In this document: positions 1-64,000 of the stretch, one piece after another
Layout: the number at the start of each line of letters is the position of its first letter
How positions within the stretch are numbered: position 1 is the first letter of the stretch
Assembly: GCA_019058445.1 (NCBI GenBank)
Contig: JAHPZA010000010.1
Coordinates: 448,001 to 512,000 of the forward strand
DNA length: 64,000 nt
DNA from: Promethearchaeota archaeon
GTDB taxonomy: Archaea; Asgardarchaeota; Lokiarchaeia; Sigyniarchaeales; SOKP01
Direction: 5' to 3'
Position numbers and translations under genes: made by a program
The notes under the pieces: generated by a model
Told to the model about the DNA's origin: nothing
The model's input: only the letters and a program-made list of their open reading frames with translations
Database searches by the model: none

Positions 1-501
1 ATCAAAAAAGATAGTGACAAAAATATTGATAAATATAAAGAAATAATTTTTATTGGTTATCGAATTCCACGAATAATTTATAGCTTTACGTATGATAATG
101 AAAATACATATATTGATAATACATATTTTATAACAAGAAAAAAGCCTACATCTTTTTCTTTAAAATATGTTATTGCAGTTTTGAATTCGGAATTAATGAG
201 ATATTATATTGATCATGTAGGTAAAAAAAAGGATTTTGAAATTGAAATAGGGGCTAATTTTATTAATAGTTTGCCTTTAATTAATAAAAGGGGATCTTTA
301 ACTAAGGAAGATTTGAGCAGAATTGAAGAACTTGAATTATTAATTTCAAAAATCATAAAATTTGAGCAAAGTAACAAAAATATTGATGAATTAATTGAAA
401 GATTAAATAATCATGTATACAATTTATATCGAATTACAGGAGAAGAGCAGAAATTAATAAAAACCTATCTAAATAAGATTCATTCAATATTATATAAATA
501 A
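1..501 (+). CDS. C-terminal part of a type IIG/Eco57I/TaqI-like restriction-modification methyltransferase (specificity domain), truncated by window start
   Basis: Frame +1 is open from base 1 (…FTYDNENTYIDNTYFI…LKYVIAVLNSELMRYY…LPLI…LNNHVYNLYRITGEEQKLI), resembling the TaqI_C-like tail of such enzymes. Confidence 0.7.
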   Translation: MKKDSDKNIDKYKEIIFIGYRIPRIIYSFTYDNENTYIDNTYFITRKKPTSFSLKYVIAVLNSELMRYYIDHVGKKKDFEIEIGANFINSLPLINKRGSLTKEDLSRIEELELLISKIIKFEQSNKNIDELIERLNNHVYNLYRITGEEQKLIKTYLNKIHSILYK

Positions 502-695
502 AATCGAATTTTTGATCCTTTTATCTCATACCCATAAATATCATATTAGGAATTGGTCTTTTTTTGTTCAGATAATAACGCTATCTAAATGAATAATTCA
601 TCAGTCTCTTAATTAATTAATTTTATTAATCTAATTAAAAATCTAACACTAAATATAAATATAAGATTTCTTGAAGCTTAAATTTTAAGGAATTC

Positions 696-1922
696 TTGAT
701 TTTAATGATGAACAATGTCAAAATGGAAAAGAAAACCTACACAACATCGATGCTCATAAAAGATATTAAAAATGAAATCACAAAATTAATTTCTTTAAAA
801 AATCTATACAATGGAATACTATCAAATGAAAAATTAAGCGTAATTTTAGGTCAATCAAAAACTCATGTAGAGACTATTAAGAGATCAGTAAAATTAAATC
901 CAAAATATCAAATTGCAAATTATTTCATTGAGGGCTATAAAACAAATTTACAAAATCAATTCGGTAATAAAAGTAAGGAAGTAATAGAATATATTAATAA
1001 ATATCAGAATTTAAATAAGCTTAAATGGAAGAATATGGATAACAATGTTTTAAAATATCATCCTAATTTAAAATTGGATTATTTTAAATCAATTGATTCC
1101 AAAGAAAAAGCTTATTGGTTAGGATGGATATTTGCTGAAGGTTATTTTTCTTATGATTCTAAAAATAATTCAATAGTATTTGGAGTAGAAATTAGTAGAA
1201 ATGATATAATTCTAATAGAAAGATTTACGCATGATATTGGATATAATCTTGAACATAAGTATAAAAGATCTGAAAGCAATACAATTGCTATTTATACAAG
1301 AGGTAAGAAATTTGTCCAAAATTTAATAGATCAATTCACGACTAATTTAAAACTAAAAAAGCCTGATGTTATAGGAAACCAAAAATCAAAAGGAATAATT
1401 TTACCTGAATTTGGCAATCGAGAACTGAATTTAGCCTTCCTTCTTGGATTTTATGATGGAGATGGGATTCAAGGCGAAACAGCAATTACTTGTGGAAGTA
1501 AAAAGTTTTTGGAGGGGATAAAGAAAAAATATAATTTAGTCCATCAAATAAGATATTATAAATCGAAATCAATATTGAATGATAGATTAATTGAAGGTTC
1601 AGGTTGGCGATTGAGTTTAGGTGCAAAGTTATTCAATGAAATGATGTATAATTATAGGAGAAGTTTACCTCGAAAGCGAAAATTATTCGAATTAAAAGAG
1701 GAGAAGGCAATTAGATTAGCCAATTATGCAATAAGCCGAAAAAAATTTAAGTTTACTAAATTGCAATTAGAAAAATTAGTATGGGAAATGCCATTGAATA
1801 AAATTGCAGAACTACATAATATTCAGTTTAAGATTCAAATATCAGAATCCCTAATTGGTAAATATTGTAAAAAGTGGAATATTCAAAAGCCAAATCGAGG
1901 ATATTGGAGAACAGTAAAATAA
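696..1922 (+). CDS. Free-standing double-motif LAGLIDADG homing-endonuclease-like protein with C-terminal HTH-like domain
   Basis: Motifs AYWLGWIFAEG and AFLLGFYDGDG; C-terminal KLVWEMPLNKIAE…CKKWNIQKPNRGYW. Confidence 0.8.
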   Translation: MILMMNNVKMEKKTYTTSMLIKDIKNEITKLISLKNLYNGILSNEKLSVILGQSKTHVETIKRSVKLNPKYQIANYFIEGYKTNLQNQFGNKSKEVIEYINKYQNLNKLKWKNMDNNVLKYHPNLKLDYFKSIDSKEKAYWLGWIFAEGYFSYDSKNNSIVFGVEISRNDIILIERFTHDIGYNLEHKYKRSESNTIAIYTRGKKFVQNLIDQFTTNLKLKKPDVIGNQKSKGIILPEFGNRELNLAFLLGFYDGDGIQGETAITCGSKKFLEGIKKKYNLVHQIRYYKSKSILNDRLIEGSGWRLSLGAKLFNEMMYNYRRSLPRKRKLFELKEEKAIRLANYAISRKKFKFTKLQLEKLVWEMPLNKIAELHNIQFKIQISESLIGKYCKKWNIQKPNRGYWRTVK

Positions 1923-2013
1923 ATTAATTAAAATTTATTAAAAATGATTGATCTTCTTTTTTAACCGAGATTGATTTCTTTTGTAAAGTTAGTTTTTAAT
2001 TATAAGATAATCT

Positions 2014-2265
2014 TGGAATGATATCTATTCTTATCAAACAAGAACGAGATCAAAGGAATACTTTGGATATCCCACTTAAAAACCAATAGAACTTCTTGAA
2101 CGAATAGTATTAGCCTCTTCAAATGAAAGAGATATTGTTGCAGATTTTTTTTGTGGAACAGGAACTACACTGCTGGCAGCAAAAAAACATAATAGAATTT
2201 GGATTGGAACTGATAATAATCCTAATGCTATTGATCTATGTCGAAAAAGACTTGGATTATCTTGA
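2014..2265 (+). pseudogene. Fragment of a beta-class N6-adenine/N4-cytosine DNA methyltransferase
   Basis: Frame +1 reads WNDI…[49 protein letters not shown]; TAA at 2077-2079 replaces Q of YPTQKP; N-terminal half absent. Confidence 0.85.
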
Positions 2266-2350
2266 TAAAACAATTAATCTCTAATAATTAAATGCATTTC
2301 ACAATTCAACAATTTAAGTTAAAATGATTTATTTGAAAGGTGTGATTTAA

Positions 2351-2701
2351 TTGGGAGGAAAATATGCATTATTTGCCTTTAATGGTGATCCGATGTGTTT
2401 TATTCATGTTATTTTAAACGCATTGGATATGAACAGTAAAGGACACGATATTAAAGTCATAGTCGAAGGTTCCGCATGCAAGTTAGCAAGTGAATTTGAA
2501 AATCAGACGAATCCTTTTTACAAAAAATATCAGGAATTAAAAGAAAAGGGATTACTCGATTGTTTTTGTAAAGCTTGTAGTAATAAAATGGGTTCATTAG
2601 AACAGGTAGAAGAAATTGGGTTTTCTACCTGTGATGAAATGATGGGACACCCAAGCATGGCTAAATATATTGACCAAGGTTATATAATAATTACTTTTTA
2701 A
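2351..2701 (+). CDS. DsrE-family protein
   Basis: IVEG motif, CxxC (CKAC), typical C-terminal GYIIITF. Confidence 0.7.
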   Translation: MGGKYALFAFNGDPMCFIHVILNALDMNSKGHDIKVIVEGSACKLASEFENQTNPFYKKYQELKEKGLLDCFCKACSNKMGSLEQVEEIGFSTCDEMMGHPSMAKYIDQGYIIITF

Positions 2702-2751
2702 TGAGTAAAGTTCAGTAAATTTTTATTAAGGTTATTCCAAAAAATTTTTTT

Positions 2752-3129
2752 TTATTCCTTTTGGATAATGATTTTTTCAATTCCTACCCATTTTTTTGCC
2801 TCATCTAAACTTTCAACTATTTTACGTTTTTCTGATCGTGCTTTTTCTAATAAAATTTCTGCTTCTGTATTTAACACAGGGCTTTTTCCTATAACATAAG
2901 CAGCTTTAATTAGCTTTTGATTGATACTTTTTAAAAAATCCAAGATAATTGAAAAGGATTTTAAATTAAGTATGATTAAATCAACACCATCGACAATTGA
3001 AGAAATACTTGCTAAATTTTCAGTTTTCTCTTTAAAATCTTTCACTAATTTTTTGGCCACTGACGGAGGCATGGTTCCAAGTGCTTTAATATAAAAAACA
3101 TTTTCCCCTATTTTTTCAATTTTATACAT
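2752..3129 (-). CDS. Hypothetical protein, STAS/SpoIIAA-like
   Basis: Size, alpha/beta pattern and C-terminal ESLDEAKKW. Confidence 0.45.
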   Translation of the reverse strand: MYKIEKIGENVFYIKALGTMPPSVAKKLVKDFKEKTENLASISSIVDGVDLIILNLKSFSIILDFLKSINQKLIKAAYVIGKSPVLNTEAEILLEKARSEKRKIVESLDEAKKWVGIEKIIIQKE

Positions 3130-3201
3130 ATCATTTAATATTGAATTGTAATATTCTTAATATTATATTTTGAAAATATGATATATTATTTTTTCCTTTA
3201 A

Positions 3202-5199
3202 TTGATAAACCATATTGAAATCATGAGAATTAATAGGAGTACAAAATTAAATCTAATCAATTCGAGATTCGGTTCAAGGCTCACATTAAATCTAAATTTC
3301 TCAGAACATTCAATTGAAACGGGCAATTTAGGGATTGACCTTTCTAATGAGAAAAAGATTAGATATTCTCATCAATTTTTACAGCAATTAAGATTCTTTG
3401 TTAAATCCGGCAGTTCCGAACATGAAGGATTTTATTTTTCGAAATTGAATTCATATCTCGCAAGTCAAGAACTATTTTTAGGGTTAACATATATTATATT
3501 AAAAGGAATTCATTCTTCAGAGTTAGAAATTAAATTTACGATTCACAGTCCGTTAGCTATTTCTCAACAGTTAGAAAATGATGAAGATATTAAGATCTTG
3601 CATTCTCCATTTTTCTATATTGATATTGAAATAAAGAACATTTCCAATATTAACCAAGACATCTCCACATTTATAGGATTTGATATGGAGGGCCAATTAA
3701 TTAATAAAAATCTAATTCTTGATGATAAAGGAAATAGCATCCTTGGAAAAGGAGAAAAAAAGTTTATTTTAAAAAATCTACAACCAGAACAAGAAAAATA
3801 TCATATTGATGAGGAGGGAATATTTAGAGGGTATTTAACTACACTACAAATAGAACCAGGGGAAAATTTTAAATTAGGATATATTTATGCAGGTTTTACA
3901 GATGAGTTTGTGTTTTTAAATAAATTCAAGTTAAAAAAGCCATATAAATTAAAATTTTATTATACTAAATTCTTTTCCAGCTTAGATGAGGTAATAGAAT
4001 ATGCTGTGATAAAACGCAATGAGATTTTAGAAAAATCGGATGCGTTTGAACATCTTCTTACTTCCTATGAGGCTCCACCAGAAAAAAAATTCTTAATAGC
4101 AATTGCTTTTAGGACATTTTTAGCAAATACTTGGCTTTTAATATCTGAAATGGGAACAGTTGAGTATTACGTGTGGGAAGGAAATTTTGGAATGAATTCT
4201 TCTGTCGATGTTGCGATGGAAGTAGAACTACTCGCAAAGATTTTTCCTTGGACCTTAATGCTTCAACTAAAAGAATGGAAGAAGTATATTACAATAAACA
4301 AAGTGAATGGACTGTTTTATTTGATGCATGATATGGGTTTGGATCAAGAAGTTGGATATTCTTATTACGAGAACTCTTCAAGTTCAATATATAACAGAAC
4401 TTCTGAATTAAAACCTTTGGCAGTAGAAAACAATGCGAATTTTGCGATTTTATTATATTGGTATTATTTTTTAACTAAAGATAAGGAACTATTAGAAGAT
4501 CTATATCCTTCGGCTTTAAAACTATTAATTGCAAATATAAAAAAGGGATTTAGAAAAAGAGGAATTGCAAATATAGATACAACAACTACCTATAATGCCT
4601 CCGAGTCACTATATAATTCTCCTTTAAATAATTATTTAGGCTTAAAAGAATGTATTTCCTATATCATGTGCCGTGAGTTAAGTAAAATATTAGGCCTAAG
4701 AAAGGATAGCGAACTTTTACAAAAAGAGGCTGAAAAAATATTAGATACTTTAGAATATGCAAAGGATAGATATGGTTATATTCCCGTTTCATTGGATACA
4801 AATTATCCTGGTTGGGATAAAAAGACAATTGCTACAGCTGATCCCTTATTTTATCCCGCCATGACCGGTTTAGAAGACCCGATAATTAATAAAATTATTA
4901 GCATTTTAACTAAAGATTTTGATGATGTTTACCATTTGAATAATACTGGTATCTACGGTATTAGATTAGTAGAAAATGAGAAAATTACATGGTTTTCTAA
5001 AATCGCAATAATTGATGCCGTTTGTAGTATGCTTTTTAAAAGCAAGAAGGATTCTTGGAAATATGCATATGAGTGGAATTTTAATAACCCAATGGCATAC
5101 GTTGATGGAGCATTTTCGAATACCGTAGAGTGGTATGGAAAAAATTATCCAAGAGGGATTTCACTAATGTGGGAAATTATCTACAATTATAAAAAATAG
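3202..5199 (+). CDS. Glycoside hydrolase with (alpha/alpha)6 domain, GH52 beta-xylosidase-like
   Basis: VWEG…SSVDV, HDMG, ENNANF, TTTYNA motifs. Confidence 0.55.
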   Translation: MINHIEIMRINRSTKLNLINSRFGSRLTLNLNFSEHSIETGNLGIDLSNEKKIRYSHQFLQQLRFFVKSGSSEHEGFYFSKLNSYLASQELFLGLTYIILKGIHSSELEIKFTIHSPLAISQQLENDEDIKILHSPFFYIDIEIKNISNINQDISTFIGFDMEGQLINKNLILDDKGNSILGKGEKKFILKNLQPEQEKYHIDEEGIFRGYLTTLQIEPGENFKLGYIYAGFTDEFVFLNKFKLKKPYKLKFYYTKFFSSLDEVIEYAVIKRNEILEKSDAFEHLLTSYEAPPEKKFLIAIAFRTFLANTWLLISEMGTVEYYVWEGNFGMNSSVDVAMEVELLAKIFPWTLMLQLKEWKKYITINKVNGLFYLMHDMGLDQEVGYSYYENSSSSIYNRTSELKPLAVENNANFAILLYWYYFLTKDKELLEDLYPSALKLLIANIKKGFRKRGIANIDTTTTYNASESLYNSPLNNYLGLKECISYIMCRELSKILGLRKDSELLQKEAEKILDTLEYAKDRYGYIPVSLDTNYPGWDKKTIATADPLFYPAMTGLEDPIINKIISILTKDFDDVYHLNNTGIYGIRLVENEKITWFSKIAIIDAVCSMLFKSKKDSWKYAYEWNFNNPMAYVDGAFSNTVEWYGKNYPRGISLMWEIIYNYKK

Positions 5200-5211
5200 A
5201 TGGCAAAATAA

Positions 5212-5314
5212 TGGGAACGGCCGGATTTGAACCGACGACCAAATGACTACGACTCATCTCTATGAGCCGCTCAAGTCTGGAGCCTGCCGCGATACCGGGC
5301 TTCGCCACGTTCCC
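5212..5314 (-). tRNA. trnW: tRNA-Trp(CCA) with a 29-nt intron (5243-5271) at position 42/43
   Basis: Acceptor GGGAACG/CGTTCCC, D stem GCGA/TCGC, anticodon loop CTCCAGA, T arm GTCGG-TTCAAAT-CCGGC; complete bulge-helix-bulge around the intron. Confidence 0.93.
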
Positions 5315-5449
5315 ATGGCATTTTGAAATTGTAATTATTCGTTTATATCCTAATAAAATCCAACATACTATTTGAGTTTAATTGAATATAAAGTGTGAGA
5401 AGGAGTTAAAAAATTTAAAAACAATAGAATATGAAAATTAAATTATATA

Positions 5450-6073
5450 ATGCCATTGAGTAGGTTAAAATTAAAAAGAATTAGTGAATATAATCTCAGA
5501 ACAATAACAATTATACAAATAGTTATAGCAACGATAATTAGCCTTCTTTTTCAATTTGTTTTTCCGCTTAATTGGCAACCATTTGATCGTGCTCTCCATG
5601 GTCCAAATGTTCAACACGGTGACCCAGGAACTAGTGTTGTTCTTTCTACATTAAGCCAATGGTTTTTTTCATTTGCTATAGCATGGCTTATCTATCGAGA
5701 TAATCCATACATCAATAATTTTTTAATATATTCCCTTGTACCCTTACTTAGTGTCTTAATAATGGATATATTTTTAATGTTATTCTGGGATTATATCCAC
5801 TTTACGCCATTGGTAATAGATTTCTATATATTGCTTAAAAAAAGAGAGACACTTTTTCAAAAATGGTTTCCTTATTATCTTGTATTTCTCAGTACCTGGT
5901 ATTGTATTGTATACTTTCTACGTTTAACATACCTCGATCTACCCTTAAATTTATTCATAGCTAATTGGATTGCTATGGGATTGATTGGATTTGGTATATC
6001 TTGTATATTTGAGGATTCAATTTTAAAATCTTATCTTGAAAAGAGAAAACACGCGAATCAAGAAGGAAATTAG
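5450..6073 (+). CDS. Polytopic membrane protein, unknown function
   Basis: About 5-6 hydrophobic segments. Confidence 0.7.
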   Translation: MPLSRLKLKRISEYNLRTITIIQIVIATIISLLFQFVFPLNWQPFDRALHGPNVQHGDPGTSVVLSTLSQWFFSFAIAWLIYRDNPYINNFLIYSLVPLLSVLIMDIFLMLFWDYIHFTPLVIDFYILLKKRETLFQKWFPYYLVFLSTWYCIVYFLRLTYLDLPLNLFIANWIAMGLIGFGISCIFEDSILKSYLEKRKHANQEGN

Positions 6074-6198
6074 CAGAATCTATAATTTCTAATTTATTAG
6101 TAATAGAAGAAAAATTTATTATTTCAAATTAACAAATTATGGTTAAAAAACAACCCAACACTAAATATAAAAAAAATTAGCAAGCTTAGTTTCTTTAT

Positions 6199-6690
6199 TT
6201 AATCTATTTTCCCACCACAAAAAGGACAAATTTCTAAAATTTCTTCTGCACTCTTTAATTTTGCGCCACAAGTAGGACAAAAATTTGGTTTTTCTGGTAA
6301 ACGCATTCCTTTTTGAATTATTTGATACTCAACAGGTTGTTTCTCAACTTCAAGAGCGGGAAATTTATGACCACAATTATTGCATATTGTAATGTCACTT
6401 TTTACGAATTTGTTACATGTTGGACACTTTTTAATTAATTTCAATCCGCAATTTTTACAATATTCACTGTAAATACTTACAGGAGCGTTACAGCGTGAAC
6501 ATATTTTTTTTGGAGTCCAAAAATGTTCAGACATAGCTTGAAATGCTACTACCACTAAAAAGGACAAAGGAATAAAAATAATCCAAAACCAAACAAAAAA
6601 GAACGCCCCGATTAAAGAAAATATCATGAATAAGATAATTATCAAAATCCATAAGCTAATTGCTGTTTTCCTTTTGAGATTTTTAGACAT
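6199..6690 (-). CDS. Membrane-anchored double zinc-ribbon protein
   Basis: Two N-terminal TM segments followed by six CxxC motifs. Confidence 0.75.
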   Translation of the reverse strand: MSKNLKRKTAISLWILIIILFMIFSLIGAFFFVWFWIIFIPLSFLVVVAFQAMSEHFWTPKKICSRCNAPVSIYSEYCKNCGLKLIKKCPTCNKFVKSDITICNNCGHKFPALEVEKQPVEYQIIQKGMRLPEKPNFCPTCGAKLKSAEEILEICPFCGGKID

Positions 6691-6831
6691 AATATTTAAG
6701 TATCTTAATTAGGTTTTATCCAATTTAATTATTTAATAGTATAAATTACACTCTGATTTAATTTTTTTTGGATAAGAATACATCATATTGTTGTAGTGGA
6801 ATTACAATAAGAAATCTTCTAAAATATAAAT

Positions 6832-6999
6832 TTAATCCAGTGGTTTGATTAAAGTGCCGCAGTATGGACAATTTTTAATGTTCTCATTAATTTTTTGACC
6901 ACAAGCAAAACAAATAAGAGTTTTATCTCCAAATTGAATTCTCTCTTCTTCTTCAGGTTGAGATTTATCTCCTTTATGCAGATCCTTTTTATGTGCCAT
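6832..6999 (-). CDS. Small zinc-ribbon protein (55 aa), not in ORF track
   Basis: MAHKKDLH…GDKTLICFACGQKINENIKNCPYCGTLIKPLD*; GTGATG RBS-like upstream. Confidence 0.75.
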   Translation of the reverse strand: MAHKKDLHKGDKSQPEEEERIQFGDKTLICFACGQKINENIKNCPYCGTLIKPLD

Positions 7000-7181
7000 T
7001 TAGTCATCACACTGTTCTTTTGTAAAAGATTTAAGTTCTACTAGATAATTATTTAGATATTCTAATAAAGTAAATATAGACCAATTTTTAAAAAAACCAA
7101 AATTTAAGTTGTTAAAATGATTTTAAACTAATAAGAAAATAAACTAATAAATGAAATTAAGTATAAAATTGGTGATAAAAT

Positions 7182-7391
7182 ATCCCTGGCTCCCATGGCA
7201 GCTTGACAAAGGCCGGAAAGGTTAAACAGCAGACTCCTAAAGTAGAAAAAACGGGAGTTAATTCCAGAAGCAAGAAGCCACCTCGAATGCGATTCCGAGA
7301 AATTTATAAGAAAAGAATTATCAATAGTCAGTTCGGTGGTCAGAAAGACAGTCTTGGTGCTAAACGAAGTTCATTTGGAAAGCGGACATAA
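7182..7391 (+). CDS. rps30e: 30S ribosomal protein S30e (probable ATC start)
   Basis: PGSHGSLTKAGKVKQQTPKV signature; GGTGAT SD at 7171-7176; in-frame TAA at 7176-7178. Confidence 0.9.
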   Translation: MPGSHGSLTKAGKVKQQTPKVEKTGVNSRSKKPPRMRFREIYKKRIINSQFGGQKDSLGAKRSSFGKRT

Positions 7392-7463
7392 TAATCATAG
7401 GAATTTTCGTTTTATTATTAGTGCGCTTCTTATTATTAATTCCTCTTTTTATAAATATTAAGG

Positions 7464-9356
7464 CTATTCTATTATCCCTATGGATCTTAACTGAGCTTTT
7501 AGAATTCTGCTTTGGGATAAATAATAAGCTGAGTTTTCACTATTTTTTACCATAAATTTAAAAAAATCACTCATTAAGAGATTCCATTGGATTGATCGAT
7601 GTATTCCAGGAATAGTTTTTTTTGAGAGGAGTTTTTCAGTTGTTTGAAGGTAAAATAGTGCTTTTTTTGTGTTTTTTCGATAATGAATATAAAACTCTGA
7701 TAATTCAAGTAATAAATCGACAATAAGATCTTGATATTTTATTTCACCTAAATTAATCCCTGAGAAAACTAAATTTAATATTTTTAGAGCTTGAGAGTAT
7801 TTCTTCTTATTTTTGTAATATCTTGCGCGAAACAAATGATATCTTAACTTAACCTTCGTGGAAGAGGTATTTCCTATAAAATAGGCCCTTTTTAAATTAT
7901 TTTTCCCCTCCACCGTGCTATCTTGCTCCAGATTAATTAATCCAAGATAGAGAAGAGCCATTCCTAAGTAATCTTCTTTATTAATCTCGTCTAGAATGAG
8001 TTTCTCATCCTCCAAAGATTTGACAGTTAAATTAAAATGAAGTAGCGCATTTGGAAAATCTTTATTTTTGAAATATATTTTACCCAATTTGTAGTGAATT
8101 TGAATTATGAATTCTACCGGAACATCTCCAGATTTTGAAACTTGTTCGGCATTTTGTAAATAATTTAGAGCGATATTAGTTTGATTAAGTAAGGACGCAA
8201 TTTTTGTCAACTTCAATAATATAGAGACCACGATTTTCTTTTGTTTATGCTTATTAAAGATTTTTAATGCTTCTTCCAGAAGCGCAGAAGCTTCTTCGAA
8301 TTTATAATTTTGGAGTAATTCTTGTACTTCTATTAAATAATTTGAAGACTCTATAACTTCGAAATCAGTTGGCGGGGTATTGAGAAGATCGTAATGGAGC
8401 GGGTATAGTTCCTTTGAAATAAGAGTTTCATAATGTAATGATGAGAAGGGAAAGTTATTTTCATCTTCTTCAAAATCTTCATAAGTTAGTTCTTTTTCAG
8501 GTCTAAATTGCACAAAATCACCATAATTAAATTCTCCGAGTTTTAAAATTTCGATCATAGAATTTAGAAGAAGACGAGTGAATTTAATCCAATGTTCTAT
8601 ATATATCTCTAATTTGAAATTTAGATTCTCTCTGTATAATTCTAAAAGAATATATGGAGTATAAGTGTCAAAAATAGATCGTACATAAAACTTATTGAAT
8701 TCTAATTCTTTGAAATATGAGAAAAAACCTTTCTCAAGGATAAAAAATTCGTCATAAGGCTCATCCTCATTAGAAAAAAATAACGTTTCAGGAGTTCTAA
8801 TTTTAGGTATTCCTTTTTTTAGTTCCCAGGGTTGTTTAAAGGTAGGTTTTAGTCCTAGATTTCTAATTAAATCTATAAGCGTCTTTAAAAAATCGGTTTC
8901 AAGTTCCATAAACTGATCTCTTTTATTCATTAATGAAATTCTAATTCGATTTAACCATGCTCGTTCATTTTCGTTTTTAATTATTTCAGGCATTAGCAAA
9001 TTTAATAAATCCACTATTTTTGTTTTTTCTTTTTCAGTTATGAGCCAGTTATGTTCTATAGAAACTTGATCAGATAAATCTTTCAACATCTTCACCAGAT
9101 AAATTATAGTTTTATAAGCTTTTTGGTCTAAATTCCATAATTTGAATGCAATTGAAAGCCGAAAGTGCGCAACTTCAAAGGGGATATTTAATTTTAAAGG
9201 TAGAAAGACAGGAATTTTAATAGTAAATACAACTAATTTATTTTTTCGGATACTATACCTAAAATAATTCTCAATATAACCATGTATCTTCCAGCCATGT
9301 TGTTCAATTACCTGTCTTAACCTATCAATCTCGTTGGAAGATAATGGTATGGACAT
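7464..9356 (-). CDS. TPR-repeat-containing protein
   Basis: C-terminal helical repeats (HYKLGKIYF…ALLHF, LYLGLINL). Confidence 0.7.
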   Translation of the reverse strand: MSIPLSSNEIDRLRQVIEQHGWKIHGYIENYFRYSIRKNKLVVFTIKIPVFLPLKLNIPFEVAHFRLSIAFKLWNLDQKAYKTIIYLVKMLKDLSDQVSIEHNWLITEKEKTKIVDLLNLLMPEIIKNENERAWLNRIRISLMNKRDQFMELETDFLKTLIDLIRNLGLKPTFKQPWELKKGIPKIRTPETLFFSNEDEPYDEFFILEKGFFSYFKELEFNKFYVRSIFDTYTPYILLELYRENLNFKLEIYIEHWIKFTRLLLNSMIEILKLGEFNYGDFVQFRPEKELTYEDFEEDENNFPFSSLHYETLISKELYPLHYDLLNTPPTDFEVIESSNYLIEVQELLQNYKFEEASALLEEALKIFNKHKQKKIVVSILLKLTKIASLLNQTNIALNYLQNAEQVSKSGDVPVEFIIQIHYKLGKIYFKNKDFPNALLHFNLTVKSLEDEKLILDEINKEDYLGMALLYLGLINLEQDSTVEGKNNLKRAYFIGNTSSTKVKLRYHLFRARYYKNKKKYSQALKILNLVFSGINLGEIKYQDLIVDLLLELSEFYIHYRKNTKKALFYLQTTEKLLSKKTIPGIHRSIQWNLLMSDFFKFMVKNSENSAYYLSQSRILKAQLRSIGIIE

Positions 9357-9548
9357 AATGAAGAATTTCCTATTAATTTTTGAAATATATTCTTATTTTA
9401 CTAATATTAATCTTTCATTATAATTCTTTCATAGATTTTAAATTTAAAGATCGGACTCCATAAAAAAAATATAACTGAACAACTAATATATATTTGAATT
9501 AATTTGTTATTCTTATCGAATGAAAAATTGCATGATACATGATAATTT

Positions 9549-10220
9549 ATGGATATTAAAAAGTTTAACAAGGTTCTAAGTACGAAAATAGCGAAGGCAA
9601 AGAGTTTTGAGAGGAATGGTGATTTAGAAATTGCTATTGAGCTTTGGATAGAGATTTCTGATTTAACATTAAAAGCCTCTAAACAGCCAGAAATAGATTT
9701 TACATATCGACATATGCTAATTAGTAAAACTGAACAAATAATTGATCATGTTAAAGAATTAAAAAATCCAAAGAAAGAAGTTCCTATTGTCGAAAATGAA
9801 ATAGTTCAAGATGAGCTTATTGAACTCCCTGAAGTGAAAGATGGTATAAACCCAGAAGAAGTAAATTCAAATCAAATTGAAGTTGAAGATTTTAAAGAGG
9901 ATCTTTCTCAAAAAGGAAATGAAATGGTTAAGACAAAACACAAAATAATTGAAGATTCTGAAGTAAAAAATATTCCAAACGGAATTAAAGAGATTGAACC
10001 CTCAAAAGACTTCAAGATTATCACGCCCCATGATCCAAACTATGTGGAAAAAATAGAAAAATTAAGTAAGGAAGTAGATATGAATGCATACAAAAAACCT
10101 AAAGGGAACGCTTCAAGCCAAGATAAAATTCTTGGTGATAAAAGAATTTGTTTTGCTTGTGGAGCTATACTTCCACCGAAAGCAGAAATTTGTACTGAAT
10201 GTGGTACTAAATTAGATTAA
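9549..10220 (+). CDS. MIT-like three-helix domain, acidic linker and C-terminal zinc ribbon
   Basis: AKSFERNGDLEIAIELW…IIDHVKELK; CFACG…CTECG. Confidence 0.55.
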   Translation: MDIKKFNKVLSTKIAKAKSFERNGDLEIAIELWIEISDLTLKASKQPEIDFTYRHMLISKTEQIIDHVKELKNPKKEVPIVENEIVQDELIELPEVKDGINPEEVNSNQIEVEDFKEDLSQKGNEMVKTKHKIIEDSEVKNIPNGIKEIEPSKDFKIITPHDPNYVEKIEKLSKEVDMNAYKKPKGNASSQDKILGDKRICFACGAILPPKAEICTECGTKLD

Positions 10221-10255
10221 AATAAAATGGGATATAACAGCATATAATTTCAACT

Positions 10256-10828
10256 TCAATTTTTGATGTTAGAGCTCCTTTTTGTTTTGTAGTGAGATTT
10301 GTGCAGGTTATGATACTTTTCAAGTGCTTTTTCCCGCCAGACGGTGTTCCAGCGCTTGAATCCGTTTTTTACCAATTTCTCTCGATTATAAAAATCTTTA
10401 GCTACCCAATTAAATAAGATGAAAAATCTTTTTGCCCCGGATTTTTTCGTTAATTTTTTTGATCGAACTCCTAATTCTCGAAGATGCTCTACTAATCTAC
10501 CTTCTACAGCATCTTGTAATCTCCCTTCAATAATTGCAGGTTCAAAATTAATCCCTTCCTCTTCAAAATATGTACGAACTTGGTCAAAAATATTTCCACG
10601 GCATAATAGTATTTTTTCGCTCTCTTTTTCAAAATTTAGATCGTTTAAGCCATCTTTGACTAAATCAACCACAACCTTATAGGGCTCCTTATTTTTCCAA
10701 TTTTCATTTTGAAAAAGATCTAATGGTAGTGTCTTAATTATTAATTCATCAGTTTCTTTTCTTAGAAAGCCAATAAAAGCATCCCCTATTAAATCACCTG
10801 TGCCGCTATCGTCTATTTCGATTGTCAT
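10256..10828 (-). CDS. Conserved archaeal protein with RNase H-like N-terminal motif
   Basis: MTIEIDDSGTGDLIG (probable ATG start at 10828), CRGNIFD. Confidence 0.55.
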   Translation of the reverse strand: MTIEIDDSGTGDLIGDAFIGFLRKETDELIIKTLPLDLFQNENWKNKEPYKVVVDLVKDGLNDLNFEKESEKILLCRGNIFDQVRTYFEEEGINFEPAIIEGRLQDAVEGRLVEHLRELGVRSKKLTKKSGAKRFFILFNWVAKDFYNREKLVKNGFKRWNTVWREKALEKYHNLHKSHYKTKRSSNIKN

Positions 10829-10901
10829 ATTGAGCCATAATTTATTCTTTTTTGATGTGTAAAAATGAATCAATACATTTCAAGCTTTTTTAAAGCTTTT
10901 A

Positions 10902-11753
10902 TTAATATTTGTTCTTTTCACTTTTTTTCATTAAATTTTCTAAGTATTCGATTTGTTTTGAAAAATCACATTTTATTGCGTTTTCTGGACATTTTAAGTG
11001 ACAGATATAACATCTATCACAGTTTTTTATCCAATGGGGATAAGGATTGAGAATAATAGCATCCCATGGGCAAATCTGGGCACATAATCCACACAGAGTA
11101 CATTTTTCTTTAATAAGATGAAATGGAGGAAACCATTCTTGAATCCCTTTCCATGACCACATTTTTGCCGATGCGTTCTCATGAGGCCAGAAATCTATTT
11201 TTTCAGAAATTTTTGGATCCAATGTTTTTTTAATCAAAATTCTCCCAAATTCTTTGGCTTGGTTTAACTCATGCTCATTTGGATGTCCGTACGAAGAAGG
11301 TAACCAACCATACAGACCATTCGAGTTCTTTTGTCTCGCATACAATTGATGGACATCCCAGCCAATCCACTTATCATTACCATCAATTATTTTTAAGCCA
11401 GTTTTATCTAGCACTTTCTTCATTTGATAAAGAGTACTGCCCGGATTTCCTCCACTCGTACAAAATAGAAATCCTTTTTTACCATTTAATGATGGAAAAT
11501 GCTCCAGCTCGAACAAAATATGATAAGGAGGATGAAAATAATAAACAGGAACGCCTATACCTATTAAATCATATTCTTCAAATGGGAATCCTTGAATTAA
11601 TTTTATATCATTTTGATATTTAGTCAAACGAATCAATTCGCAATGACCACCACTCCAAAGTCCTTCAGCAATTTGTTCGGTTATTCTTTTAGTATTTCCA
11701 GTGACGATTTGAGAAAAGTAAAATATTACACAATTAATTGAAGATTCCTTCAT
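10902..11753 (-). CDS. Flavodoxin plus 2x[4Fe-4S] ferredoxin fusion (EFR1-type)
   Basis: YFSQIVTGNT, GVPVY, CTLCGLCAQICP, CDRCYICHLKCP. Confidence 0.85.
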   Translation of the reverse strand: MKESSINCVIFYFSQIVTGNTKRITEQIAEGLWSGGHCELIRLTKYQNDIKLIQGFPFEEYDLIGIGVPVYYFHPPYHILFELEHFPSLNGKKGFLFCTSGGNPGSTLYQMKKVLDKTGLKIIDGNDKWIGWDVHQLYARQKNSNGLYGWLPSSYGHPNEHELNQAKEFGRILIKKTLDPKISEKIDFWPHENASAKMWSWKGIQEWFPPFHLIKEKCTLCGLCAQICPWDAIILNPYPHWIKNCDRCYICHLKCPENAIKCDFSKQIEYLENLMKKSEKNKY

Positions 11754-11814
11754 GCAAAAATATGAATTAATAAAGAAATATAACTTTTAATTTTAAAAAA
11801 TATTTCAATCAATA

Positions 11815-12999
11815 ATGATTCCACGTGAACGGATTTTAAAAACTCTTGATCATGATGAACCAGATAAAGTTCCTTATTGGGAGCATCTAATTGAACAACC
11901 AAAACTTGCAAAATTATTACTTTTAAAAAAACATAAAGATAAAAAAAAAGAATTAGAACTATACTCGAAAGAAACAAAAAGACCTGAATTTAATAGAAAA
12001 ACATTAAAAAAGCTTGGTTATGATTCCATTGTTGTAAAACCACTGATTGATGGCGCAAAGAATTATTTTAAACTCTATATTAAGTTAAAAGTAGATATGG
12101 GGACCTTTCCCATTGGTCCTTATAGTAACTTTAATTACGTGCCTCCTGATAAAGTTATTTCGTCCTTTGGTCAAGTTTATCAAATGAAACAAGGTAAGGG
12201 TTATTTTGATATTTATTATTCAGGAGGAAATTTTACAAAAGAAAATTATGAAGAGAATTTTTCTAAAATTAATCCTGAAGAACCACTTATCACACCCTTA
12301 TTTGAAAAGATAATTCAAAATACACCTGAGAATAAGATTTATGTAATTCCCGGAATTTTCAGCGGTTTGTTTCAATCTGTTTTAGAAGGTTTTGGTATTG
12401 AGTCCTTTTCAAGAATGATTGTAAAGGAAAAGGAGTTTATGAGGAGAGTTATTAGCGACCGTGAAAAGCTGTTTTCAAATATTATCAAGCAATGTATTGA
12501 TAACTTTGAACGAATCGCGTTTTTTATTGGAGACGATTTGGCATATAATAGTGGCCCTTTTGTATCACCAAGAATTTTTAATGAAATGTTTTTACCTTCA
12601 TATAAACGAATATCCAAGATGGCACGCAAAAGAGGTGTAAAGTTAATATTTCATTCCGATGGCGATATATTACCTCTAATTGATGGACTCATTGAATGCT
12701 TTGACGCAATCCATCCGTGGCAGGCATCAGCTCATATTGATATAACTGAAATTAAAAAACAGTATGGAGATAAAGTATGTATTATGGGAAATGTTCCTGT
12801 GGCCATGTTAATCCATGAAAAACCAAGTAAAATTTCAAGTTATGTAAAACTTTTATTAAAAGAATGCGCACCCGGAGGAGGGTATTTTATGAGCTCCGGA
12901 AATTCAGTTGTACCACAGGTTCCAATAAGGAAATATATGGCAATGTTGCGAACTTTTTGGCGATATAGAAGTTATCCCATAAAAATTTCTAATTTTTAG
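11815..12999 (+). CDS. Uroporphyrinogen decarboxylase / methylcobamide methyltransferase family protein
   Basis: EPDKVP, GDDLAY, FHSDG, IMGNV, GGGYFMSSGN. Confidence 0.85.
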   Translation: MIPRERILKTLDHDEPDKVPYWEHLIEQPKLAKLLLLKKHKDKKKELELYSKETKRPEFNRKTLKKLGYDSIVVKPLIDGAKNYFKLYIKLKVDMGTFPIGPYSNFNYVPPDKVISSFGQVYQMKQGKGYFDIYYSGGNFTKENYEENFSKINPEEPLITPLFEKIIQNTPENKIYVIPGIFSGLFQSVLEGFGIESFSRMIVKEKEFMRRVISDREKLFSNIIKQCIDNFERIAFFIGDDLAYNSGPFVSPRIFNEMFLPSYKRISKMARKRGVKLIFHSDGDILPLIDGLIECFDAIHPWQASAHIDITEIKKQYGDKVCIMGNVPVAMLIHEKPSKISSYVKLLLKECAPGGGYFMSSGNSVVPQVPIRKYMAMLRTFWRYRSYPIKISNF

Positions 13000-13051
13000 T
13001 TTAAGCAATTAACAAAAACTCATCAAATAGCTAATATGAATGTGTGAGAAA

Positions 13052-13684
13052 TTATTTTAATTTAATTCCTAATGTATTTTCTACAACATTGGGTAGCAGA
13101 TTATATATTGAATTATCAATTAGATTTTCAAAATAATTTTTTATTTCTAGATATTTCTGCCATTTCAACAATAATGGAACTCCTAAAGGAATTTTACTTT
13201 TTAAATTATAGCGCAATGCTACATCAATTAGTCGTTTTTCAATCAAAACATATTTGTCTCCCATAGATATGCAATCACATAATTGGATTAATCTATCATA
13301 ATCATTATATTTACAATTTACAAGGTAAGTTTCAATAAAGTATAGTTCCTTTTTACTACAGTCCCATTCACCTATATTAGAATTAATATCCTTATTAGGG
13401 AAACAATGAGTAATACAAATCCGGGCTAATTCCTCATAACCTTTCGCTTTTAAGAAATTATATCCATCGATAGTATGGCGATCTTGCGTTAATCCCGCGA
13501 TTCTACCTATATCATGGACTAAGCCCATTATGTATGCAGTATGACTGTTAAGACTATCTATTTCCTTTGCGATAATTTTTGCCGCATTAGCAACAACTTC
13601 ACTATGCTTTACCCAAGGACCTGGATTCCGTTTAAATCCTTCATTTAACCAATTTTTAACATTTTTAACATTAGGTAATTTCAT
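13052..13684 (-). CDS. HD-domain phosphohydrolase
   Basis: WVKHS…GLVHDIGR…H…LCD. Confidence 0.85.
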   Translation of the reverse strand: MKLPNVKNVKNWLNEGFKRNPGPWVKHSEVVANAAKIIAKEIDSLNSHTAYIMGLVHDIGRIAGLTQDRHTIDGYNFLKAKGYEELARICITHCFPNKDINSNIGEWDCSKKELYFIETYLVNCKYNDYDRLIQLCDCISMGDKYVLIEKRLIDVALRYNLKSKIPLGVPLLLKWQKYLEIKNYFENLIDNSIYNLLPNVVENTLGIKLK

Positions 13685-13989
13685 AATTAACCACTATATT
13701 AATCAATATAAGGTAAGTATTTCAAATATAATAAGTTGAATAAATATTAAAAGAAAAATTAATTCTATTCGCATTTTTCTTTATGTACTTTTCTTAATAT
13801 AGTTCTAGGGATTTGTACCATAAGTTCCTATGGTATAAGATATTATTATTGTAAGTACGTTTTATTAATATAAAAGTTTTTCAAAAGAACTTCTTAATCC
13901 TTAAGATAAAACCGAAAACTCTCTATTAATCAAATAAGAACGTATTAATCAATATTTTAATATTATATCAACAATTTCTTTAAACTAAC

Positions 13990-14784
13990 ATGATTGTAGA
14001 ACTTTTAGTAATTGGAAATGAAATCCTTATAGGAAAGACTCAAGATACTAATTCTAATTATATGGCAAAAAGGATAACAAAATATGGGCATAAAATCAGG
14101 AGGATTACCGCTGTAGGAGATGAGTTAGAAGAAATTTCAAATGCTATGAGAGAAGCTATTAACCGTAAGCCGGACTTGATAATTGTATGTGGCGGATTAG
14201 GGCCAACATTTGATGATATGACGCTACAAGGTATTGCTCAAGCTTTAAACACAGAATTAGAGTTAAACCAACACGCCTATGATTCAATCAAAAGAAGATA
14301 TGAAGCAGCATATGAGCGAGGTATCCTTAAATTAGATGGAATGACCAAAGAAAGGGAAAAGATGGCCTATTTGCCGAAAGGATCTACACCATTGCCAAAC
14401 GAAAGAGGAACTGCTCCAGGAGTAAAAATTAAAGAGGGTGACACACTAATTTTTTGTCTTCCTGGAGTGCCCATGGAAATGAAAAGTATGTTTAAAATCG
14501 TAATCATTCCGATTTTAAAAGAAAAGAAAGGGAAATTTATGGAAAAGAGCTTTTTTTTCACAGGTATTGGGGAAAGTCAAATTGCTCCGTATGTTACTGA
14601 GGTAGAAGAGAAATATCCTAAACTGTGGATAAAAACTCATCCAAGATTAGGGGAATACGGGGCTGAAATTGAAGTTTCCATTACTGCATTTAATGTGGAA
14701 AATGCTGAGGAGCTAGCTGATAAAGTAATTGATGAATTAAAAGAAATCGTAATCCATCTCGACGGCAAAATTAAAGAATCTTAA
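13990..14784 (+). CDS. CinA-like molybdopterin-binding-domain protein (COG1058)
   Basis: IGNEILIGKTQDTN, GGLGPTFDD, GTAPG, LPGVP. Confidence 0.88.
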   Translation: MIVELLVIGNEILIGKTQDTNSNYMAKRITKYGHKIRRITAVGDELEEISNAMREAINRKPDLIIVCGGLGPTFDDMTLQGIAQALNTELELNQHAYDSIKRRYEAAYERGILKLDGMTKEREKMAYLPKGSTPLPNERGTAPGVKIKEGDTLIFCLPGVPMEMKSMFKIVIIPILKEKKGKFMEKSFFFTGIGESQIAPYVTEVEEKYPKLWIKTHPRLGEYGAEIEVSITAFNVENAEELADKVIDELKEIVIHLDGKIKES

Positions 14785-14838
14785 ACACTATCCACAAGAA
14801 TACCAATGGTTTAAAACTGATTTGTAATTATCATAATC

Positions 14839-15567
14839 ATGGAATTCTTTATCATTAATTTATTATATTTCGTCATTGCTATTCCAATTGTGTTGATAGC
14901 ATTTCCTATTCTTTTAAAATTATGTAGAGATAAACAATTTAAATATATAATTCTTATACTGAGCCTTCTATTATTTTCAGTTAGATTTATCCTAATTTTT
15001 TTTCAGGATACAATTGGAATTATGCCTTACTTAATTGAGGATGTGATCTTTTATGGTTTATTGATGATATTTGGTGTTATTTTTACTTGGGTGTACGTCT
15101 TTAAAATAGAACAAGTGTCCTTTTGTAATATTGGGGGAAAAGTTGAGAATGTTAAAAAGAGTATTATTTATGGCTTAATGGCTTATATCCCTCTCTTATG
15201 TTTACTTCCTGTAATGAAATTATTAACGGGGATTCATATTTCTTTCAACATTACATTAGGTAAAATACTAGTTGCCATTTCTTTCGCAGTACTAGCTGGC
15301 ATTTATGAAGAATTTCTGTTCAGAGGTGTAATTCAAAACCATTTTATGGAAATAACAAAATACAAGATAAATAAATCGATATGGTTAACATCTATTACTT
15401 TTACGTTAACTCACCTATTTTACTTGCCTTTTACAGGCTTTGGGATATATTATATTTTCGTTTTTATAATGGCATTGATACTGAGTTTTTTAAGAGCAAA
15501 ATGCGATTTGTTGGCGTGTTCCATACTCCATAGTGGGATCGTGTTTATCTTAGTAGTTTTTGTATAA
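14839..15567 (+). CDS. CPBP/Abi (CAAX-like) intramembrane metalloprotease
   Basis: EEFLFRG, FTLTH, ILH motifs within TM helices. Confidence 0.85.
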   Translation: MEFFIINLLYFVIAIPIVLIAFPILLKLCRDKQFKYIILILSLLLFSVRFILIFFQDTIGIMPYLIEDVIFYGLLMIFGVIFTWVYVFKIEQVSFCNIGGKVENVKKSIIYGLMAYIPLLCLLPVMKLLTGIHISFNITLGKILVAISFAVLAGIYEEFLFRGVIQNHFMEITKYKINKSIWLTSITFTLTHLFYLPFTGFGIYYIFVFIMALILSFLRAKCDLLACSILHSGIVFILVVFV

Positions 15568-15609
15568 ATGGAATTAAATTTTATTCTAAAAACCTTAGGA
15601 TGAGATTTT

Positions 15610-15681
15610 TGATGCCAACGCGCAGTTGGAATTCTCAATAAACACTCACTTATAGTGTTTATGCTTATATCATTGACATCA
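15610..15681 (-). promoter_or_regulatory. Eukaryote-like SECIS element in the selD 3' UTR
   Basis: ATGAT…TGAG core, helix ATAAGCAT/GTGTTTAT, unpaired AAA, mini-helix CACT/AGTG, lower helix TGATGTCA/TGGCATCA, starting right after the stop codon. Confidence 0.8.
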
Positions 15682-16710
15682 TTAAATTTTAGTAACTTCA
15701 ATGTATTCGACATTTTCTGAGACTTTAACAAGACCAGGTCCGGTTTTTTCAATTGTACCTACAATCCAATTAGAAACTCCATTACTAGCTAATGCATTTG
15801 AGAAATCTTCGATCATAGAGGGATAAACAGACATAATCATCCCTCCCGCAGTTTCATGACATTGGCAGTTATCAAAAGCATATCCTAAATCCTCGGAAAG
15901 TTCTTTTGCAAGTTTAATATTTGGAACTCTTTCAATTACTGCAGAAAATGGAGAATTTTGAAGCATTTCCTGTGTATGTCCCGCGAGTCCAAATCCTGTT
16001 ACATCTGACATTGCATGAATGAATGAAAAATCTTCATAGGAATGTATGGTTTTTACAACATTCTGATTTGGAGTCGTCATGATCTTAATAGCCAATCTGA
16101 TTGATGCTTTTAATTCAGTAATAGAATATTCGTTAAGCATTTCAGGCACATTTTTTAATACTCGATAAGCAGCCATTACGCCTTGGATTCCAATTGGTTT
16201 TGTTAATATCAATTTATCACCTTTCTTCACTCCACTTTTAGGTATAATTTTATCCTTTTGAACAAATCCAGACGCCTCACCACCAATTAATGGCCATTCG
16301 CTATAAATAGTATGCCCTCCGACTACTTGAGAATTAATCTTGTTTTCCATAAAATTTTTAATTCCTTTAAGAATCCCTTCAGATATTTCATCGGGAGTAG
16401 ATGTTTGAACTGCCAAAAAAACAAGCATACCGGATATTTCTGGGACATTCATCGCAAAAACATCATTAGTAACGTTACAAGCCGCAATTTCTCCCATGAT
16501 ATCAGGCTCATCTATAATTGGAGTCATAATATCAAGATTTTTAACTAAAACTAATTCACTATTCGGTATTGGTAGTACAGCAGCATCTTCAATATCACCG
16601 GTTAAACCTGCTCTCGTTAATAGATTTTCTAAGCTATTTGGTCCAAGTTTGCATGATCATCCATGTATCTTTACTTGTTGAGTTAATCTATAACCTTCAC
16701 TCTTTTTCAT
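15682..16710 (-). CDS. selD: Selenide, water dikinase (selenophosphate synthetase), selenoprotein
   Basis: ATG 16710: MKKSEGYRLTQQVKIHG-U-SCKLG…EDAAV, in frame with the downstream GGHT and DVTGFGLAGH motifs; TGA at 16657-16659. Confidence 0.93.
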
Positions 16711-16843
16711 TCTACACCTCATATATTATGTAATTCTTTATTATGAATTTTTTGAATAATTATAATTTAATATATTAATAATTGCTTTTTTATCTTCAGT
16801 TTATAATTCAATACAAATTTAAAAATTTAAAATTTCAAAATAA

Positions 16844-19777
16844 TTAAGGTAAAAGAAGATTTATCTTTTTAGCCATTTTTCTTTGAATATTAAATGGATC
16901 TTTGTAGTATACTTTGAGATTTATCTCATCAGCACGGGGATCTAACAGATTCTTTCTTACACTTCTATCAATCTTTAAAACATAATTGAATTTAAAAATA
17001 TTGCCGGTTTTCAGCTCATTTAGATGGAGATACTTGGGAAATGATTCTTTCTTCAGAAATTTAAGATAATTAGGAAATGCTAAAGAAATTTGTAAATCCT
17101 TATAATTATAATTAGAGGGATTATTTAATTTAAAGTTTAAATAAATTTTATTGCCAATTGTTTTGATATTTTTAAAAAATAAGAGAGTCTGACTATCTTG
17201 AATATATTCTTCAACAACTCTGGAGAAAAGAGTGTCATTTATAATTTTTGCTTTTAATTTTTCTTGTTTTATAAATTTTAGAATCATCTCTTTTAGAAAA
17301 TCTATTTCTAAGCTCATATACGAAGAAAGTAAATCGAGCTTAATAGGATTCATAATTTTCAAATAATATTTTATTTGAGAGAGAATAAGTTTATCTTCAA
17401 ATTTTCTATTAAAATAGTGTAATTTGTTGACAATTAATTCCTTGGAATCATTCCACTTATCAAGGTAAGGTCGTACAAATAAATTAAACACGTTATTGTC
17501 CAACTCTTTGCCTATAATACTCTCAATTTGATTTTCTGTTTCGCTAATAAAAGTTTGTAATTGATTTGATTTCATATCAATTAATTTCTGTACATTAGAA
17601 AACTCATTTTTATTGATAAGGAAGTTTAATTTAGGATGAAATTCTTCAAAATTATCATTAAATTTCCTTATTACTTCAATTCCATGTGATATTACTGAAA
17701 CTATATGTCCTTGTAGAATTTGCACTGCTATTTCATTATTTATTCCGCTTTTAATATCTGAAAGATTAGAAGTTTCTTGAACATTAAAATAATCATTGAC
17801 TATTGTATCTTTTACCACTTTAATCTGTCTATCAAAATCATTTAAATATTTTTGAATCTCTATTTTAACAGCAATCCATTTTCTTATCAATTCTTTAAAG
17901 ATCTCATCGAATTCTAAATTATGAATTAGCAATTCTCTAATATTCACATCTAACCTAAACATATTTTTTCTAATTTGAGTTATATACGCGAATTTTTCAT
18001 CAGTATCTTTCTCATCATCAGTGATAAAATCGGATAAATCTGTTTCTAAATTAAAATTCAAATTATTACTTTTTACAAAATCAAATTGAGAGCTTAACAC
18101 ATCTATTCTATCATCTAAAATCTTAATTTTATTTTCTAAGGTAGATCTGAAGTTATCTCTTTGTTCTTCACAAATTTCTGAAATAAAACCTTTGATTATA
18201 CTTAGTTCATCAATGATCTGAACTTTAGTTTCTTCCCACTCTTCTAATAACTCAAATGCTAATCTTTTGAATTCAAAAGTGTTAATAATATTATTAAATT
18301 TATTTATCTTCTTTAGAATTTCATCATACCTTGTATTTAATTGGATCTCCGTTTCATTAAACTTAAAATCTTCTATATAAGAATTTAGAATATTTCTAAA
18401 TTGCGCAGGTATCTTCCGAAACTCTACGATTTTTTCATGAAATGAAGATAACTTATTATCTATTTCCTCTATGTGCTTATCTATATTTTTAAAAGTTTCT
18501 TTGATTTTACTAATACATAACATTAATTCTTCCTTGACTTCATAATCTCTTTCTCTCGATAACGCTTTATTAAATTCAATAGCTATCCACACTGCTAACT
18601 TGTGATTTTTTAGAATAAAACAGATATTACTTAATAAAGTTATGGTTTTTTTTCTTTCTCTCCAATATTTTGACTCTAAACTATAAAGGATTTTAATAAT
18701 TTCGTTCTCAATCTCAATTTGATACTCTTCAAACAGTCGCTTAAATACTAAAGCTATTCCTTCTCTTATATTTTCAGAGGGATTCTCTAATTCTTCAAAG
18801 ATATAGGGAAATATTTCATCAATATGGGTTTGACCTAAATGATACATTGCGTTAATGAGGTTATTACGAAGTTCATGATCGCTTGTATCTAGCGAATTTA
18901 TTATATTTGACCAAATTTGATCAAAATTATTTTGGGCAATATTAACTAAAGATTCTACTACCTTAAGTTGAATTCTATAATCATTCTTATTTAAAAGTTT
19001 AATTAATTTAGGAATTATCGGAATTATTTCTGACGATTTTTCTTTTCCGATTTCACCAAATAACCATATAATTAATTCCTTAACTCGAGGCTTCTCATTA
19101 TAAAGAAGATTTAATAAAACGTAGAAAATTTTATCTTTAGAAAGAAAATAAGTCCCCAGATTTTTTAAAAGATCGGCAGCTCCTCGCGCTACATCATCAT
19201 CCTCATCTCTTAAATTTACAATAACCATTGAAAGTAACGGTTCAAGATCCCTGATTTTTGTATAATCTTGATTCAAAATCTTTTTAATGGTTTTCATAAC
19301 ATGGAATTTAACTTTCCAATCATTTTCCATTAATTTTTCATTAAATTCCTCAATCAAATCCTTCAGTTCCTCCGAATCAATGTGTAAGGATAAGATTAAA
19401 TTTCCCATTAATTTCACAGTAATTCTTCTTACTGAAACATCATGGTCATATAACCTTGCCCTAATTTTATTTAATAATTCCAACATTAGATTAGGACGGA
19501 ACATAGAAATTTGATATAGAATTTCAACAGATACTAATCTAATCCAAGAATCAGAATCGCTAATAAATTTTTCAATACTTTTAATCGTTTTTAAGGAAAT
19601 AGCTGGGCTTTTATCACAAACTAAGCTTAATAGACTTAGAGTTTTATAAATGATTTCTTTATTAGACTCAATAGACAAAACTCTAAAGATTTCCTCAGCG
19701 GCTTTTAAATGTAAGCCAGCTAAGATCATTTTTTCGATTAACTTGGTATCGAATGTCTGAGTCGTCACGCTTATCAA
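16844..19777 (-). CDS. Large HEAT-repeat protein with coiled-coil middle, PCI-like winged helix and C-terminal beta-sandwich
   Basis: Repeated LxDxDxxVR HEAT motifs; IKLDLLSSYMSLEIDFLKEMILKFIKQEKLKAKI; beta-rich tail (LNNPSNYNYKDLQI…LNELKTG). Confidence 0.7.
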   Translation of the reverse strand: MISVTTQTFDTKLIEKMILAGLHLKAAEEIFRVLSIESNKEIIYKTLSLLSLVCDKSPAISLKTIKSIEKFISDSDSWIRLVSVEILYQISMFRPNLMLELLNKIRARLYDHDVSVRRITVKLMGNLILSLHIDSEELKDLIEEFNEKLMENDWKVKFHVMKTIKKILNQDYTKIRDLEPLLSMVIVNLRDEDDDVARGAADLLKNLGTYFLSKDKIFYVLLNLLYNEKPRVKELIIWLFGEIGKEKSSEIIPIIPKLIKLLNKNDYRIQLKVVESLVNIAQNNFDQIWSNIINSLDTSDHELRNNLINAMYHLGQTHIDEIFPYIFEELENPSENIREGIALVFKRLFEEYQIEIENEIIKILYSLESKYWRERKKTITLLSNICFILKNHKLAVWIAIEFNKALSRERDYEVKEELMLCISKIKETFKNIDKHIEEIDNKLSSFHEKIVEFRKIPAQFRNILNSYIEDFKFNETEIQLNTRYDEILKKINKFNNIINTFEFKRLAFELLEEWEETKVQIIDELSIIKGFISEICEEQRDNFRSTLENKIKILDDRIDVLSSQFDFVKSNNLNFNLETDLSDFITDDEKDTDEKFAYITQIRKNMFRLDVNIRELLIHNLEFDEIFKELIRKWIAVKIEIQKYLNDFDRQIKVVKDTIVNDYFNVQETSNLSDIKSGINNEIAVQILQGHIVSVISHGIEVIRKFNDNFEEFHPKLNFLINKNEFSNVQKLIDMKSNQLQTFISETENQIESIIGKELDNNVFNLFVRPYLDKWNDSKELIVNKLHYFNRKFEDKLILSQIKYYLKIMNPIKLDLLSSYMSLEIDFLKEMILKFIKQEKLKAKIINDTLFSRVVEEYIQDSQTLLFFKNIKTIGNKIYLNFKLNNPSNYNYKDLQISLAFPNYLKFLKKESFPKYLHLNELKTGNIFKFNYVLKIDRSVRKNLLDPRADEINLKVYYKDPFNIQRKMAKKINLLLP

Positions 19778-19921
19778 ATAAAGAAATAATTTTATTTACC
19801 AAAGAAATTTTGATAATAACATATATAAAAATGTTTTTCAAAAAGAACATGAAAAGTTAGTCTTAAATATATTTTCTTATCAAATCTAACTTATCAATAA
19901 AAAAGAGAAAAAAAAAGAAAT

Positions 19922-20470
19922 TTACTCATTTAATTCAATGATAGCTGTGCCAGGAGTGGCAACTCTTTCTCGATACGTTAAAGTACCCTCATCGACTTCT
20001 CTAGTTTTAACTAATCCACGTTCAATATCCTTTTCTGTAACATAACCTCTCTCACCAGCCTCAAATTGTTTTACAATATTTCCATCTTTATCTTTTATGT
20101 CAACATAAGTAAATGTTGTTTGTGTCATATCAAAATACACTCTTTTTCCATCAATCTTAGTAATCTTTGCTTCCGTGACAAGAAGGTCTCCACATCTTAC
20201 CATTCCACGCATCTCCACATCTGTTTCAATTAATTTTCCATATTTCCCATATTCTAGAAAATCCTCAAATAATTTGGTTACAAAACCATATGAAAATAAT
20301 CCATGAGCAATTATTCCCTTTAGTCCTGCCTTCTCGGCTACAACATCGTTTGTGTGAATAGGATTGGTATCCCCACTCCATTTAGCATAATCTCTCAGAA
20401 GTTTTCGATCAATTTGATCAAATTCATCTTTAATAATTTGTCCTACTTTTAGATCTGCAATTTTTACCAT
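19922..20470 (-). CDS. MaoC-family (R)-specific hydratase, catalytic subunit
   Basis: YAKWSGDTNPIH…GIIAHG. Confidence 0.9.
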   Translation of the reverse strand: MVKIADLKVGQIIKDEFDQIDRKLLRDYAKWSGDTNPIHTNDVVAEKAGLKGIIAHGLFSYGFVTKLFEDFLEYGKYGKLIETDVEMRGMVRCGDLLVTEAKITKIDGKRVYFDMTQTTFTYVDIKDKDGNIVKQFEAGERGYVTEKDIERGLVKTREVDEGTLTYRERVATPGTAIIELNE

Positions 20471-20471
20471 T

Positions 20472-20969
20472 TTAATAACCTCCTGGCCTAATGGCCGCGC
20501 TAACTACTGGTCTACATACCAACTCATCATTTTGATTCTTTACTTCTACAATTAATTGGGCAAACAAAATCATATTTGCCTCTACCAACCAAACCTTGCC
20601 CCATTTTCCTGTTGCTGTAAGTCTATCTCCAGGTCTGATGTCTACACATCCATCCCAGTTATATTTTTGACTCGCATGTAATAGTTTACCAAGATTGAGT
20701 ATAAAATCGCGTTCTTTCCCATCTTGCACTAGTTTCATGCCAAGGAGTAATGTATAAAGAGATTTTATCGTGTAATGATTCGCAAATGCATGGCACGCTA
20801 TAACTTCCTCTTCCGAACCTACATATTTAGGATCTTTAATTCCAAACACTTTTGCAAAATTTACTAATGATTTATATCTAACTGTGAGAGAATGAGATCC
20901 CGGTATTTCCTTTCCTGAAAGGTTCTCAATTAGGAATTGGGCATTTTTTTTCATTTCTGCTTCATCCAT
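20472..20969 (-). CDS. MaoC-like hot-dog protein, probable partner subunit
   Basis: FAKVFGIKDP, LLHASQ, IRPGD, NQNDELV; lies 1 bp upstream of maoC. Confidence 0.75.
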   Translation of the reverse strand: MDEAEMKKNAQFLIENLSGKEIPGSHSLTVRYKSLVNFAKVFGIKDPKYVGSEEEVIACHAFANHYTIKSLYTLLLGMKLVQDGKERDFILNLGKLLHASQKYNWDGCVDIRPGDRLTATGKWGKVWLVEANMILFAQLIVEVKNQNDELVCRPVVSAAIRPGGY

Positions 20970-21132
20970 TTTGGATTCACTTAAATTTTTGCTATTTATA
21001 ATTTTTATTTTAGTTATTGATTTTATATTTAAAATTTAATTTAACAAAATTTTAATATTTATTGAGAAATGATAAAAGAAGATATCTTATCATAATTGTA
21101 TATCTTTCTTTTTTGTTTAAAACTAGTGAGTA

Positions 21133-21870
21133 TTAAATTACAGTTTTAATTTTTGTGTAAATTTTGTCCCTTTCGTTTATTGTATTGTCAAAATAAGAAA
21201 CAATTCTATTAGTATCGGAACTTCCGTTTAAAAGAATACAACTAATCCTATAATTATCAATAAGCTGAAACAAATATGAATCAACAGGTTCTGTATGTTG
21301 CTTTAGGTCTTCTTTATTGGATTTTGTAATTCCAGTAGAATTGAAATTTTTGAGTTTTTTATACTCTTGGATAGATAATTCTCTTATAACTTCATTACTA
21401 CTTGTGAATATTCCATCTACATCCTTTATTAAGAAGCATTCGTTTAAACCTAATTTCTTTGCCAAATAAACTGTTATTGAATCAGATGTTACTGACCAAC
21501 TATGAGGTAGTTCATCTATTTGAAAAAGAAAATCAAAGGGTAAAAAGAGTAAAATTGGATCTTTGCATTCTTTTAACACTCCAAACTCTTTTATACTTTT
21601 CATTTCCCTATATTTTTGGCAAATTGCTTCACCATTAGAATTCATAGCATAAATCGCCATCCAATGAGAAAGATCATCTCCAATATCTAATTTTCTATCA
21701 AAATTTCTAACAAAATTAGCATAGGAGCCACCACCAGGAACCAAAATGAGTTTATCAATGACTTTCTTATTGTATAAAAGCTTTTTAAATTGATTTAAAG
21801 TATGATCCAAATTTTCATGCTTTTCTAAGATCTTACCACCAAGCTTGGCAATTATCGTATTATTTTTCAT
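21133..21870 (-). CDS. Amino-acid-kinase family protein, MfnE-like (methanofuran biosynthesis)
   Basis: KLGG, PGGGSYAN, LPHSWSVTSDS, KDVDG; overlaps the mfnF-like gene. Confidence 0.8.
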   Translation of the reverse strand: MKNNTIIAKLGGKILEKHENLDHTLNQFKKLLYNKKVIDKLILVPGGGSYANFVRNFDRKLDIGDDLSHWMAIYAMNSNGEAICQKYREMKSIKEFGVLKECKDPILLFLPFDFLFQIDELPHSWSVTSDSITVYLAKKLGLNECFLIKDVDGIFTSSNEVIRELSIQEYKKLKNFNSTGITKSNKEDLKQHTEPVDSYLFQLIDNYRISCILLNGSSDTNRIVSYFDNTINERDKIYTKIKTVI

Positions 21871-22964
21871 GTTCTTTTCTTTTTAGTTAGTTGAAAATAG
21901 AGAGCACCCGCGACGCCAAATGCTGAGGAACTAATATGATCAGGTATGTTTGTAATATCTTCAAGAGTTACTATATTGTTATATCCCAATTTTTCTAAAG
22001 CTTTTCTAATTAAAAATTCGGCAGATAAACCCGTAATAATAAACAAGGATTTACTTTCAAATTCGTTAATAAAATCTTTGTGAATGTTAATAAATGCTTT
22101 TAATTCATCTATAATGATTTCAATTTGTTTCTCATAAATGAAGTTTGCAATTAAGTTTAAATCTTCACTCTTGATGGTATCGATATCCATGCAAATTATC
22201 CTGGCTAATCGAGCATAACAATCTTCAAGAGATTTTGAACGATTATCTGCTGTATCATTGGTATATTCATCTTCTGTGATGTTTCCTAAAATTCGATGAA
22301 CATCTGACATTAAGGCAAATTTTTCAAATGAAATTCTAATATTATTTCCCTTATAAGTTACGAAATGAGTGATCGAGGGGATTGTTGCCCTAAGGCCCCC
22401 TGTGTAGATTAATTCATGATTCATTAACCTTGAGACATCATTTTTCCCAAAAGCAACCGGAACTGAATTTAATATAGGAATAATATCAATTGTATTTGAT
22501 CCCGCATCGATTAAAATACAATCAGAAACAAATCTTCCAAGAAATAGAGATGTAGACACCCAATTCGCTGCTGCTACTGCTGAATATTCCGATTTTGCCT
22601 TTTCAAAATCAATAAACTCATGATAATTACTAATAAAAAACATCTTGTTTTTATCGAAAACTTTTAATAGGGCAGCTAAAATTGTTAATACCCCCTCTTT
22701 CTTAGTTTGGAAGGCATCTGAAAGTTCTGCAGTAATAGTTATCGAAATATAATCTATTTCTTTTAATTTGTAATTATTAATTTCTACAACATTTACCACA
22801 ATCCTTTTTAGCATTTTAGGTATTTCATTTATTGTTTTTTCCCAGAATGGAAAATATTCTATATATGAATGTGCATCCAAAATTTGCTCGTTATGAATTT
22901 TTAGCAACGCAGCTTTAGTATTAGCACCACCAATATCTAACCCTAAAATTATGCAAGGATTCAT
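21867..22964 (-). CDS. Hydantoinase/oxoprolinase-like H4MPT-linked C1 pathway protein, MfnF-like
   Basis: GLDIGGANTK, TAELSDAF, AAANW, RLARIICMD. Confidence 0.85.
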   Translation of the reverse strand: MNPCIILGLDIGGANTKAALLKIHNEQILDAHSYIEYFPFWEKTINEIPKMLKRIVVNVVEINNYKLKEIDYISITITAELSDAFQTKKEGVLTILAALLKVFDKNKMFFISNYHEFIDFEKAKSEYSAVAAANWVSTSLFLGRFVSDCILIDAGSNTIDIIPILNSVPVAFGKNDVSRLMNHELIYTGGLRATIPSITHFVTYKGNNIRISFEKFALMSDVHRILGNITEDEYTNDTADNRSKSLEDCYARLARIICMDIDTIKSEDLNLIANFIYEKQIEIIIDELKAFINIHKDFINEFESKSLFIITGLSAEFLIRKALEKLGYNNIVTLEDITNIPDHISSSAFGVAGALYFQLTKKKRT

Positions 22965-23128
22965 TATTTTTAGAAATGTGTTGCGTAAGATTTGTTGAAA
23001 TATCCAAATTTTATTATGGTTAAAAATAATAGATAAATTGATAAATTTTATGTTAAATTGCTTTTACTAATCAGTTATTTTTAGCTGTGTCTCCTTTTAA
23101 ATATGAAATTATCCATTTTAGTTTTACA

Positions 23129-24346
23129 ATGCGATTAACAGAGATAATCATTGTAAGATCATCCGAACAACTTAGTAAATTATGCCATTTGGCTAAAAAT
23201 CTATACAATTTAGGAAATTGGTATTTAAGACAGGATTACTTTAATCTTAATAACATGCTCAATTATTATGATTTAGATTTTATTCTCAAGCGAAAAGAAG
23301 CATATAGAAATTTACCATCCCAAACATCCCAACAAATACTTAAATTACTATATAGAAATTGGAAATCTTATTTTAAAGGATTTATGGAATATCGAATTGA
23401 TGTTAAAAAATTTAGAAAAAAACCGAAAATTCCAGGATATAAAAAGAAAAATGGGGAGTCAATTATTTTTTTTACTAATCAACAATGTAAAATTAAGAAC
23501 GGTTGGTTATATTTTCCAAGAAGAGTTAATCTTGAACCTATTAGAACCCGAATTAAAGAAAAATTAAAGGAAATAAGGATTATTCCCTTAGGAGGGTGTT
23601 ATAAAGTAGAAATAGTTTATGAAAAAGAAGAACAAGATTTAGGATTAAATAAAGAACATATTTTAGGTATTGATTTAGGATTAAACAATCTCATAACTGC
23701 TGTAAATAATAATGGGTGTAGGCCATTTATTATTAAAGGTGGGATTGTGAAATCCATAAACCAGTATTATAACAAAAAAGTCGCATATTTTAGAAGCATT
23801 GAAAATAAGAAAGGTAATTTTAGGGATACAAAGAGAATTCAAAAACTACATTTAAAGAGGAATAATAAAATAAACACGATTTTTCACCGAATTTCCAAGA
23901 AGGTAATTAAATATTGTATTCAAAATAACATCGGAGCAATTATAATAGGATACAATGGAGGTTGGAAACAGAGGATAAATATCGGAAAAAAGAATAATCA
24001 GAACTTTGTCCAAGTTCCTTTCTTGAAATTAATAAAACAAATAAAATACAAAGCTATAATAAAAGGAATTCGCGTTTTTACCGTTGATGAAGCACATACT
24101 TCTAAATGCAGTTTTTTGGATAATGAACCAATAGAGAAACACAAAAAATATCGAGGTAAAAGAATTAAAAGAGGATTGTTTAAAACTTCCAACGGGATAA
24201 TCATCAATGCTGATGTAAACGCAGCATATAATATCATGAAAAAGGTATTCCCAAATTCCGTTTCGGTTGATGGGATAGAGGTATTCGGATTGATGCCACA
24301 AATTATTTATCGAACTATATATGATAGTATATTTGAAATAAAATGA
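23129..24346 (+). mobile_element. tnpB: Solo TnpB RNA-guided nuclease (IS200/IS605 superfamily, IS1341-like)
   Basis: AKNLYN, LPSQTSQQ, GIDLGLNN, IGYNGGWKQ, DEAHTSKCS, NADVNAAYNI; no adjacent tnpA. Confidence 0.9.
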
Positions 24347-24454
24347 AGAGATTTTCAATCATTTTAATGATCTGGTTCTTTATGTTTTTGAAGATATTAA
24401 ATCATTTGAAATATTAAATTACTTATTAACTAGTTTACTGAAAAGGGAATTTGA

Positions 24455-25033
24455 TTGACCGAAACGCTTACAATTGCTAAGAGTACAATTGATAAAAACT
24501 CGATGCAATATAATTGGAAGGGAGATGGAACTAAAGAGAATCCTATTATCATTGATAAAGATGATAATCTCCCTCAAAATATGATATTTAGAACTGAAGA
24601 CATGCATTTACAAATCAAGAATATTGATATTGGCTTGCTTGTATTTGAAAGATGCCAAAACATAATACTTGAGGAATCTATTCTCTCCATTGTTAAACTA
24701 AAGACATGCAGTAATATTATCATAAGAGAGAATCTAATAAAGGATATTAAGCTTTTATTCTCCGAAGATTTGGTAATAGAAAATAACCGTTTCTATTCAT
24801 TTTCAAATTTTCGCCTCTTTACCTTACTAATGTTTATCTTTGCATCAATTTCTGGGGCGGTGTTTTTCCTAAGTTATATTGAACTTCTTTATTTCCTAAG
24901 AGAGTTGACCTTTCCAGTTCTAATATTATGCGCTGTCTTATTTTTTCTTGATATTAAAAAGAAAAGAAATAAGATCCTCATTAGTAAAAAATTTAGAGAT
25001 AATGAATTTATTGAGTTAAAAAAAGAAAAATGA
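24455..25033 (+). CDS. Hypothetical beta-helix-like protein with two TM segments
   Basis: GDGTKENPIII, CxNIIIxEN-like repeats, C-terminal hydrophobic pair. Confidence 0.55.
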   Translation: MTETLTIAKSTIDKNSMQYNWKGDGTKENPIIIDKDDNLPQNMIFRTEDMHLQIKNIDIGLLVFERCQNIILEESILSIVKLKTCSNIIIRENLIKDIKLLFSEDLVIENNRFYSFSNFRLFTLLMFIFASISGAVFFLSYIELLYFLRELTFPVLILCAVLFFLDIKKKRNKILISKKFRDNEFIELKKEK

Positions 25034-25110
25034 TTTTAAATAAGTTTTACTTCGTTTTTCTTCTAATTTTATTTCAAAATTAAATTTAGGATTAATAAAA
25101 AAAAAGGTAT

Positions 25111-25755
25111 TTATTTTATTTGATGAGTATAATATCCGTGTAGACCTAGCCATGCCATTAATGAGAAAAATGCCATCCATTCTGAAAAACAGGCTATTTC
25201 TCTTAAGAAACCAGTTACTAATACCAAAATTTCTAAGCTTAGGAAAGTAAAATAAACTACAACAACTAAGATACTAACAAATGGCAAGTACTTTGGTATT
25301 TTTTCTGCTTCTAACTCCATTTTAAAGAAGATAGATTGTCCGATTACAACTCCAATAAAATAGGTAAAAGCTCCAATCAGATGGAATGTGCGTGAAGTAT
25401 CATGTGGGTTGATGGCTATGATTATTGAACCAATTGCACCGATCACTATTAAATATAGGGTTATTTTTATATATTTCTCATTAACACCCCTTTTTGCCAA
25501 TAATCCAAGCATGTAGAGCCCTATTAATACTCGTAGAGGTGAAGCTATTATCATATTGACACTCCAAAATATCACTGAACCACTTGTAGAAGCACCTAGA
25601 TCACTAACATAGTGAGTAAATAAACTATAATTGGGATCATTATATAAGATTACTGAGATAAGGTGAAATGTCAATACCCAAACTACTGTTAGAAGCGCCA
25701 CATAACTTCCAGGGAATTTTTCATAAAATCTTTCTAATTTTTCCATTTTCATCAT
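25111..25755 (-). CDS. DUF998-like membrane protein
   Basis: HYVSDLG, FHLIGA, EW motif, about 5-6 TM segments. Confidence 0.65.
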   Translation of the reverse strand: MMKMEKLERFYEKFPGSYVALLTVVWVLTFHLISVILYNDPNYSLFTHYVSDLGASTSGSVIFWSVNMIIASPLRVLIGLYMLGLLAKRGVNEKYIKITLYLIVIGAIGSIIIAINPHDTSRTFHLIGAFTYFIGVVIGQSIFFKMELEAEKIPKYLPFVSILVVVVYFTFLSLEILVLVTGFLREIACFSEWMAFFSLMAWLGLHGYYTHQIK

Positions 25756-25774
25756 TTATTTGTTTTTTTTTAAT

Positions 25775-25840
25775 TGAGCAAAGCTCATTTATTGTTACTA
25801 AAAAATGTAGATCATATATAAAGTTTATGAGTAATGCTCA
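25775..25840. promoter_or_regulatory. Two palindromic operators in the divergent DUF998/tetR promoter
   Basis: TGAGCAAAGCTCA (25775-25787) and TGAGTAATGCTCA (25828-25840), both followed by YTTATTG. Confidence 0.7.
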
Positions 25841-25853
25841 CTTATTGATAAAT

Positions 25854-26471
25854 ATGGAACAAAAGAAATTTATCAGAAATAAGGAGGAAAAAATAGAGAT
25901 TATTTATGAAACCTTTTTAAATCTCCTAAAAGATAAAGGATATAATAATTTAAGTACAAATCATATAGCAGAAATAGCCCCAATTAGTCTTGGGACAATA
26001 TATCGATATTTTCCAGAAGGGAAAGCTGCAATAATCAAGGGATACTTTGAGCATATAAAAGAAAAAATAATTGATGAGGAATTTTTTGAGCTGGCAAGTG
26101 AAAATGATTTGTCCAAACTGTTTAAACTTATAATTTCTAAACATTTAAAGGTCTATCGTAATAATCTAGAAGCCTTTTTAGCTTATGAACAGGCACTTTT
26201 ATCAAATAAAGAATTATTCAAGAATCATAGGATATCTGTGTATGAGTTTGCAAAAGAGACTGTGAAAAAATTGAGAGAGGGAAATGAGGCTTATCGTAAC
26301 TTACCTGAAGAGCGATTCATTGAGAGTTTTTTATTAATTTATAACCTTATAGAGGCCATTACTCACCGTCATTTAGCCATTATACCCATGTTTAAGTCGG
26401 ATGATGAAATAATAAAATTTCTTACGAAATTAGTAATGTTTTCAATACAATATTTACGAGATTCTTCTTAG
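25854..26471 (+). CDS. TetR/AcrR family regulator
   Basis: GYNNLSTNHIAEIAPISLGTIYRYF HTH; probable ATG start at 25854. Confidence 0.9.
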   Translation: MEQKKFIRNKEEKIEIIYETFLNLLKDKGYNNLSTNHIAEIAPISLGTIYRYFPEGKAAIIKGYFEHIKEKIIDEEFFELASENDLSKLFKLIISKHLKVYRNNLEAFLAYEQALLSNKELFKNHRISVYEFAKETVKKLREGNEAYRNLPEERFIESFLLIYNLIEAITHRHLAIIPMFKSDDEIIKFLTKLVMFSIQYLRDSS

Positions 26472-26828
26472 ATTTAAATAAGAATTAGAAAAAAGAATAA
26501 TTTGTTATATACTCCACAAAGAGCTGGAAAAGACTGAAAAGGATGAGTTTCTTTTAATTATCGAGCACGATCTCGAAAAAGTGCAAGTATAATTTAGTTT
26601 TTCTCAGGTGTTTGAGCATACTAATCCCGGTGTATGTTTAAAATGGGAAATAAATAAGATAAAACAATTCAAAATTATTGGAAACAATAAGAGAAAGACG
26701 AATTGAATATTTTTGAGAACTATATTTGATCACTTTTTTATAAATTTTATCGGTAATTCTTTTTTTAATTTTTTTTTTTAAATGATTGGGACATGTGATA
26801 GATTATTAGAAAATATGTAAGGTGAATA

Positions 26829-27302
26829 ATGGAAGTGAGCGCAATTAAACGGATCTATCAGTCAATTGAAAAGATTATGCCTAGTTTGGGTAACTTATTT
26901 GAATTTGACTATATTCAGGAGAAGCCTGAAATTACTATTGTAAATTTCTGTGACGAGTATAGCTATTTTTTATTCGGTTCGAAAGAAAAACAAGTTCTCT
27001 TGAAATTGAATCGAAAGACAATTCAAAAATTAAAAAAAAAATTACAGAAAAACGAAACAGAAGAACGAAAGAATGAAGAGATTTATTTAAAATTTAAAGC
27101 TGTCCTGAATCAATTAAAACGAATCAATTATTCGTTGGAACATTTAATAGAAGAAAAAGTCAAGTCAAGCTTACTTTCAGCAAGTAAAGAAGAAATTCAA
27201 CTAAAGGAACAGAAAATCATGTTACTTCTGGACCAAAAAAAACAGATTCAAACTGATCTAATGGTATGGATGGACTTTTTAATTGAAGATGGAATGATTT
27301 AA
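26829..27302 (+). CDS. Hypothetical coiled-coil protein
   Basis: GGTGA RBS upstream, heptad-rich C-terminal half. Confidence 0.6.
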   Translation: MEVSAIKRIYQSIEKIMPSLGNLFEFDYIQEKPEITIVNFCDEYSYFLFGSKEKQVLLKLNRKTIQKLKKKLQKNETEERKNEEIYLKFKAVLNQLKRINYSLEHLIEEKVKSSLLSASKEEIQLKEQKIMLLLDQKKQIQTDLMVWMDFLIEDGMI

Positions 27303-27384
27303 GTAGGACAATTTGCTTGATTCCTCTTTAAATTCCGCTTTCTCGATATTTTAAGAATATAGAGAGGGATTCAATTTTTTCCTT

Positions 27385-27469
27385 AGTCGGATGATGAATT
27401 AATAAAATTTCTTAAGAAATTTGTAATGTTTTCTATTCAATATTTGAAAAATTTATCTTAGATTTAAAT
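27385..27469 (+). repeat. Diverged direct copy of the tetR 3' end (26395-26479)
   Basis: 85 bp ungapped, 11 mismatches by manual count; encodes SDDELIKFLKKFVMFSIQYLKNLS*. Confidence 0.9.
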
Positions 27470-27507
27470 TATAAAAATAAACAACTAAAAAAAAATTTGA
27501 AAGAAAA

Positions 27508-28320
27508 TTATTTTTTTTTTTGTCTTTCCTTTTGTCTTTCCTTTCGTTGTTCTTTTATCAACTTTTTAATTGTTGCTGAATCAAACTCTTTCATTTCTTC
27601 TAGTTTTCCTATAACTTCGTCAAGTTTGTTTTTGGAATACTCTAAGTTTTTTTGTTTCTTTTCTATTTTTGATAAACGAAATTTTAAATTTGATCTAACC
27701 CCCCGAAAATAATCTAATGCATCTTCTTTTGATTTACATCTGTCAATATTTCTGAGCATCCGCTTTAATGGCTTTTCTCTGAAAAAAGGGTTATTAAAGT
27801 GTTCAGGCGGAGCCATATCTGACATAAGTGCAAAATGATTTGCCCATTTTTCTTTCAGCATCTCAAAATATTCCTTTCCCTTATTAGAAATTGTATAAAA
27901 CTTATGAGCTCTACCATTAATCACTGTTTCTCTATATTCTAAATATTCCATTGTTTCGAGTTCATTTAATATTTTTAAGATTGTTCCCCTCGGAAAATGG
28001 TATTTTTCTTGAAGTTGATACCCCGTTATTCCTTCGGGTAAATCAGATATTACCATTAAGATAATAAAGTGCTTTATTTCCTTAAATGATTCAAGAGTCA
28101 TAGGTAAAGGGGGACCAAAAGGAGGGTGCGTAAATGGATGTGGGGGGCCAAAGGGAGGCGGGGGCGGATAGGGGGGAGGGTAAGATCCATGAGGAGGGCG
28201 TTTTTGAAAATGCATGTGATCCATAGGGAATAACATATGATTATTATCGAATTTAGGATACATGGAATCATGTTCCTCGTAGTGGTTTGAACCAAAATTA
28301 GTTCTATTATCTTTAGACAT
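27508..28320 (-). CDS. PadR-family winged-helix regulator with His/Pro-rich N-terminal extension
   Basis: TGYQLQEK…GTILKILNELE…KFYTISNKGKE; GGTGA RBS. Confidence 0.8.
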   Translation of the reverse strand: MSKDNRTNFGSNHYEEHDSMYPKFDNNHMLFPMDHMHFQKRPPHGSYPPPYPPPPPFGPPHPFTHPPFGPPLPMTLESFKEIKHFIILMVISDLPEGITGYQLQEKYHFPRGTILKILNELETMEYLEYRETVINGRAHKFYTISNKGKEYFEMLKEKWANHFALMSDMAPPEHFNNPFFREKPLKRMLRNIDRCKSKEDALDYFRGVRSNLKFRLSKIEKKQKNLEYSKNKLDEVIGKLEEMKEFDSATIKKLIKEQRKERQKERQKKK

Positions 28321-28647
28321 TCAATATCACCATTATTATTTTTTTCATTAAATTTTAGAATTTTTTATATGACTAATTTAGACATATATATATTATAATA
28401 AATACTCATATTTAAATGTGTCTGTTTTAGACATGTGACAATTAGTTGTCTGACTAACTCTTTTATCTTTAAAATAAATAAAGAACAAAAAAAGTTCTAT
28501 TAGACATTAGATAAATTTCCTCTTTAAAAATAAGACAATATCGTTTAAATTTTCTCCCGTTAATGCATTAGTTAAAAAAAAAGCCCTCCTCATTTAATTC
28601 TAAATGTTCTTTGAGGTAATCAATTTATAAATAGATTTTTTCATTAT

Positions 28648-29280
28648 TTATCCATCCCATTCATCAAATAATGCTATTAAAAAAATAATTTCTGAAATAA
28701 GTAGAAAGAAAACTGCTAATATACTAAGAGGGATGATGGGTAAAGAAAAAATAAGATATACCAATATAATAATTGCACAACATATTATTCCAGTAATAAA
28801 AAAAAAGTATGCCATATTGAACAGTGTTTTTGACTTTAATAGATAATCGTTCTCAGTCAAAAGAGACTTTCGAATTAAAAAAAAAATTAACAATAATACA
28901 CATAAAAGTATCCATGATGCGAATCCGATATAAAAACCTAAATCTAAACCATATGCGTGGCAATGAGAAGGAGGATTACTGACCATAAGATAAACATAGT
29001 AAAGGTGTAGAAAGATTAAAAGGCATTCTATTAGTCCAGCAATTAAAAATTCATTTATTTTGTTTTTAAATAAGAATAGCAATATAAAGATAATTGGTAA
29101 TAAGCTTATCCAGAAGGTTATTATATTAAAACCTAGGATTCTACCCATTGCATATCCGATTTGACCTTTATAAACGAATATACAGCAGTAGCTAATATAT
29201 CCCATACTCCCTGAGAGGAGATAGATAAGAATAAACGTAATATAAATAAATACAAATATTTTATTTCTTGATTTTTCCAT
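28648..29280 (-). CDS. Membrane protein, unknown function
   Basis: About 6 TM segments. Confidence 0.65.
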   Translation of the reverse strand: MEKSRNKIFVFIYITFILIYLLSGSMGYISYCCIFVYKGQIGYAMGRILGFNIITFWISLLPIIFILLFLFKNKINEFLIAGLIECLLIFLHLYYVYLMVSNPPSHCHAYGLDLGFYIGFASWILLCVLLLIFFLIRKSLLTENDYLLKSKTLFNMAYFFFITGIICCAIIILVYLIFSLPIIPLSILAVFFLLISEIIFLIALFDEWDG

Positions 29281-29411
29281 TTTTATATTATAATTCTACA
29301 TGGTCATTAAAATATTTTCTTGAGCATAACCGAAAAAGAAGTCTATGAGTGTAATATAAAATAAAGGTCATTTCTCCTATTTCTAATTATAAAATTAAAT
29401 TATTACTAATC

Positions 29412-30443
29412 TCAAACATATCGTTTTTCTATATATCTGATAATCTTAATCAAATCTTCTCCTGTTAAGGCATTAGTCATAAATAAAGGTTCCTCCCTCA
29501 TATTTATTTTCTCTTTTAAATATTCAATTTCAGATGAACTAGCTAAGTCTTTTTTATTAAATACAATGATTAATTCAATTTTTCCTTCTTTTGTAAAGTT
29601 TTCTTTAATCTCATAGTATAATTCGATTTGTGAATTTATTGAATAGCCACAGGCTGGTGTAGGATCAAATACAAATAATATTAAATCTGAAATTAATCTT
29701 AAAGCCAGTATTGCTTGTAGTTCGATATTATTTCTTTTTGCCATCGGGCGATCGAGAATTCCCGGTGAATCAATGATTTGTAACTTAATGGTATCAAATC
29801 TTCTTTTAATTTCTATATGTCCTAAATTCAATTTTTTTGTAGTAAATGGATATTCCTGTACATCAATCTTTTTATTAGTAGATATTCCTTTCACAATACT
29901 ACTTTTACCTACATTAGGGTATCCTGCTACTACAATACAAGGCAATGCATCATCAATTGAAGGAATCTCTCTAAGTCGCCCTCTGATGTTATTCAAATAT
30001 ACTAAATTTTTCTTTTGCTTGTTCATTATTGAAGAAATTCTTCCAAAGGCAGACCTTCTTAGAGAATCCCCTTCTTTGGGTGCTTCAATCTTATTTAACT
30101 TCTTGAGATGTTCACGTTCAATTTGACTCAAAACAGGTAAAATTCCATTTAATTTACCAAGAGTTAGTTTTAGCTCATCAGTGTTCAGCAAAACTGAAGC
30201 CAGTTCTCTATAAAAATCAGGAAGCTCATCAAGCATGGGGACCATTTTGATGATATTTAAAATTCTGTCAATTAATTCTTTTATTGCAACTTTTATTCTC
30301 ATTGTTTCTTTCTTTTTCGCTTTTATGATAATTGGAGCGTTTTTAGAAACTTTCGCTGAACTCTTCATTGCTCTACTAAATGCAATATCTAATAACTCTT
30401 GTGAAGAAGGAACATGATAAAATTCATTGAACGGGTTTTTCAT
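29412..30443 (-). CDS. NOG1-family GTPase
   Basis: GYPNVGKS, YPFTT, DSPGILDRP, NKKD; probable start MKNPF. Confidence 0.92.
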   Translation of the reverse strand: MKNPFNEFYHVPSSQELLDIAFSRAMKSSAKVSKNAPIIIKAKKKETMRIKVAIKELIDRILNIIKMVPMLDELPDFYRELASVLLNTDELKLTLGKLNGILPVLSQIEREHLKKLNKIEAPKEGDSLRRSAFGRISSIMNKQKKNLVYLNNIRGRLREIPSIDDALPCIVVAGYPNVGKSSIVKGISTNKKIDVQEYPFTTKKLNLGHIEIKRRFDTIKLQIIDSPGILDRPMAKRNNIELQAILALRLISDLILFVFDPTPACGYSINSQIELYYEIKENFTKEGKIELIIVFNKKDLASSSEIEYLKEKINMREEPLFMTNALTGEDLIKIIRYIEKRYV

Positions 30444-30596
30444 AATTTTAAATATTGTAAAATATAAATGTGATAATAATTCTAAGGAACCGTAAAATAT
30501 TACGTTTTTGGTTATTATTGAATTTTTAAATAACAATAAATCAAAATAATAGTAAGAAAGTTATTTCATCTAAAAAATTTTTTGGGATAAATTAAT

Positions 30597-31580
30597 ATGA
30601 CTGAAACTAAAGAAGTTTTGTCTAAAAGATCTTTAATAACAATTGGATCGTTATTTTTTTTACTTTTTCTTATAGGAACAATATTATTAGTTTTGGATTA
30701 TAATGAAGCGCTATACATAGAAAATTCTATTGTCCAATTAATCTTTGAAATGATTACATTTACAGGAAACGGATTATTCTTAATTCTAACCATCGCAGTT
30801 TTTAATTTTGTTTATGACAAGCGATTCGCTAAAAATTTCTTTATAATGTGGATTTTTTCTGGAGGTATTAATTCTATGCTCAAGGACATAATTAAAGAAC
30901 CACGACCAGAAACTAATATTACTAAAGCAGCTGACCGGGGATATAGCTCTTCAGGATATGGGTTTCCTTCAGGACATGCCCAAGTCGCAGCAGCCAACTG
31001 GGGGCTTACAGCCTACGAGTTTAAAGATAAAGCACGACCCAATCTTATTCCTGAAATCTTTTCAGTTTTTATATTTCTTGTAGCAATATCTAGGGCTATA
31101 ATAGGGGTTCATAGCCTTAAGCAAATTGTGTGGGGTCTTTTAATAGGGATAGTAATTTTAATTGCTTTTTTATATTTAGAACCAATTATTTCGCAAAAAT
31201 TCAATAGGCTAGGGGTATCAATGAGGGTTGTTCTAGCAATAATAATCTCTCTTTTATATGCTATCTTAGGCACATTACTATTTCCTGAATTTTCAGGGTA
31301 TGGGGTAAATCTATATGCTGTATCAGGAGGCTCTTTATTTGGATTATCGGTAGGCTATATTTTAGAAGGAGAATATGTAAATTATGAACCTTCGGAGTTA
31401 ACTACAAAGCAAAGGGTAATTAATCTCGTAATAGGGATCGCCATTTTAATGATTTTCTTGATTTTTATCTATGGATTGATTGTGGGCACTGATATACTTC
31501 TTTTTATACAAAATGCAATACTATCATTTATAATTACTTTTCTGATGCCTTTATTTTTTACTAAAATTAACCGAAGTTAA
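30597..31580 (+). CDS. PAP2-family membrane phosphatase
   Basis: KxxxxxxRP, FPSGH, SRAIIGVH. Confidence 0.9.
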   Translation: MTETKEVLSKRSLITIGSLFFLLFLIGTILLVLDYNEALYIENSIVQLIFEMITFTGNGLFLILTIAVFNFVYDKRFAKNFFIMWIFSGGINSMLKDIIKEPRPETNITKAADRGYSSSGYGFPSGHAQVAAANWGLTAYEFKDKARPNLIPEIFSVFIFLVAISRAIIGVHSLKQIVWGLLIGIVILIAFLYLEPIISQKFNRLGVSMRVVLAIIISLLYAILGTLLFPEFSGYGVNLYAVSGGSLFGLSVGYILEGEYVNYEPSELTTKQRVINLVIGIAILMIFLIFIYGLIVGTDILLFIQNAILSFIITFLMPLFFTKINRS

Positions 31581-31609
31581 TTCTTTTTTTTTTTGTTTAA
31601 TTTAAAAAT

Positions 31610-32650
31610 TTAGATTTTGGATTTTAAATCATCGATCTTGTTCTTAAGTTCAAATTTTTCACCAGATAAATCTAATTTGTCAGGAGGTATGGAATTATAA
31701 AGTTCTAAGATATATTGATAACGATTTAAAGCTCTTTGGTACAGCTTCGCATTTTCTTCTTTTTTAGCTTTTTCTAATAATAATCGTACCTTATCAATAG
31801 TAATTTTGACATCAGAGGGAATATTCTTAAATTTGGCAGATTTAAGTTCGTCTTTTTGTTTTTTCTCATCTAAAAGAGTATCCACTCGTTTTTGAAAGTG
31901 TTCTTCCTGTTCTTGCCTCTTCTGCATTTGAGAGCTTTTCTTTTTAAAATATTCTTCTTCGTAGATTTCTATATGCTTTACTTCTTGGTATAAAATATCA
32001 ACTTGATCAAACCAGCCTAATTCTTTGAAGATATTAATTGCCTCCCTATAAAAACCCTTAGCCTCTTTAAATTTTTTATTTTCGATTGCCATTTTGGCGC
32101 GATCCAATGCATTTTCCCCTTCTTTCATTAAAATTTCTTTGTTTTTTTCTTTTTCTGCATCAATCCTGGATTCTTCTTGACGAGCTTGTATTTCTTGTTT
32201 TTTGAGGTTTTCTCTTTCTTTAATTTTTTGATCTTGAGATCGTCTAAATTCTGTTTCCTTTTCTCTCTTAATCATTTGTTCACGTATCCTTGCTCTTCTT
32301 AATTCTGCCTCTGAAAGAAAGTCTTTTCGATTATCTAATGATTTTTTTTCTTGAGGCTCTATTTCTTCTATATCTTTATTAGCGGTGATTTCTTCTTTCT
32401 TCTGTACCTGATTTATCATTCCTTTAATCTCAGTAGCTGGTTTTTTATTTGTTCTTTGTTCATATTCAATCACCCTCTTTATTTGAGCAAGTTGTTTTTC
32501 AATAATATTAACTTTTCCCATATAATTTAGCTGAATATATATATCTCTTGCTTTTTCAAAAAGTGGTTTTGAAGTTTGATAATTTTTCTTTTTTAGTTCA
32601 ACTTTAGCCTGTTTTTCTAATTCTTCAGCTTCGACTTCAGACTTTAACAC
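31610..32650 (-). CDS. TPR-like/coiled-coil hypothetical protein
   Basis: Three helical hairpin repeats separated by charged coils. Confidence 0.6.
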   Translation of the reverse strand: MLKSEVEAEELEKQAKVELKKKNYQTSKPLFEKARDIYIQLNYMGKVNIIEKQLAQIKRVIEYEQRTNKKPATEIKGMINQVQKKEEITANKDIEEIEPQEKKSLDNRKDFLSEAELRRARIREQMIKREKETEFRRSQDQKIKERENLKKQEIQARQEESRIDAEKEKNKEILMKEGENALDRAKMAIENKKFKEAKGFYREAINIFKELGWFDQVDILYQEVKHIEIYEEEYFKKKSSQMQKRQEQEEHFQKRVDTLLDEKKQKDELKSAKFKNIPSDVKITIDKVRLLLEKAKKEENAKLYQRALNRYQYILELYNSIPPDKLDLSGEKFELKNKIDDLKSKI

Positions 32651-33200
32651 TTACATCACTAAGGTAAATTAATTGATATATTTTAGATAGAAATTTTAGA
32701 AAAAATAATATCCCTATAAATTTGAAATATAAATATACTACTCTAATTTAAAATTTGATAAAATGAAAAATTGTGAATTATTAATTTATGGAAGATTAAA
32801 TATTGGATTTAGAAAAGAAACCATAATTTTGCCTAATTTGATAAAAATTAAATATTATGATTATTTAATCATACTAACATGATTATGAGACGATTAAAAA
32901 GTTTGAAAACTCAAACAAAGGATAAAACCCTTAAGAAGGGGAAGTATTATAGCATGTGCTATATACAATAATCCATTAAAAATTCGTCTCTGTTGATTTC
33001 TCTCATTCTTTTGATATTCTTTTGATTCTTTGCTTTTTACTGGGAGAGACGACTTTCATTAGGATTTGAACTTTATAATTTGTTGAGGTTTTAATAAGAT
33101 TTTGTAGAAAAATCGAGAAAATATGATTTAGTCTAATTTAGATTAAGGAAATTCACGATTAAAGCAAAAAATTTAAATAATATAATGTACTATAATAATA

Positions 33201-34295
33201 TTGATTATGAATAGAATAAAAATTGGTATATTAGGCGCTACCGGGATTGTTGGTACAAATTACATCAAATTATTACAAGAACATCCTTGGTTTGAAATAG
33301 TAGATCTAGCGGCATCACCACGATCAGCAGGAAAAACATATGAAGAAGCAGTTAAAGTAAAATGGCATATGACTATACCTATCCCTGAAGATTTAAAGAA
33401 CAAGATTGTAAGAGACGTTCAAGACTTCAATTCAATAGCTTCAGAACTTAGTTTTGTATTTTCAGCAATTAATATGCCGAAAAAAGAACAAATTAAAGAA
33501 GTAGAATTCGAATATGCTAAAAGAGGTATACCAGTAATAAGCAATAATTCCGCACATAGGTGGACGCCAGATGTCCCAATGATTATAGGTGAAATTAATT
33601 CAGAACATGTGAATGTGATTCCAATACAGCAAAAAAATAGAGGTTATGATAAGGGATTTATTGCTGTAAAACCAAATTGTTCACTTCAGAGCTATTTAAC
33701 TCCAATATTTGCACTCGAGAAAGCAGGTTATAAAGTTGATAAAATCATTGTTACCACACTTCAAGCGGTCTCTGGAGCGGGATACCCGGGTGTTTCATCG
33801 TTAGATATGATTGATAATATTGTTCCCTATGTTGGAGGAGAAGAGGAAAAAACCGAAAAAGAACCATCAAAAATTTTAGGAAGTGTGGGAGAAACAGGAA
33901 TTGTACCAGATGAGTCTATTCAAATTAGTGCAACTTGTACTAGAGTCCCTGTTACCGATGGGCATACTGCCAGTGTAAATGTAAAGTTTAAAGATAAAAT
34001 TCCTTCTCAAGAAGAAATAATTAAGATTTGGACTGAATTTAAAGCAGAACCTCAAAAATTAAATTTACCATATGCTCCCTCACAACCTATAATTTATCTT
34101 GACAATATAGATCGACCACAACCTAGAAAAGATAGAGACAATGATAAAGGAATGGCAGTAACAGTTGGCAGATTAAGAAAAGATAATGTATTTGATTATA
34201 AGTTTTTGTCTCTCAGTCATAATACTATTAGAGGAGCAGCAGGAGGTTCATTATTGACAGCAGAACTATTAAAGGCGAAAGGATTTTTAACATAA
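33201..34295 (+). CDS. asd: Aspartate-semialdehyde dehydrogenase
   Basis: GATGIVG, PNCS, QAVSGAG, RVPVTDGH, HNTIRGAAG. Confidence 0.96.
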   Translation: MIMNRIKIGILGATGIVGTNYIKLLQEHPWFEIVDLAASPRSAGKTYEEAVKVKWHMTIPIPEDLKNKIVRDVQDFNSIASELSFVFSAINMPKKEQIKEVEFEYAKRGIPVISNNSAHRWTPDVPMIIGEINSEHVNVIPIQQKNRGYDKGFIAVKPNCSLQSYLTPIFALEKAGYKVDKIIVTTLQAVSGAGYPGVSSLDMIDNIVPYVGGEEEKTEKEPSKILGSVGETGIVPDESIQISATCTRVPVTDGHTASVNVKFKDKIPSQEEIIKIWTEFKAEPQKLNLPYAPSQPIIYLDNIDRPQPRKDRDNDKGMAVTVGRLRKDNVFDYKFLSLSHNTIRGAAGGSLLTAELLKAKGFLT

Positions 34296-34446
34296 TCAAT
34301 AATTTATCTCCCAAATTTAAATATAAACAATCCTTTACCTAAAGCTTTTTAATACAGAAGTTAATATTATATACTAAATCAAATATTGTTATTTTTAAAG
34401 AAGTACAATTTATTTAACTATACAAAAAATCAAGGAGGATTTTTAA

Positions 34447-34623
34447 ATGACCTTAGAACAAATTTTAATTGGGGTTTTTATAATTATAGGAATTATAATG
34501 ATTATTGTTGGTCTTATTTTAGGATTTACTGGTGCGATATTAATTATTTATGCTGTTTTCTTGGTAATAGGCGGTATAGCTTTAATAGTGATAACCATAG
34601 TCATTGCTTTTATATTAATCTGA
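34447..34623 (+). CDS. Small two-TM membrane protein (58 aa), not in ORF track
   Basis: AGGAGG RBS; MTLEQILIGVFIIIGIIMIIVGLILGFTGAILIIYAVFLVIGGIALIVITIVIAFILI*. Confidence 0.75.
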   Translation: MTLEQILIGVFIIIGIIMIIVGLILGFTGAILIIYAVFLVIGGIALIVITIVIAFILI

Positions 34624-34715
34624 ACAGAATTTTTTTTTTTATTTTTATTTTTTCCTTCTTTAATACAATATTTATAATGGTTCTAAATTACTTAACTATA
34701 GGGATTTAGGTAATA

Positions 34716-36284
34716 TTAAAATTCATGCTTATCAATTAAAACAGGTAGAACCATTTTGAAAAAGCTTTTCATCCCTCTCTCTTTAATATACTTAAACTGG
34801 GGGATTTGAGGGTACATATTAAGGTAATATTCTTTTTTTAATAGATTAAATACCTTAAATTTAGAAAAAAGCTTGAATTTAGCTAGATCAGAACTAAAAT
34901 TCCCAATAATCTTATGCAATAAAAATTTATCGATGTTAATAACAGCCGAAACATACCCATATTTTTCCGACACTTTAGCTCGAATTACATCCAAAGAATT
35001 AATCTTATGCTCTGAAAAGAGTTCTTGCTTTTTGATTGATATAACTTTACTTAGTTTTCTATTTTCAATTTCAAATAAAACAGCAAATTTGAAAGTATTT
35101 TTTATATATTCAACTTTATTAAAATTCTTTTTATCTATTGAGGTTGTTATAATCAAAACTTTCGAATTTAAGCCAAAATTGGAATGTAATGAATTAAAAA
35201 ATAACTGTGGTATTGCCCAATGTGATAATTTTTTAAGATTTAGGTTAAATCGAAAGAGTCTTACCATAAACCGAAAGAAACTATTATAAATTTGCGGTCT
35301 TGGTATCACATACCACTTATTTTCAAAATTCCGTATGCCATATAAGATTTTCTGAAATATTAATTGTAATTTTTCTAATTTTAGGGGAAATTCTAATTCA
35401 AATATATCTAACAAGAGTGCGATTGCATCATTTTGATTGAAAGAATAGACTGTATCTGATTCAACTGTTTGTTTAATGATATTTAATTTATCTGGAATGT
35501 CTAATTTCTCCATCCCGATTCCTAATTTTTCAGGTGTAAAAAGCTTAATAAAGGAGTTAGAACCTTTTGATCTTGGCTTTTCTGTGTGTGCCTTTAAGAT
35601 AAAAGGTTGCTTATTTGTATTAAATAAGATTGATATCTTATACTTAGGTAATAAATTATGGAAGAAGGTAATAATCTCAGAAATTTTGATTCCATTTAAT
35701 AATGTAATATTCCCTTTTATAAAATTATAGAAGTTAGGGGTTGGATAAATATAAAACAAATCATTCTCTAATAATTCTTCTAGTAATCCCATTAACCTTG
35801 GAATAAAGCTAAAATTTGATATACTCTCGATTAAATCACAATGCTGATTTAATAACTCAATTGCTTTTTGCTTAAAAATACGTATTGTTGAGATTCTTAC
35901 GCCCTTTGTTTTCACTATAGCAAGTTGTATCTTATTAAAGAATTCATCTATATTTTTCAGATCTTCCTCTTGAAGTATAATTAATTCATTGGATAATTTT
36001 AGATAGGATTGATGTATACCTGCTTTTTGTGTTTCAAACAGATATACACTTAAAATCTCTTTTTTTTCATCAGAGATAATAATATCAAGAATATTTTGTT
36101 GGTCGTTTACAAATTTGGGGTAAAGAATTTCAAAGAGATAATATAATAAATACGCATCAATATTTACGGGAGTTAATGGAATTCTAACTAATTCCTTTAT
36201 TTTTGAAGGATCATCTAAGATTTGAATATTAGAATTATTTGCAATAATTTTTAACCAATTTGATTTAAACTTAGGATTAAACAT
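34716..36284 (-). CDS. Hypothetical protein
   Basis: Long ORF 3 bp downstream of the DUF362 gene. Confidence 0.65.
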   Translation of the reverse strand: MFNPKFKSNWLKIIANNSNIQILDDPSKIKELVRIPLTPVNIDAYLLYYLFEILYPKFVNDQQNILDIIISDEKKEILSVYLFETQKAGIHQSYLKLSNELIILQEEDLKNIDEFFNKIQLAIVKTKGVRISTIRIFKQKAIELLNQHCDLIESISNFSFIPRLMGLLEELLENDLFYIYPTPNFYNFIKGNITLLNGIKISEIITFFHNLLPKYKISILFNTNKQPFILKAHTEKPRSKGSNSFIKLFTPEKLGIGMEKLDIPDKLNIIKQTVESDTVYSFNQNDAIALLLDIFELEFPLKLEKLQLIFQKILYGIRNFENKWYVIPRPQIYNSFFRFMVRLFRFNLNLKKLSHWAIPQLFFNSLHSNFGLNSKVLIITTSIDKKNFNKVEYIKNTFKFAVLFEIENRKLSKVISIKKQELFSEHKINSLDVIRAKVSEKYGYVSAVINIDKFLLHKIIGNFSSDLAKFKLFSKFKVFNLLKKEYYLNMYPQIPQFKYIKERGMKSFFKMVLPVLIDKHEF

Positions 36285-36287
36285 GAT

Positions 36288-37619
36288 TTATAATCCTCCC
36301 CATATTTTTAGTTTCTCATTGATTTTTTTATTTCTATATAATTTGAGCAAGTTTTGAAATAAGTAAAGTGATGGCACATTACTTTTTCTGTAGTATTTAA
36401 TCAATAAATCAATGCAGTCAAAGATGTTAGGAGGATTTCCGGGTAATTTAAGAATTTTAACATTTTTCTTTAGTTTCGTGCTCTTGATGGCACTATCACC
36501 AAAAATTATTACATTACTTAAATTCTCTGGCACGGGAGGATTGTCTCCTATAAGAAATGAAGTCTTAGATATGTACTTGACATCTTTTATCATATGTGTT
36601 TTTAAAAGATTTAGAAAATGATAAGCTTGTTCAAAATCTCCTAAACTTATGTTACCGGTTTTAATCGAAAAATTTGGAAGAATAATATCCTCTAATCTTG
36701 ATACACATTCTTGAATATTGATCTTTATCTCATTAAGATTCTCTCCAATAACTTGTATTTTAGATATATCATATATTCCTAAATTTCTGTTCCTCGCTTC
36801 TCTAAGTAAGAGATTTTGGTCAACATTATAACTTAATAAGGTGGAAGTAATTGTATCAACAGCAACAGCATCATTTCCTATAACCATTAATCCAGTCTTC
36901 TTTAATTTTGAATCCTTATATATATAGGGGCCAGCCCCCTCTAAAATATAAAATAAATCATTAATAATTAAATCTGGTTTTCTTACTGTGAATACATCTA
37001 TTACGTTTTGTATTAAATCCTTTAAATTTTTACTTTTAAGTACATTTAATTGAGACTTGTTAATGGATAATGAGTAAGAATTAAGAATAGACAATCTAAG
37101 CTTAAAAATTGGATCCACATTTACTTGATTTACAGAAATAAATTTATCTGAATCTAAAATTATTTTATGAACTTCAAATTTTTCATCATTTACATTAATT
37201 TGAGAAAAATTTTGAGTTTTAATTATTTTTAAATCTTTTTTTTTTATATCTTTAAGGAAATAATAATTACTGTAATCTAAAAACACTAATTCTGCTCCAA
37301 TTTTTAAGAAATAACTATTAAGACCAATCAAATCAGATATTAATTTAATCGTGAGTCCTTTTAACGGATAACTTCCAACATATATTTTTTTAGCTCCCGC
37401 TTTATGACAAGTATCAATAATTGCTTCAAGAGTGTCCATATTAGTGTTTACGGGAAAACCTTGGGGCAGTGTTAGATTGAATTTAATAAAAACTTGATCG
37501 CCATCTCTAATATAATTGGTAATCCCTCCAAGCTTTTCTATGCCTCTAAAAACGCACTCCTTAGGAGAAGCTTCTTTACTTATGACAACACTTGTAACTT
37601 TTGACTTTGACGGTTCCAT
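36288..37619 (-). CDS. DUF362-family protein
   Basis: LGGI…GDQVFIKFN, EGAGP, DAVAVD. Confidence 0.75.
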   Translation of the reverse strand: MEPSKSKVTSVVISKEASPKECVFRGIEKLGGITNYIRDGDQVFIKFNLTLPQGFPVNTNMDTLEAIIDTCHKAGAKKIYVGSYPLKGLTIKLISDLIGLNSYFLKIGAELVFLDYSNYYFLKDIKKKDLKIIKTQNFSQINVNDEKFEVHKIILDSDKFISVNQVNVDPIFKLRLSILNSYSLSINKSQLNVLKSKNLKDLIQNVIDVFTVRKPDLIINDLFYILEGAGPYIYKDSKLKKTGLMVIGNDAVAVDTITSTLLSYNVDQNLLLREARNRNLGIYDISKIQVIGENLNEIKINIQECVSRLEDIILPNFSIKTGNISLGDFEQAYHFLNLLKTHMIKDVKYISKTSFLIGDNPPVPENLSNVIIFGDSAIKSTKLKKNVKILKLPGNPPNIFDCIDLLIKYYRKSNVPSLYLFQNLLKLYRNKKINEKLKIWGGL

Positions 37620-37710
37620 AGTAATAGACTTCCATGGATAATTGATTTATTAATTAATACATTTTTATAATATTATAATTTTAATGTTAAATTAAATTAA
37701 ACCTTTAGCG

Positions 37711-38610
37711 ATGGTATTAAAAATCTTAAAAAAAAATATAATAAAAATTCAAATTACTCAATCAGACATTAATTTTCCTTTAAACGTAGTTGGAATCGAT
37801 CTCGGACAAACTCTTACAAAAATCGCATATCTTGAAAAAGAAAATGAATTGAACCTATTAATGTTATCAACCAATTTAGATTATAAGAAAATATGTGAGT
37901 TTTTAGAATCAGTTCTTATAAACAATAAGAGGATTAATTTTACAGGAGGGAGAGCTTTTACTTTTCATGAAATATTCTTGAAAAAAACAGAATCAAAACT
38001 GCTAAATGAATTTCAATCAAACGCTAAAGGAATAGAGGCTTTATATTTATTAAATAAAAAAAAGGTTTTACCTAATTCTTTAATAATAAACATCGGAACA
38101 GGAACTTTCGTACTTTTAAAGAAACAAGAATTTAAACATTTAGGAGGATCTGCACTCGGAGGAGGATTTTTTATGGGATTTATTAAATTGTTATATGATA
38201 TGGATGATTATCAGGAAGCAATTAAATTAGCAGAAAAAGGGGATAGATATAATATTGATCTAAAGGTTTCTGATATATATGCGCCAAAAGATCACAGAGT
38301 AAATTTAGTTTTTAGAGAATTTACTGCTGCCTCGTTTGGAAAGATTGAGCAGATTCTTGATACTAAATCTGTTAAGAAGAAAGATGTGATAAATTCTCTT
38401 ATCTGTTTAATTGGTGAGAATATAGGTTCCACAGCAAATTTGATGGCAAAGAATCATGATATAAATTCTATCATTTTTTGTGGGGGATTTTTGAGAGATA
38501 ATAAGATCTTACAAAGAATTTTTTCGGCTATATGTGGAATAAATAAAAATAAAGCAATATTTTTAAGAAATTCAGAATTCTGTGGAGCAATTGGGGCGCT
38601 TTTAAGTTGA
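37711..38610 (+). CDS. Type II pantothenate kinase (CoaW/Fumble-like)
   Basis: GIDLGQTLTK, TGG, EF, NIGTG, GGSALGGG, DLKVSDIY, AASFGK, GAIGA. Confidence 0.85.
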   Translation: MVLKILKKNIIKIQITQSDINFPLNVVGIDLGQTLTKIAYLEKENELNLLMLSTNLDYKKICEFLESVLINNKRINFTGGRAFTFHEIFLKKTESKLLNEFQSNAKGIEALYLLNKKKVLPNSLIINIGTGTFVLLKKQEFKHLGGSALGGGFFMGFIKLLYDMDDYQEAIKLAEKGDRYNIDLKVSDIYAPKDHRVNLVFREFTAASFGKIEQILDTKSVKKKDVINSLICLIGENIGSTANLMAKNHDINSIIFCGGFLRDNKILQRIFSAICGINKNKAIFLRNSEFCGAIGALLS

Positions 38611-38638
38611 ATTTAAGATGGGATATTAATAAAAAGAT

Positions 38639-39895
38639 TTAGTTAAATTCATTATCAATAAGTTTGACAAATTCTAAGCATATTTCAAGAAAGGTCATTT
38701 GTATTTCCTTTTTGATATTTTCGGGTGTATCATCAGGAGAATGCCAATGGGGAGCTTTATTTTTTCCTTTTTCTGTACCCATTATTACTGCAGCTTTATA
38801 TCCCTTATGAATATAGCGACAAGCATCGCTGGATCCTATAATTAATCTCCCAGTTCTTAGAGGTAGTAAATCTGGATTATCTTTCTTAATTTTAGCATGA
38901 ACACTTTGAATTTTTTCAATTATTTCCTTATCATAAACTGCCTTATGCATATCTTTTAAAACGGCGAGAATCTCTTCTCCATCCCCGCATTCTTCCAAAA
39001 TTAGAGCATAAGCATTATCTAATATTCCTAACTTTCCATATTTTTCTACAAAAGCTTTAGCTCCTTTATCTCCCACTTCTTCACTTCCTTGAGATCCCAC
39101 CCAGACTTCCACATTTTTCGGTCTATTTTGGCTTAAATATTTACCAACTGCTGCGGCTACTGCACTCGCAGCTAGATTATCATTTGCTCCAGGGACAACA
39201 GTTTTACCTAAAAATCCTCGTACGACCCAAATAAATAGAGGATATATAACAATAAGCGGAATGAAATAAAATAAATCAATTATAGTAAAAGAAAAAAATC
39301 CCCATCCTATTAAAACAATCGTCGGTCCATAAAATATTTGTGCTAGAAACTTCCAAATTGAAAAAATAATGGTATGAAACAAAAAATATATTCCAAGTAT
39401 AATTTTTATAAGGGGAGGCTTCTTCTTATACGTAGCGATTTTCATTTGTTTAGCGCTATCGCTATGACCTTCAAAAATTATACGGAATTTAACATCCCCC
39501 TTTGGTTTTATTATTCCGAATACATTACTAGAAGTTCCCTTTTTAAAAAGAATTTTAATCCATTCTTTCATCAAAACAAGCTCAGTATAGAGAACAAAAA
39601 GTCCAAAAAAAATAAAAATAGAAGATAAAATAGGAAAAGGAAACACTAACGGCATAAATATTACCGAAATAGCACACAGAGTTCCAGCTACCTTTAATAG
39701 CCCTTGTGGATAAAGTGAGGGATAAGTTTCAAATTCATCTATAAAAGTTTCGTTACAAAATTTCTCTAACTCTCCTTTAATCCACAAGTTTGCATCTTTT
39801 TCTGCCTTACTACAGGAATATCTTGGCCCAAACTTTTTACAAATCGTATTAACAAAATTATACATATAATCAGAATATGTATTATCAATTCTCAT
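38639..39895 (-). CDS. M28-family peptidase with TM insertions
   Basis: GHSD, GANDN, SEEVG, SDA, HWHSPDD. Confidence 0.85.
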   Translation of the reverse strand: MRIDNTYSDYMYNFVNTICKKFGPRYSCSKAEKDANLWIKGELEKFCNETFIDEFETYPSLYPQGLLKVAGTLCAISVIFMPLVFPFPILSSIFIFFGLFVLYTELVLMKEWIKILFKKGTSSNVFGIIKPKGDVKFRIIFEGHSDSAKQMKIATYKKKPPLIKIILGIYFLFHTIIFSIWKFLAQIFYGPTIVLIGWGFFSFTIIDLFYFIPLIVIYPLFIWVVRGFLGKTVVPGANDNLAASAVAAAVGKYLSQNRPKNVEVWVGSQGSEEVGDKGAKAFVEKYGKLGILDNAYALILEECGDGEEILAVLKDMHKAVYDKEIIEKIQSVHAKIKKDNPDLLPLRTGRLIIGSSDACRYIHKGYKAAVIMGTEKGKNKAPHWHSPDDTPENIKKEIQMTFLEICLEFVKLIDNEFN

Positions 39896-40017
39896 AAAGA
39901 TCCTTTACCTCGTTTAAAGATTTATTAGTAAAATGTATGAAGTTTGATGCGTCGTTATATTTATATTTTGTCTTGAGAAGCTAGTAATTTAGGTCAATTT
40001 ATAGCAAGTTTTATATA

Positions 40018-40096
40018 TTAGTGTGCCCATGGAGACTTCTAATCATCGTAATAATTATAAATTAACCTCATAGAAACACTATAATGGGCACATTAA
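40018..40096. ncRNA. Candidate structured non-coding RNA (long hairpin)
   Basis: TAGTGTGCCCAT/ATGGGCACATTA stem, internal loop, TTCTA/TAGAA inner stem, in an AT-rich intergenic region. Confidence 0.45.
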
Positions 40097-40170
40097 TAGT
40101 AGGTTTTTAGAGCTATTAATTTTTATTGGTTAAAAAATAAAAAAAAAGGGAATTAAAAGAAAAAATGATT

Positions 40171-40815
40171 TTATTCTGCTACAGCATGCTTACCTAATAA
40201 ATCATCATTTGATTTACCTAGTCTAATTGCTAACTCAGCAATAATAGCATCCAGATATGTAAATGCAACTTGTTCAAAAGCAGTTCCCTCAGGAGTTAGA
40301 ATGGCCGTATCATCCCCTTCTTCAATAGCACGGTCTCTTTTACTCCTTCCTTTTAATTTGATGGTGATATCACCCATTCGACCAATTGTTGTTTCAGGAT
40401 GAGATGTTATACATACAATTCCATAGGGTTTTATCTTATTTACATAGCTATTTAACATACTTACTACAATTTCAGTCGTTCCTGAACCTGATAGAACGAT
40501 TAAAATATCTTTCTCACGCATAGCGGGATTACTAGTCAAATTGGTAATCATGTACGGTCCAGCGCCTAAATGAACCAATCTTGTAGCGAAACATTGTAAA
40601 ATAAATGCACTCCTGCCAGATGCTAACAAGAAAAACCGCCTTTTATTAAGAATCGCATCATGCATTAGTTCTATAAACTTTTGAGTATGTTGAAAATATT
40701 TAGGTTTATTGAGATGCGTCATATTATCTTGGAGATTTTTCATTATGAGTTCCATGGATTCAAATAGAATTTTTCTTGCCTTTCCATTTACCTTCTGATT
40801 TTCCTCAACCATCAT
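40171..40815 (-). CDS. hxlB: SIS-domain sugar-phosphate isomerase, 6-phospho-3-hexuloisomerase-like
   Basis: SGRS, RLVHLG, SGSGTT, PEGTAFE, C-terminal HA. Confidence 0.8.
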   Translation of the reverse strand: MMVEENQKVNGKARKILFESMELIMKNLQDNMTHLNKPKYFQHTQKFIELMHDAILNKRRFFLLASGRSAFILQCFATRLVHLGAGPYMITNLTSNPAMREKDILIVLSGSGTTEIVVSMLNSYVNKIKPYGIVCITSHPETTIGRMGDITIKLKGRSKRDRAIEEGDDTAILTPEGTAFEQVAFTYLDAIIAELAIRLGKSNDDLLGKHAVAE

Positions 40816-40991
40816 TTTAAATATTTGATATTTTTTTAGGGTATATTACTAGTAAGTTAAATTTTAAAAAATAAGTTTGGGTATAGTTTAATTTTGAGTT
40901 TTTTATTTTTAAATACTAATATTAAGGGATTACTTATATTTCGAGAGCTTAATGATATTCTAACTCCGTTTTTTATTGGATTATAATATTG

Positions 40992-42461
40992 TTATTTTAC
41001 CTTTCTTAGTTTTTTATAACCGCCAATTATAAGTGGTGGAGCTCTTTCAGCTTCATAGCTCTTTCCATCGGGATACGAGGGTTGAGTAGTATCTTTAAAG
41101 AGTGTCCCACAACCGAAAAAGGACCTGCCAGGATATTCAAAAAATTTTAAAATTCTCCCTGGAATCTTTTGGAGTGCTTTCGCTAGAGTTATATAAACAG
41201 AAACATCCTTATACAACTGAATAGGATCAATTTTATCCCAAGTATCCTCTGTAGTGAGCATTAAATCACTCATAACTTGCATACACATGCATGGAACTCC
41301 GATATTATCAAATGGTCCCATTTCGCATAATGTCCATATCCGATTTATAGGAAGTACAAACGGCATTCTTCTATTTTTTAGCATTGAAAAATAGGTTAGA
41401 ATATAGATTATAAAATTATCTGATGTCAAACCTAATCTCATGGGAAACTTTTTTCTGCTAATTTTTTTACGTTCTACATAAATTGGGGCAGATATATGGT
41501 CCATCCATAGCATAGCTACCAAATTTGGCATAAAATCTTTATATTTTTCTATAAAACAAAGCGAAGATATATTGCAATTCAACCACACATGAGAGCCTGA
41601 AAATAAAAAGAGCATAGTCTTAGGTCTCTTTTTTATAGGGAGTTCTGAGAATTTACGGGCTAGTTCAAGTTCTCCGACAACTCCTACAGTATCACATATA
41701 GCCCCATCAAATGTAGAACAATAATGGGAATCAATTACTATCGTTTCCTTTTTGAGGCCAGGTAGGAGTCCTACAACAGTCCATACAGTGGAAACCTTTC
41801 TCTTTCCGTTAATATGTAATTGAGCTTTTACTTCTCCTTTTGAAAGCAGATCTTTGACGCATAGCGCATCTTTTCTACCAATATGGAGTACAGGCAACAT
41901 AAATTGTCTATCTTCTCCAATTTCTGCTGGTCCCGGAATATTACTTCCACCAGTAGGATTAATCCCAGGTTCAAGTATTTTAAGTGAATTTCCTGGAGTA
42001 TCTAAGAAATATCCCACCATACCTGCTGCTCCATGTGTCCAAGCAAGGTCATAAGAAGCGAGCAGTGGATATCGTTTTTTAAATCCACAAGGCCCTTCAT
42101 GGTCAGTTAATTTTCCCCAATTTATTAAAACAATTTTTCCTTTCACATCTTTCCCTTTATAATCTTTATTAGTTCCTCTACCCACATCAATTAACTCTGC
42201 GTTTACCGTTCCAAATCCCACATTATTCTGAGGACTTGAGATCATAATTTTCTTTTCTGGTGATTCTATACGAAATTCCCAATCTTGGTGAAATACACCA
42301 TTAAAATTAATAGGTTCGAGCCATGTCTTCAGACCAAAAATCCGTAATTTTTCAACAATAAGATCTCTAACTTTATCTATATTATTTGTTCCCGGAATTC
42401 TAGGAGAAAATTTAGATATTTCTCTACCCCATTGATACATATCATTTCTCAAACTATCCAT
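40992..42461 (-). CDS. PA-domain M28-like peptidase (metal ligands divergent)
   Basis: DVGRGTNKDYKGKDVKGKIVL (PA domain), SHYCS, GAICD. Confidence 0.65.
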   Translation of the reverse strand: MDSLRNDMYQWGREISKFSPRIPGTNNIDKVRDLIVEKLRIFGLKTWLEPINFNGVFHQDWEFRIESPEKKIMISSPQNNVGFGTVNAELIDVGRGTNKDYKGKDVKGKIVLINWGKLTDHEGPCGFKKRYPLLASYDLAWTHGAAGMVGYFLDTPGNSLKILEPGINPTGGSNIPGPAEIGEDRQFMLPVLHIGRKDALCVKDLLSKGEVKAQLHINGKRKVSTVWTVVGLLPGLKKETIVIDSHYCSTFDGAICDTVGVVGELELARKFSELPIKKRPKTMLFLFSGSHVWLNCNISSLCFIEKYKDFMPNLVAMLWMDHISAPIYVERKKISRKKFPMRLGLTSDNFIIYILTYFSMLKNRRMPFVLPINRIWTLCEMGPFDNIGVPCMCMQVMSDLMLTTEDTWDKIDPIQLYKDVSVYITLAKALQKIPGRILKFFEYPGRSFFGCGTLFKDTTQPSYPDGKSYEAERAPPLIIGGYKKLRKVK

Positions 42462-42681
42462 GATTAACTGCCTTGCTTTTAAGTTTTTTATTTTTTTGTT
42501 TATTATAGGTTTTGTTAAAAGTAAATATAATATTAATAAAGTGAAGAAAACAAAATTGATAAAAAATATTAATTTACCCTTTTAAAACTTAAATTGAAAG
42601 AAGGTTTGAGATAAGTAAATAAGAAAAATATAGAAAAAAAATAATAATAATTTAAGTTATATTAGCGACCACGCTATCTTT

Positions 42682-42900
42682 CTATTTATATTTAATAGAA
42701 AGTAAAAGATCATTCTTAGTAATTTTCTTTCTGTTCGCATGCATGGTAAAGGCTCGAGCTTGTTCAGTTAATCCAGTTGCTGTTTTTTCAAGATGATCAA
42801 TTAGCAGATTTACTGCGTTTCGAGCGACGATTGACGCGCCTTGTTGTTTCATAAGCCTTCGAATTGGGCTCCATGCGAATGCATGTTTCTTTTTAGCCAT
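42682..42900 (-). CDS. Archaeal histone (HMf-like fold) with short Lys-rich N-tail
   Basis: PIRRLMK…GA…HANRKKITKND; GGAGG RBS. Confidence 0.92.
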   Translation of the reverse strand: MAKKKHAFAWSPIRRLMKQQGASIVARNAVNLLIDHLEKTATGLTEQARAFTMHANRKKITKNDLLLSIKYK

Positions 42901-43603
42901 TTTTTATTCCTCCATCCACAAATTTTTTAAAGTTTTTATTTTTAATTTTTTTTTAATTTATTTTAAAGTGTTCTTAGTTATTAATATAATCGAAGCTGTA
43001 TTTAAACTTATTGGAGAATGAGTAAATTCACACGAAGTTAAATCAAAAAAATATTGACAATATTCTTTATATCCACTCAAGTTTATAAATATTCTTATGA
43101 TTATGGATATGATCATATTACAAAATTTGAATTAGATTTTTTATAATAAAAATAATTGATATTTGGAAGTTGGTAAAATTGTATTCTTATTTTATTTCAT
43201 TAATATTTTATGGAGAATTAAAAAATTTTAAATAAAAACTTTTAATCCCGAATCTATGTTAAAGACTTAAATACCCGGTATATAAATTTATGTGATAAAT
43301 TAGATAATTAGTATAAATAGTTTTCAAAATTAGAATAAGGATAATCATAGTAACTCAATCATATACGAACGTATAAATTACATGATATATTAATTTAGAA
43401 CCAAAAATAAGTTTTAATTTAGAGATTTATATCATTAATTCGATATTATACATGATTAAAGGTATATTATAAAGTAATTTTGACTATATATTGCCAGAGT
43501 TACAATGAAATTATAAATTAAAACAAAAATTTTAATTAAGCTTAATATCTTTAATCTATTAAATAATTCAATAAACCAAGTATTATCAGAAAAGGTAGAA
43601 AAA

Positions 43604-44224
43604 ATGGCACAACAAATTATGGTTCCAGGTGCGTGTGGAGTAGCAATAAAGTGTAAAGATGGAGTTGTTCTTGGAAATGATCGAAGAGCGACTTGGGGGT
43701 ATACTGTTACGAATAAATCTACAAGAAAGGTATTTAAAATAACAGACCACATAGGACTCACAGCATACGGATTAATTGGGGACTTTCAGTTATTAGTTAA
43801 AATTTTAAGAGCTCAAGCGAATCTATATGAATTAGATGCAGGGGAAAGAATTTCCACTAAGAGTATGGGAAAATTGGTTTCTAATTACCTCTACTCCAGA
43901 AAAATGTACCCCTTATATACAAACTTAGTTATCGCTGGAATGGAAATAGATGGTATCCCTTCCCTATATACTTTGGATGCCATAGGTTCTTTAATGCCTG
44001 ATGATTATGGCACTGCCGGAACCGGGATGCTATTATCAATTGGAATTTTAGAAGCGGAATATAAGCCTGATATAACTGTTGCGGAGGGTGAAAAATTGGT
44101 GGAAAAGACAATCAGAAATTCAATAACGAGGGATGCGATGAGCGGAAATGGTATAGACATTTTGACTATTACTAAAGATGGTGCCAAAGAAAAGTATATC
44201 GATATTAACGAATTAGGAGAATAA
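43604..44224 (+). CDS. psmB: Proteasome beta subunit lacking the catalytic Thr1
   Basis: DGVVLGNDRRAT, KVFKI, GLIGD, RDAMSGNG; PG-ACG in place of G-TTT. Confidence 0.92.
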   Translation: MAQQIMVPGACGVAIKCKDGVVLGNDRRATWGYTVTNKSTRKVFKITDHIGLTAYGLIGDFQLLVKILRAQANLYELDAGERISTKSMGKLVSNYLYSRKMYPLYTNLVIAGMEIDGIPSLYTLDAIGSLMPDDYGTAGTGMLLSIGILEAEYKPDITVAEGEKLVEKTIRNSITRDAMSGNGIDILTITKDGAKEKYIDINELGE

Positions 44225-44283
44225 TTAGGTAATTCACTCTTTTTAATAATTAGGTTTAAAAAATTTCATTTTGATTTGGCTTT

Positions 44284-46371
44284 TTGAATGGTGCTTTTAA
44301 TTTGAGATTAATTAATAACAATTTTAACGATATTGAAGAAATAAACGGATTTTCGAAAGAAGAATTAATTGATATTAAAAGAAAACTAACAAAATTAAAC
44401 TTAGATAAAGCGGATCAAACAGAAATTGAAGGATATCTCTCTGAGAAATTTTCAAGTGAAATAATTGAGTTTTATTCTAATTATCTGAATGAAATAAAAA
44501 CCTTTATTTTTGAAAATCTATTATCGACAACGGATTCTCAAAATAGAATAAATTTTAATCACTTTCCTCTAAAATCTGGAATTAAAAATGAGATTAAAAA
44601 AATATATAATAATTTATTGAATTTAAAGGTAAATGCTCAAAATACGAAGAGATTTTTAAAGAATAGTGCTTTCCTTGATGAGTTGTTAATAACGATCCAA
44701 GATATCATGAAAGAATATCAGGATTTAACTTCTCAATTAAATGTTCCAGAAAATAGAGTTACGGATATTTATGATAATTATGCCTATATCTGGATTGAAA
44801 TTAATAAATTAAAAAATCAATACTTTAAAATCAATAACTTGACAGAAGATTTAACAAATTGGGATGAGTTCCAAGGGTTTTATGAATGTATTAGAAATAA
44901 TATCATCGAATCTACTAAAAAAAAAGAGCGCAAGAAAAAAAATTTCATCATAACTACCCATTTTAATGATATTTATTCATATTTCAGCAAGTTAAAAGGA
45001 GAAAATCCCGATATCTATACAGATTTAATCGCTTTCTTATACAATATAAATCTAATTGAGGAGTTTAAAGAAAAAATAGAGGATCTTGATGAATATGTAA
45101 ATATTCTTGATAGAAAGGAAATTAAAAATAGAATTAAATCTTTAATGAATCCAATAATTAAAAAGTTAATTGAGGATAAAATAAAAGGAACTTTAAACGA
45201 AATTATTGAATTAGATAAAACTTCCAGATTAGGAGATCAGAAAAAAGACATAAACATAAAGAGGGTTTTAGAACAGAAAATTGGTACGTATTTACCTCAA
45301 ATAATTGATTATTATTTAAAAGGATTAGAAAATAAGTATCAAGCTGCTATTAGTGATTTAAAGGGATATGATGAATTTAAAAATGTGGCAAAATTTTATT
45401 CTGAAAAAATAGATATTCTCAATTCTCAAGTTGAGGAAATAGAAAATTATTTTGCTAATTACACTTTAATTTTAAAACCTTATGAGGATATCATAAATAA
45501 ACATAAGAAAACTCTTTCGAATATAACTTCTGAAATTGAAAGAAGGAAAAATGAATATTTATTTTACCTCAAAACTATAAGAAAGGAAAGATTGAGGGAT
45601 AATATAAGAACATTTATTTTTGAGAAAATAACAGAAGTTAATACTTTAATGAGTAAATATCAAGATGAAACTTCACTGATTGTAAGGGAAGAATTTCCTC
45701 AGCTAAAAAAAATGCAAAATATTCTTAGTGAATACAAAGTAAATATTCAAAAAATAAAAGATGAAGTATATCAAAAAATAGATTCTTTTAAAGAAAAAGA
45801 CATTGATATCTATCAAATTATTAAGCAATGGGAGGATAATTTTACACTTAAAAAACAGCAATTAAGTTTTCTCCTGAGTCTGTTAATAAATAAATTGTTT
45901 AAAAGTTTTAAGGATATGATTGAAGAAGAAAAATTGTTATATGAGCACATTACTGATATTACTAATCAAAACGAGAATTATGATAATCTTCCCTTAAATT
46001 TCGCTATATCAAATCTTTTAGTTGACAAATTAACTGAAGATGAATTAGATGAAAGAATTAACGAGATTCACTCAAAAATTGAAAACCTCAATAAAGAAAT
46101 AGAACTTTACAGAGCAGAACTCTCCAATTTAAAAAGAACTTTAGCAAATAAGGTAAAGATCAGAGAGGGAATAACTAGTGATGATATCCAATGCGGTGTC
46201 TGCCGAAAAAAGTTTGATTTTTCGAAAGATAAAATAATAAAATGTCCGTTTTGCGGTGCTGTATTTCATTATTTATGCGTTGCGTCATGGCTCAGTAAAC
46301 ACAACGCTTGCCCTTCATGTCAGAATACTTTTCTTGATCCAAATGCAGGTATTTATTCTGATCAAGAATAA
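44284..46371 (+). CDS. Coiled-coil protein with C-terminal RING finger, putative E3 ligase
   Basis: C-x2-C-x13-C-x2-C-x4-H-x2-C-x3-W-x6-C-x2-C. Confidence 0.8.
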   Translation: MNGAFNLRLINNNFNDIEEINGFSKEELIDIKRKLTKLNLDKADQTEIEGYLSEKFSSEIIEFYSNYLNEIKTFIFENLLSTTDSQNRINFNHFPLKSGIKNEIKKIYNNLLNLKVNAQNTKRFLKNSAFLDELLITIQDIMKEYQDLTSQLNVPENRVTDIYDNYAYIWIEINKLKNQYFKINNLTEDLTNWDEFQGFYECIRNNIIESTKKKERKKKNFIITTHFNDIYSYFSKLKGENPDIYTDLIAFLYNINLIEEFKEKIEDLDEYVNILDRKEIKNRIKSLMNPIIKKLIEDKIKGTLNEIIELDKTSRLGDQKKDINIKRVLEQKIGTYLPQIIDYYLKGLENKYQAAISDLKGYDEFKNVAKFYSEKIDILNSQVEEIENYFANYTLILKPYEDIINKHKKTLSNITSEIERRKNEYLFYLKTIRKERLRDNIRTFIFEKITEVNTLMSKYQDETSLIVREEFPQLKKMQNILSEYKVNIQKIKDEVYQKIDSFKEKDIDIYQIIKQWEDNFTLKKQQLSFLLSLLINKLFKSFKDMIEEEKLLYEHITDITNQNENYDNLPLNFAISNLLVDKLTEDELDERINEIHSKIENLNKEIELYRAELSNLKRTLANKVKIREGITSDDIQCGVCRKKFDFSKDKIIKCPFCGAVFHYLCVASWLSKHNACPSCQNTFLDPNAGIYSDQE

Positions 46372-46397
46372 GAACTAACTAAAATAAATCAAATAAA

Positions 46398-47588
46398 TCA
46401 ATATTTATATTTTGGAGGTGTTTTACTCTTAATATTATTATGAGGAGTTTTACTTTTAATATGATCTTTTTGTATTGCTTTAAATTTTTTTATCTCTGTG
46501 TCCAATCTCTTTTTTTCTTGCTGCAATTGCGCTTTCTCTTGATCTAATTTCTTTCTTTCGCGTTGTATATTCTTTTTTTCATTATTTATATTATTTTTTT
46601 CTTTTTCTATTCGATTTTTTTCACTCTCATTATAAGATTGAATTTTCTCTTTTTCATGTTGTAATCTTCTTAATTCATTTTTTAAACGTTCGATTTTATT
46701 CTCTAAATCTCGTGCCTTATTTTCTAATGAGCCTTTTCTTTTTTCTAATCCCGGGATTTTATTTCGTATATTTTTTACGAGAGCCTCCTCATTTTTTCTA
46801 TCTCTACCCAACGTCTGTTTTTCTCTGTTAATTTCATTTTTCAAGCTTTCTAACTCAATAGTTTTCTTTTTCATATCTTTTAATTTCTTATTGAGATCAT
46901 CGGTTTTTTTCCTAAGATTTTCTCTAGCATCTTTAAGTTTTTTCTTTTCGGCATTAATTAGAGCTTGGCTATTTATTACTTCTTTACGTATACTATCTAA
47001 TTCGTTTTTTAAACGGTTTCTATCATTTGAAAGGTGATCAATTTCAGTTGTTAAATTATCTACTTCTTTCTCTAGTTTAAATTTCTTGTTTTCCAGATCA
47101 TTTCCTCTTTTTTCTAACCCAGGGATTTTAGTTTTTATTTCTGTTAATTGCTTTCCTCTTTTTTGCTTTTCAAAATCCCAATCCTTTTTCTCATTATTAA
47201 TATCATCTCTTACCTTGTTTAACTCATCTCTTTGCTTATTAATTTCATTTATGATATTAGCATATTCCTGTTTCTTTCCTTGAATTTTTTTATTTCCATC
47301 ATTGATTATTTTTTTAATATTATCTAATTCGTTAGCTAATTGATCCTTTTCATAAATTAATTCCTTAATTTCATTTTCTCTTTCCTTTCTTTTTCTTTCT
47401 AAATCTTTAATCGCTTCTTGATATCCTTGTATTTTACTAACTATATTTTCCCATTCCCTACGTTCTTCTTCCAATTTTTGGCGCTCGAACTTAATTTTTT
47501 TGAGCAAAGTTTTATCAGCAGTTAATATTTCTTCTTTCTCAGGAGTTTTTTCTTGGATTTGATACTTAGGAGGTTTGTTATTCTTCAT
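46398..47588 (-). CDS. Long coiled-coil protein with internal duplication
   Basis: Continuous heptads; KIPGLEKR…LENK occurs twice. Confidence 0.75.
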   Translation of the reverse strand: MKNNKPPKYQIQEKTPEKEEILTADKTLLKKIKFERQKLEEERREWENIVSKIQGYQEAIKDLERKRKERENEIKELIYEKDQLANELDNIKKIINDGNKKIQGKKQEYANIINEINKQRDELNKVRDDINNEKKDWDFEKQKRGKQLTEIKTKIPGLEKRGNDLENKKFKLEKEVDNLTTEIDHLSNDRNRLKNELDSIRKEVINSQALINAEKKKLKDARENLRKKTDDLNKKLKDMKKKTIELESLKNEINREKQTLGRDRKNEEALVKNIRNKIPGLEKRKGSLENKARDLENKIERLKNELRRLQHEKEKIQSYNESEKNRIEKEKNNINNEKKNIQRERKKLDQEKAQLQQEKKRLDTEIKKFKAIQKDHIKSKTPHNNIKSKTPPKYKY

Positions 47589-47797
47589 TTGTTTTTATTC
47601 CTTAAAGATATATTTATTAATATAAATTCTAATTTATTATATCAAGGTACTCGATATATTTATAAAAGATACAGTCAAAACTAAATAATTATAATAAATG
47701 ACTTTATTTATATAGTCGAGCTCTTATTATTTATATACTAGTATAAATATAAATAGGTATTTTATAGCTAAAATAAAGAAAAAAAAGGTTGATTATT

Positions 47798-48139
47798 ATG
47801 GGTTTTGATGATGAATTTGATGAGGATTTAGGAGAACCTGAGGAAAAGACCCCTATGAAGTCTAAAACTCCATCGACTCCCCCAGCAGGGGGAAAGAAGA
47901 TGAATCTCTACTTTACATCTACAATTGGACCTGGTGAGAAGCGACAGAAATTATTAGTTGATGACGGTAATACCGTCGGTGCTGTTAAACAGACAATTGG
48001 CAATATTTTTGGATTAGATCCAGCAGATTTTCATTTATCTTCGGGAGGAGTTACAATGGATGATAGCTCTCCTTTAAGCTCATATAATGTAAATGATGGC
48101 GATGAAGTACTTTTAATACCAGCAAGTACTGCTGGTTAG
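47798..48139 (+). CDS. Ubiquitin-like modifier with disordered N-tail and C-terminal Ala-Gly
   Basis: Beta-grasp pattern TVGAVKQTI…FHLSSGG…LSSYNVNDGDEVLLIPASTAG*; directly upstream of E1. Confidence 0.88.
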   Translation: MGFDDEFDEDLGEPEEKTPMKSKTPSTPPAGGKKMNLYFTSTIGPGEKRQKLLVDDGNTVGAVKQTIGNIFGLDPADFHLSSGGVTMDDSSPLSSYNVNDGDEVLLIPASTAG

Positions 48140-48256
48140 TTTAGTTATGAAAATTAGATTAATGATATCTAATAAAAAACTCTACATTTTTTTTTATTTT
48201 TAAATATATTTTTAAATTAAGATTTTTATATATATAAAAGGTTAAGATAAGATTAG

Positions 48257-49489
48257 GTGGAAGATTTGGAAGAGGATTCTAATTTTTTTAGTAAAGAATT
48301 AACACCAGACGAGAGAGATCTGTATGATCGTCAGTTTAGATTGGAAGGATGGGATCAAAAACTAATTAAAAATTCACGAGTATTGATAGCGGGGGTAGGA
48401 GGATTAGGTTGTGAAATTGCTAAGAATTTGGCTATGTTGGGAGTGGGTCATCTTGACTTAGTAGATTTAGATATAATAGAACATTCGAATTTGAATCGAC
48501 AAATCCTCTTTACTGAGGCAAAAATGGGTGAGGCAAAAGCTGTAGTTGCCGCGAGAAAATTAACACAAATTAATCCAAACATTACAATTAAAGGTTATCA
48601 CAGTTCATTAGAAAGGCTCGATCCTGCGATTTATAAAGCAGCTGATGTTATTATCGGAGGTTTAGATTCGATGAATGCGAGACTTAATTTAAATGCTCAG
48701 TGTGTACGATTTAAAAAACCGCTTATCGATGGAGGTGTTGCGGGGTATAATGGACATATCTATACAGTTTACCCTTACGAAAACGCCTGTTATGAATGTG
48801 ATCCGCTTCCAGTTGCAGATATGGATGAAATGGCCGCATGCACTGTAGTGGGTGTCCCTAGAAAACGGGTTCACTGTATTTTTAAGGCAAATATGCTTTT
48901 CAAGGATGAAAATGATAGAGATCCTGATCCAAAAAATATAGAAGATGTAAATTTAATTCAAAATGAAGCAAACAAATTTGCTCAGAAACATAATTTTTTA
49001 CCGCTATTTTCAAAAGCAGATATTATTAAAATCATAGATAGACATGATCCTGGGATAATTACGATAAATTCAATTATATCTGCACTTCAATCGCATGAAA
49101 CCATCAAGGTTTTGCATTGGTTGAAAGGAAATAACGCGTTGGGAGAGCCTATCAAGTCCTATATTATTTTTAATGGAATGACCATGAAATTTTTCCCTAT
49201 TGAAAAGAAAAGAAATTTACAATGTCTCCAATGTGGTGACGAGGTACGGAGGGTAGTAATTGAAATTAATCGCAATACCAGTTGTGAGAAAATTGTAAAT
49301 AAGTTAGAAAAGATGGGATTTAATAAAAATCCGGAAATGGAGCCAACTTTAACAATAATGGACTTCAATAATATAAATATAATAGATACTGATCTTACGC
49401 CTATTGAAAATGATTTAAGAGATTTAGAATTGATAACAGCCGTAGGTTTTGATGGGGGAGAAATTTTTATAACTCTAAAAATCGTATAA
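48257..49489 (+). CDS. Ubiquitin-like activating enzyme E1 (UBA3-like monomeric)
   Basis: YDRQ, GVGGLG, DLDIIEHSNLNRQ, CYEC, probable catalytic ACTVVGVPR…HC, CLQC. Confidence 0.93.
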   Translation: MEDLEEDSNFFSKELTPDERDLYDRQFRLEGWDQKLIKNSRVLIAGVGGLGCEIAKNLAMLGVGHLDLVDLDIIEHSNLNRQILFTEAKMGEAKAVVAARKLTQINPNITIKGYHSSLERLDPAIYKAADVIIGGLDSMNARLNLNAQCVRFKKPLIDGGVAGYNGHIYTVYPYENACYECDPLPVADMDEMAACTVVGVPRKRVHCIFKANMLFKDENDRDPDPKNIEDVNLIQNEANKFAQKHNFLPLFSKADIIKIIDRHDPGIITINSIISALQSHETIKVLHWLKGNNALGEPIKSYIIFNGMTMKFFPIEKKRNLQCLQCGDEVRRVVIEINRNTSCEKIVNKLEKMGFNKNPEMEPTLTIMDFNNINIIDTDLTPIENDLRDLELITAVGFDGGEIFITLKIV

Positions 49490-49591
49490 ATTTTATTTAA
49501 ATTTCTTGTTTTAATTTAATTTATAATTGGTTATTATTATATTATATTCATAAGAAAATTAATAAAAAAATCAGAGGTTTGATAAAATAAA

Positions 49592-50119
49592 ATGAGTTTA
49601 AGAAGTAGTCGAGTTTCTCAGGATTTTGCTTCGCTTAAAAAGTTACTTAAGGATGGAACCATCGCTCAACTAAAACCTTTTAATCCAAAACAGAAAAGTA
49701 TTGATCATTTAGCTGTCCTGCTTAAAGGTCCTAAGGGGACCGCTTATCAAGGAGGAGTATTTAAACTGGAAATCAAATATCCCCCTACGTATCCCAGACA
49801 TCCACCATTCGTTCGCTTACATACTCCTATTTGGCATCCTAATTTTTGGCCAAAACCTTCTGAGTATCCTGGTCAGCGAAATATTTGTCTAGCGCTCGTA
49901 GATCCGAGTTTAGTAGGGAAAAAAGGAGGTTGGAGCCCATCAAAAACAATTGTCACTGTAATACAAGCAATTACAGCAATGTTTAATACGCGAGGTTTAT
50001 TCATTAATCCTACTGATGTATTTAACAAAAAAGCAGCTCTCGAAATGATGAATGATCGCAAAAATTTTGAGAAAAAGGTAAAGCATTTAGTTAAGAAGTA
50101 TGCTAATCAAAAATGGTGA
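49592..50119 (+). CDS. Ubiquitin-conjugating enzyme E2
   Basis: GPKGTAYQGGVF, YPRHPP, WHPN…NICL, WSPS. Confidence 0.95.
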   Translation: MSLRSSRVSQDFASLKKLLKDGTIAQLKPFNPKQKSIDHLAVLLKGPKGTAYQGGVFKLEIKYPPTYPRHPPFVRLHTPIWHPNFWPKPSEYPGQRNICLALVDPSLVGKKGGWSPSKTIVTVIQAITAMFNTRGLFINPTDVFNKKAALEMMNDRKNFEKKVKHLVKKYANQKW

Positions 50120-50940
50120 ATAGAAAAATGGAAAATGAAAAATCTGATGAAGATGCCATTAAAGAGGCCATAAAAAAGAGAATTAAAAATAAAATTAAGA
50201 AAGAACTATTGGAAGAAATCTATAATGAATTAAAGTTGGAGGAAGATGAATTAGCCGATGAGATTTCTTCATCACTTAGTAAAAATACAAAGAAAATTCC
50301 TACAGAATTACCCCTTTCCACAGAGATAATAAATGATATTAAAACTGAAGAAGTTGCGCCAAAAGATTTAGAAGATGATAAAACAGTAACTATATCAGTG
50401 AAGGCTATTCTCAAAATTGCCAGCCATGCACTGAAATATGCAAATCCAAATATTTCAAAAGATAAATGGGTTGAAGTCATTGGACTTTTGGCAGGTAAGC
50501 AGTATAATTACGGGCCTAAACTCCATATTGAAGATGCTTACCCTATGGGGCACGGCACTGCTGTTTATGCGGAAATTAAAGATTATAAAAATTTTGTAAG
50601 AGCGTTCAATGATATTAAGAAAAAGAAATTATTTATCTGTGGATGGTATCACTCTCATCCGTCATACGGAACATGGATGAGTGATGAAGATATTGGGACT
50701 CAAGCACGATATCAGAAGTTATGGGATAAAGCAATCGCACTTGTGGTTGATCCTTATCAAATTGATGGGACTTCATTAGGTTTTGATATTTTCAGAGCTA
50801 ATTTAAACACGAAAAAGTGGTTTTCTATACCATTTAGCGTCGAGGGTTCGCTTGATGTAAGATTATTACCTGAAATTTTAAATTTTATGAATCCTATAAT
50901 CGAGGGAAAGGCAGCATATCTCGAATATGATGAAGATTGA
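50113..50940 (+). CDS. JAMM/MPN+ isopeptidase (Rpn11/CSN5-like)
   Basis: EVIGLLAG, GWYHSHPSYGTWMSDED, VVDP. Confidence 0.93.
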   Translation: MVNRKMENEKSDEDAIKEAIKKRIKNKIKKELLEEIYNELKLEEDELADEISSSLSKNTKKIPTELPLSTEIINDIKTEEVAPKDLEDDKTVTISVKAILKIASHALKYANPNISKDKWVEVIGLLAGKQYNYGPKLHIEDAYPMGHGTAVYAEIKDYKNFVRAFNDIKKKKLFICGWYHSHPSYGTWMSDEDIGTQARYQKLWDKAIALVVDPYQIDGTSLGFDIFRANLNTKKWFSIPFSVEGSLDVRLLPEILNFMNPIIEGKAAYLEYDED

Positions 50941-50976
50941 TTTTAAAGTAGCAACTAGGAATTTGGTGAGCATTTT

Positions 50977-52155
50977 ATCGCGGTTAAAAAACAGAATCTT
51001 ATCATCTTATTAATTTTTTTTGGTATCGGTGTATTTCACGGTGTATTAATTTCAAATTCATTAAATAATTTTTTTTCTTGGTTATTGGTTGGATGTTGGA
51101 TTCTCTTTACAATTAAATTTTTTGAAAAAAGAAAAGAATATAATGAATATAATTCACAAAAAAATACATCATTCTTTCTCTTAGGTCCTTTAAGTGTGGG
51201 CCTATTTTATAACTTATGGGGTTATTTTACAGGATTATGGGGTGAAAATCTTTTCGAAAATACATTACCATTTTTATATATAAGCCTCTGGACTCTTATA
51301 TTTGCTTTTCCATACTTAATATACGGTTTATATACAATTCGAGCATGTTATACAAAATTTCATGTAGTATATCTCATAAAAACTAGATCTCTAAGTGCCC
51401 GCAAATTCGGAACATTTTATACGCTTTTACTTCTATTTGGAATTTTATTTTATATTGTATTTTTCAATATTATTCTGAATTATTTTTATATCATTGTAGA
51501 GCAAGTTTATTTCTATTTTGATATAATGCTCGTGGTAATATTTTTAACCTTAATTTATATATTCATAAGACACGGAATCTTTGGTTCAGCACGCTCTATG
51601 CCTGAGATTTCTCAAGATTATATAAACCGCCGAAGACAGCGCTTAAGAACAATGACCACTACTCCAGTTAGGGCTGCTCCAAGTAGACCTAAAACTACAA
51701 GAACCACATCACGACCAGCTCCAAGTAGACCTAAAACTACAAGAACCACATCACGACCAGCTTCAAATAGACCTAAAACTACAAAGACCGTTTCACGACC
51801 AGCTCCAAGTAAGCCAAAAACTACAAGAACAACAGCTCAAAAACCAAAAGTCGCTGCAAGTGCTGTCTTTGAGAAATATAAACCAAAAGCAGGAATTCTT
51901 TCATTAGAGGACTTTAAGTGTATATTTTGCTTTCAACTTCCTAAACTTCCTGCTGATACTCATCGTGGAATTGTTTTATGTCCAAATTGTAAACACCCAG
52001 CTCATGCGGATGAATTTAAAGAATGGACTCATGATTCTCCTCTCTGTTCTCGGTGTGATGCCCCAATTCCACCAAGTTTTAGGAGAAATCCCGTGATTAT
52101 CTCTGTCAAACAGTATGTTGATGTAATTAACGAGTATAAAAGAAGAAAGACATAG
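50977..52155 (+). CDS. Polytopic membrane protein with repeat linker and C-terminal RING-like domain (probable ATC start)
   Basis: About 6 TM segments; C-x2-C-x16-C-x2-C-x4-H-x2-E-x3-W-x6-C-x2-C; GGTGAG RBS at 50965. Confidence 0.75.
   Translation: MAVKKQNLIILLIFFGIGVFHGVLISNSLNNFFSWLLVGCWILFTIKFFEKRKEYNEYNSQKNTSFFLLGPLSVGLFYNLWGYFTGLWGENLFENTLPFLYISLWTLIFAFPYLIYGLYTIRACYTKFHVVYLIKTRSLSARKFGTFYTLLLLFGILFYIVFFNIILNYFYIIVEQVYFYFDIMLVVIFLTLIYIFIRHGIFGSARSMPEISQDYINRRRQRLRTMTTTPVRAAPSRPKTTRTTSRPAPSRPKTTRTTSRPASNRPKTTKTVSRPAPSKPKTTRTTAQKPKVAASAVFEKYKPKAGILSLEDFKCIFCFQLPKLPADTHRGIVLCPNCKHPAHADEFKEWTHDSPLCSRCDAPIPPSFRRNPVIISVKQYVDVINEYKRRKT
51676..51832 (+). repeat. 42-bp coding tandem repeat (APSRPKTTRTTSRP), ~3.7 copies
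   Basis: gctccaagtagacctaaaactacaagaaccacatcacgacca repeated. Confidence 0.9.
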
Positions 52156-52185
52156 TATAACAGTATTTTTTTTTATGTTTTATAA

Positions 52186-52911
52186 TCATTTAAGTCTTAA
52201 TTTATTTAGATTTTTACGGGCTTTCGAATTATTTGGGTCAATTCTTAAGGCTTTTTTATAACAATTGATTGCTTCTTCTAAAAAATTTAATTTTTCCAGT
52301 GCATATCCTTTATTATTCCAAGCCATGGAATTCTCTGGTTCTATTTTTATAGTATTTTCAAAGCATTTCACGGTTTGTTCATATTGACTTAAATCTGCAT
52401 GTAATAGTCCTTTTTCAAATAGAGCATGTGAATTGTCAGGATTAATTTTTAAAGCTTCATTGTAAAAAAAAATCATCGTTTTCTGCCAGTCAGAATCTTC
52501 ATTTGTGCAATCCCACATCAGAACTTCAGCTGGATGTTTATCTTTCCACCATTCAACATAATGCTTACAAGAACAAAATAATTTGATTTCCTTAGCATCT
52601 TTTATCTCTATACCATTTTCAAAGTCAGTATCACAAATAAAGCAAGTTCCATCTGTACCTACTAGAGGCATGATATTATTATGCCAAGGTAACCGATAAT
52701 CCCCTTCAGAATAAATTCCATAAATGTACATAGGTCCTTGAGCGATTCTACACCTTGTGTACCAATTGGCGCAATAAGTATATCCAGAATTTATAATATG
52801 TACGTTTCTTATGGGGCAATAATTTTCAATCCAGGGTTCTTTACGTTCATCTTTATCTAATTTTCGTTTAAAAATGCAGGTTGCACAGCAATCTGAACCA
52901 CCATTTGGCAT
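52186..52911 (-). CDS. Cys-rich N-terminal domain plus TPR repeats
   Basis: MPNGGSDCCATC…; AWNNKGYAL…AINCYKKALRIDP. Confidence 0.8.
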   Translation of the reverse strand: MPNGGSDCCATCIFKRKLDKDERKEPWIENYCPIRNVHIINSGYTYCANWYTRCRIAQGPMYIYGIYSEGDYRLPWHNNIMPLVGTDGTCFICDTDFENGIEIKDAKEIKLFCSCKHYVEWWKDKHPAEVLMWDCTNEDSDWQKTMIFFYNEALKINPDNSHALFEKGLLHADLSQYEQTVKCFENTIKIEPENSMAWNNKGYALEKLNFLEEAINCYKKALRIDPNNSKARKNLNKLRLK

Positions 52912-52956
52912 TGAATTAACCTTCTTGTACTGCAATTTTAAATTTGAAGTATTAAA

Positions 52957-53616
52957 TCATATTTGAGGAGGGAAAATAATAATATTCACAGCTAAAAATA
53001 TACCAAAACCAATCATAAATAATCCGCAGCCAATTAAGACATATTTATAGATATTTGGATTTAATGACTTCCCACCAAGATATACAAATATTGAAAGAGG
53101 AACATAAAATATAAAATCGCCTAATATATGGCCAAAATAAAACAGTAGCAAACCTATTGGATTTTCAAAGCTAATTCCAAAATTAATCATGAAACTTAAA
53201 CCGATAACAGCCCACCAAAAAGTCCAAAAAGGATTAGAAAGGCTTACGACAATACCCCCGATGAAGCTATTTCCCTTAAAACCTTTAATATCTGCTTCTT
53301 CAATTGATTGAAAATCAAACTTAAGCGGATTATTAATGGTATCTCTAATCACAAAACCTCCAAAGATAACTAACAATATACCTCCTACAACACCAATAAT
53401 TGTTAAAATTAAAAGGTCTCTTAAAAATAAAGAAGCACCTAATAACAATAGACATATCATTCCAAATTCTAAGGTAGCATGGCCCAAAATAATAAAAATT
53501 CCGGATAAATATCCTCTTTTTTGAACGGACTTGTAAATAGTAAATGTTAAAACTGGTCCAGGAGATAATGCTCCCGTTAATGCTATCAGAAAGGAAAAAA
53601 TAAAAATTTCAATCAT
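52957..53616 (-). CDS. LysE-family translocator
   Basis: ALSPGP, GHATLE, LSNPFWTFWW. Confidence 0.85.
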   Translation of the reverse strand: MIEIFIFSFLIALTGALSPGPVLTFTIYKSVQKRGYLSGIFIILGHATLEFGMICLLLLGASLFLRDLLILTIIGVVGGILLVIFGGFVIRDTINNPLKFDFQSIEEADIKGFKGNSFIGGIVVSLSNPFWTFWWAVIGLSFMINFGISFENPIGLLLFYFGHILGDFIFYVPLSIFVYLGGKSLNPNIYKYVLIGCGLFMIGFGIFLAVNIIIFPPQI

Positions 53617-53768
53617 ATTAAAAAAGAGAGTTTTTATGCAAATAAATCTGAAATTTGATAAAAACTTTATATGTATAAATTCAAAATAAAAACAAATATA
53701 AGGTAAAATTAAGGTTAATTTCTTATAAGTCGGTTTAAGAAAATAATTAGACTATTATTTATAAAAAA

Positions 53769-54659
53769 ATGTCCGAAGAATCTCTTGATAATGATGATAA
53801 TTCCAAGTCGGAATTCGTATCGAGACTATACAATTGTCCGAAGTGCAGATTGATGCATACAGTAAAGCTCCCTAAAGATATCGCCCAAAATAAACCTGTT
53901 TTTCCTTTTCCATACGTATTTTTACATTCTTCTGAGGAAGGACTTGATGATATCCTTACTGTTCTTTATATTGATGTAGAACTTCATATACGTGCTGTTG
54001 AAGTTATGGAAGTTGACGAAACCAATATTTTTTCTGAAGATCTTACTAAACAAATTACTGAAAAGTTAATGGATAAGATTGTGAGCTTAGAAGAAGAAAA
54101 TTTACAGTTAAAAGACCTAATTCGCAAAATGGAGTTAGTTAAAGTAAGTGGATTAGAGGGAAAGAATCCAAGAGTTATGAGCATTCCGAAATTGGAATAT
54201 GAATCTGAGATAAAGGAAAAACCAATCACTTTGGAGCCTCAAATTCCAAAACTAAAGGAGATAAATGAAAAAAAGCCATTATTTGATTTACAGGAAATAC
54301 CCATGCCTGAGATTGAGTCTAAAGAACCCATGCCTGAGATTGAGTCTAAAGAACCCATACCCGAGATTAGATCTAAACAACCCATCCTAGAGTCTGAAGA
54401 CTTTTTCGATATAATTAAAGTGTATATTACATCTACGGTTGGACCAGGAGAAAAAAAACAGGATTTACGGGTAAAATTAAGTAATAAAGTCATTGATATT
54501 AAAGATACAATCGGAAAGATCTTTGGTTTAACACCCTCAAATTTCCATCTTTCCTCGGGAGGAATTACATTTGATGAACAGCTGCTCCTAAAGGATTATT
54601 ATATTGAAGAAGGAGACGAAATTCTTATTATTCCTTCAAGCACAGCAGGATTTTTTTAA
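53769..54659 (+). CDS. Zinc-ribbon domain, coiled coil, repeat linker and C-terminal ubiquitin-like domain ending AG-FF
   Basis: CPKC…H; C-terminal domain paralogous to the Ubl at 47798 (TSTVGPGEKKQ, FHLSSGG, GDEILIIPSSTAGFF). Confidence 0.85.
   Translation: MSEESLDNDDNSKSEFVSRLYNCPKCRLMHTVKLPKDIAQNKPVFPFPYVFLHSSEEGLDDILTVLYIDVELHIRAVEVMEVDETNIFSEDLTKQITEKLMDKIVSLEEENLQLKDLIRKMELVKVSGLEGKNPRVMSIPKLEYESEIKEKPITLEPQIPKLKEINEKKPLFDLQEIPMPEIESKEPMPEIESKEPIPEIRSKQPILESEDFFDIIKVYITSTVGPGEKKQDLRVKLSNKVIDIKDTIGKIFGLTPSNFHLSSGGITFDEQLLLKDYYIEEGDEILIIPSSTAGFF
54300..54380 (+). repeat. 27-bp coding tandem repeat (PMPEIESKE), 3 copies
   Basis: cccatgcctgagattgagtctaaagaa twice plus one degenerate copy. 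Confidence 0.9.
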
Positions 54660-54680
54660 TTGGAGATAGAATAATTCAAA

Positions 54681-55541
54681 TTAAGGCTTTTCATGTCCAA
54701 AAATTACTTTTATTTGAGGAAATATTTTAACAAGACTAATAAGTTGCTCTATGGATTTTTGTGCTGAATCAATACTATAACATCCTAACCCCGGACCGAC
54801 GCAATTCTTAAATCCCAATTCAAGATCACATGCATCTCCAGTAAGAAGAGTGATTTGTTCCTTACCATTAACTAAATAGCTTACATGCCCTTGTGTATGT
54901 CCTGAAGTCGAAATTGCCCATAAGGAACCATCACCAAAAATATCGACAGATGGACCTACAGGTTTTTTATCTTTAATTGAAGTAAAATCTATCTCATAAA
55001 TGGTTTCAATACCTTTAAAATGGTCTTGAAAAAATCTTTTCCCTGAACAATGATACGGCTCATCTTTACCAACGATTATTTGAAGATTTTTAGGAAGGTT
55101 TTGAACACCTGCAACGTGATCAATATGTAAATGAGAAAGAAAAACTCCTTTTATCTCAATATTTCTTAATAGAAGCTGTGTTGCTATATCTTGTCCTTTA
55201 TCTTGATAACTTTTAAGAGGCCATAGCAGTTCGCGGCGTTTACCTTGAATATTGCCATATACATCAAATTGAAATGAACGATCCAATCCCGTATCGATTA
55301 AAAAGTTCCCATGAACACTGTGTTGAATTAGATGGCAATAAACAGGTATAGTTAATTCCTCTTCTTCTATATGTTTGGCATTTGGATGAGAAAGATTTAT
55401 CATCAATTTATTTGAAAAAGTTAATCTTCCCGTTTCAATGGTTTCTATTCTAATATCACTTGGATTTGCAAATACATCCTCCCAATCATTCTGAGATTGA
55501 ACTGGTAATTTAAAAAATTCTCTAATTGGCTGATGCATCAT
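54681..55541 (-). CDS. Metallo-beta-lactamase-fold hydrolase, AHL-lactonase-like
   Basis: SHLHIDH, DIFGDGS, GHTQGH, GDA, FGHE. Confidence 0.85.
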   Translation of the reverse strand: MMHQPIREFFKLPVQSQNDWEDVFANPSDIRIETIETGRLTFSNKLMINLSHPNAKHIEEEELTIPVYCHLIQHSVHGNFLIDTGLDRSFQFDVYGNIQGKRRELLWPLKSYQDKGQDIATQLLLRNIEIKGVFLSHLHIDHVAGVQNLPKNLQIIVGKDEPYHCSGKRFFQDHFKGIETIYEIDFTSIKDKKPVGPSVDIFGDGSLWAISTSGHTQGHVSYLVNGKEQITLLTGDACDLELGFKNCVGPGLGCYSIDSAQKSIEQLISLVKIFPQIKVIFGHEKP

Positions 55542-55655
55542 TATAATTTTCTCCTCTTTATGATTCCAAATTAAAAAATAAAAATTTAAGATATTTTATA
55601 GGATTAATGTTGCGCTCTATATAAAATTAGAAATATTTTGCGGAATTAAAGGTAT

Positions 55656-56918
55656 TTATTCCCTAATTTGTCCATTCCCATAAATTATATATTTTGTTGA
55701 AGTGAGTTGATTAATACCCATCGGACCTCTTGCGTGTAATTTCTGAGTTGAGATCCCGATTTCAGCGCCTAAACCAAATACTCCACCATCAGTTAATCTT
55801 GTTGCAGCATTAACATACACCGCTGCAGCATCCACTTCATATAAAAACTTTCTCGCGTCATCATAATTTTCTGTTAATATTGATTCTGTATGTTTGGAGT
55901 CGAATTTAGTAATTATTCCTATTGCCTCATCAATATCTTTTACTACCCTAATACATACTTTTAAAGATAAGTATTCAGCACTCCAATCTTCTTCAGTAGC
56001 GGGAATTACATTAGAAGCTAATTTTTGGGAAGTTTCACATCCCCTCACCTCAACGCCATTCTCTACCAACGCATTAACTATAAATGGTACGAATTTTTCC
56101 TTTTTTTTCTCATGAACTAAAATCTTATCTAACGCATTACAAACAGCTGGATAGGAACATTTAGAGTTAATAATTATCTTTTTGGCCATTTCAAAATCAG
56201 CGTCATGGTTTACGAAAATGCTTACGATTCCTATGCCCGTTTCTATAGTAGGGACTGTTGAATTTTGAATCACTCGCTGAATTAACGCTTCTCCTCCTCT
56301 TGGGATAATAACATCAATATAATCTTTAAGTTTTAACATTGCATCAACATATTCTCGACTAGTGTCTCTTATGATTTGGATGCAATTTTCTGGAAGCCCC
56401 TCGGAAACAGCCGCATCATGTATAATATCAGCTATTACTATGTTAGAATTAATTGCTTCACTTCCTCCTCTTAAAATAATGGCGTTTCCAGCTTTTAAGC
56501 ATAAGCCAGCTGCGTCGACAGTAACATTTGGTCTGGATTCGTATATAATTCCAATTACCCCTAGAGGTACTCTGATTTGGCCGATATCCATTCCGTTTGG
56601 TCTACGCCACATCGAAATAACTTCATTTATCGGATCTGGAAATGCAGCAATTTCCCTTAATCCATCGGCAATTTTATGGATTTTCTCAGAATTTAGCACT
56701 AAACGATCTACTTTTGCCTGTTCTAAATTGTTTTTCTTAGCATTTTCAAGATCGATTTTATTCCTTTCAATAATTTTTTCGACTTGTCTTTCTAATTCCT
56801 CAGCCATTTTTAGTAATGCTTTATTCTTTGAATCAGTGGAGGCGTTTTTCAGAATAAAAGCTGCATCTCTCGCTTTTTCTCCAAGTATCCGCATTTCTTC
56901 TTTTATCGTCATATTCAT
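55656..56918 (-). CDS. proA: Gamma-glutamyl phosphate reductase
   Basis: IYESRPNVT, PAVCNA, GAEIGISTQKLHARGP. Confidence 0.96.
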   Translation of the reverse strand: MNMTIKEEMRILGEKARDAAFILKNASTDSKNKALLKMAEELERQVEKIIERNKIDLENAKKNNLEQAKVDRLVLNSEKIHKIADGLREIAAFPDPINEVISMWRRPNGMDIGQIRVPLGVIGIIYESRPNVTVDAAGLCLKAGNAIILRGGSEAINSNIVIADIIHDAAVSEGLPENCIQIIRDTSREYVDAMLKLKDYIDVIIPRGGEALIQRVIQNSTVPTIETGIGIVSIFVNHDADFEMAKKIIINSKCSYPAVCNALDKILVHEKKKEKFVPFIVNALVENGVEVRGCETSQKLASNVIPATEEDWSAEYLSLKVCIRVVKDIDEAIGIITKFDSKHTESILTENYDDARKFLYEVDAAAVYVNAATRLTDGGVFGLGAEIGISTQKLHARGPMGINQLTSTKYIIYGNGQIRE

Positions 56919-57150
56919 AATCTACTCATCGTAGAAGTTAGAGACTTAATATCTCGTATCTATAATCTTCTAAATAATTTTGCCTTAAATTAGTTTTAGT
57001 TTTTTAAATTTAAAACAGTGTTTTTAAAATAGTATGGATGCCTAAAGTTCTTTGTCGGAATAGGAACCGAATAGATGGTTGTAACCTGTAAATATTAAAA
57101 AAATAAACCCTAAGACTGTCTACCTTACCAATCGTCTTGATACGTCGTGA

Positions 57151-57885
57151 TTATAACTTTAGTTTAAACTCTTCTAAGTTATCTGGAGGCCATGCCTGAG
57201 GTGTTTTGTAATTTTTTACGTATCTGTGATCACAGATAGGAGCTCCATTCCCTAAAGTTTGTGTACGAGTAAAACCAAATCCTAAAACATTTGCTTCAGA
57301 AAAGTCTGATAAACATACAAAGGGAACGTATTTTTCTGCACTTAATCTTTTATAAACATTATGAATGCCACACTGTTGAAAATCAAACCCCCACTCGAAA
57401 GATTTACCATCTCCTTCCACAAAATCCATAATCCAATCATCGGGATAGTTACTCTTCTGCGATTTTTCGCTCATGCTTTTCACCACACCAATATATTCTT
57501 GTTCAAATGGATAATTACTCGGATCTTTGCCAATTTTTTCTAAATTCCTTGTTCTTATTTTATTGCGCTCATCACTAAACTCATAATGTAATTGCCCGAT
57601 CTCGCGAAGTGTGAATCCTTCTCTTTCTAAAATTCTGAAAATTGCTAGGTCAGACATAGCACCAATAAGGAGTATAGTCATGGGATTCTTTTGGCCTCCA
57701 ATGTAGGGAATTTCGGGAATTATCTTCTCAAATTCCGCTTTCATTTGATTGAGCATTCCATCGGTCTTCGCTTTATCAACTTTTTTCTTGAGTAAATTAC
57801 TCAGTATTGCTAATTGTTTTTCAAAATTTGTCATCAATTTTCTTTTTCTCTTAATATAATAATCCTTTATTAATTTTACAGACAT
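57151..57885 (-). CDS. L-2-amino-thiazoline-4-carboxylate hydrolase-family protein
   Basis: IPYIGG, CGI…C..D, RTQTLGNGAPICD. Confidence 0.75.
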   Translation of the reverse strand: MSVKLIKDYYIKRKRKLMTNFEKQLAILSNLLKKKVDKAKTDGMLNQMKAEFEKIIPEIPYIGGQKNPMTILLIGAMSDLAIFRILEREGFTLREIGQLHYEFSDERNKIRTRNLEKIGKDPSNYPFEQEYIGVVKSMSEKSQKSNYPDDWIMDFVEGDGKSFEWGFDFQQCGIHNVYKRLSAEKYVPFVCLSDFSEANVLGFGFTRTQTLGNGAPICDHRYVKNYKTPQAWPPDNLEEFKLKL

Positions 57886-57972
57886 AACTTATTTCACCTA
57901 TTTAAAATAGTACTAACAAGTATTTATAACTTATATATTAATGTTAACTAGGTAAAAAGGACGAATTTTAAT

Positions 57973-58782
57973 TTATTTTTGAGCAACAAAATATGTACCT
58001 AATTCTTCCCCGTTTAGCAATCTTTTTAATAGATTTTCATTATTAAAAGATGTAATAATAGCAGGGATACCAACTATGGTGGCTTTCTTAACTGCTTGAA
58101 TTTTAGATTGCATGCCACCGAATGTAATATCTCCATCGATATCCTCAACAATTTTCTCTAACTCGTCTGAAATTTTATCAATCTGTCGAATAATTTTACC
58201 ATCATCATGAATTTTAGGGTTTTTATCGAAAAGACCTTCCACATCTGTCAATATGATTAATAGATCTACATATAATAAAATTGAAACTAAAGCTGAAAGC
58301 GTATCATTATCTCCGTAGCTCAACTCTTCAATAGCAACTGAATCATTTTCATTAATTATAGGCACTATACCTTTTTCAAGTAATACTTCTAATGTATTTC
58401 TCACGTTGGATTTCCTTGTAGAATCACGAGTATCATCCGCAGATAATAATATTTGTCCTATCTGTAATCCATGTTTATTGAATTCTTGTTGGTATAAACT
58501 CATCAAATGTATTTGGCCTACAGATGCTAAAGCTTGGAGTTTTTTATACTCTTTCGGTCGGGATTTAAGCCCTAGTTTTGCGAGTCCACAGCCTATTGCC
58601 CCACTGCTAACAATTATTACTGAATATCCATCGTGAATTAATTCAGCAACGTCTTTTACAAAAATCCGCACTTTATCTAAGTAAATCTCAGCAACGCCAT
58701 CTGTGATCATGTTTGTAGAAACTTTTATAACAATTTTTTTAATATTGGAAGGAAATGTTCTCATGAAAGGCGACCTATCCAT
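57973..58782 (-). CDS. proB: Glutamate 5-kinase (no PUA domain)
   Basis: VSSGAI, PIINENDS, GDNDTLSA, GGMQSK. Confidence 0.94.
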   Translation of the reverse strand: MDRSPFMRTFPSNIKKIVIKVSTNMITDGVAEIYLDKVRIFVKDVAELIHDGYSVIIVSSGAIGCGLAKLGLKSRPKEYKKLQALASVGQIHLMSLYQQEFNKHGLQIGQILLSADDTRDSTRKSNVRNTLEVLLEKGIVPIINENDSVAIEELSYGDNDTLSALVSILLYVDLLIILTDVEGLFDKNPKIHDDGKIIRQIDKISDELEKIVEDIDGDITFGGMQSKIQAVKKATIVGIPAIITSFNNENLLKRLLNGEELGTYFVAQK

Positions 58783-58883
58783 ATAGTACAGAGAATATAA
58801 TTGAAATAAAATTCAATAAAATTTAGCTTTTTGTAAATGAATATATTTCCTATTATACATAAAAAATGAAAAAAATAATCTAA

Positions 58884-59351
58884 TTATGTAGGTACTAAAT
58901 TTAAGAACTGGGTTATAACCCATATAACTAAGACTAATACGATAATAACAGGGACCATGACGATTAGGAACATATATGCCCCTTTTACTACACTGCGATT
59001 CCAAGTTTTAACTCCATCTTTCCAATCATTCCGTGTTTGATCTTGCCATTTTTCCACTTCCTTTTTAATTTGTGCTGTTTGTGCTTCCCATTGCTCTTGA
59101 TTTTCAATTTGCATTTTTTGTATGTCACCTGTCCATTTTTTAACTTGGTTATTCCAGTTTTCCCCAATTTTGCTAAAGAATTTATTTACATTATCTTGAC
59201 TCTTTTCCCAATCCTCAACACTCTTTTTTGATTGTTCTTCTAATGATTTTTGAAAGTTTTCAAATCCGCCCTTAATACCTGAAACAAAATCATTCCATCC
59301 TTTTAAGAAAGGATTGTCTTTTTCCTGTTCTGGATCATTTTCATTACTCAT
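58884..59351 (-). CDS. Trp-periodic amphipathic helical protein with C-terminal TM anchor
   Basis: Regularly spaced W/F in a polar helix, single hydrophobic tail. Confidence 0.65.
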   Translation of the reverse strand: MSNENDPEQEKDNPFLKGWNDFVSGIKGGFENFQKSLEEQSKKSVEDWEKSQDNVNKFFSKIGENWNNQVKKWTGDIQKMQIENQEQWEAQTAQIKKEVEKWQDQTRNDWKDGVKTWNRSVVKGAYMFLIVMVPVIIVLVLVIWVITQFLNLVPT

Positions 59352-59477
59352 AATTACAAATATGTTTTTTCTACTATTTTTATTTAACTAAATTTTAAAT
59401 TAGAGTAATAATAAAATACAAGAATGATAAAATACAAGAATAAATTTAATATTTATAAATAAATTAATGAGAATAAT

Positions 59478-60854
59478 ATGCAATTTAAAATTATACAGAA
59501 GACTCCATTATATAAGGCATTCTCTGAGTTAGGAAAAAGAATATTTCTACCAGATGGTATCTTTTATTGGTCGGGAAGGGCAAAAAAAGAGGCAGAATTA
59601 ATAGGTACTATAGGTTCGGCTTTTGGTTATGAAAAGGACTTTATTGATGGAGGTTCATCTGAATGGGTCCCTTGCTATTTAAAGGATATAAAAAGGTATA
59701 CTAACTTAAGCATTAAAGAAATTGTTCCTTACGCTTCAATTGCAGGTTTACCTGAAATTAGAGAAACATGGAAACAATGGATAATAAAAAAATCCGAATA
59801 TAATGAACGAACAGAGAGTGAGAAATTATCTCGACTTGAGAGATTTATGACAACTCCAAGTATTACAGCGGGGGTTACGAACGGGATTTTCCTTTGTTGC
59901 TCATTATTTCTAAATCCTGGGGAATATATTATCTGTCCAAATAAACGATGGGGAAATTACGATAATATCATCGTAAAAAATATCGGAGCTAAGATAAAAT
60001 CATTTGAGTTTTTCAAGGATGGTAAGTTTAATAATGAGAGTCTAAAGGATGCCATTGATGAAGTTTCAAATGTTCAAGATAAAATTATTATCCTTCTAAA
60101 TTTGCCAAATAATCCAACTGGATATATCCCAACTATAACTGAAGCAAATGAGTTTATAAATTTACTTAGAGAAAGTCAAACATTGGAAAAACCAATCGTT
60201 GTTTTAGTAGATGATGCATATGAACCATATATCTTTGGAGATGACGTGATAGATAAGTCGATCTTCTATAATTTACATCAATTAGATGAAAATATTATCC
60301 CAATCAAATTGGATGGTATAACTAAGGAACTTTTATTATATGGTGGTAGAATAGGTTTTGTTACAATAGGACTTAAACCAAGTTGGGTTTCTAATGATGA
60401 AGAATTAGAAATGTTAAAAAATGAGATAATTAATAAATTAGAAGGTATAAATCGTAGCAGTATTTCGAATTGTAATCATTTTTACCAAGCTATTACTCAA
60501 AAAATCTTTGAAGAAAACAGTATGGATGAAATTTTAGAGACACGTAATAAAGTAAAAACCTTACTTAAAAAGAGGTATGAAAGAATTAATGCTGAGCTTG
60601 CAAAAATTAATAATCCAAATATTTCGGTTGATCCAAATTCAGGCGGGTTTTTCCTGTTTGTAAATCTTAATCCACAAAAAATTAAAGCCTCAGAATTTGC
60701 TGATCATCTTTTAAAAAGATATAAAGTTGGAGTAATACCAATAGAGAAGCTTAATGATAATATAAACGGGATAAGAATTGCTTATTGTTCAATAGACATT
60801 GAGAAAATACCCGAATTTATAAAAAGAATTCAATTAGCACTTCAAGATTTTTAA
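59478..60854 (+). CDS. PLP-dependent aminotransferase class I/II
   Basis: PNNPTG, DDAY, DGITKE…GGRIG. Confidence 0.9.
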   Translation: MQFKIIQKTPLYKAFSELGKRIFLPDGIFYWSGRAKKEAELIGTIGSAFGYEKDFIDGGSSEWVPCYLKDIKRYTNLSIKEIVPYASIAGLPEIRETWKQWIIKKSEYNERTESEKLSRLERFMTTPSITAGVTNGIFLCCSLFLNPGEYIICPNKRWGNYDNIIVKNIGAKIKSFEFFKDGKFNNESLKDAIDEVSNVQDKIIILLNLPNNPTGYIPTITEANEFINLLRESQTLEKPIVVLVDDAYEPYIFGDDVIDKSIFYNLHQLDENIIPIKLDGITKELLLYGGRIGFVTIGLKPSWVSNDEELEMLKNEIINKLEGINRSSISNCNHFYQAITQKIFEENSMDEILETRNKVKTLLKKRYERINAELAKINNPNISVDPNSGGFFLFVNLNPQKIKASEFADHLLKRYKVGVIPIEKLNDNINGIRIAYCSIDIEKIPEFIKRIQLALQDF

Positions 60855-61017
60855 GTTAATACGATTATCTATTATTGATTTTTTTTTAACTTATTTTTAA
60901 AGATAAATCAAAACATAAGTAGATTTTTAAATAAGAATTTTGTTATTGTAAATATAACTTTAAAAAAAAAAGAGTTGATGTTATATCACAAAATTATACC
61001 TTATTAATAAAGGGGAA

Positions 61018-61977
61018 TTGAACGAAATAAAGAATCCCGTATTCTCTACTGGTGACGTCTATCTCTTAGATGCTGAAAATACAATATATGTATGGATTGG
61101 TACTAAATGCAGTGTCGATGAAAAAACCACTGGCGCTGCAAATGCCCGAAAGTTAGATCAAGAGAGAGGTGGAGCTGCAAAGATTATCACGGTTGATGAG
61201 GGTCAAGAAACTCCAGATTTTCTGAAATCTGTAGCTTCTATGGGAGCAATGAAAGTAGTAACAAAAAATATTGCTAAAACCATGTTGAAAGACGTCGTTA
61301 CAGGTGATTGGGCTCAATTTGCCGAACATAAAAATGTATTATATCGTGTATCGTCTGAAGAATTCGAAAGTATTAATACGATGAAAATGGTTCAAGTACC
61401 TTTCTCAAAAGATCAATTAGACTCCGAGGATTGTTTTGTTGCTGATTTAGGGACTAAAGTATATATTTGGCAAGGTAATGCATGTAGTGTAAAGGAAAAA
61501 GTAAAAGCTGGTGAATGGGCTCGAAAAATTGATGCTGAACGTGCTGGTGCTCAAAATGAAGTGATTTTTGAGGAGGGGAGTGATGCCGAATTTCTTGCTG
61601 CAATTGATAAGGGTGAGGATTATAAAGAATCTGATGCAGTCCAGCTAAGAGCTGAATCAGAACTAGAGCCCGAGACCGAGGCAGATAAAGCTGCTGCTGC
61701 CATTGAACCAGAAATTAAAGCTGAAATAAAAGAAACCCCTGAAATACAAAAAGAGATATCTTCAAGTGCTGCACCGGGAATACCTGGGCAAACTGATGAT
61801 TCCATTATGACAGTCGAAAAAATGGAAGGAAGACGTAAATGTCCTAACTGCGCTAATGAAGATAAGATGATGATTCACGAGTCAGTTGATAAGAGTAATA
61901 TAATTCTTGATTATCCGCGAATGTACGGCAAGAAATATAGATGTGGTCTTTGCGGATGTCTATGGAGAGAAAAATAA
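61018..61977 (+). CDS. Two-domain gelsolin with acidic linker and C-terminal zinc ribbon
   Basis: GDVYLLD…IYVWIG…EK and EDCFVADLG…VYIWQG…EK gelsolin repeats; CPNC…CGLC. Confidence 0.9.
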   Translation: MNEIKNPVFSTGDVYLLDAENTIYVWIGTKCSVDEKTTGAANARKLDQERGGAAKIITVDEGQETPDFLKSVASMGAMKVVTKNIAKTMLKDVVTGDWAQFAEHKNVLYRVSSEEFESINTMKMVQVPFSKDQLDSEDCFVADLGTKVYIWQGNACSVKEKVKAGEWARKIDAERAGAQNEVIFEEGSDAEFLAAIDKGEDYKESDAVQLRAESELEPETEADKAAAAIEPEIKAEIKETPEIQKEISSSAAPGIPGQTDDSIMTVEKMEGRRKCPNCANEDKMMIHESVDKSNIILDYPRMYGKKYRCGLCGCLWREK

Positions 61978-62142
61978 AAATTTTATATATTTTCTTTTTA
62001 TCTTTTTTAATTCTTGAAACGGAATAGATTGAATTAATTAGTTTTTGACCTATCTTAATACTTTAGTTTGTTTTTTTAATGAGGAATAAATTATTAAAGT
62101 ATCTAAGTTATTTTGAGAATAATTCATAAGGAGCAAATTGCT

Positions 62143-63411
62143 ATGAAAGAAAGGATTGAAACCCTTTATAATATTGCAACTAAAAAATATGAAGAGTTAG
62201 GGATTGATACTGAAGGAGTGTTAAGGAATTTACAGAAAATACCTCTTTCAATTCATTGTTGGCAAGGAGATGATGTTGGCGGATTTGAAAAACCAAATGC
62301 GAAGTTAAGCGGCGGTGGAATTCTTGCGACAGGGAATTATTTGGGAAAAGCAAACACTATACAAGAACTCCAACAAGATTTCGAAAAAGTAATGTCTTTA
62401 GTTCCAGGAGAAAACCATCGTTGGAATTTGCATTCCTCTTATGGAGATTTTGGTGGGAAATTTATTGAAAGAAATGAGTTTTCGCCTGAACATTTCCAAG
62501 GCTGGATTGAGTGGGCAAAAGAGAATAAAGTGAAGTTGGATTTAAATAGTACTCTCTTTTCTCATCCTAAAGCTAATGATGGTTTTACATTAAGTAGCAA
62601 ATCGAAAGCTATTCGAGAATTTTGGATTGAACATGTACAGAGATGCAGGGAAATAAGCGCTGAAATAGGAAAAAAATTGGGAGATCCTTGTATTCATAAT
62701 TTATGGATTCCTGATGGATCTAAGGACATCCCAGTTGACCGCATGGGACATAGACAGTTATTAAAAGAATCTCTTGATGATATTTTAGGAAAAAAATACT
62801 CGAATTCAGTGATGAAAGATTCTTTAGAGGGTAAACTATTTGGTATTGGAAGTGAAGCTTTTGTAGTAGGGAGCCATGAGTTTTATTTGAGCTATGCTAT
62901 TGCCAATAAAATAATGGTGACTATTGACACGGGTCATTTTCATCCTACAGAATCAGTTGGAGATAAAATTTCAGCAATAATGCCGTTTTTACCCGAATTA
63001 ATGCTTCATATTAGTAGAGGTTTACGATGGGACAGTGATCATGTAGTAATTGTGAGTGATGATTTAATTCAGTTATTTGAGGAAATAATCAGAAGTCAAG
63101 CGTTAGAAAGAATTCATTTAGGGTTAGATTTTTTCGATCCTTCTATTAATCGTATTGGTGCGTGGGTTATAGGGGCTCGAGCCACGAAAAAAGCGTTATT
63201 ATATGCACTTTTACAACCAATTGAAATTTTAAAAGAATATGAAGAAAATGGCCAAAACTTCCAACGACTCGCACTTTTAGAAGAATTAAAAATCCTTCCC
63301 TTTGGTGCCATATGGGATTATTTTTGCCTTACCAATGATGTGCCAGTGGGTATTAAGTGGATAAAAGAAATTGAGGATTATGAAATAAACGTATTAAAGG
63401 AGAGAATCTAA
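62143..63411 (+). CDS. rhaA: L-rhamnose isomerase
   Basis: SIHCWQGDDV, WIPDG, KLFGIGSE, GHFHPTE, RWDSDH, LDFFD. Confidence 0.95.
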   Translation: MKERIETLYNIATKKYEELGIDTEGVLRNLQKIPLSIHCWQGDDVGGFEKPNAKLSGGGILATGNYLGKANTIQELQQDFEKVMSLVPGENHRWNLHSSYGDFGGKFIERNEFSPEHFQGWIEWAKENKVKLDLNSTLFSHPKANDGFTLSSKSKAIREFWIEHVQRCREISAEIGKKLGDPCIHNLWIPDGSKDIPVDRMGHRQLLKESLDDILGKKYSNSVMKDSLEGKLFGIGSEAFVVGSHEFYLSYAIANKIMVTIDTGHFHPTESVGDKISAIMPFLPELMLHISRGLRWDSDHVVIVSDDLIQLFEEIIRSQALERIHLGLDFFDPSINRIGAWVIGARATKKALLYALLQPIEILKEYEENGQNFQRLALLEELKILPFGAIWDYFCLTNDVPVGIKWIKEIEDYEINVLKERI

Positions 63412-63418
63412 AGAGATT

Positions 63419-64000
63419 ATGTTAGATCTAAAATCTAATAAATTTGGAATAATAGATCCACTTGCAAGAGCACGACTTTTAGTTCATTCTGACATAGGAA
63501 ATGAACCAGATGATCAACAATCTTTAGTGAGATTACTTACCTATGCAAACGAATTCGACATTGAGGGCTTAGTCCCATGTACATCTATGTGGCAAAGAAA
63601 TATCTTAAGGCGAGATTTGATGGAGCAAATAATTGAAGCTTACAGCGGAGAACCACGGGATAATTTGATGAAACATACAGGAGATTATTTTCCAACAAAA
63701 GAAGAACTTTTTGCCATTTTAAAAGATGGCTCTACTGAATATGGAATGGCAGGAGTAGGTCCTGGGAAAGATACTGAAGGATCTGAATTGACGATTAAAG
63801 TCATAGATAAAGAGGATCCAAGACCTATTTGGGTGACTCTTTGGGGCGGTGCAAATGTATTGGCTCAAGCAATATGGAAAGTACGAGAAACACGCACAGA
63901 AAAAGAATTGACTAAATTTATCCGTAAAATAAGGGTATATTGTCATGTTGATCAGGATCATGCATCCCATTGGTTAAAAGATACATTTCCAGAGTTATTT
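63419..64000 (+). CDS. DUF1593 / nucleoside-hydrolase-like protein, truncated by window end
   Basis: SDIGNEPDDQQSLVRLLTYANEFDIEG, WGGANVLAQA, DQD. Confidence 0.8.
   Translation, partial: MLDLKSNKFGIIDPLARARLLVHSDIGNEPDDQQSLVRLLTYANEFDIEGLVPCTSMWQRNILRRDLMEQIIEAYSGEPRDNLMKHTGDYFPTKEELFAILKDGSTEYGMAGVGPGKDTEGSELTIKVIDKEDPRPIWVTLWGGANVLAQAIWKVRETRTEKELTKFIRKIRVYCHVDQDHASHWLKDTFPELF

Follow-up and report, generated by a model that had tools for sequence, protein, structure and literature searches.

A five-gene cluster from an Asgard archaeon was found to consist of genes for a ubiquitin-fold (Ubl) modifier ending in Ala-Gly (AG), an E1, an E2, a JAMM protease and a polytopic membrane RING protein, and we consider it probable (roughly 0.72) that this cluster is a ubiquitin-type conjugation module of Asgard archaea with its own modifier family. 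The DNA analyzed (the window) was a 64,000-nt stretch of Promethearchaeota archaeon (GTDB lineage Archaea; Asgardarchaeota; Lokiarchaeia; Sigyniarchaeales; SOKP01; GCA_019058445.1, contig JAHPZA010000010.1, positions 448,001 to 512,000, forward strand). The core spans 47798-52155 of the window on the plus strand. Upstream of it lie a proteasome beta paralogue lacking Thr1, a RING protein with coiled coils and a divergently transcribed coiled-coil gene, and downstream is a 296-aa protein with the C-terminus STAG-FF. By ORF translation, all genes named at 43604-54659 are intact and on the following strands:

43604-44224, plus: proteasome beta-subunit paralogue, predicted inactive (Pfam Proteasome, 168.6 bits)
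44284-46371, plus: coiled-coil RING protein, candidate second E3 (695 aa; zf-RING_2, 32.6 bits, cut-off 27.3, residues 636-680)
46398-47588, minus: divergent coiled-coil protein (396 aa; coiled-coil-type Pfam matches only)
47798-48139, plus: ubiquitin-family modifier (113 aa; Pfam ubiquitin, 29.6-30.9 bits, cut-off 25.4)
48257-49489, plus: E1 activating enzyme (410 aa; Pfam ThiF, 205 bits)
49592-50119, plus: E2 conjugating enzyme (175 aa; Pfam UQ_con, 87.2 bits)
50113-50940, plus: Rpn11-like JAMM/MPN+ metalloprotease (275 aa; Pfam JAB, 51.4 bits)
50977-52155, plus: polytopic membrane RING protein, candidate membrane E3 (about 5-6 TM helices; RING-type finger at the C-terminus)
53769-54659, plus: 296-aa Ubl-fusion (C-terminal Pfam ubiquitin, 23.0 bits, just under the cut-off of 25.4)

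The intergenic gaps are 117 nt between the modifier and E1 genes, 102 nt between E1 and E2, and 144 nt between JAMM and membrane RING (36 nt if the latter begins at 50977), while the E2 stop and JAMM start overlap by 7 nt. The initial annotation had described these genes as a co-directional, tightly spaced and self-contained pathway with an AG-ending modifier, a membrane RING and a second Ubl-fusion downstream, and this description was upheld: all of the genes are present, and the core has its own enzyme set apart from the other E1/E2 sets of the genome. Two such further sets were detected together with Gly-Gly-type modifiers, one arranged as JAMM, E1 (292 aa), E2-like, Ubl (ending in VVGG) and small RING, and the other a separate E1 (528 aa)/E2 pair. 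As judged by HMM and sequence searches, the core is a cascade of ubiquitin type and not of UFM1, ATG or SAMP type, nor is it a known defence system. A complete and widely conserved cluster with an Ala-Gly tag and a membrane RING suggests that this genome has a second route for tagging proteins, distinct from its Gly-Gly systems. No paper describing the Ala-Gly modifier family was found in the literature.

The modifier and its Ala-Gly end

The modifier begins with an acidic/KSKTP tail of some 35 aa, continues with a beta-grasp core and has the C-terminus LLIPASTAG, after which a stop codon comes directly. Its reading frame was listed as 47789-48139 and includes an ATG at 47798, which is most likely the start because homologues begin with MGF or MSF. 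An AF2 model of the protein (pLDDT 92) had ubiquitins as its best Foldseek matches, with Caldiarchaeum ubiquitin at the top (30% identity). By profile search, Pfam ubiquitin was matched by 17/17 family members tested and Pfam Ufm1 by 0/17, and a search of the genome with PF03671 (Ufm1) gave no match.

The Ala-Gly end proved invariant. The C-terminus IP[AS]STAG was present in 120/120 best homologues, with a stop directly after AG in 86 of these and 1-4 unconserved extra residues in the remaining 34. The more distant representatives inspected that had a complete C-terminus all carried AG, either terminal or followed by a short tail, as did every locus sampled from eight families.

The last ~80 residues of the downstream 296-aa protein form a modifier paralogue (56% identity by tblastn) that ends in STAG plus FF, though its Pfam match is below cut-off. 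An orthologue at locus L013 has the C-terminus STAGLF, and one at L033 has a single terminal Gly (RVAG) and then a stop, with no STAG. Fusion proteins of 274-565 aa with AG as the exact end were also present in a 50%-identity library. The paralogue tails after Gly in this genome are FF and YE; such residues might be leftovers that are tolerated, not pro-peptides.

E1, E2 and JAMM protease

The E1 combines one ThiF adenylation domain and four Zn cysteines with a catalytic Cys195 in AACTVVG, and its C-terminal extension is likely a ubiquitin-fold domain. Its best solved relatives were UBA1 (138 bits), SAE2 (136) and UBA3 (116), compared to 61 bits for UBA5, and Cys195 aligned to the stretch that carries the catalytic Cys in UBA1 and SAE2. 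Across 12 E1 orthologues, GxGGLG, SNLNRQ, the Mg Asp and the four Zn cysteines were invariant. In the E2, HPN and Cys99 are invariant and separated by a 6-residue insertion; mean column identity was 78% over 16 aligned orthologues, and the best solved relatives were canonical UBCs (e.g., UBE2F, Ubc13 and UBE2T). The JAMM protease has an intact HSHPSYGTWMSDED motif, as read from the translation, and a charged N-terminal extension of ~90 aa. It was closest among solved structures to the Caldiarchaeum Rpn11 homologue (64 bits), which processes pro-ubiquitin (PMC5654768), followed by Rpn11 (57) and CSN5 (46).

The membrane RING protein and its modeled fit to E2

The frame of the membrane RING gene opens at 50959 and contains a single ATG/GTG/TTG, the TTG listed at 51085. 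Upstream of this codon the frame encodes a conserved first TM helix, and the start is probably ATC at 50977. Between the TM part and the finger lies a basic Thr/Pro-rich repeat linker. The finger follows the pattern C-x2-C-x16-C-x2-C-x4-H-x2-E-x3-W-x6-C-x2-C, in which C18, C21, C38, C41, H46, E49, W53, C60 and C63 were invariant in 18 orthologues. The protein had no Pfam match above a cut-off; 11/18 orthologous fingers did match zf-RING_2, and all 18 gave sub-threshold matches to Prok-RING_1 (best E 1.9e-6), a likeness to bacterial Prok-RING_1 proteins. An AF2 model (pLDDT 90.9) retrieved RING/U-box E3 domains as all of its top 50 Foldseek matches, although these were weak (best E 1.4e-3). With several membrane passes and then a cytoplasmic RING-type finger modeled on a canonical E2 surface, the protein resembles eukaryotic membrane ligases that act in protein quality control (Hrd1 and Doa10/MARCH type), and any relation to ERAD is by analogy only. 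By contrast to these proteins and to Prok-RING_1, the membrane part could not be shown to belong to a sequence family, and an invariant Glu occupies the position of the sixth zinc ligand.

The modeled E2-RING complex scored 0.63, compared to 0.00 for the best control, and so passed a mark reached by 58/80 solved complexes and 2/110 mismatched pairs. Because RING and E2 form a textbook pair, the pass shows likeness and may be owed to memorisation by the predictor. Runs agreed in at least 96% of contacts, with partner pLDDT of at least 88. In the modeled interface, RING residues 19-23, W53 and 56-64 lie against the 108-118 SPSK loop, helix 1 and residue 68 of the E2, suggesting that the finger docks on a canonical-looking RING-binding face of the E2.

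Conservation and distribution

Lack of conserved gene order in relatives had been named at the outset as grounds against a dedicated pathway. The order Ubl-E1-E2-JAMM-membrane RING was found to be kept in 27/27 related loci fetched (L011-L020, L022-L031 and L032-L038), a number of which are truncated where a contig ends; the arrangement is far beyond chance. Among the Asgard GTDB families sampled, at least eight have the five-gene core, and E1 identity falls as low as 43%. The membrane RING was detected in 125/301 genomes and the AG modifier in 122/301, in the same nine of 30 families sampled, and neither was detected in the large families f9 (0/76) and f14 (0/19). Within the window's own family the module was present in 57-60 of 68 genomes. 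Four genomes had neither RING nor modifier, including two rated 100% complete and one closed.

Proposed pathway and alternative readings

From the evidence, all of it computational, of domain identities, intact catalytic motifs, AG invariance, gene order, shared distribution and canonical-looking E2-RING model, we infer the chemical steps, the role of the Ala and the substrates as follows. The modifier would have a ubiquitin fold, a disordered tail at its N-terminus and a mature Ala-Gly C-terminus. The E1, a compact homologue of canonical E1s, would adenylate the terminal Gly and load the modifier onto Cys195, such that an ATP-dependent thioester would form on the AG end. The dedicated HPN-type E2 would then receive the modifier on its Cys99. 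From there it would be moved to substrate lysines, with the polytopic membrane RING protein presenting the substrates and its cytoplasmic finger docking where RINGs canonically bind an E2. The Rpn11-like JAMM protease would trim the 1-4 residue tails after Gly of some paralogues (FF, YE) and probably reverse conjugation as well. The invariant penultimate Ala may insulate the AG pathway from the Gly-Gly systems of the same genome.

ATG8 and ATG12 are activated by ATG7, a non-canonical E1. Eukaryotic modifiers without a Gly-Gly end use non-canonical E1s, which counts against the proposed action of a canonical-type E1 on Ala-Gly, and no precedent for such an E1 was found.

The cluster could instead be a known Asgard/Caldiarchaeum-type ubiquitin operon in which Ala-Gly is a neutral spelling of Gly-Gly, with enzymes and targets common to the other Ubl systems of the cell, a reading that we regard as unlikely. 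It has the same parts list as the cascades reconstituted from Caldiarchaeum and Helarchaeia (PMC5654768; bioRxiv 10.1101/2023.07.25.550441). The Caldiarchaeum subterraneum operon, reconstituted in vitro, encodes CsUb, an E1-like protein, an E2-like protein, a small protein with a RING finger and CsRpn11 (PMC5654768; PMC6043591); common to both clusters are the ubiquitin fold of the modifier, an E1 of one domain with a catalytic Cys, an E2 of the UBC type, a RING E3 and an Rpn11-like JAMM protease. CsRpn11 cleaves the C-terminal tail off the precursor of its modifier, a role proposed here too for the JAMM protease. The modifier and JAMM are structurally or by score closest to CsUb and CsRpn11, and the E1 and E2 are of canonical type. 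By contrast to Caldiarchaeum, the modifier ends in Ala-Gly instead of Gly-Gly and has the conserved N-terminal tail, the E1 is longer, with its C-terminal extension and best scores to UBA1, SAE2 and UBA3, and the small soluble RING is replaced as E3 by a ~390-aa polytopic membrane protein whose finger is C4-H-E-C2. The Helarchaeia E1/E2/RING E3 cascade, also an Asgard ubiquitin-type cascade with a short modifier pro-peptide, has a Gly-Gly pro-ubiquitin, an ESCRT neighbourhood and UEV-Vps23 as target (bioRxiv 10.1101/2023.07.25.550441; for Asgard ubiquitin-ESCRT work see also PMC9192718), whereas the present cluster has Ala-Gly and a membrane RING in last position and lacks ESCRT neighbours within the window. 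Drift would be expected at a neutral position, yet the Ala is invariant in a family diverged to 43% E1 identity across nine of the 30 sampled families, which argues against neutral spelling. In addition, the AG modifier family is always accompanied by an E1, an E2, a protease and a membrane RING of its own, and E1/E2 sets apart from these, with Gly-Gly-type modifiers, are present in the genome, including a Caldiarchaeum-like set.

We find it quite improbable that the cluster corresponds, in Asgard archaea, to one of the single-Gly systems of eukaryotes (UFM1-like or ATG8/ATG12-like) and attaches the modifier at membranes to a special target (ribosome, lipid or one partner protein) and not to many proteins. 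Like UFM1, which has a Val-Gly end and is activated by UBA5 (PMC12355090), the modifier has one terminal Gly, and a membrane-embedded ligase is the last operon gene. Some paralogues are capped by two residues, as pro-UFM1 is. Structure-based Ufm1 homologues, which may or may not be the AG family, were described in 2026 from nine Asgard clades (PMC12962969). However, the profile searches and Foldseek matches place the modifier with ubiquitins and not Ufm1, the E1 scores higher to UBA1 than to UBA5, and the E2 has HPN and is closest to canonical UBCs, not UFC1. An antiviral module like the Bil/CBASS-Cap2 systems of bacteria (Ubl, E1, E2 and JAB) is the least probable reading. The cluster shares gene content with these and has an E1 ThiF domain matching Cap2 E1-E2 models (up to 61 bits), but PADLOC had no match for the modifier, E2, JAMM protease or either RING protein, and presence in most genomes of the family with fixed neighbours is vertical and housekeeping-like, not patchy.

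Flanking genes

Beyond the ubiquitin-type core, the initial annotation had proposed a cytosolic E3 arm and a link to the proteasome; both genes lie upstream as described, but their synteny with the operon was confined to genera g1 and g3 of one family and not seen at g2, g5, g8 and the other-family loci fetched. The proteasome beta gene is only loosely associated with the operon. Its product scored 204 bits to NCBIfam arc_protsome_B, under the cut-off of 224, and aligned with two Thr1-bearing beta paralogues of the genome; Ala replaces the Thr1 nucleophile (GACGVAI for GTTTVG) and RRAT replaces KRAT. This adjacent subunit is predicted to be catalytically dead, and any link of the operon to the proteasome is conjectural. 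The soluble RING has a C-terminal C4HC3 finger, and orthologues (40-72% identity) were located upstream of the operon only in L012, L032, L033 and L037. The 1.4 kb between this gene and the operon contains the opposite-strand coiled-coil gene, orthologues of which adjoin the operon in families f1, f2, f4 and f18. Both termini of the divergent coiled-coil protein are conserved, with PPKYQIxEKTP at the N-terminus and IK[ST]KTP repeats at the C-terminus, and the K[ST]KTP motif occurs in only 4 ORFs genome-wide.

Organization of the Ala-Gly operon

The genome from which the window derives (4.6 Mb in 10 contigs, with a completeness rating of 92.6%) has metagenome-assembled Promethearchaeota/Promethearchaeia (Loki-type Asgard) as its nearest public relatives, and the GC content of the window is low (about 25-34%). 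The genes considered are listed below.

Genes of the Ala-Gly operon and its neighbors (window coordinates, strand, product and Pfam score where available)
43604-44224, +, proteasome beta homolog
44284-46371, +, coiled-coil protein of 695 aa with a RING at its C-terminus (zf-RING_2, 32.6 bits)
46398-47588, -, coiled-coil protein of 396 aa
47789/47798-48139, +, ubiquitin-like modifier with the end ...LLIPASTAG-stop
48257-49489, +, E1 (ThiF, 205 bits)
49592-50119, +, E2 (UQ_con, 87.2 bits)
50113-50940, +, JAMM protease (JAB, 51.4 bits)
50959/51085-52155, +, membrane protein with a Cys/His-rich C-terminus (membrane RING)
Between the membrane RING gene and the Ubl-fusion, opposite strand, a TPR gene and a LysE-like gene
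53769-54659, +, Ubl-fusion, a 296-aa protein whose end repeats the modifier domain, followed by FF (23.0 bits)

The initial annotation had described a clustered and tightly spaced set of genes for a modifier, E1, E2, JAMM protease and membrane RING. This description was confirmed, since the assignments are supported by Pfam (all exceed the curated cut-offs, save for the finger of the membrane protein and the second Ubl, which scores 23.0 bits) and the spacing from the modifier gene through to the membrane RING gene is tight (117, 102, -7 and 144 nt).

The operon is conserved across Asgard families

Ten loci found by use of the E1 (61-91% identity) were all of the order Ubl-E1-E2-JAMM-membrane RING, as far as their contigs reach. 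Ten loci from another seven sampled families, with E1s of 43-71% identity, had the same five genes; every modifier there ends in AG, and the gene order is rearranged in one of these families. Gene-order conservation in relatives, on which the reading of these genes as one pathway had been made to depend, was borne out by these loci, the one rearranged family aside.

Of 301 genomes sampled across the phylum, 125 had a hit to the membrane RING domain and 122 matched the AG modifier profile, with nearly equal tallies per family. The two were detected in 57 and 60, respectively, of the 68 genomes of the window's family (f1), 26 and 22 of the 28 of f7, 18 and 17 of the 21 of f24, and 8 and 9 of the 11 of f16, while all 76 genomes of f9 and all 19 of f14 were negative for both. 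Four genomes were without both, including two rated 100% complete (window's own family) and a closed one (4.4 Mb, same order), in which these queries did not detect the AG operon. We read this shared distribution as a pattern and not as a statistic, because related genomes are not independent.

The modifier has a ubiquitin fold and an invariant Ala-Gly end

The ubiquitin family PF00240 matched all 17 family members tested, with the modifier of the window at 30.9 bits (cut-off 25.4). The core of the modifier was modeled by AF2 as a beta-grasp (pLDDT 92), for which Foldseek ranked the Caldiarchaeum ubiquitin (30% identity) and ubiquitin itself as the best matches. No Lys or Arg lies close to its C-terminus, and trypsin would leave a long remnant on any target. 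The Gly-Gly end by which a ubiquitin-type cascade is recognized was absent; Ala-Gly was found in its place in 120/120 best homologs and at all loci examined. In a protein collection clustered at 90%, 790 clusters matched the modifier at E <= 1e-5, and the best 120 all end in IP[AS]STAG, with the stop directly after AG in 86 and 1-4 unconserved residues added in 34. Besides more distant members that end in IP[VHFT]S[TLRV]AG, a library at 50% identity contained proteins (270-570 aa) whose last residues are exactly AG and a single protein with the modifier repeated three times. Source names of AG family members include Lokiarchaeota, Helarchaeota, Hermodarchaeota and Sigynarchaeum, and one distant member (...IPHSTAG) carries the name Hodarchaeales archaeon.

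The residues that follow the terminal Gly have a median length of 2 aa (n=23), compared to a median of 9 aa expected on loss of the stop in untailed genes (n=22). Such short tails fit trimming or selection against long tails, and the explanation of the tails as mere stop-codon loss is weakened, not disproved, by their being shorter than expected.

The N-terminal part of the Ubl-fusion (residues 16-111, with one CxxC; 53769-54100) was without any matching Pfam family and has a paralog of 38% identity elsewhere on the contig (G000:C10:658846-659124).

E1, E2 and JAMM protease of the operon

By comparison of scores, the E1 is closest to UBA1 (138 bits), SAE2 (136) and UBA3 (116) in their active adenylation domains, with Uba4 at 65 and UBA5 at 61. 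Its Cys195 (...MAACTVVGVPRKRVHCI...) lines up with the stretch that holds the catalytic Cys in UBA1 and SAE2, and is invariant in 12 orthologs down to 42% identity together with GxGGLG, SNLNRQ, the GLD aspartate and the four zinc cysteines. In an alignment of 16 E2 orthologs, H82, P83, N84 and C99 were invariant (mean column identity 78%); a six-residue insertion lies between the HPN and Cys99, and the closest solved relatives are ordinary UBCs. The HxHx7Sx2D motif of the JAMM protease was read in translation as intact, HSHPSYGTWMSDED plus an upstream Glu, and its closest solved relatives are the Caldiarchaeum Rpn11 homolog, followed by Rpn11 and CSN5. Judged by these residues, the enzymes of the operon look functional. 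At one locus of the same genus (L033:6743-7296, genome G138) the E2 is split between two overlapping frames, one covering residues 1-86 and the other 84-175, through a frameshift or an assembly error.

The membrane RING as a putative E3 ligase

Within the finger of the membrane protein (C-terminal 95 residues, 262-356), C18, C21, C38, C41, H46, E49, W53, C60 and C63 were invariant among 18 orthologs. The order of ligands is the C4HC3 of the upstream soluble RING, but with Glu at the sixth position. Prok-RING_1 matched 18/18 of these fingers and zf-RING_2 11/18, all below the cut-offs. For the structural model of the finger (pLDDT 90.9), the best 50 Foldseek matches were solely RING/U-box E3 domains, although weak (best E 1.4e-3, TM about 0.5).

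When the E2 and the finger were modeled as a complex with two zinc ions, a score of 0.63 was obtained compared to 0.00 for the best control; this mark is reached in 58/80 solved complexes and in 2/110 mismatched pairs. The runs share at least 96% of contacts with a partner pLDDT of at least 88, and the contacts are those of the textbook, with helix 1 and the SPSK loop of the E2 placed against the conserved Trp and the residue after the first Cys of the finger. The model supports a predicted binding of finger and E2, as a likeness and not a proof, because RING-E2 complexes are well documented and the predictor may be reproducing solved examples. By the positive-inside rule, the basic character of the linker that follows the last transmembrane (TM) helix suggests that the finger faces the cytoplasm.

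Upstream neighbors are lineage-specific

The initial annotation had further proposed a soluble E3 arm and a link to the proteasome, based on the genes upstream of the modifier. In two genera of the window's family (g1 and g3), the operon is preceded by the genes for the beta subunit, the coiled-coil RING protein and the divergent coiled-coil protein. These three were not found upstream in g2, g5, g8 or other families, where extra modifier genes are present; the divergent coiled-coil gene alone is kept more widely (f1, f2, f4 and f18). The adjacent beta subunit reads GACGVAI where two paralogs of the genome have GTTTVG, such that the Thr1 nucleophile is absent, and RRAT where the paralogs read KRAT/SQAT (i.e., Arg for Lys33 or Gln). 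It is thus without the Thr1 after a propeptide and the Lys33 of an active 20S beta subunit. Its orthologs that adjoin the coiled-coil RING gene in g1 and g3 (79-85% identity) share these substitutions, and the two other beta genes of the genome retain Thr1. Thus, the synteny behind the proposed soluble arm and proteasome link held for g1 and g3, with a predicted inactive adjacent beta, and we regard both as lineage-specific neighborhoods since the beta and RING genes lie upstream only in these genera.

Genome-wide, just four ORFs contain the motif K[ST]KTP. Two of them encode the modifier (once, in its N-terminal tail; 47798-47900) and the divergent coiled-coil protein (twice, at its C-terminus). 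About 20 orthologs of the coiled-coil protein keep an N-terminal PPKYQIxEKTP and a C-terminal IK[ST]KTP, and in 20 modifier homologs sampled the tail has a [KR]SKTPA-like stretch (many exact) and an acidic FDEFDEDL box. A possible role for the motif is that of an acceptor or docking site.

A 72-aa ORF with a Lys-rich N-terminus (42682-42900, - strand), some 700 bp upstream of the beta gene, looks by eye like an archaeal histone-fold protein.

Other ubiquitin-like sets reside in the same genome

The Ala-Gly pathway is one of at least three ubiquitin-type sets in the genome. A Caldiarchaeum-like set on contig C9 (G000:C9:220391-224363) encodes a JAMM protein (162 aa), an E1 (292 aa; C9:220916-221794), an E2-like protein (193 aa), a modifier ending in VVGG, a membrane protein and a RING-like protein of 73 aa. 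On contig C10 (G000:C10:384298-387082), a 528-aa E1 (C10:384298-385884) lies beside a 171-aa UBC E2, and a separate ubiquitin-family gene with the end TQAGGI was found at C9:758170-758394. A paralogous mini-module without enzymes (loci L004 and L005, G000:C6:372359-375301) includes a modifier paralog ending in STAG-YE (C6:374192-374554), a two-TM protein that ends in a related Ubl without the terminal Gly (...LIPSRIPQK), and a 222-aa protein that has the basic Thr/Arg-rich linker and RING finger of the membrane ligase with no membrane part. The Gly-less membrane Ubl adjoins the operon at five of the related loci (L014, L016, L017, L035 and L036).

Relation to known modifier systems

UFM1 is activated by the non-canonical UBA5, and a UFM1-type assignment of the family was prompted by its single Gly, two-residue cap and preceding IIP/LIP. 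This assignment was rejected on the basis of Pfam, enzyme type and the ubiquitin folds: PF03671 matched no family member tested at E up to 10 (genome-wide, a 13.5-bit chance match elsewhere was the only one), the E1 is of UBA1 and not UBA5 type (138 vs 61 bits), and the HPN of the E2 is invariant, unlike a UFC1-type E2. Köstlbacher et al. 2026 report structure-based Ufm1 homologs in Asgard archaea (PMC12962969). Reviews describe Gly-Gly as typical of modifiers and the Val-Gly of UFM1 as the exception (PMC12355090).

A SAMP/Urm1/MoaD-ThiS type of system, in which a Gly-Gly modifier is served by an E1 only, is touched on by a sub-threshold ThiS match to the modifier (13.8 bits), and is at odds with the Ala-Gly end and the dedicated E2 and RING proteins of the cluster. 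A defense system (Bil, CBASS Cap2/Cap3) was dismissed, as the PADLOC models showed generic ThiF similarity of up to 61 bits for the E1 and did not match any of the five remaining proteins.

The cascades of Caldiarchaeum (PMC5654768, PMC6043591) and of Helarchaeia (bioRxiv 10.1101/2023.07.25.550441) have been reconstituted, with Gly-Gly exposed after removal of a tail. By contrast to their Gly-Gly modifiers and small soluble RINGs, the operon described here has an Ala-Gly modifier and a membrane RING. Our literature search, of incomplete coverage, returned no report of an Ala-Gly or single-Gly modifier family in Asgard archaea, and for G75A only double-mutant uses were found.

A proposed orthogonal tagging pathway

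As predicted from the encoded proteins, the operon is a real, conserved and complete ubiquitin-type module. Its special points are the invariant Ala-Gly alongside a canonical-type E1, the membrane RING with a Glu ligand, and the Gly-Gly systems that are co-resident. We propose a reading in several parts, to which, taken jointly, we assign a chance of roughly one in four. The module may represent an ancient, Asgard-wide and orthogonal tagging pathway that extends from lineages of the Loki type to Hodarchaeales. What keeps it separate from the Gly-Gly systems of the same genome might be the penultimate Ala, acting as a code, though the E1 is canonical; the main reason to view Ala as a possible mark of specificity is that the pathway coexists with at least two other sets. 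The polytopic RING ligase might tag membrane proteins, as a prokaryotic forerunner or analog of ERAD/MARCH-type ligases. K[ST]KTP, which the modifier's tail and the neighboring coiled-coil protein have in common, might serve as the acceptor or docking site. Lastly, the proteins of 270-590 aa with an end exactly at Ala-Gly might be ligated whole onto targets.

The ubiquitin-type cascades of Asgard archaea are cited in support of a pre-eukaryotic origin of the eukaryotic ubiquitin network. The operon points to a second modifier family, served by an E1, an E2, a protease and a membrane ligase of its own. This family is conserved in many Asgard families, includes a named Hodarchaeales protein, and coexists with Gly-Gly systems in one genome. 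If this holds, parallel and mutually insulated Ubl pathways already existed in archaea, like eukaryotic ubiquitin, SUMO and NEDD8. The operon also offers a small and defined test case for how a canonical-type E1 reads the penultimate residue of its modifier, and for whether membrane-embedded RING ligases existed before the endomembrane system.

Start codons and transcription signals

The start of the modifier was set at the ATG at 47798 (113 aa), as homologs begin with MGF/MSF. The frame of the membrane RING opens at 50959 and its sole ATG/GTG/TTG is at 51085; a TM helix kept in orthologs is encoded 5' of the latter. A GGTGAG box followed after six bases by ATC (50977) is retained in the related locus L013, whose frame opens one codon earlier, and L011 reads GGTGAA and then ATT. 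Based on this arrangement, the membrane RING gene likely starts at a non-AUG codon. A sigma-70 promoter scan, not relevant to archaea, gave matches at the shuffled expectation. The sequencing runs listed as containing the operon are of sediment and soil DNA, with no RNA run among them. The PASTAG codons (CCA GCA AGT ACT GCT GGT; 48118-48146) form a 7-bp hairpin/inverted repeat that is followed by a T-rich stretch. A conserved terminator at this position was rejected, and the hairpin is read as a by-product of the peptide motif, because third-position pairing is kept in only about 4/13 orthologs.

Follow-up and report, generated by a model that had tools for sequence, protein, structure and literature searches.

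The gene at positions 47,798 to 48,139 of the 64,000-nucleotide stretch analyzed here (the window) encodes a small ubiquitin-like protein (Ubl) that ends in Ala-Gly, raising the question of whether a protein with such an end is a conjugated modifier and, if it is, to which of the known Ubl systems it belongs. We consider it probable that the protein is the modifier of a complete eukaryote-type conjugation cassette, in which the Ala-Gly end would act as a specificity code and the disordered N-terminal tail as a docking or acceptor element. Besides Lokiarchaeia, some other Asgard lineages have conserved this cassette. The genes of the locus and the parts of the Ubl are listed in Table 1.

Table 1. 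Genes of the locus and parts of the Ala-Gly modifier, with positions in the window
Feature	Position	Strand	Evidence
Proteasome beta subunit gene, upstream of the cluster	43604..44224	+	Pfam Proteasome 1.6e-49
Helical protein with C-terminal RING finger, 695 aa	44284..46371	+	Pfam zf-RING_2 9.7e-8
Coiled-coil protein, 396 aa, two IKSKTP motifs at the end	46398..47588	-	Translation; divergently encoded
Ala-Gly ubiquitin-like modifier gene	47798..48139	+	ORF, 113 aa plus TAG stop; Pfam PF00240
Disordered N-terminal tail, residues 1-33; first half acidic, second basic	47798..47896	+	pLDDT, charge, codon differences
Acidic/aromatic block FDDEFDEDL, residues 3-11	47804..47830	+	Translation
KSKTP motif, residues 21-25	47858..47872	+	Translation; family form hydrophobic-x-S-K-T-P
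Ubiquitin-type beta-grasp, residues 34-108	47897..48121	+	AlphaFold2 pLDDT ~90; Foldseek
C-terminal tail A-S-T-A-G, residues 109-113	48122..48136	+	Translation; A112 and G113 invariant
E1-like activating enzyme, 410 aa	48257..49489	+	Pfam ThiF 1.3e-60
E2 conjugating enzyme, 175 aa, HPN-x14-Cys	49592..50119	+	Pfam UQ_con 1e-24; PDB E2 matches
Rpn11-like JAMM/MPN metalloprotease, 275 aa	50113..50940	+	Pfam JAB 1.2e-13; intact HxHx7Sx2D
Probable E3, hydrophobic and probably membrane-bound, RING-like zinc finger at the C-terminus	51085..52155	+	Translation; weak Pfam RING/zinc-ribbon matches
Paralogue, 296 aa: putative CxxC zinc-binding N-terminus, long helical region, Ala-Gly Ubl ending STAG-FF	53769..54659	+	Family profile 3e-35

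The reading frame of the Ubl runs on the plus strand from an ATG at 47798 to a TAG at 48137-48139 and closes with the codons GCT GGT TAG. Its 113 residues are arranged as a 33-residue tail followed by a ubiquitin-type domain and the end LLIPASTAG, with the stop codon directly after the final PASTAG. The original prediction had stated that the protein ends in STAG and not in GG, and residues 109 to 113 (ASTAG, then the stop) agree with this reading.

A structure prediction, which had been proposed as a check of that reading, yields a beta-grasp fold. The AlphaFold2 model, which is based on a 50-sequence alignment, has a pLDDT of about 90 over the beta-grasp (residues 34 to 108), is less certain for the last five residues, and falls below a pLDDT of 50 at residues 1 to 4, 9 to 23, and 25 to 27. 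The top Foldseek matches are structures of Caldiarchaeum ubiquitin (PDB IDs 6fno and 6fj7), followed by ubiquitin variants, ISG15, and NEDD8, where the comparisons with Caldiarchaeum ubiquitin, ubiquitin, and ISG15 reach target-normalized TM-scores of 0.76 to 0.9 with a probability of 1.00. The sequence identity is 29 to 30% to Caldiarchaeum ubiquitin (from Foldseek) and about 22% to ubiquitin. A PDB search with the profile of the Ala-Gly family ranks ubiquitin first, and the window protein scores 29.7 bits against the Pfam ubiquitin model (PF00240), passing its curated cutoff of 25.4. NCBIfam holds no model for the Ubl or for the E2 of the operon, and the placement of the Ubl among the Ubl families is based on these profile and fold rankings. 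By these rankings, the protein is a member of the ubiquitin family, and its modeled beta-grasp is superposable on ubiquitin.

A word-indexed database search retrieves 839 relatives of the Ubl, all of which, where the source is named, come from Asgard metagenome bins of the Promethearchaeota/Lokiarchaeota, Hel-, Hermod-, and Hodarchaeota. Among the closest 120 relatives, 87 stop exactly at AG and 33 carry AG plus a few residues; all of the 63 orthologues linked to an E1 gene have AG, with 47 stopping directly after it and 16 adding 1 to 4 variable residues. About a quarter of the Ala-Gly relatives have 1 to 4 further residues beyond the Gly. The alignment of 50 members shows P108, A112, and G113 to be invariant and S110 (49/50) and T111 (48/50) to be nearly so, which answers positively the question of whether AG is conserved in orthologues. 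The claim of a conserved single-Gly modifier, against which orthologues ending mostly in GG had been named as counterevidence, also holds: a GG end is found in 0 of the 63 E1-linked orthologues and in 0 of the 120 closest database relatives. A further claim, that the protein needs no maturation, is right for the C-terminus of the window gene but cannot be extended to the family in view of the extended orthologues and relatives counted above, and it fails for two paralogues of this genome with the ends STAG-YE and STAG-FF.

The Ala-Gly end is also found in larger proteins. An exhaustive HMMER search of cluster representatives detects long proteins with a Ubl domain at the extreme C-terminus, ending in STAG, and two rare tandem relatives, the three-unit P0122 and the two-unit P0123. 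In both, every unit comprises an acidic tail of its own, a KSK[TQ]P-type motif, a beta-grasp, and an S-[TQ]-A-G end; the units of P0122 end in STAG three times, those of P0123 in SQAG and STAG, and the complete proteins end in STAG-VL or STAG-IY. For both, the only sources are contigs some 1.2 kb long that hold no neighboring genes. An S-[TQ]-A-G end on each of the tandem units implies cleavage after the Gly. Taken together, the fused forms, the tandems resembling polyubiquitin, and the short, variable extensions argue that the Gly would be the mature, reactive end of the Ala-Gly Ubls and that a protease would cut after it. In the window protein, Gly113 is the predicted conjugation residue.

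The genes found next to the Ubl fit such a function. The cluster from 47798 to 52155 comprises the Ubl, E1, E2, JAMM, and membrane RING genes, all on one strand, with the JAMM gene overlapping the E2 gene by 7 nt. Linkage was counted in 80 related loci of species-representative genomes. The E1 gene is present in 64 of them and starts less than 400 bp downstream of the Ubl in 63, the E2 gene is present in 60, the JAMM gene in 54, and the gene for the membrane RING protein in 55. In a comparison with the PDB, the E1 matches Uba1, UBA2, and UBA3 at 1e-39 to 1e-32, carries a Gly-rich ATP motif, and has a Cys motif that aligns with the catalytic Cys of Uba1. The E2 has a generic UBC fold according to its PDB matches and shows a mean column identity of 86% in 27 orthologues. 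The best solved relative of the JAMM protein is the Caldiarchaeum Rpn11-like protein (PDB ID 6fjv), followed by Rpn11 and CSN5. The membrane RING protein has a long hydrophobic N-terminal half and the pattern CxxC...CxxC...H...CxxC at its C-terminus. By its predicted gene content (Ubl, E1, E2, RING, and Rpn11-like JAMM), the cluster is an archaeal ubiquitin operon of the Caldiarchaeum/Asgard type. A role of the cassette in degradation is not established, as the gene for the large 695-residue RING protein is linked in only 10 of the 80 loci and the proteasome beta gene in only 8.

From these parts, a conjugation cycle can be proposed. The adjacent E1 would adenylate the free carboxylate of Gly113 and take the modifier onto its catalytic Cys, from where it would move to the Cys of the E2, and the RING proteins would steer the transfer onto Lys residues of the targets. 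The JAMM protease would take the modifier off its targets and may also process paralogues and orthologues made as fusions, as tandem poly-tags, or with 1- to 4-residue propeptides. The 33-residue tail would be a part of the mature tag, probably serving as a docking element and/or, with K23, as an acceptor for chains.

The genome (4.6 Mb, 92.6% complete) contains four members of the Ala-Gly family. The first is the window gene described here, the second is a free paralogue ending in STAG-YE beside a second RING-like protein, the third is the 296-residue STAG-FF fusion, and the fourth is a membrane protein in which the domain ends in IPSRIPQK, lacking the Gly. A separate Ubl of at least 74 residues (its relatives have about 83 to 85) ends in VMATQAGG-I. 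This second family includes Candidatus Lokiarchaeum ossiferum, and 103 of 120 relatives end in xxGG plus 0 to 12 residues. BLASTP finds no similarity between the Ala-Gly Ubl and the VMATQAGG Ubl of the same genome, and the latter also escapes a search of the genome with the profile of the Ala-Gly family. The Gly-Gly gene is not adjacent to an E1-E2-JAMM cassette. Overall, the genome has seven ThiF-family genes and three E1-E2 neighborhoods, two of them besides the Ala-Gly operon. An E1 of 528 residues is encoded outside the operon.

A mutant of Caldiarchaeum ubiquitin in which the penultimate Gly is replaced (Gly77Ala) is cleaved much more slowly by CsRpn11 (PMC6043591), so that a modifier with a natural Ala at this position plausibly depends on a protease adapted to it, and the Ala could serve to tell pathways apart. 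From this effect and from the presence of a Gly-Gly family in the same genome, we infer that the fixed tail P-[A/S]-S-T-A-G, with Ala112 in place of ubiquitin Gly75, would most likely be a specificity code for the cognate E1 and JAMM. By this analogy, the code would separate the system from the Gly-Gly family and from the other E1/E2 sets of the cell.

The N-terminal tail, reading MG-FDDEFDEDL-GEPEEKTPM-KSKTP-STPPAGGKK, is the second feature that sets the family apart. Its family-median charge is -8 in the first 16 residues and +3 in the remainder. Among the 120 closest relatives, 96% have the block F-[DN]-E-[DEN]-[LF]; SKTP occurs in 95% of relatives and is mostly located 20 residues ahead of the STIGP turn. 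In the 50-member alignment, the KSKTP motif is conserved at K23 (45/50), T24 (43/50), and P25 (48/50). The tail codons differ from those of three close orthologues by 6 to 8 synonymous and 1 to 2 nonsynonymous changes, and in P0122 a separate tail is found on each of the three units. As judged from these comparisons, the tail is a translated sequence on which purifying selection acts. The original prediction of a flexible, Lys-bearing tail is supported by the low pLDDT (below 50), the conservation, and the nearly invariant K23, and only the length needs correction, from about 34 residues to 33, as the AlphaFold2 beta-grasp begins at residue 34. When the E2 (27-row alignment) and Ubl residues 1 to 40 are modeled as a complex, without control runs, the score is 0.01 against a mark of 0.32.

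The KSKTP motif of the tail recurs in the coiled-coil protein encoded on the opposite strand, whose C-terminal end reads ...IKSKTPHNNIKSKTPPKYKY. Orthologues of this protein are found in 54 of the 80 loci, 45 of them with 1 to 3 C-terminal copies of I-K-[ST]-K-T-P. Across the whole genome there are 4 copies of KSKTP in about 4,100 ORFs, with about 1 expected, and 3 of the 4 lie in the Ubl and its coiled-coil neighbor. We rejected KSKTP as a proteome-wide acceptor consensus based on these 4 copies against about 1 expected. By its distribution, the KSKTP-type motif is a private, co-conserved element of the cassette, which may provide a common docking site or a common acceptor site. If it is an acceptor site, the presence of only 4 copies makes the substrate range very narrow. 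A more far-reaching reading takes hydrophobic-x-S-K-T-P as the acceptor or recognition site of a consensus-directed, chain-forming modifier running on ubiquitin/NEDD8-type enzymes, which would be an analogue of SUMO kept orthogonal to Gly-Gly ubiquitin by its Ala-Gly end; we regard this reading as doubtful.

In SUMO-2/3, a flexible N-terminal tail carries the acceptor site for chains, and the window protein is similar in having a Lys-bearing flexible extension in front of a ubiquitin-type fold. The "SUMO-like" label of the original prediction can nevertheless be kept as an analogy only. SUMO ends in Gly-Gly, whereas the Ubl ends in Ala-Gly, and the motif of the tail is psi-x-S-K-T-P, with no psi-K-x-E. 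The SUMO-type Rad60-SLD model is matched weakly by 10 of the 50 aligned members and not by the window Ubl (E <= 0.1), in contrast to the Pfam ubiquitin model, which is matched by 48 of the 50 (E <= 0.01). SUMO furthermore depends on a two-subunit E1 of the SAE1/UBA2 type, whereas the Ala-Gly operon has one E1 gene; as to a possible second subunit, other ThiF-family genes lie elsewhere in the genome.

The protein could instead be a ubiquitin-like adaptor or regulator that is not conjugated at all, comparable to Hub1 or to UBL domains, with the Ala-Gly end being merely structural. Relatives that cannot be conjugated do exist, since this genome and most of the related loci hold membrane proteins with a Ubl domain that ends in IPSR(K/I)... 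and lacks the Gly, and the conserved tail motifs resemble docking elements. The invariant and exposed terminal Gly, the variable short propeptides, the tandem and fusion precursors, and the close linkage to genes for E1, E2, and JAMM are, however, hallmarks of conjugated modifiers, and we consider an adaptor improbable.

Mature UFM1, ATG8, and ATG12 end in one Gly that follows a non-Gly residue, a textbook parallel to the Ala-Gly end. The original prediction had drawn from this parallel a new single-Gly class with a bearing on the origin of the non-ubiquitin Ubls, and a class related or ancestral to UFM1, ATG8, and ATG12, with a SUMO-like, chain-forming tail, would also be in line with the conserved Lys of the flexible tail and with the weak Rad60-SLD matches. 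The enzymes point in another direction. UFM1, ATG8, and ATG12 belong to other Ubl families with the noncanonical E1s UBA5 and ATG7, which the operon E1 matches only weakly (7e-16 and 4e-8, respectively), far behind its matches to Uba1, UBA2, and UBA3; Uba4 also falls far behind these three. The E1 is in this respect canonical, and the E2 has an ordinary UBC fold. The Pfam models for UFM1, URM1, ThiS/MoaD, ATG8, and ATG12 match none of the 50 aligned family members (E <= 0.01). In structure, the protein comes closest to Caldiarchaeum ubiquitin and to ubiquitin, with the rankings pointing to the ubiquitin/NEDD8 side, and the tail lacks a psi-K-x-E site.

The distribution of the family is a further argument against an ancestral class. 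A sampling of 301 genomes from across the phylum finds the Ala-Gly family in 122 genomes and in 9 of the 30 Asgard families sampled. It occurs in nearly all genomes of the taxonomic family of the window (60/68) and is near-universal in eight other families; it was found in 0 of 76 genomes from the largest of the other families searched and in none of twenty more families. Such a patchy, clade-bound distribution is more in keeping with a lineage-specific variant of derived origin than with an ancestral class. The single Gly is, as far as these sequence comparisons reach, a feature of a canonical ubiquitin/NEDD8/SUMO-type cascade and not a link to UFM1 and the ATG modifiers. A relationship to the latter is improbable, and this part of the original prediction is not upheld by the canonical E1, the Caldiarchaeum ubiquitin-like fold, and the restriction to 9 of 30 families.

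A sulfur carrier or dual-function protein of the MoaD, ThiS, URM1, or SAMP kind, activated by a ThiF-type enzyme, had been named at the outset as a possible counterexplanation, and the E1 does belong to the ThiF superfamily and scores against the MoeB/ThiF models, although far below the cutoffs of these models. Such a role is very unlikely, as no match to ThiS/MoaD or Urm1 is found for the Ubl (E <= 0.1) or for the 50 aligned members (E <= 0.01), no rhodanese domain is reported on the E1 by Pfam, the operon has E2, RING, and Rpn11-like genes, and other compact ThiF-type genes are available elsewhere in the genome for cofactor roles. It is likewise highly unlikely that the tail is an annotation artefact and that a tail-less Ubl of 79 residues starts at Met35, an in-frame ATG that lies directly ahead of the first strand and is preceded by a purine-rich stretch; we rejected this start, as Met35 is shared by 3 of 50 relatives and Met20 by 7 of 50, against 49 of 50 in which Met1 is aligned, as the tail codons appear to be under purifying selection and the tail motifs are kept family-wide, also within the tandem and fusion proteins, and as a GGT-GA-like stretch 7 nt before the ATG at 47798 may be a ribosome-binding site, with an AT-rich, TATA-like region upstream. 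The sequencing runs listed in a search are DNA metagenomes of sediment and soil, with no RNA run among them.

The preferred reading, a modifier with its own conjugation cassette, finds its closest parallel in Caldiarchaeum subterraneum, where a eukaryote-type cascade is encoded by an operon in an archaeon (PMC5654768, PMC6043591). The Caldiarchaeum ubiquitin (CsUb) is the nearest solved structure to the Ubl and CsRpn11 the nearest solved relative of the JAMM protein, and precursors with short C-terminal propeptides occur in the Ala-Gly family as well. CsUb, however, ends in Gly-Gly plus a 9-residue propeptide, whereas the Ubl has the invariant Ala-Gly and the window copy lacks a propeptide. 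The solved chains of CsUb comprise 80 to 90 residues without a long N-terminal tail, in contrast to the conserved, disordered 33-residue tail of the Ubl. The Caldiarchaeum system furthermore has a small RING finger, whereas the putative E3s here are the large membrane RING-like protein and the 695-residue RING protein.

Within the Asgard archaea, conjugation has been shown for a helarchaeial pro-ubiquitin of the Gly-Gly type (bioRxiv 10.1101/2023.07.25.550441), and Gly-Gly ubiquitins of Heimdall- and Odinarchaea bind ESCRT-I (PMC9192718). These modifiers come from the same phylum, use the same kind of machinery, and have a counterpart in the VMATQAGG-I protein of this genome, but they form a separate family with another end motif and without the acidic/KSKTP tail. 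Compared with eukaryotic ubiquitin, NEDD8, and ISG15, the Ala-Gly system shares the fold, the Pfam family, and, on the enzyme side, a canonical catalytic-Cys E1, an E2 of the UBC type, a JAMM protease, and RING proteins, and the tandem poly-tag precursors among the Ala-Gly relatives resemble polyubiquitin. The Ubl differs from eukaryotic ubiquitin in having Ala for the penultimate Gly, a long N-terminal tail, and no Arg in its C-terminal tail.

Operons of this kind have been described before in Caldiarchaeum and in Asgard archaea (PMC5654768, PMC6043591, PMC9192718, bioRxiv 10.1101/2023.07.25.550441). Three features are new relative to them: the Ala-Gly terminus, the conserved N-terminal tail, and the motif that this tail has in common with the coiled-coil neighbor. 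A search of the accessible, non-subscription literature found no description of Asgard modifiers ending in Ala-Gly.

The lack of Arg in the C-terminal tail of the Ubl means that no tryptic di-Gly remnant can arise, and the remnant from the last Lys or Arg to the end has 49 residues in the window Ubl and 14 to 49 in the family. The original prediction that standard di-Gly proteomics would miss the modifier is therefore correct, and the Ala-Gly pathway would go entirely unseen in an Asgard proteome searched for K-GG remnants. A Glu-C digest should, according to the sequence, yield the 10-residue remnant VLLIPASTAG.

Asgard ubiquitin systems serve to reconstruct the origin of eukaryotic protein tagging, and the experiments to date have been done with Gly-Gly modifiers from Caldiarchaeum, Helarchaeial, Heimdall, and Odin archaea. 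The findings described here suggest that an E1-E2-JAMM-RING cassette widespread in Lokiarchaeia-type genomes would serve an Ala-Gly modifier with an obligatory disordered tail. The coexistence of this modifier with a Gly-Gly family in one cell indicates that several orthogonal Ubl pathways may already exist in these archaea, and its association with a canonical cassette suggests, as seen from the genes, that a canonical E1/E2 cascade can work without a penultimate Gly. The Ala-Gly family thereby offers natural material for how E1s and JAMM proteases read the tail of a modifier.

The Ala-Gly ubiquitin-like modifier (Ubl) family extends beyond the gene that heads the window's E1-E2-JAMM cassette, with further members both inside the window and elsewhere in the same genome.

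Loci examined in the window and on contigs C6, C9, and C10 of its genome
Feature	Locus	Contig position	Strand	Remark
396-aa coiled-coil protein	window 46398-47588		-	divergent from Ubl gene
296-aa protein, C-terminal Ala-Gly Ubl-family domain	window 53769-54659		+	
Second free Ala-Gly Ubl, 120 aa	L004:1345-1707	C6, ~374 kb		end STAG-YE
222-aa protein, RING-like C-terminus	L004:1786-2454	C6, ~374 kb		after STAG-YE Ubl
Membrane protein, ~270 aa	L005:1474-2301	C6, ~372 kb	-	
Gly-Gly type Ubl	L098:8171-8395	C9, ~758 kb		end VMATQAGG-I
Third cluster, compact: JAB protease, E1, E2-like	L100:4392-6506	C9, ~220-222.5 kb		
MIT/TPR protein, E1, E2 set	L099:321-7083	C10, ~380-387 kb		

The pairing of the 120-aa Ala-Gly Ubl with a RING-like neighbor is found again at three further loci (L024, L025, and L027). 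The 222-aa partner contains repeats rich in Thr/Arg, and its RING-like C-terminus is the same as that of the window's probable membrane protein (51085-52155). The 296-aa fusion has a CxxC in its N-terminus, followed by a long helical region rich in repeats, and its Ubl domain ends in SSTAG-FF, where two residues would need to be cut off before the Gly is exposed.

The ~270-aa membrane protein, which most of the related loci also encode, carries a C-terminal domain akin to the Ala-Gly Ubl, ending in IPSR(K/I)... without a Gly, so that its sequence predicts a domain that cannot be conjugated. At many related loci, its gene is found upstream of the E1-linked copy, on the opposite strand and next to another STAG Ubl gene.

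Two IKSKTP motifs form the C-terminal end of the coiled-coil protein encoded next to the Ubl gene. One to three copies of I-K-[ST]-K-T-P, a motif shared with the Ubl tail, are found at the C-terminus in 45 of the 54 coiled-coil orthologues of the related loci. Within the cassette, the end of the E2 gene overlaps the beginning of the JAMM gene by 7 nt (window 50113-50119), suggesting that the two are translationally coupled.

A small JAB protease of 162 aa, an E1 of 292 aa, and a divergent 193-aa E2-like protein make up the compact third cluster, which has an AAA-like gene upstream. The cluster looks more like a bacterial-type JAB-E1-E2 operon than like the eukaryote-like cassette.

The Gly-Gly modifier is listed with a GTG start and 74 residues, which is probably too short, because its relatives span ~83-85 aa and start ~10 residues farther upstream (M..QYRFRLTG). 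At L099, a 528-aa E1 comes after a 1260-aa MIT/TPR protein, and past a HAD hydrolase gene the opposite strand encodes a 171-aa E2. This E1/E2 set has no Ubl gene next to it and is therefore a candidate for the machinery of the Gly-Gly modifier.

Follow-up and report, generated by a model that had tools for sequence, protein, structure and literature searches.

A six-helix membrane protein with a variant RING domain closes an Asgard ubiquitin-like operon and is a candidate E3 ligase

The last gene of a Ubl operon from a Promethearchaeota archaeon encodes a polytopic membrane protein with a predicted RING domain at its C-terminus (hereafter TM-RING), and we estimate at roughly 65% the probability that it is a membrane-anchored RING E3 working with the E2 of the same operon. 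The operon lies within the window, the whole stretch of 64,000 nucleotides that was analysed, and contains the following genes.

47789..48139, plus strand: ubiquitin-like modifier (Ubl), at the start of the operon (PF00240 ubiquitin, E 5.9e-7, above the gathering score)
48257..49489, plus strand: E1-like activating enzyme (PF00899 ThiF, E 1.3e-60)
49592..50119, plus strand: E2 conjugating enzyme, presumed partner of the RING (PF00179 UQ_con, E 1e-24)
50113..50940, plus strand: JAB/MPN (Rpn11-like) isopeptidase (PF01398 JAB, E 1.2e-13)
50977..52155 including the stop codon, plus strand: gene of the polytopic membrane RING protein, 392 amino acids, last gene of the operon

Relatives also have the Ubl gene in first place in the operon; the Ubl of this genome has an Ala-Gly end. 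The JAB gene overlaps the E2 gene by 7 nt. The order Ubl-E1-E2-JAB-TM-RING is kept in 11 of the 12 loci examined, which represent several Asgard families (6 of 6 with differing flanks and 5 of 6 from more distant Asgard families), while the twelfth is permuted and still linked. Across seven loci the operon E2 shows 77-97% identity, with an invariant HPN motif and Cys99 column. The TM-RING family is present in 126 of the 301 Asgard genomes searched, and in one Asgard family none of the 76 genomes searched has it. Public records label its members 'hypothetical protein' or 'conserved membrane protein of unknown function', and the family is invisible to domain-based surveys because no Pfam model reaches threshold on it. 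A full-text literature search, limited in coverage and not a proof of novelty, found no account of an archaeal ubiquitin operon that includes a polytopic membrane RING.

Two features mark the 5′ end of the gene.

50977..50979, plus strand: proposed non-canonical ATC start codon, aligned with the Met/start of more than 90 homologues
50965..50969, plus strand: GGTGA, a Shine-Dalgarno-like motif that precedes the proposed start by 7 nt (seen in the sequence itself)

The reading frame is free of stops from 50959 up to the stop codon at 52153-52155, and the opposite strand of the gene holds no ORF of at least 60 amino acids. The first ATG, GTG or TTG in the frame is a TTG at 51085, and the homologues begin 36 codons 5′ of it, exactly at position 50977. 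Judging from these alignments, the ATC at 50977 is probably the start codon. Indeed, two other genomes (L006 and L011) carry ATC at the same position, GGTGA also precedes the start in L004, L005, L006, L007 and L011, and the differences among this genome, L006 and L011 in the 36 codons after ATC are mostly synonymous. A start at TTG 51085 would give a protein of 356 amino acids with four TM helices, which is topologically possible; we rejected it as the main gene model because the 36 upstream codons are open (as in only 3.4% of shuffles), align with TM1 of the homologues and evolve mostly synonymously.

The protein encoded from 50977 can be divided into a membrane domain, a linker and a RING.

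50977..51579, plus strand: six-helix transmembrane domain, residues 1-201, orphan fold (AF2 pLDDT 90.5)
51613..51654, plus strand: basic cytoplasmic juxtamembrane helix, residues 213-226, with a DY-x-x-RRR motif (AF2)
51655..51867, plus strand: basic Thr/Pro/Arg/Lys/Ser-rich linker, presumed disordered from its composition and its varying length across the family
51676..51834, plus strand: 42-nt tandem repeat in 3.8 copies, encoding a 14-residue linker repeat (TRF)
51868..52152, plus strand: C-terminal RING/U-box-fold domain with flanking helices, residues 298-392 (AF2 pLDDT 92.4)
51919..52056, plus strand: RING core, C315 to C360 (codons read from the sequence)

In the AF2 model of residues 1-227 (pLDDT 90.5, pTM 0.83), TM helices span residues 2-25, 29-55, 64-81, 104-126, 141-170 and 183-201, a count with which a hydropathy scan is in accord, and are accompanied by a cytoplasmic beta-hairpin and the helix 213-226, whose Y and R columns are nearly invariant in the family alignment. 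When the Lys and Arg residues of positions 1-232 are assigned by the AF2 segments, 20 of 20 are cytoplasmic, in loops or at cytoplasmic helix ends, and none falls in the outside loops; the predicted topology is therefore N-in, C-in, which puts the RING on the cytoplasmic side. Within the membrane domain, conservation is highest in a polar motif, E-x-N-S-P-x-N-T-x-F-F, of the TM2-TM3 cytoplasmic loop and TM3-TM4, and the TM2-TM4 polar region contains invariant W, P and N residues. Residues 227-300 are dominated by T18, P12, R10, A9, K9 and S8, the tandem repeat has a TRF score of 241 with 84% matches, and the family alignment shows gaps and length variation in this linker. Thus the outline given in an earlier note, made from the sequence alone, which described an ORF at 50977-52155 closing the Ubl operon, with about six TM helices and a basic Thr/Pro repeat linker, is upheld by the homologue starts, the gene order, the strictly positive-inside six-helix model and the repeat.

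The RING/U-box-fold region itself is a C-terminal stretch of about 85 amino acids, and the predicted model of residues 298-392 appears, from its structural matches, to have a cross-brace RING/U-box fold. All top Foldseek matches of the model are RING/U-box E3s (best E 2e-3, probability 1.0), and when VIA was run on these candidates 50 of 50 rows were RING/U-box, with Z from 8.2 (rmsd 3.9, 75 aligned) to 6.1. An unbiased VIA search of 48,161 PDB chains likewise returned only RING/U-box structures in its best 50 rows (Z 8.0, rmsd 4.1 and 75 aligned, down to 5.0). The earlier note had named a domain without the cross-brace fold as one of two results that would speak against a ligase, and the model points the other way. 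Taken by themselves, Z scores of 6-8 are moderate, and it is the consistency of the match list that carries the argument.

Numbered from 50977, the ligands are C315, C318, C335, C338, H343, E346, C357 and C360, spaced C-x2-C-x16-C-x2-C-x4-H-x2-E-x10-C-x2-C, with E346 encoded by GAA at 52012-52014 and Trp350 on the central helix. Across 250 distinct family proteins, the eight ligand positions and the Trp vary little or not at all: ligand 6 is Glu in 249 of them, the single exception being an Ala (P0128), and the Trp four positions after it is present in all 250. A C-I-F-C motif is also invariant and places a hydrophobic residue after Cys1, an E2-contact position, while the residue after the last Cys, the linchpin position at which an Arg or Lys stands in many RINGs, is Asp, Asn or Ser. 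An extra His two residues after the fourth Cys varies among H, Y, F and R across the family and is therefore not a ligand. The set of eight Cys/His ligands of a canonical RING finger is reduced here to seven, plus the Glu, and for this reason we regard the domain as a RING variant. The Glu at ligand 6 would presumably bind zinc. Rbx1 (Asp ligand), plant RING-D and the U-box show that a carboxylate ligand, or even lost zinc sites, can be compatible with both the RING/U-box fold and E3 activity; a Glu fixed at ligand 6 across a whole family is not known to us among RING variants.

On the TM-RING family, every Pfam RING model stays short of its gathering score. Below threshold, zf-RING_16 matches 57 of 58 members (best E 1.2e-4; this protein scores 14.3-14.8 bits vs a cutoff of 27.4), Prok-RING_1 49 of 58 and zf-RING_2 21 of 58 (best 0.014). 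The relationship was recovered through the soluble RING of the ORF at 44284 in the same window, which passes Pfam zf-RING_2 with 32.6 bits vs a cutoff of 27.3. When the family profile was compared with this RING by hhalign (probability 89%, E 2.2e-6, 53 columns), every ligand aligned, with the Glu on Cys6 and Trp on Trp; by this sequence comparison, the C-terminal domain is homologous to a Pfam-positive RING. The earlier note had read the same C4HC3-type ligand order in the two proteins, with Glu at ligand 6 and the E2-contacting Trp kept, and had asked whether the HxxE ligand is conserved; the register and the family counts agree with it on each point. Two other zinc fingers were considered as candidates for this domain. 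A UBZ ubiquitin-binding finger gave a weak match limited to 12 residues around the last C-x2-C and was dismissed, and a PHD finger (C4HC3, with x4 before the His) was rejected since the structural matches include no PHD and the Trp has the place that it takes in RINGs.

The earlier note had proposed modelling the RING with the adjacent E2, and ESMFold2 was run on the E2 and RING with two Zn. The score of 0.59, vs 0.02 for the best of three controls, hints that the RING may dock on the operon E2, although a docking mark at 0.60 or below was reached by only 7 of 80 solved complexes but by both of the mismatched pairs that passed. Over the full range of scores, 58 of 80 solved complexes came up to the docking mark, against 2 of 110 mismatched pairs. 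Contacts agreed 100% between the E2-RING runs, with a partner pLDDT of at least 88. RING-E2 complexes have already been solved, and a docking pass may stem from structures that the predictor had learnt.

The RING-like domain could instead dock the E2, Ubl, JAB or modified proteins onto a non-catalytic membrane scaffold or receptor, without activating E2~Ubl, in the manner of the C-terminal RING-like structural zinc fingers in IFT-A and GATOR2 subunits. We consider this unlikely, though it is the alternative that survives best. The linchpin position without a basic residue and the Glu at ligand 6 would suit it, as would the sequence neighbours: the RING profile found only matches at E 0.12-0.8 among PDB sequences (the IFT144 zinc finger, RNF165 and the HRD1 RING), and the nearest of those from PDB and Pfam belong to the structural zinc fingers (IFT144, E 0.12; Zf_2nd_IFT121 and zf-RING_16 below threshold). 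In this clade, moreover, the second, Pfam-positive RING at 44284 could be the active E3. However, that coiled-coil RING is missing from most TM-RING loci (L004, L005, L007 and L008), in which TM-RING is the sole RING gene of the Ub cluster; the Trp through which active RINGs touch E2 does not vary within the family, and the predicted docking also leans towards an E2 partner.

The membrane domain has remained an orphan in every search. Its profile, run against 1.84 billion representatives, gave 54 matches, all of them TM-RING family members, and gave none among PDB sequences at E up to 10, while 50 members searched against Pfam gave only scattered matches at E above 0.004. Foldseek on the TM model found nothing useful in the PDB (best E 4.3), and a wide VIA structure search peaked at Z 7.3 with a soluble helical domain of Plasmodium MSP1, which is noise. 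In the ESM Atlas, searches by shape returned unrelated bacterial proteins with TM-scores of at most 0.45, and searches by features no usable match. Since no relative of this domain was detected by sequence or fold, no function can be read from it.

It is conceivable, though rather improbable, that the membrane domain is the functional unit, serving in transport, as a channel or in lipid handling, and that the RING mainly modifies its own protein and so controls its abundance or sorting. The conserved polar TM2-TM4 motif suggests a specific binding or transport site, and the Lys-rich linker would offer many acceptor sites. Against this, the domain resembles no transporter family in sequence or fold, and the strict linkage to E1, E2 and JAB suggests a role in the core pathway. 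Furthermore, a 222-residue paralogue in the same genome (G000:C6, L002:1570-2238) shares the S/T/R-rich region and the Glu variant of the RING and adjoins a second Ubl gene but is without a TM domain, and the RING module therefore appears to work independently of it. This paralogue had been taken for a second copy 'with stops'; it is in fact intact, and the stops appeared because upstream non-coding DNA had been read through.

A true counterpart of Hrd1 in ERAD, in which the TM bundle would be a retrotranslocation or insertion channel and the RING would mark extracted proteins for the proteasome, is very improbable: three Hrd1 entries are almost the sole membrane proteins in the best 50 rows for the TM model (9uav_B, Z 6.4, 111 aligned; 9z0e_C, Z 5.6, 142; 6vjz_B, Z 5.3, 142), the layout of TM bundle, linker and C-terminal RING is common to both, and a proteasome beta gene lies upstream in this clade, but Z of 5.3-6.4 is within helical-bundle noise (below about 13) and is exceeded by soluble helical repeats, the searches of Foldseek, PDB sequences and Pfam gave the TM domain no match, the operon has no Der1-, Hrd3- or Usa1-like partner gene, and Hrd1 differs in its eight TM helices and in the Cys that its RING-H2 carries at ligand 6.

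The reading that we favour is a membrane-anchored E3, which would be the cognate RING-type ubiquitin(-like) ligase of the core Asgard Ubl-E1-E2-JAB operon. The six TM helices, N-in/C-in, would hold the protein in the cytoplasmic membrane, and the basic, presumably disordered tether of about 70-100 residues would let the RING sweep the membrane-proximal cytoplasm. Two zinc ions would be bound in cross-brace, one by Cys315, Cys318, His343 and Glu346 and the other by Cys335, Cys338, Cys357 and Cys360. The E2~Ubl thioester would dock on a surface made up of Trp350 and the residues that follow Cys1, TM-RING would presumably bind and activate the E2, and Ubl would be transferred to lysines of membrane or membrane-associated proteins, putative substrates that the conserved TM2-TM4 region or the cytoplasmic loops of the TM domain could select. 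The neighbouring JAB protease could reverse or process the modification.

The nearest precedent is the Ub-E1-E2-Rpn11 operon of Caldiarchaeum subterraneum, where the small RING finger protein srfp is a proven E3 that requires Ile30 and Trp58 for activity, the equivalents of the hydrophobic residue after Cys1 and of the Trp in TM-RING; descriptions of the E3 of archaeal ubiquitin operons have until now been of a RING protein that is small and soluble (PMC5654768). TM-RING resembles srfp in being an archaeal protein encoded beside Ub, E1, E2 and a JAB/Rpn11 protease, in the conserved Trp on the RING helix with a hydrophobic residue after Cys1, and in an extra Cys in the C3/H4 region (PMC5654768). 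In contrast, srfp is a small, soluble RING-H2 protein (C3H2C3) with an Arg linchpin, R69 (PMC5654768), whereas TM-RING has 392 amino acids, six TM helices, a basic tether of about 75 residues, a C4-H-E-C2 array and no basic linchpin. The coiled-coil RING encoded at 44284-46371 in the same genome follows the common register C-x2-C...C-x2-C-x4-H-x2-[C/E]-x3-W...C-x2-C but differs in having Cys at ligand 6 and no TM domain.

Hrd1/SYVN1, RNF-type proteins, Pex2/10/12 and Doa10/MARCH likewise join a multi-pass TM domain to a cytoplasmic RING that shares this fold, and the HRD1 and Pex RINGs are among the structural or sequence neighbours of the TM-RING domain. However, Foldseek, VIA, PDB-sequence and Pfam searches detected no homology between the TM domains, and ligand 6 of these eukaryotic ligases is Cys or His. 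Neither TM-domain homology nor a specific likeness was found for Tul1. The RING-CH of MARCH/Doa10 is a C4HC3 with C-x-C and x7 before the His, N-terminal to the TM segments, whereas here the RING is C-terminal with C-x2-C-x4-H.

The ubiquitin system of eukaryotes is traced back to archaeal ubiquitin operons. In many Asgard lineages the E3 candidate of the operon is a multi-pass membrane protein instead of a small soluble RING. If TM-RING is active, ubiquitylation would have taken place at the membrane before eukaryogenesis, and the link between ubiquitin and ESCRT proposed for Asgard archaea (PMC9192718) would acquire a definite enzyme. A fixed Glu ligand would then also be added to the known RING variants. 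A wider picture, which we put forward as a doubtful but not far-fetched speculation, is that of a membrane-centred ubiquitin tagging in Asgard archaea, which would direct membrane proteins either to sorting of the ESCRT type or to extraction followed by breakdown in the proteasome. The polytopic protein, with a new 6-TM fold for substrate recognition and a Glu zinc ligand, would be the cognate E3 already in the ancestral Asgard system, a prokaryotic forerunner of ERAD/MVB sorting. The RING part is a well-defined, expressible soluble fragment for biochemistry.

A last feature lies 11 nt 3′ of the stop codon.

52166..52174, plus strand: T9 run, likely an archaeal oligo-T terminator closing the operon

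Archaeal transcription terminates at oligo-T, and a terminator is the likely role of this run. The gene that follows, at 52186-52935, is on the minus strand and convergent.

The open reading frame at 50977-52155 (+) encodes a 392-amino-acid polytopic membrane protein with a C-terminal RING, hereafter TM-RING. We put at about 0.65 the probability that it serves the core Asgard ubiquitin operon as its cognate ligase, a RING E3 anchored in the membrane. This reading is built on what is observed of the gene, its topology pattern, fold, homology, ligand conservation and synteny. The source genome is that of an Asgard archaeon (4.6 Mb, about 29% GC; window G000:C10:448001-512000), and the genes leading up to TM-RING are the following.

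Genes upstream of TM-RING in the window
43604-44224, plus strand: proteasome beta subunit
44284-46371, plus strand: 695-aa coiled-coil protein with a C-terminal RING (Pfam zf-RING_2, 32.6 bits; cutoff 27.3)
between the 44284 gene and the ubiquitin-like gene, minus strand: coiled-coil gene
47789-48139, plus strand: ubiquitin-like gene (Ubl)
between the ubiquitin-like gene and E2, plus strand: E1 (ThiF, E 1e-60)
after E1, plus strand: E2 (UQ_con, E 1e-24)
between E2 and TM-RING, plus strand: JAB/MPN protease

Because the TM-RING stop codon is followed by a T9 run and then by a convergent gene, TM-RING closes the operon, as an earlier note made from the sequence had proposed; all the elements listed in that note are present at the locus. 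The convergent gene (52186-52935, minus strand) encodes a 249-aa protein, rich in Cys in its N-terminal half and carrying TPR repeats (TPR_1, E 2e-18) towards the C-terminus. This gene is not kept beside the operon in relatives; LysE or GCHY-1 genes follow there in its place. Further downstream, a 296-aa protein (53769-54659, plus strand) carries in its C-terminal part another domain of the ubiquitin family (PF00240; E 6.8e-5, slightly under the cutoff) and has an orthologue at the equivalent place in a relative (L006, 9956-10843).

The TM-RING frame is open from 50959, and its earliest canonical start is a TTG at 51085; gene callers shortened the protein to 354-356 aa in the source clade. More than 90 homologues start 36 codons upstream of this TTG with M-x-K-K, exactly at 50977, where the source genome has an ATC preceded 7 nt upstream by a GGTGA motif (50965-50979). 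Two related genomes share the ATC and the motif (L006, about 7880-7895; L011, about 260-276), while other relatives have ATG, GTG or TTG at that position. When the 36 codons were compared among these two and the source genome, synonymous changes outnumbered non-synonymous ones (9 vs 4, 11 vs 7 and 9 vs 3), and only 3.4% of shuffles of the stretch were stop-free. Since homologue starts, the conserved ATC and GGTGA, the mostly synonymous changes and the shuffles all agree, we accept the 50977-52155 extent originally proposed and its 392-aa product, the translation of which probably begins at the non-canonical ATC. In two genomes of the same family (G071:C3:60474-61592 and G246:C182:17336-18472) a single in-frame TAA interrupts the TM-RING match, which could reflect a pseudogene or an assembly error.

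The RING has the ligand pattern C-x2-C-x16-C-x2-C-x4-H-x2-E-x10-C-x2-C, with a Trp four residues past the Glu. In a set of 250 distinct family proteins, ligand 6 is Glu in 249 and Ala in one, the Trp is present in all 250, and the preceding Asp occurs in 243. An extra His two residues past the fourth Cys is not a ligand, since the position varies between H, Y, F and R. The sole Ala protein (P0128, a 418-aa public metagenome protein reading H-A-D-A-F) may be a natural test of the Glu requirement, or a decaying copy.

No Pfam RING model reached threshold on this domain, and when a profile was run against PDB sequences every match had an E of 0.12 or worse; for these reasons the family is unannotated. 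The PDB and Pfam sequences nearest to the domain (51868-52152) belong to C-terminal zinc fingers of IFT144/WDR19 and IFT121, both subunits of IFT-A, and to zf-RING_16, which share with it a C-P-x-C-x-[FY]-P-A stretch; all are below threshold (E 0.12; best 1e-4 among members). At the structural level, the AF2 model (pLDDT 92.4) gave as best Foldseek rows only RING/U-box ligases, which on re-alignment over residues 9-95 reached Z 8.2 to 6.1, and an unbiased comparison with 48,161 representative chains placed a RING or U-box in all of the top 50 rows (Z 8.0-5.0), so that the predicted fold class, RING/U-box, is unambiguous. Profile alignment with the Pfam-positive 44284 RING (89% probability, E 2.2e-6) paired His with His, Glu with Cys6 and Trp with Trp, which bears out the common ligand order suggested for the two proteins. 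From the fold matches and this alignment, therefore, the C-terminal domain is a member of the RING superfamily in which ligand 6 has changed to Glu.

We infer zinc ligation by this Glu, E2 activation and substrates. The missing linchpin and the Glu itself would also suit a non-catalytic docking scaffold, which we consider improbable though it is the foremost alternative. The operon E2 is highly conserved, at 77-97% identity over 7 loci, and retains two residue pairs, Tyr-Pro in loop 4 and Pro-Ser in loop 7, which by our own reading correspond to those examined in the Caldiarchaeum E2. Docking of E2, RING and two Zn with ESMFold2 scored 0.59 against 0.02 for the best of three controls, classed as weak support. 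The mark is passed by 58/80 solved complexes and 2/110 mismatched pairs, but at 0.60 or below by only 7 of those 80 and by both of those mismatches. The runs agreed on 100% of contacts with partner pLDDT of at least 88; since many RING-E2 complexes have been solved, the modelled pairing would indicate likeness rather than binding.

The membrane domain was modelled by AF2 from 50 homologues (pLDDT 90.5, pTM 0.83) as six long helices, the number estimated from the sequence. In the model a small beta-hairpin separates TM4 from TM5 on the cytoplasmic side, and TM6 is followed by a basic helix; hydropathy is consistent with six TM helices, TM3 being the least hydrophobic. With helix boundaries taken from the AF2 model, the 20 Lys/Arg within residues 1-232 all map to the N-terminus, the TM2-3 and TM4-5 loops, cytoplasmic helix ends or the segment after TM6, whereas the three opposite-side loops have none and contain acidic residues. 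The predicted topology is thus N-in and C-in, which would place the RING in the cytoplasm. Between the two domains, the linker has the basic Thr/Pro repeat character first noticed (residues 227-300: T18 P12 R10 A9 K9 S8; part of it stems from 3.8 tandem copies of a 42-nt unit), and across the family its length and sequence vary while the basic Ser/Thr/Pro character is kept. That TM-RING is instead a self-regulating membrane protein seems to us quite unlikely.

Conservation of the membrane domain peaks in TM2-TM4 and the TM2-3 loop, which carries the motif E-x-N-S-P-x-N-T-x-F-F, W, P and N residues being invariant. This is an orphan domain: when 1.84 billion representative proteins were searched with a profile, 54 matched, all of the TM-RING family, and PDB sequences, Pfam, Foldseek, ESM Atlas (shape and features) and an exhaustive structural search gave no match above noise. 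Three Hrd1 entries (human and yeast) matched the model at Z 6.4, 5.6 and 5.3, values within chance for helical bundles with this tool, and soluble helical repeats scored higher; the possible Hrd1 likeness is a lead only, and we give very little credence to a true Hrd1-like retrotranslocon ligase. It is curious that these entries are nearly the sole membrane proteins in the top 50 rows (Z 5.3-6.4, within noise), Hrd1 and TM-RING each combining a TM bundle with a RING. The "ERAD-like" label of the earlier note exceeds the evidence, as membership in no eukaryotic membrane-ligase family is supported, but likeness to a membrane-tethered RING ligase stands.

The order Ubl-E1-E2-JAB-TM-RING was found at all six homologue loci (41-86% identity, long contigs, three different flanking-gene sets), and at five of six loci from more distant Asgard families, the sixth being permuted but linked. 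TM-RING identity at these distant loci was 20-32% in four; at L020 the RING part alone aligned (64%), and L016 had no match at the blastp cutoff. In the permuted operon (L016, G166:C179:11000-25000), E2-JAB-TM-RING lies about 2 kb from Ubl-E1, on one strand throughout. As the upstream coiled-coil RING, like the proteasome gene, is limited to the close clade, TM-RING is the sole RING in the cluster at most loci. A profile scan of 301 Asgard genomes detected the family in 126, near-universally in some families (58/68, 24/28 and 18/21 genomes) and in no genome of another (0/76); the MAGs behind the public homologues bear the labels Promethearchaeota, Lokiarchaeota, Hodarchaeota, Hermodarchaeota, Odinarchaeota and Thorarchaeota.

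Among characterised systems, the Caldiarchaeum Ub/E1/E2/srfp/Rpn11 operon comes nearest; its RING-H2 protein, srfp, is small and soluble and has proven E3 activity (PMC5654768). TM-RING resembles srfp in operon context and E2-contact residues, but differs from it in size, membrane domain, tether and ligand set. A survey of Asgard ubiquitin systems picked E3s by InterPro domains (PMC9192718), which would miss the TM-RING family, and soluble Asgard RING E3s have been studied (bioRxiv 2023.07.25.550441); a polytopic RING protein is not mentioned in the Asgard surveys examined, these two included.

Distant Asgard families have two Ubl genes ahead of E1 (L015 10432-11585, L017 9670-10574, L020 10280-13829), and one of the L020 Ubl domains forms the end of a 585-aa ORF that looks like a Ubl fusion protein. 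The source genome itself has a second mini-locus (L002, G000:C6:373064-376774) with a wHTH regulator (208-879, minus), a second Ubl (1129-1491, plus) that extends two residues past its STAG end, and a 222-aa TM-RING paralogue (1570-2238, plus) having the same S/T/R-rich region and Glu-type RING without TM helices. Soluble Glu-type RING forms of 190-230 aa make up about 40 clusters in public data, all "hypothetical". Three relatives have a 223-aa wHTH gene upstream of the ubiquitin operon and divergent from it (L004 5917-6588, L005 5926-6597, L007 3923-4594, all minus). In the source genome a 223-aa wHTH gene in the equivalent divergent position, likened to these by size and position, adjoins the second Ubl locus and not the main operon; it could be a regulator of ubiquitin genes.
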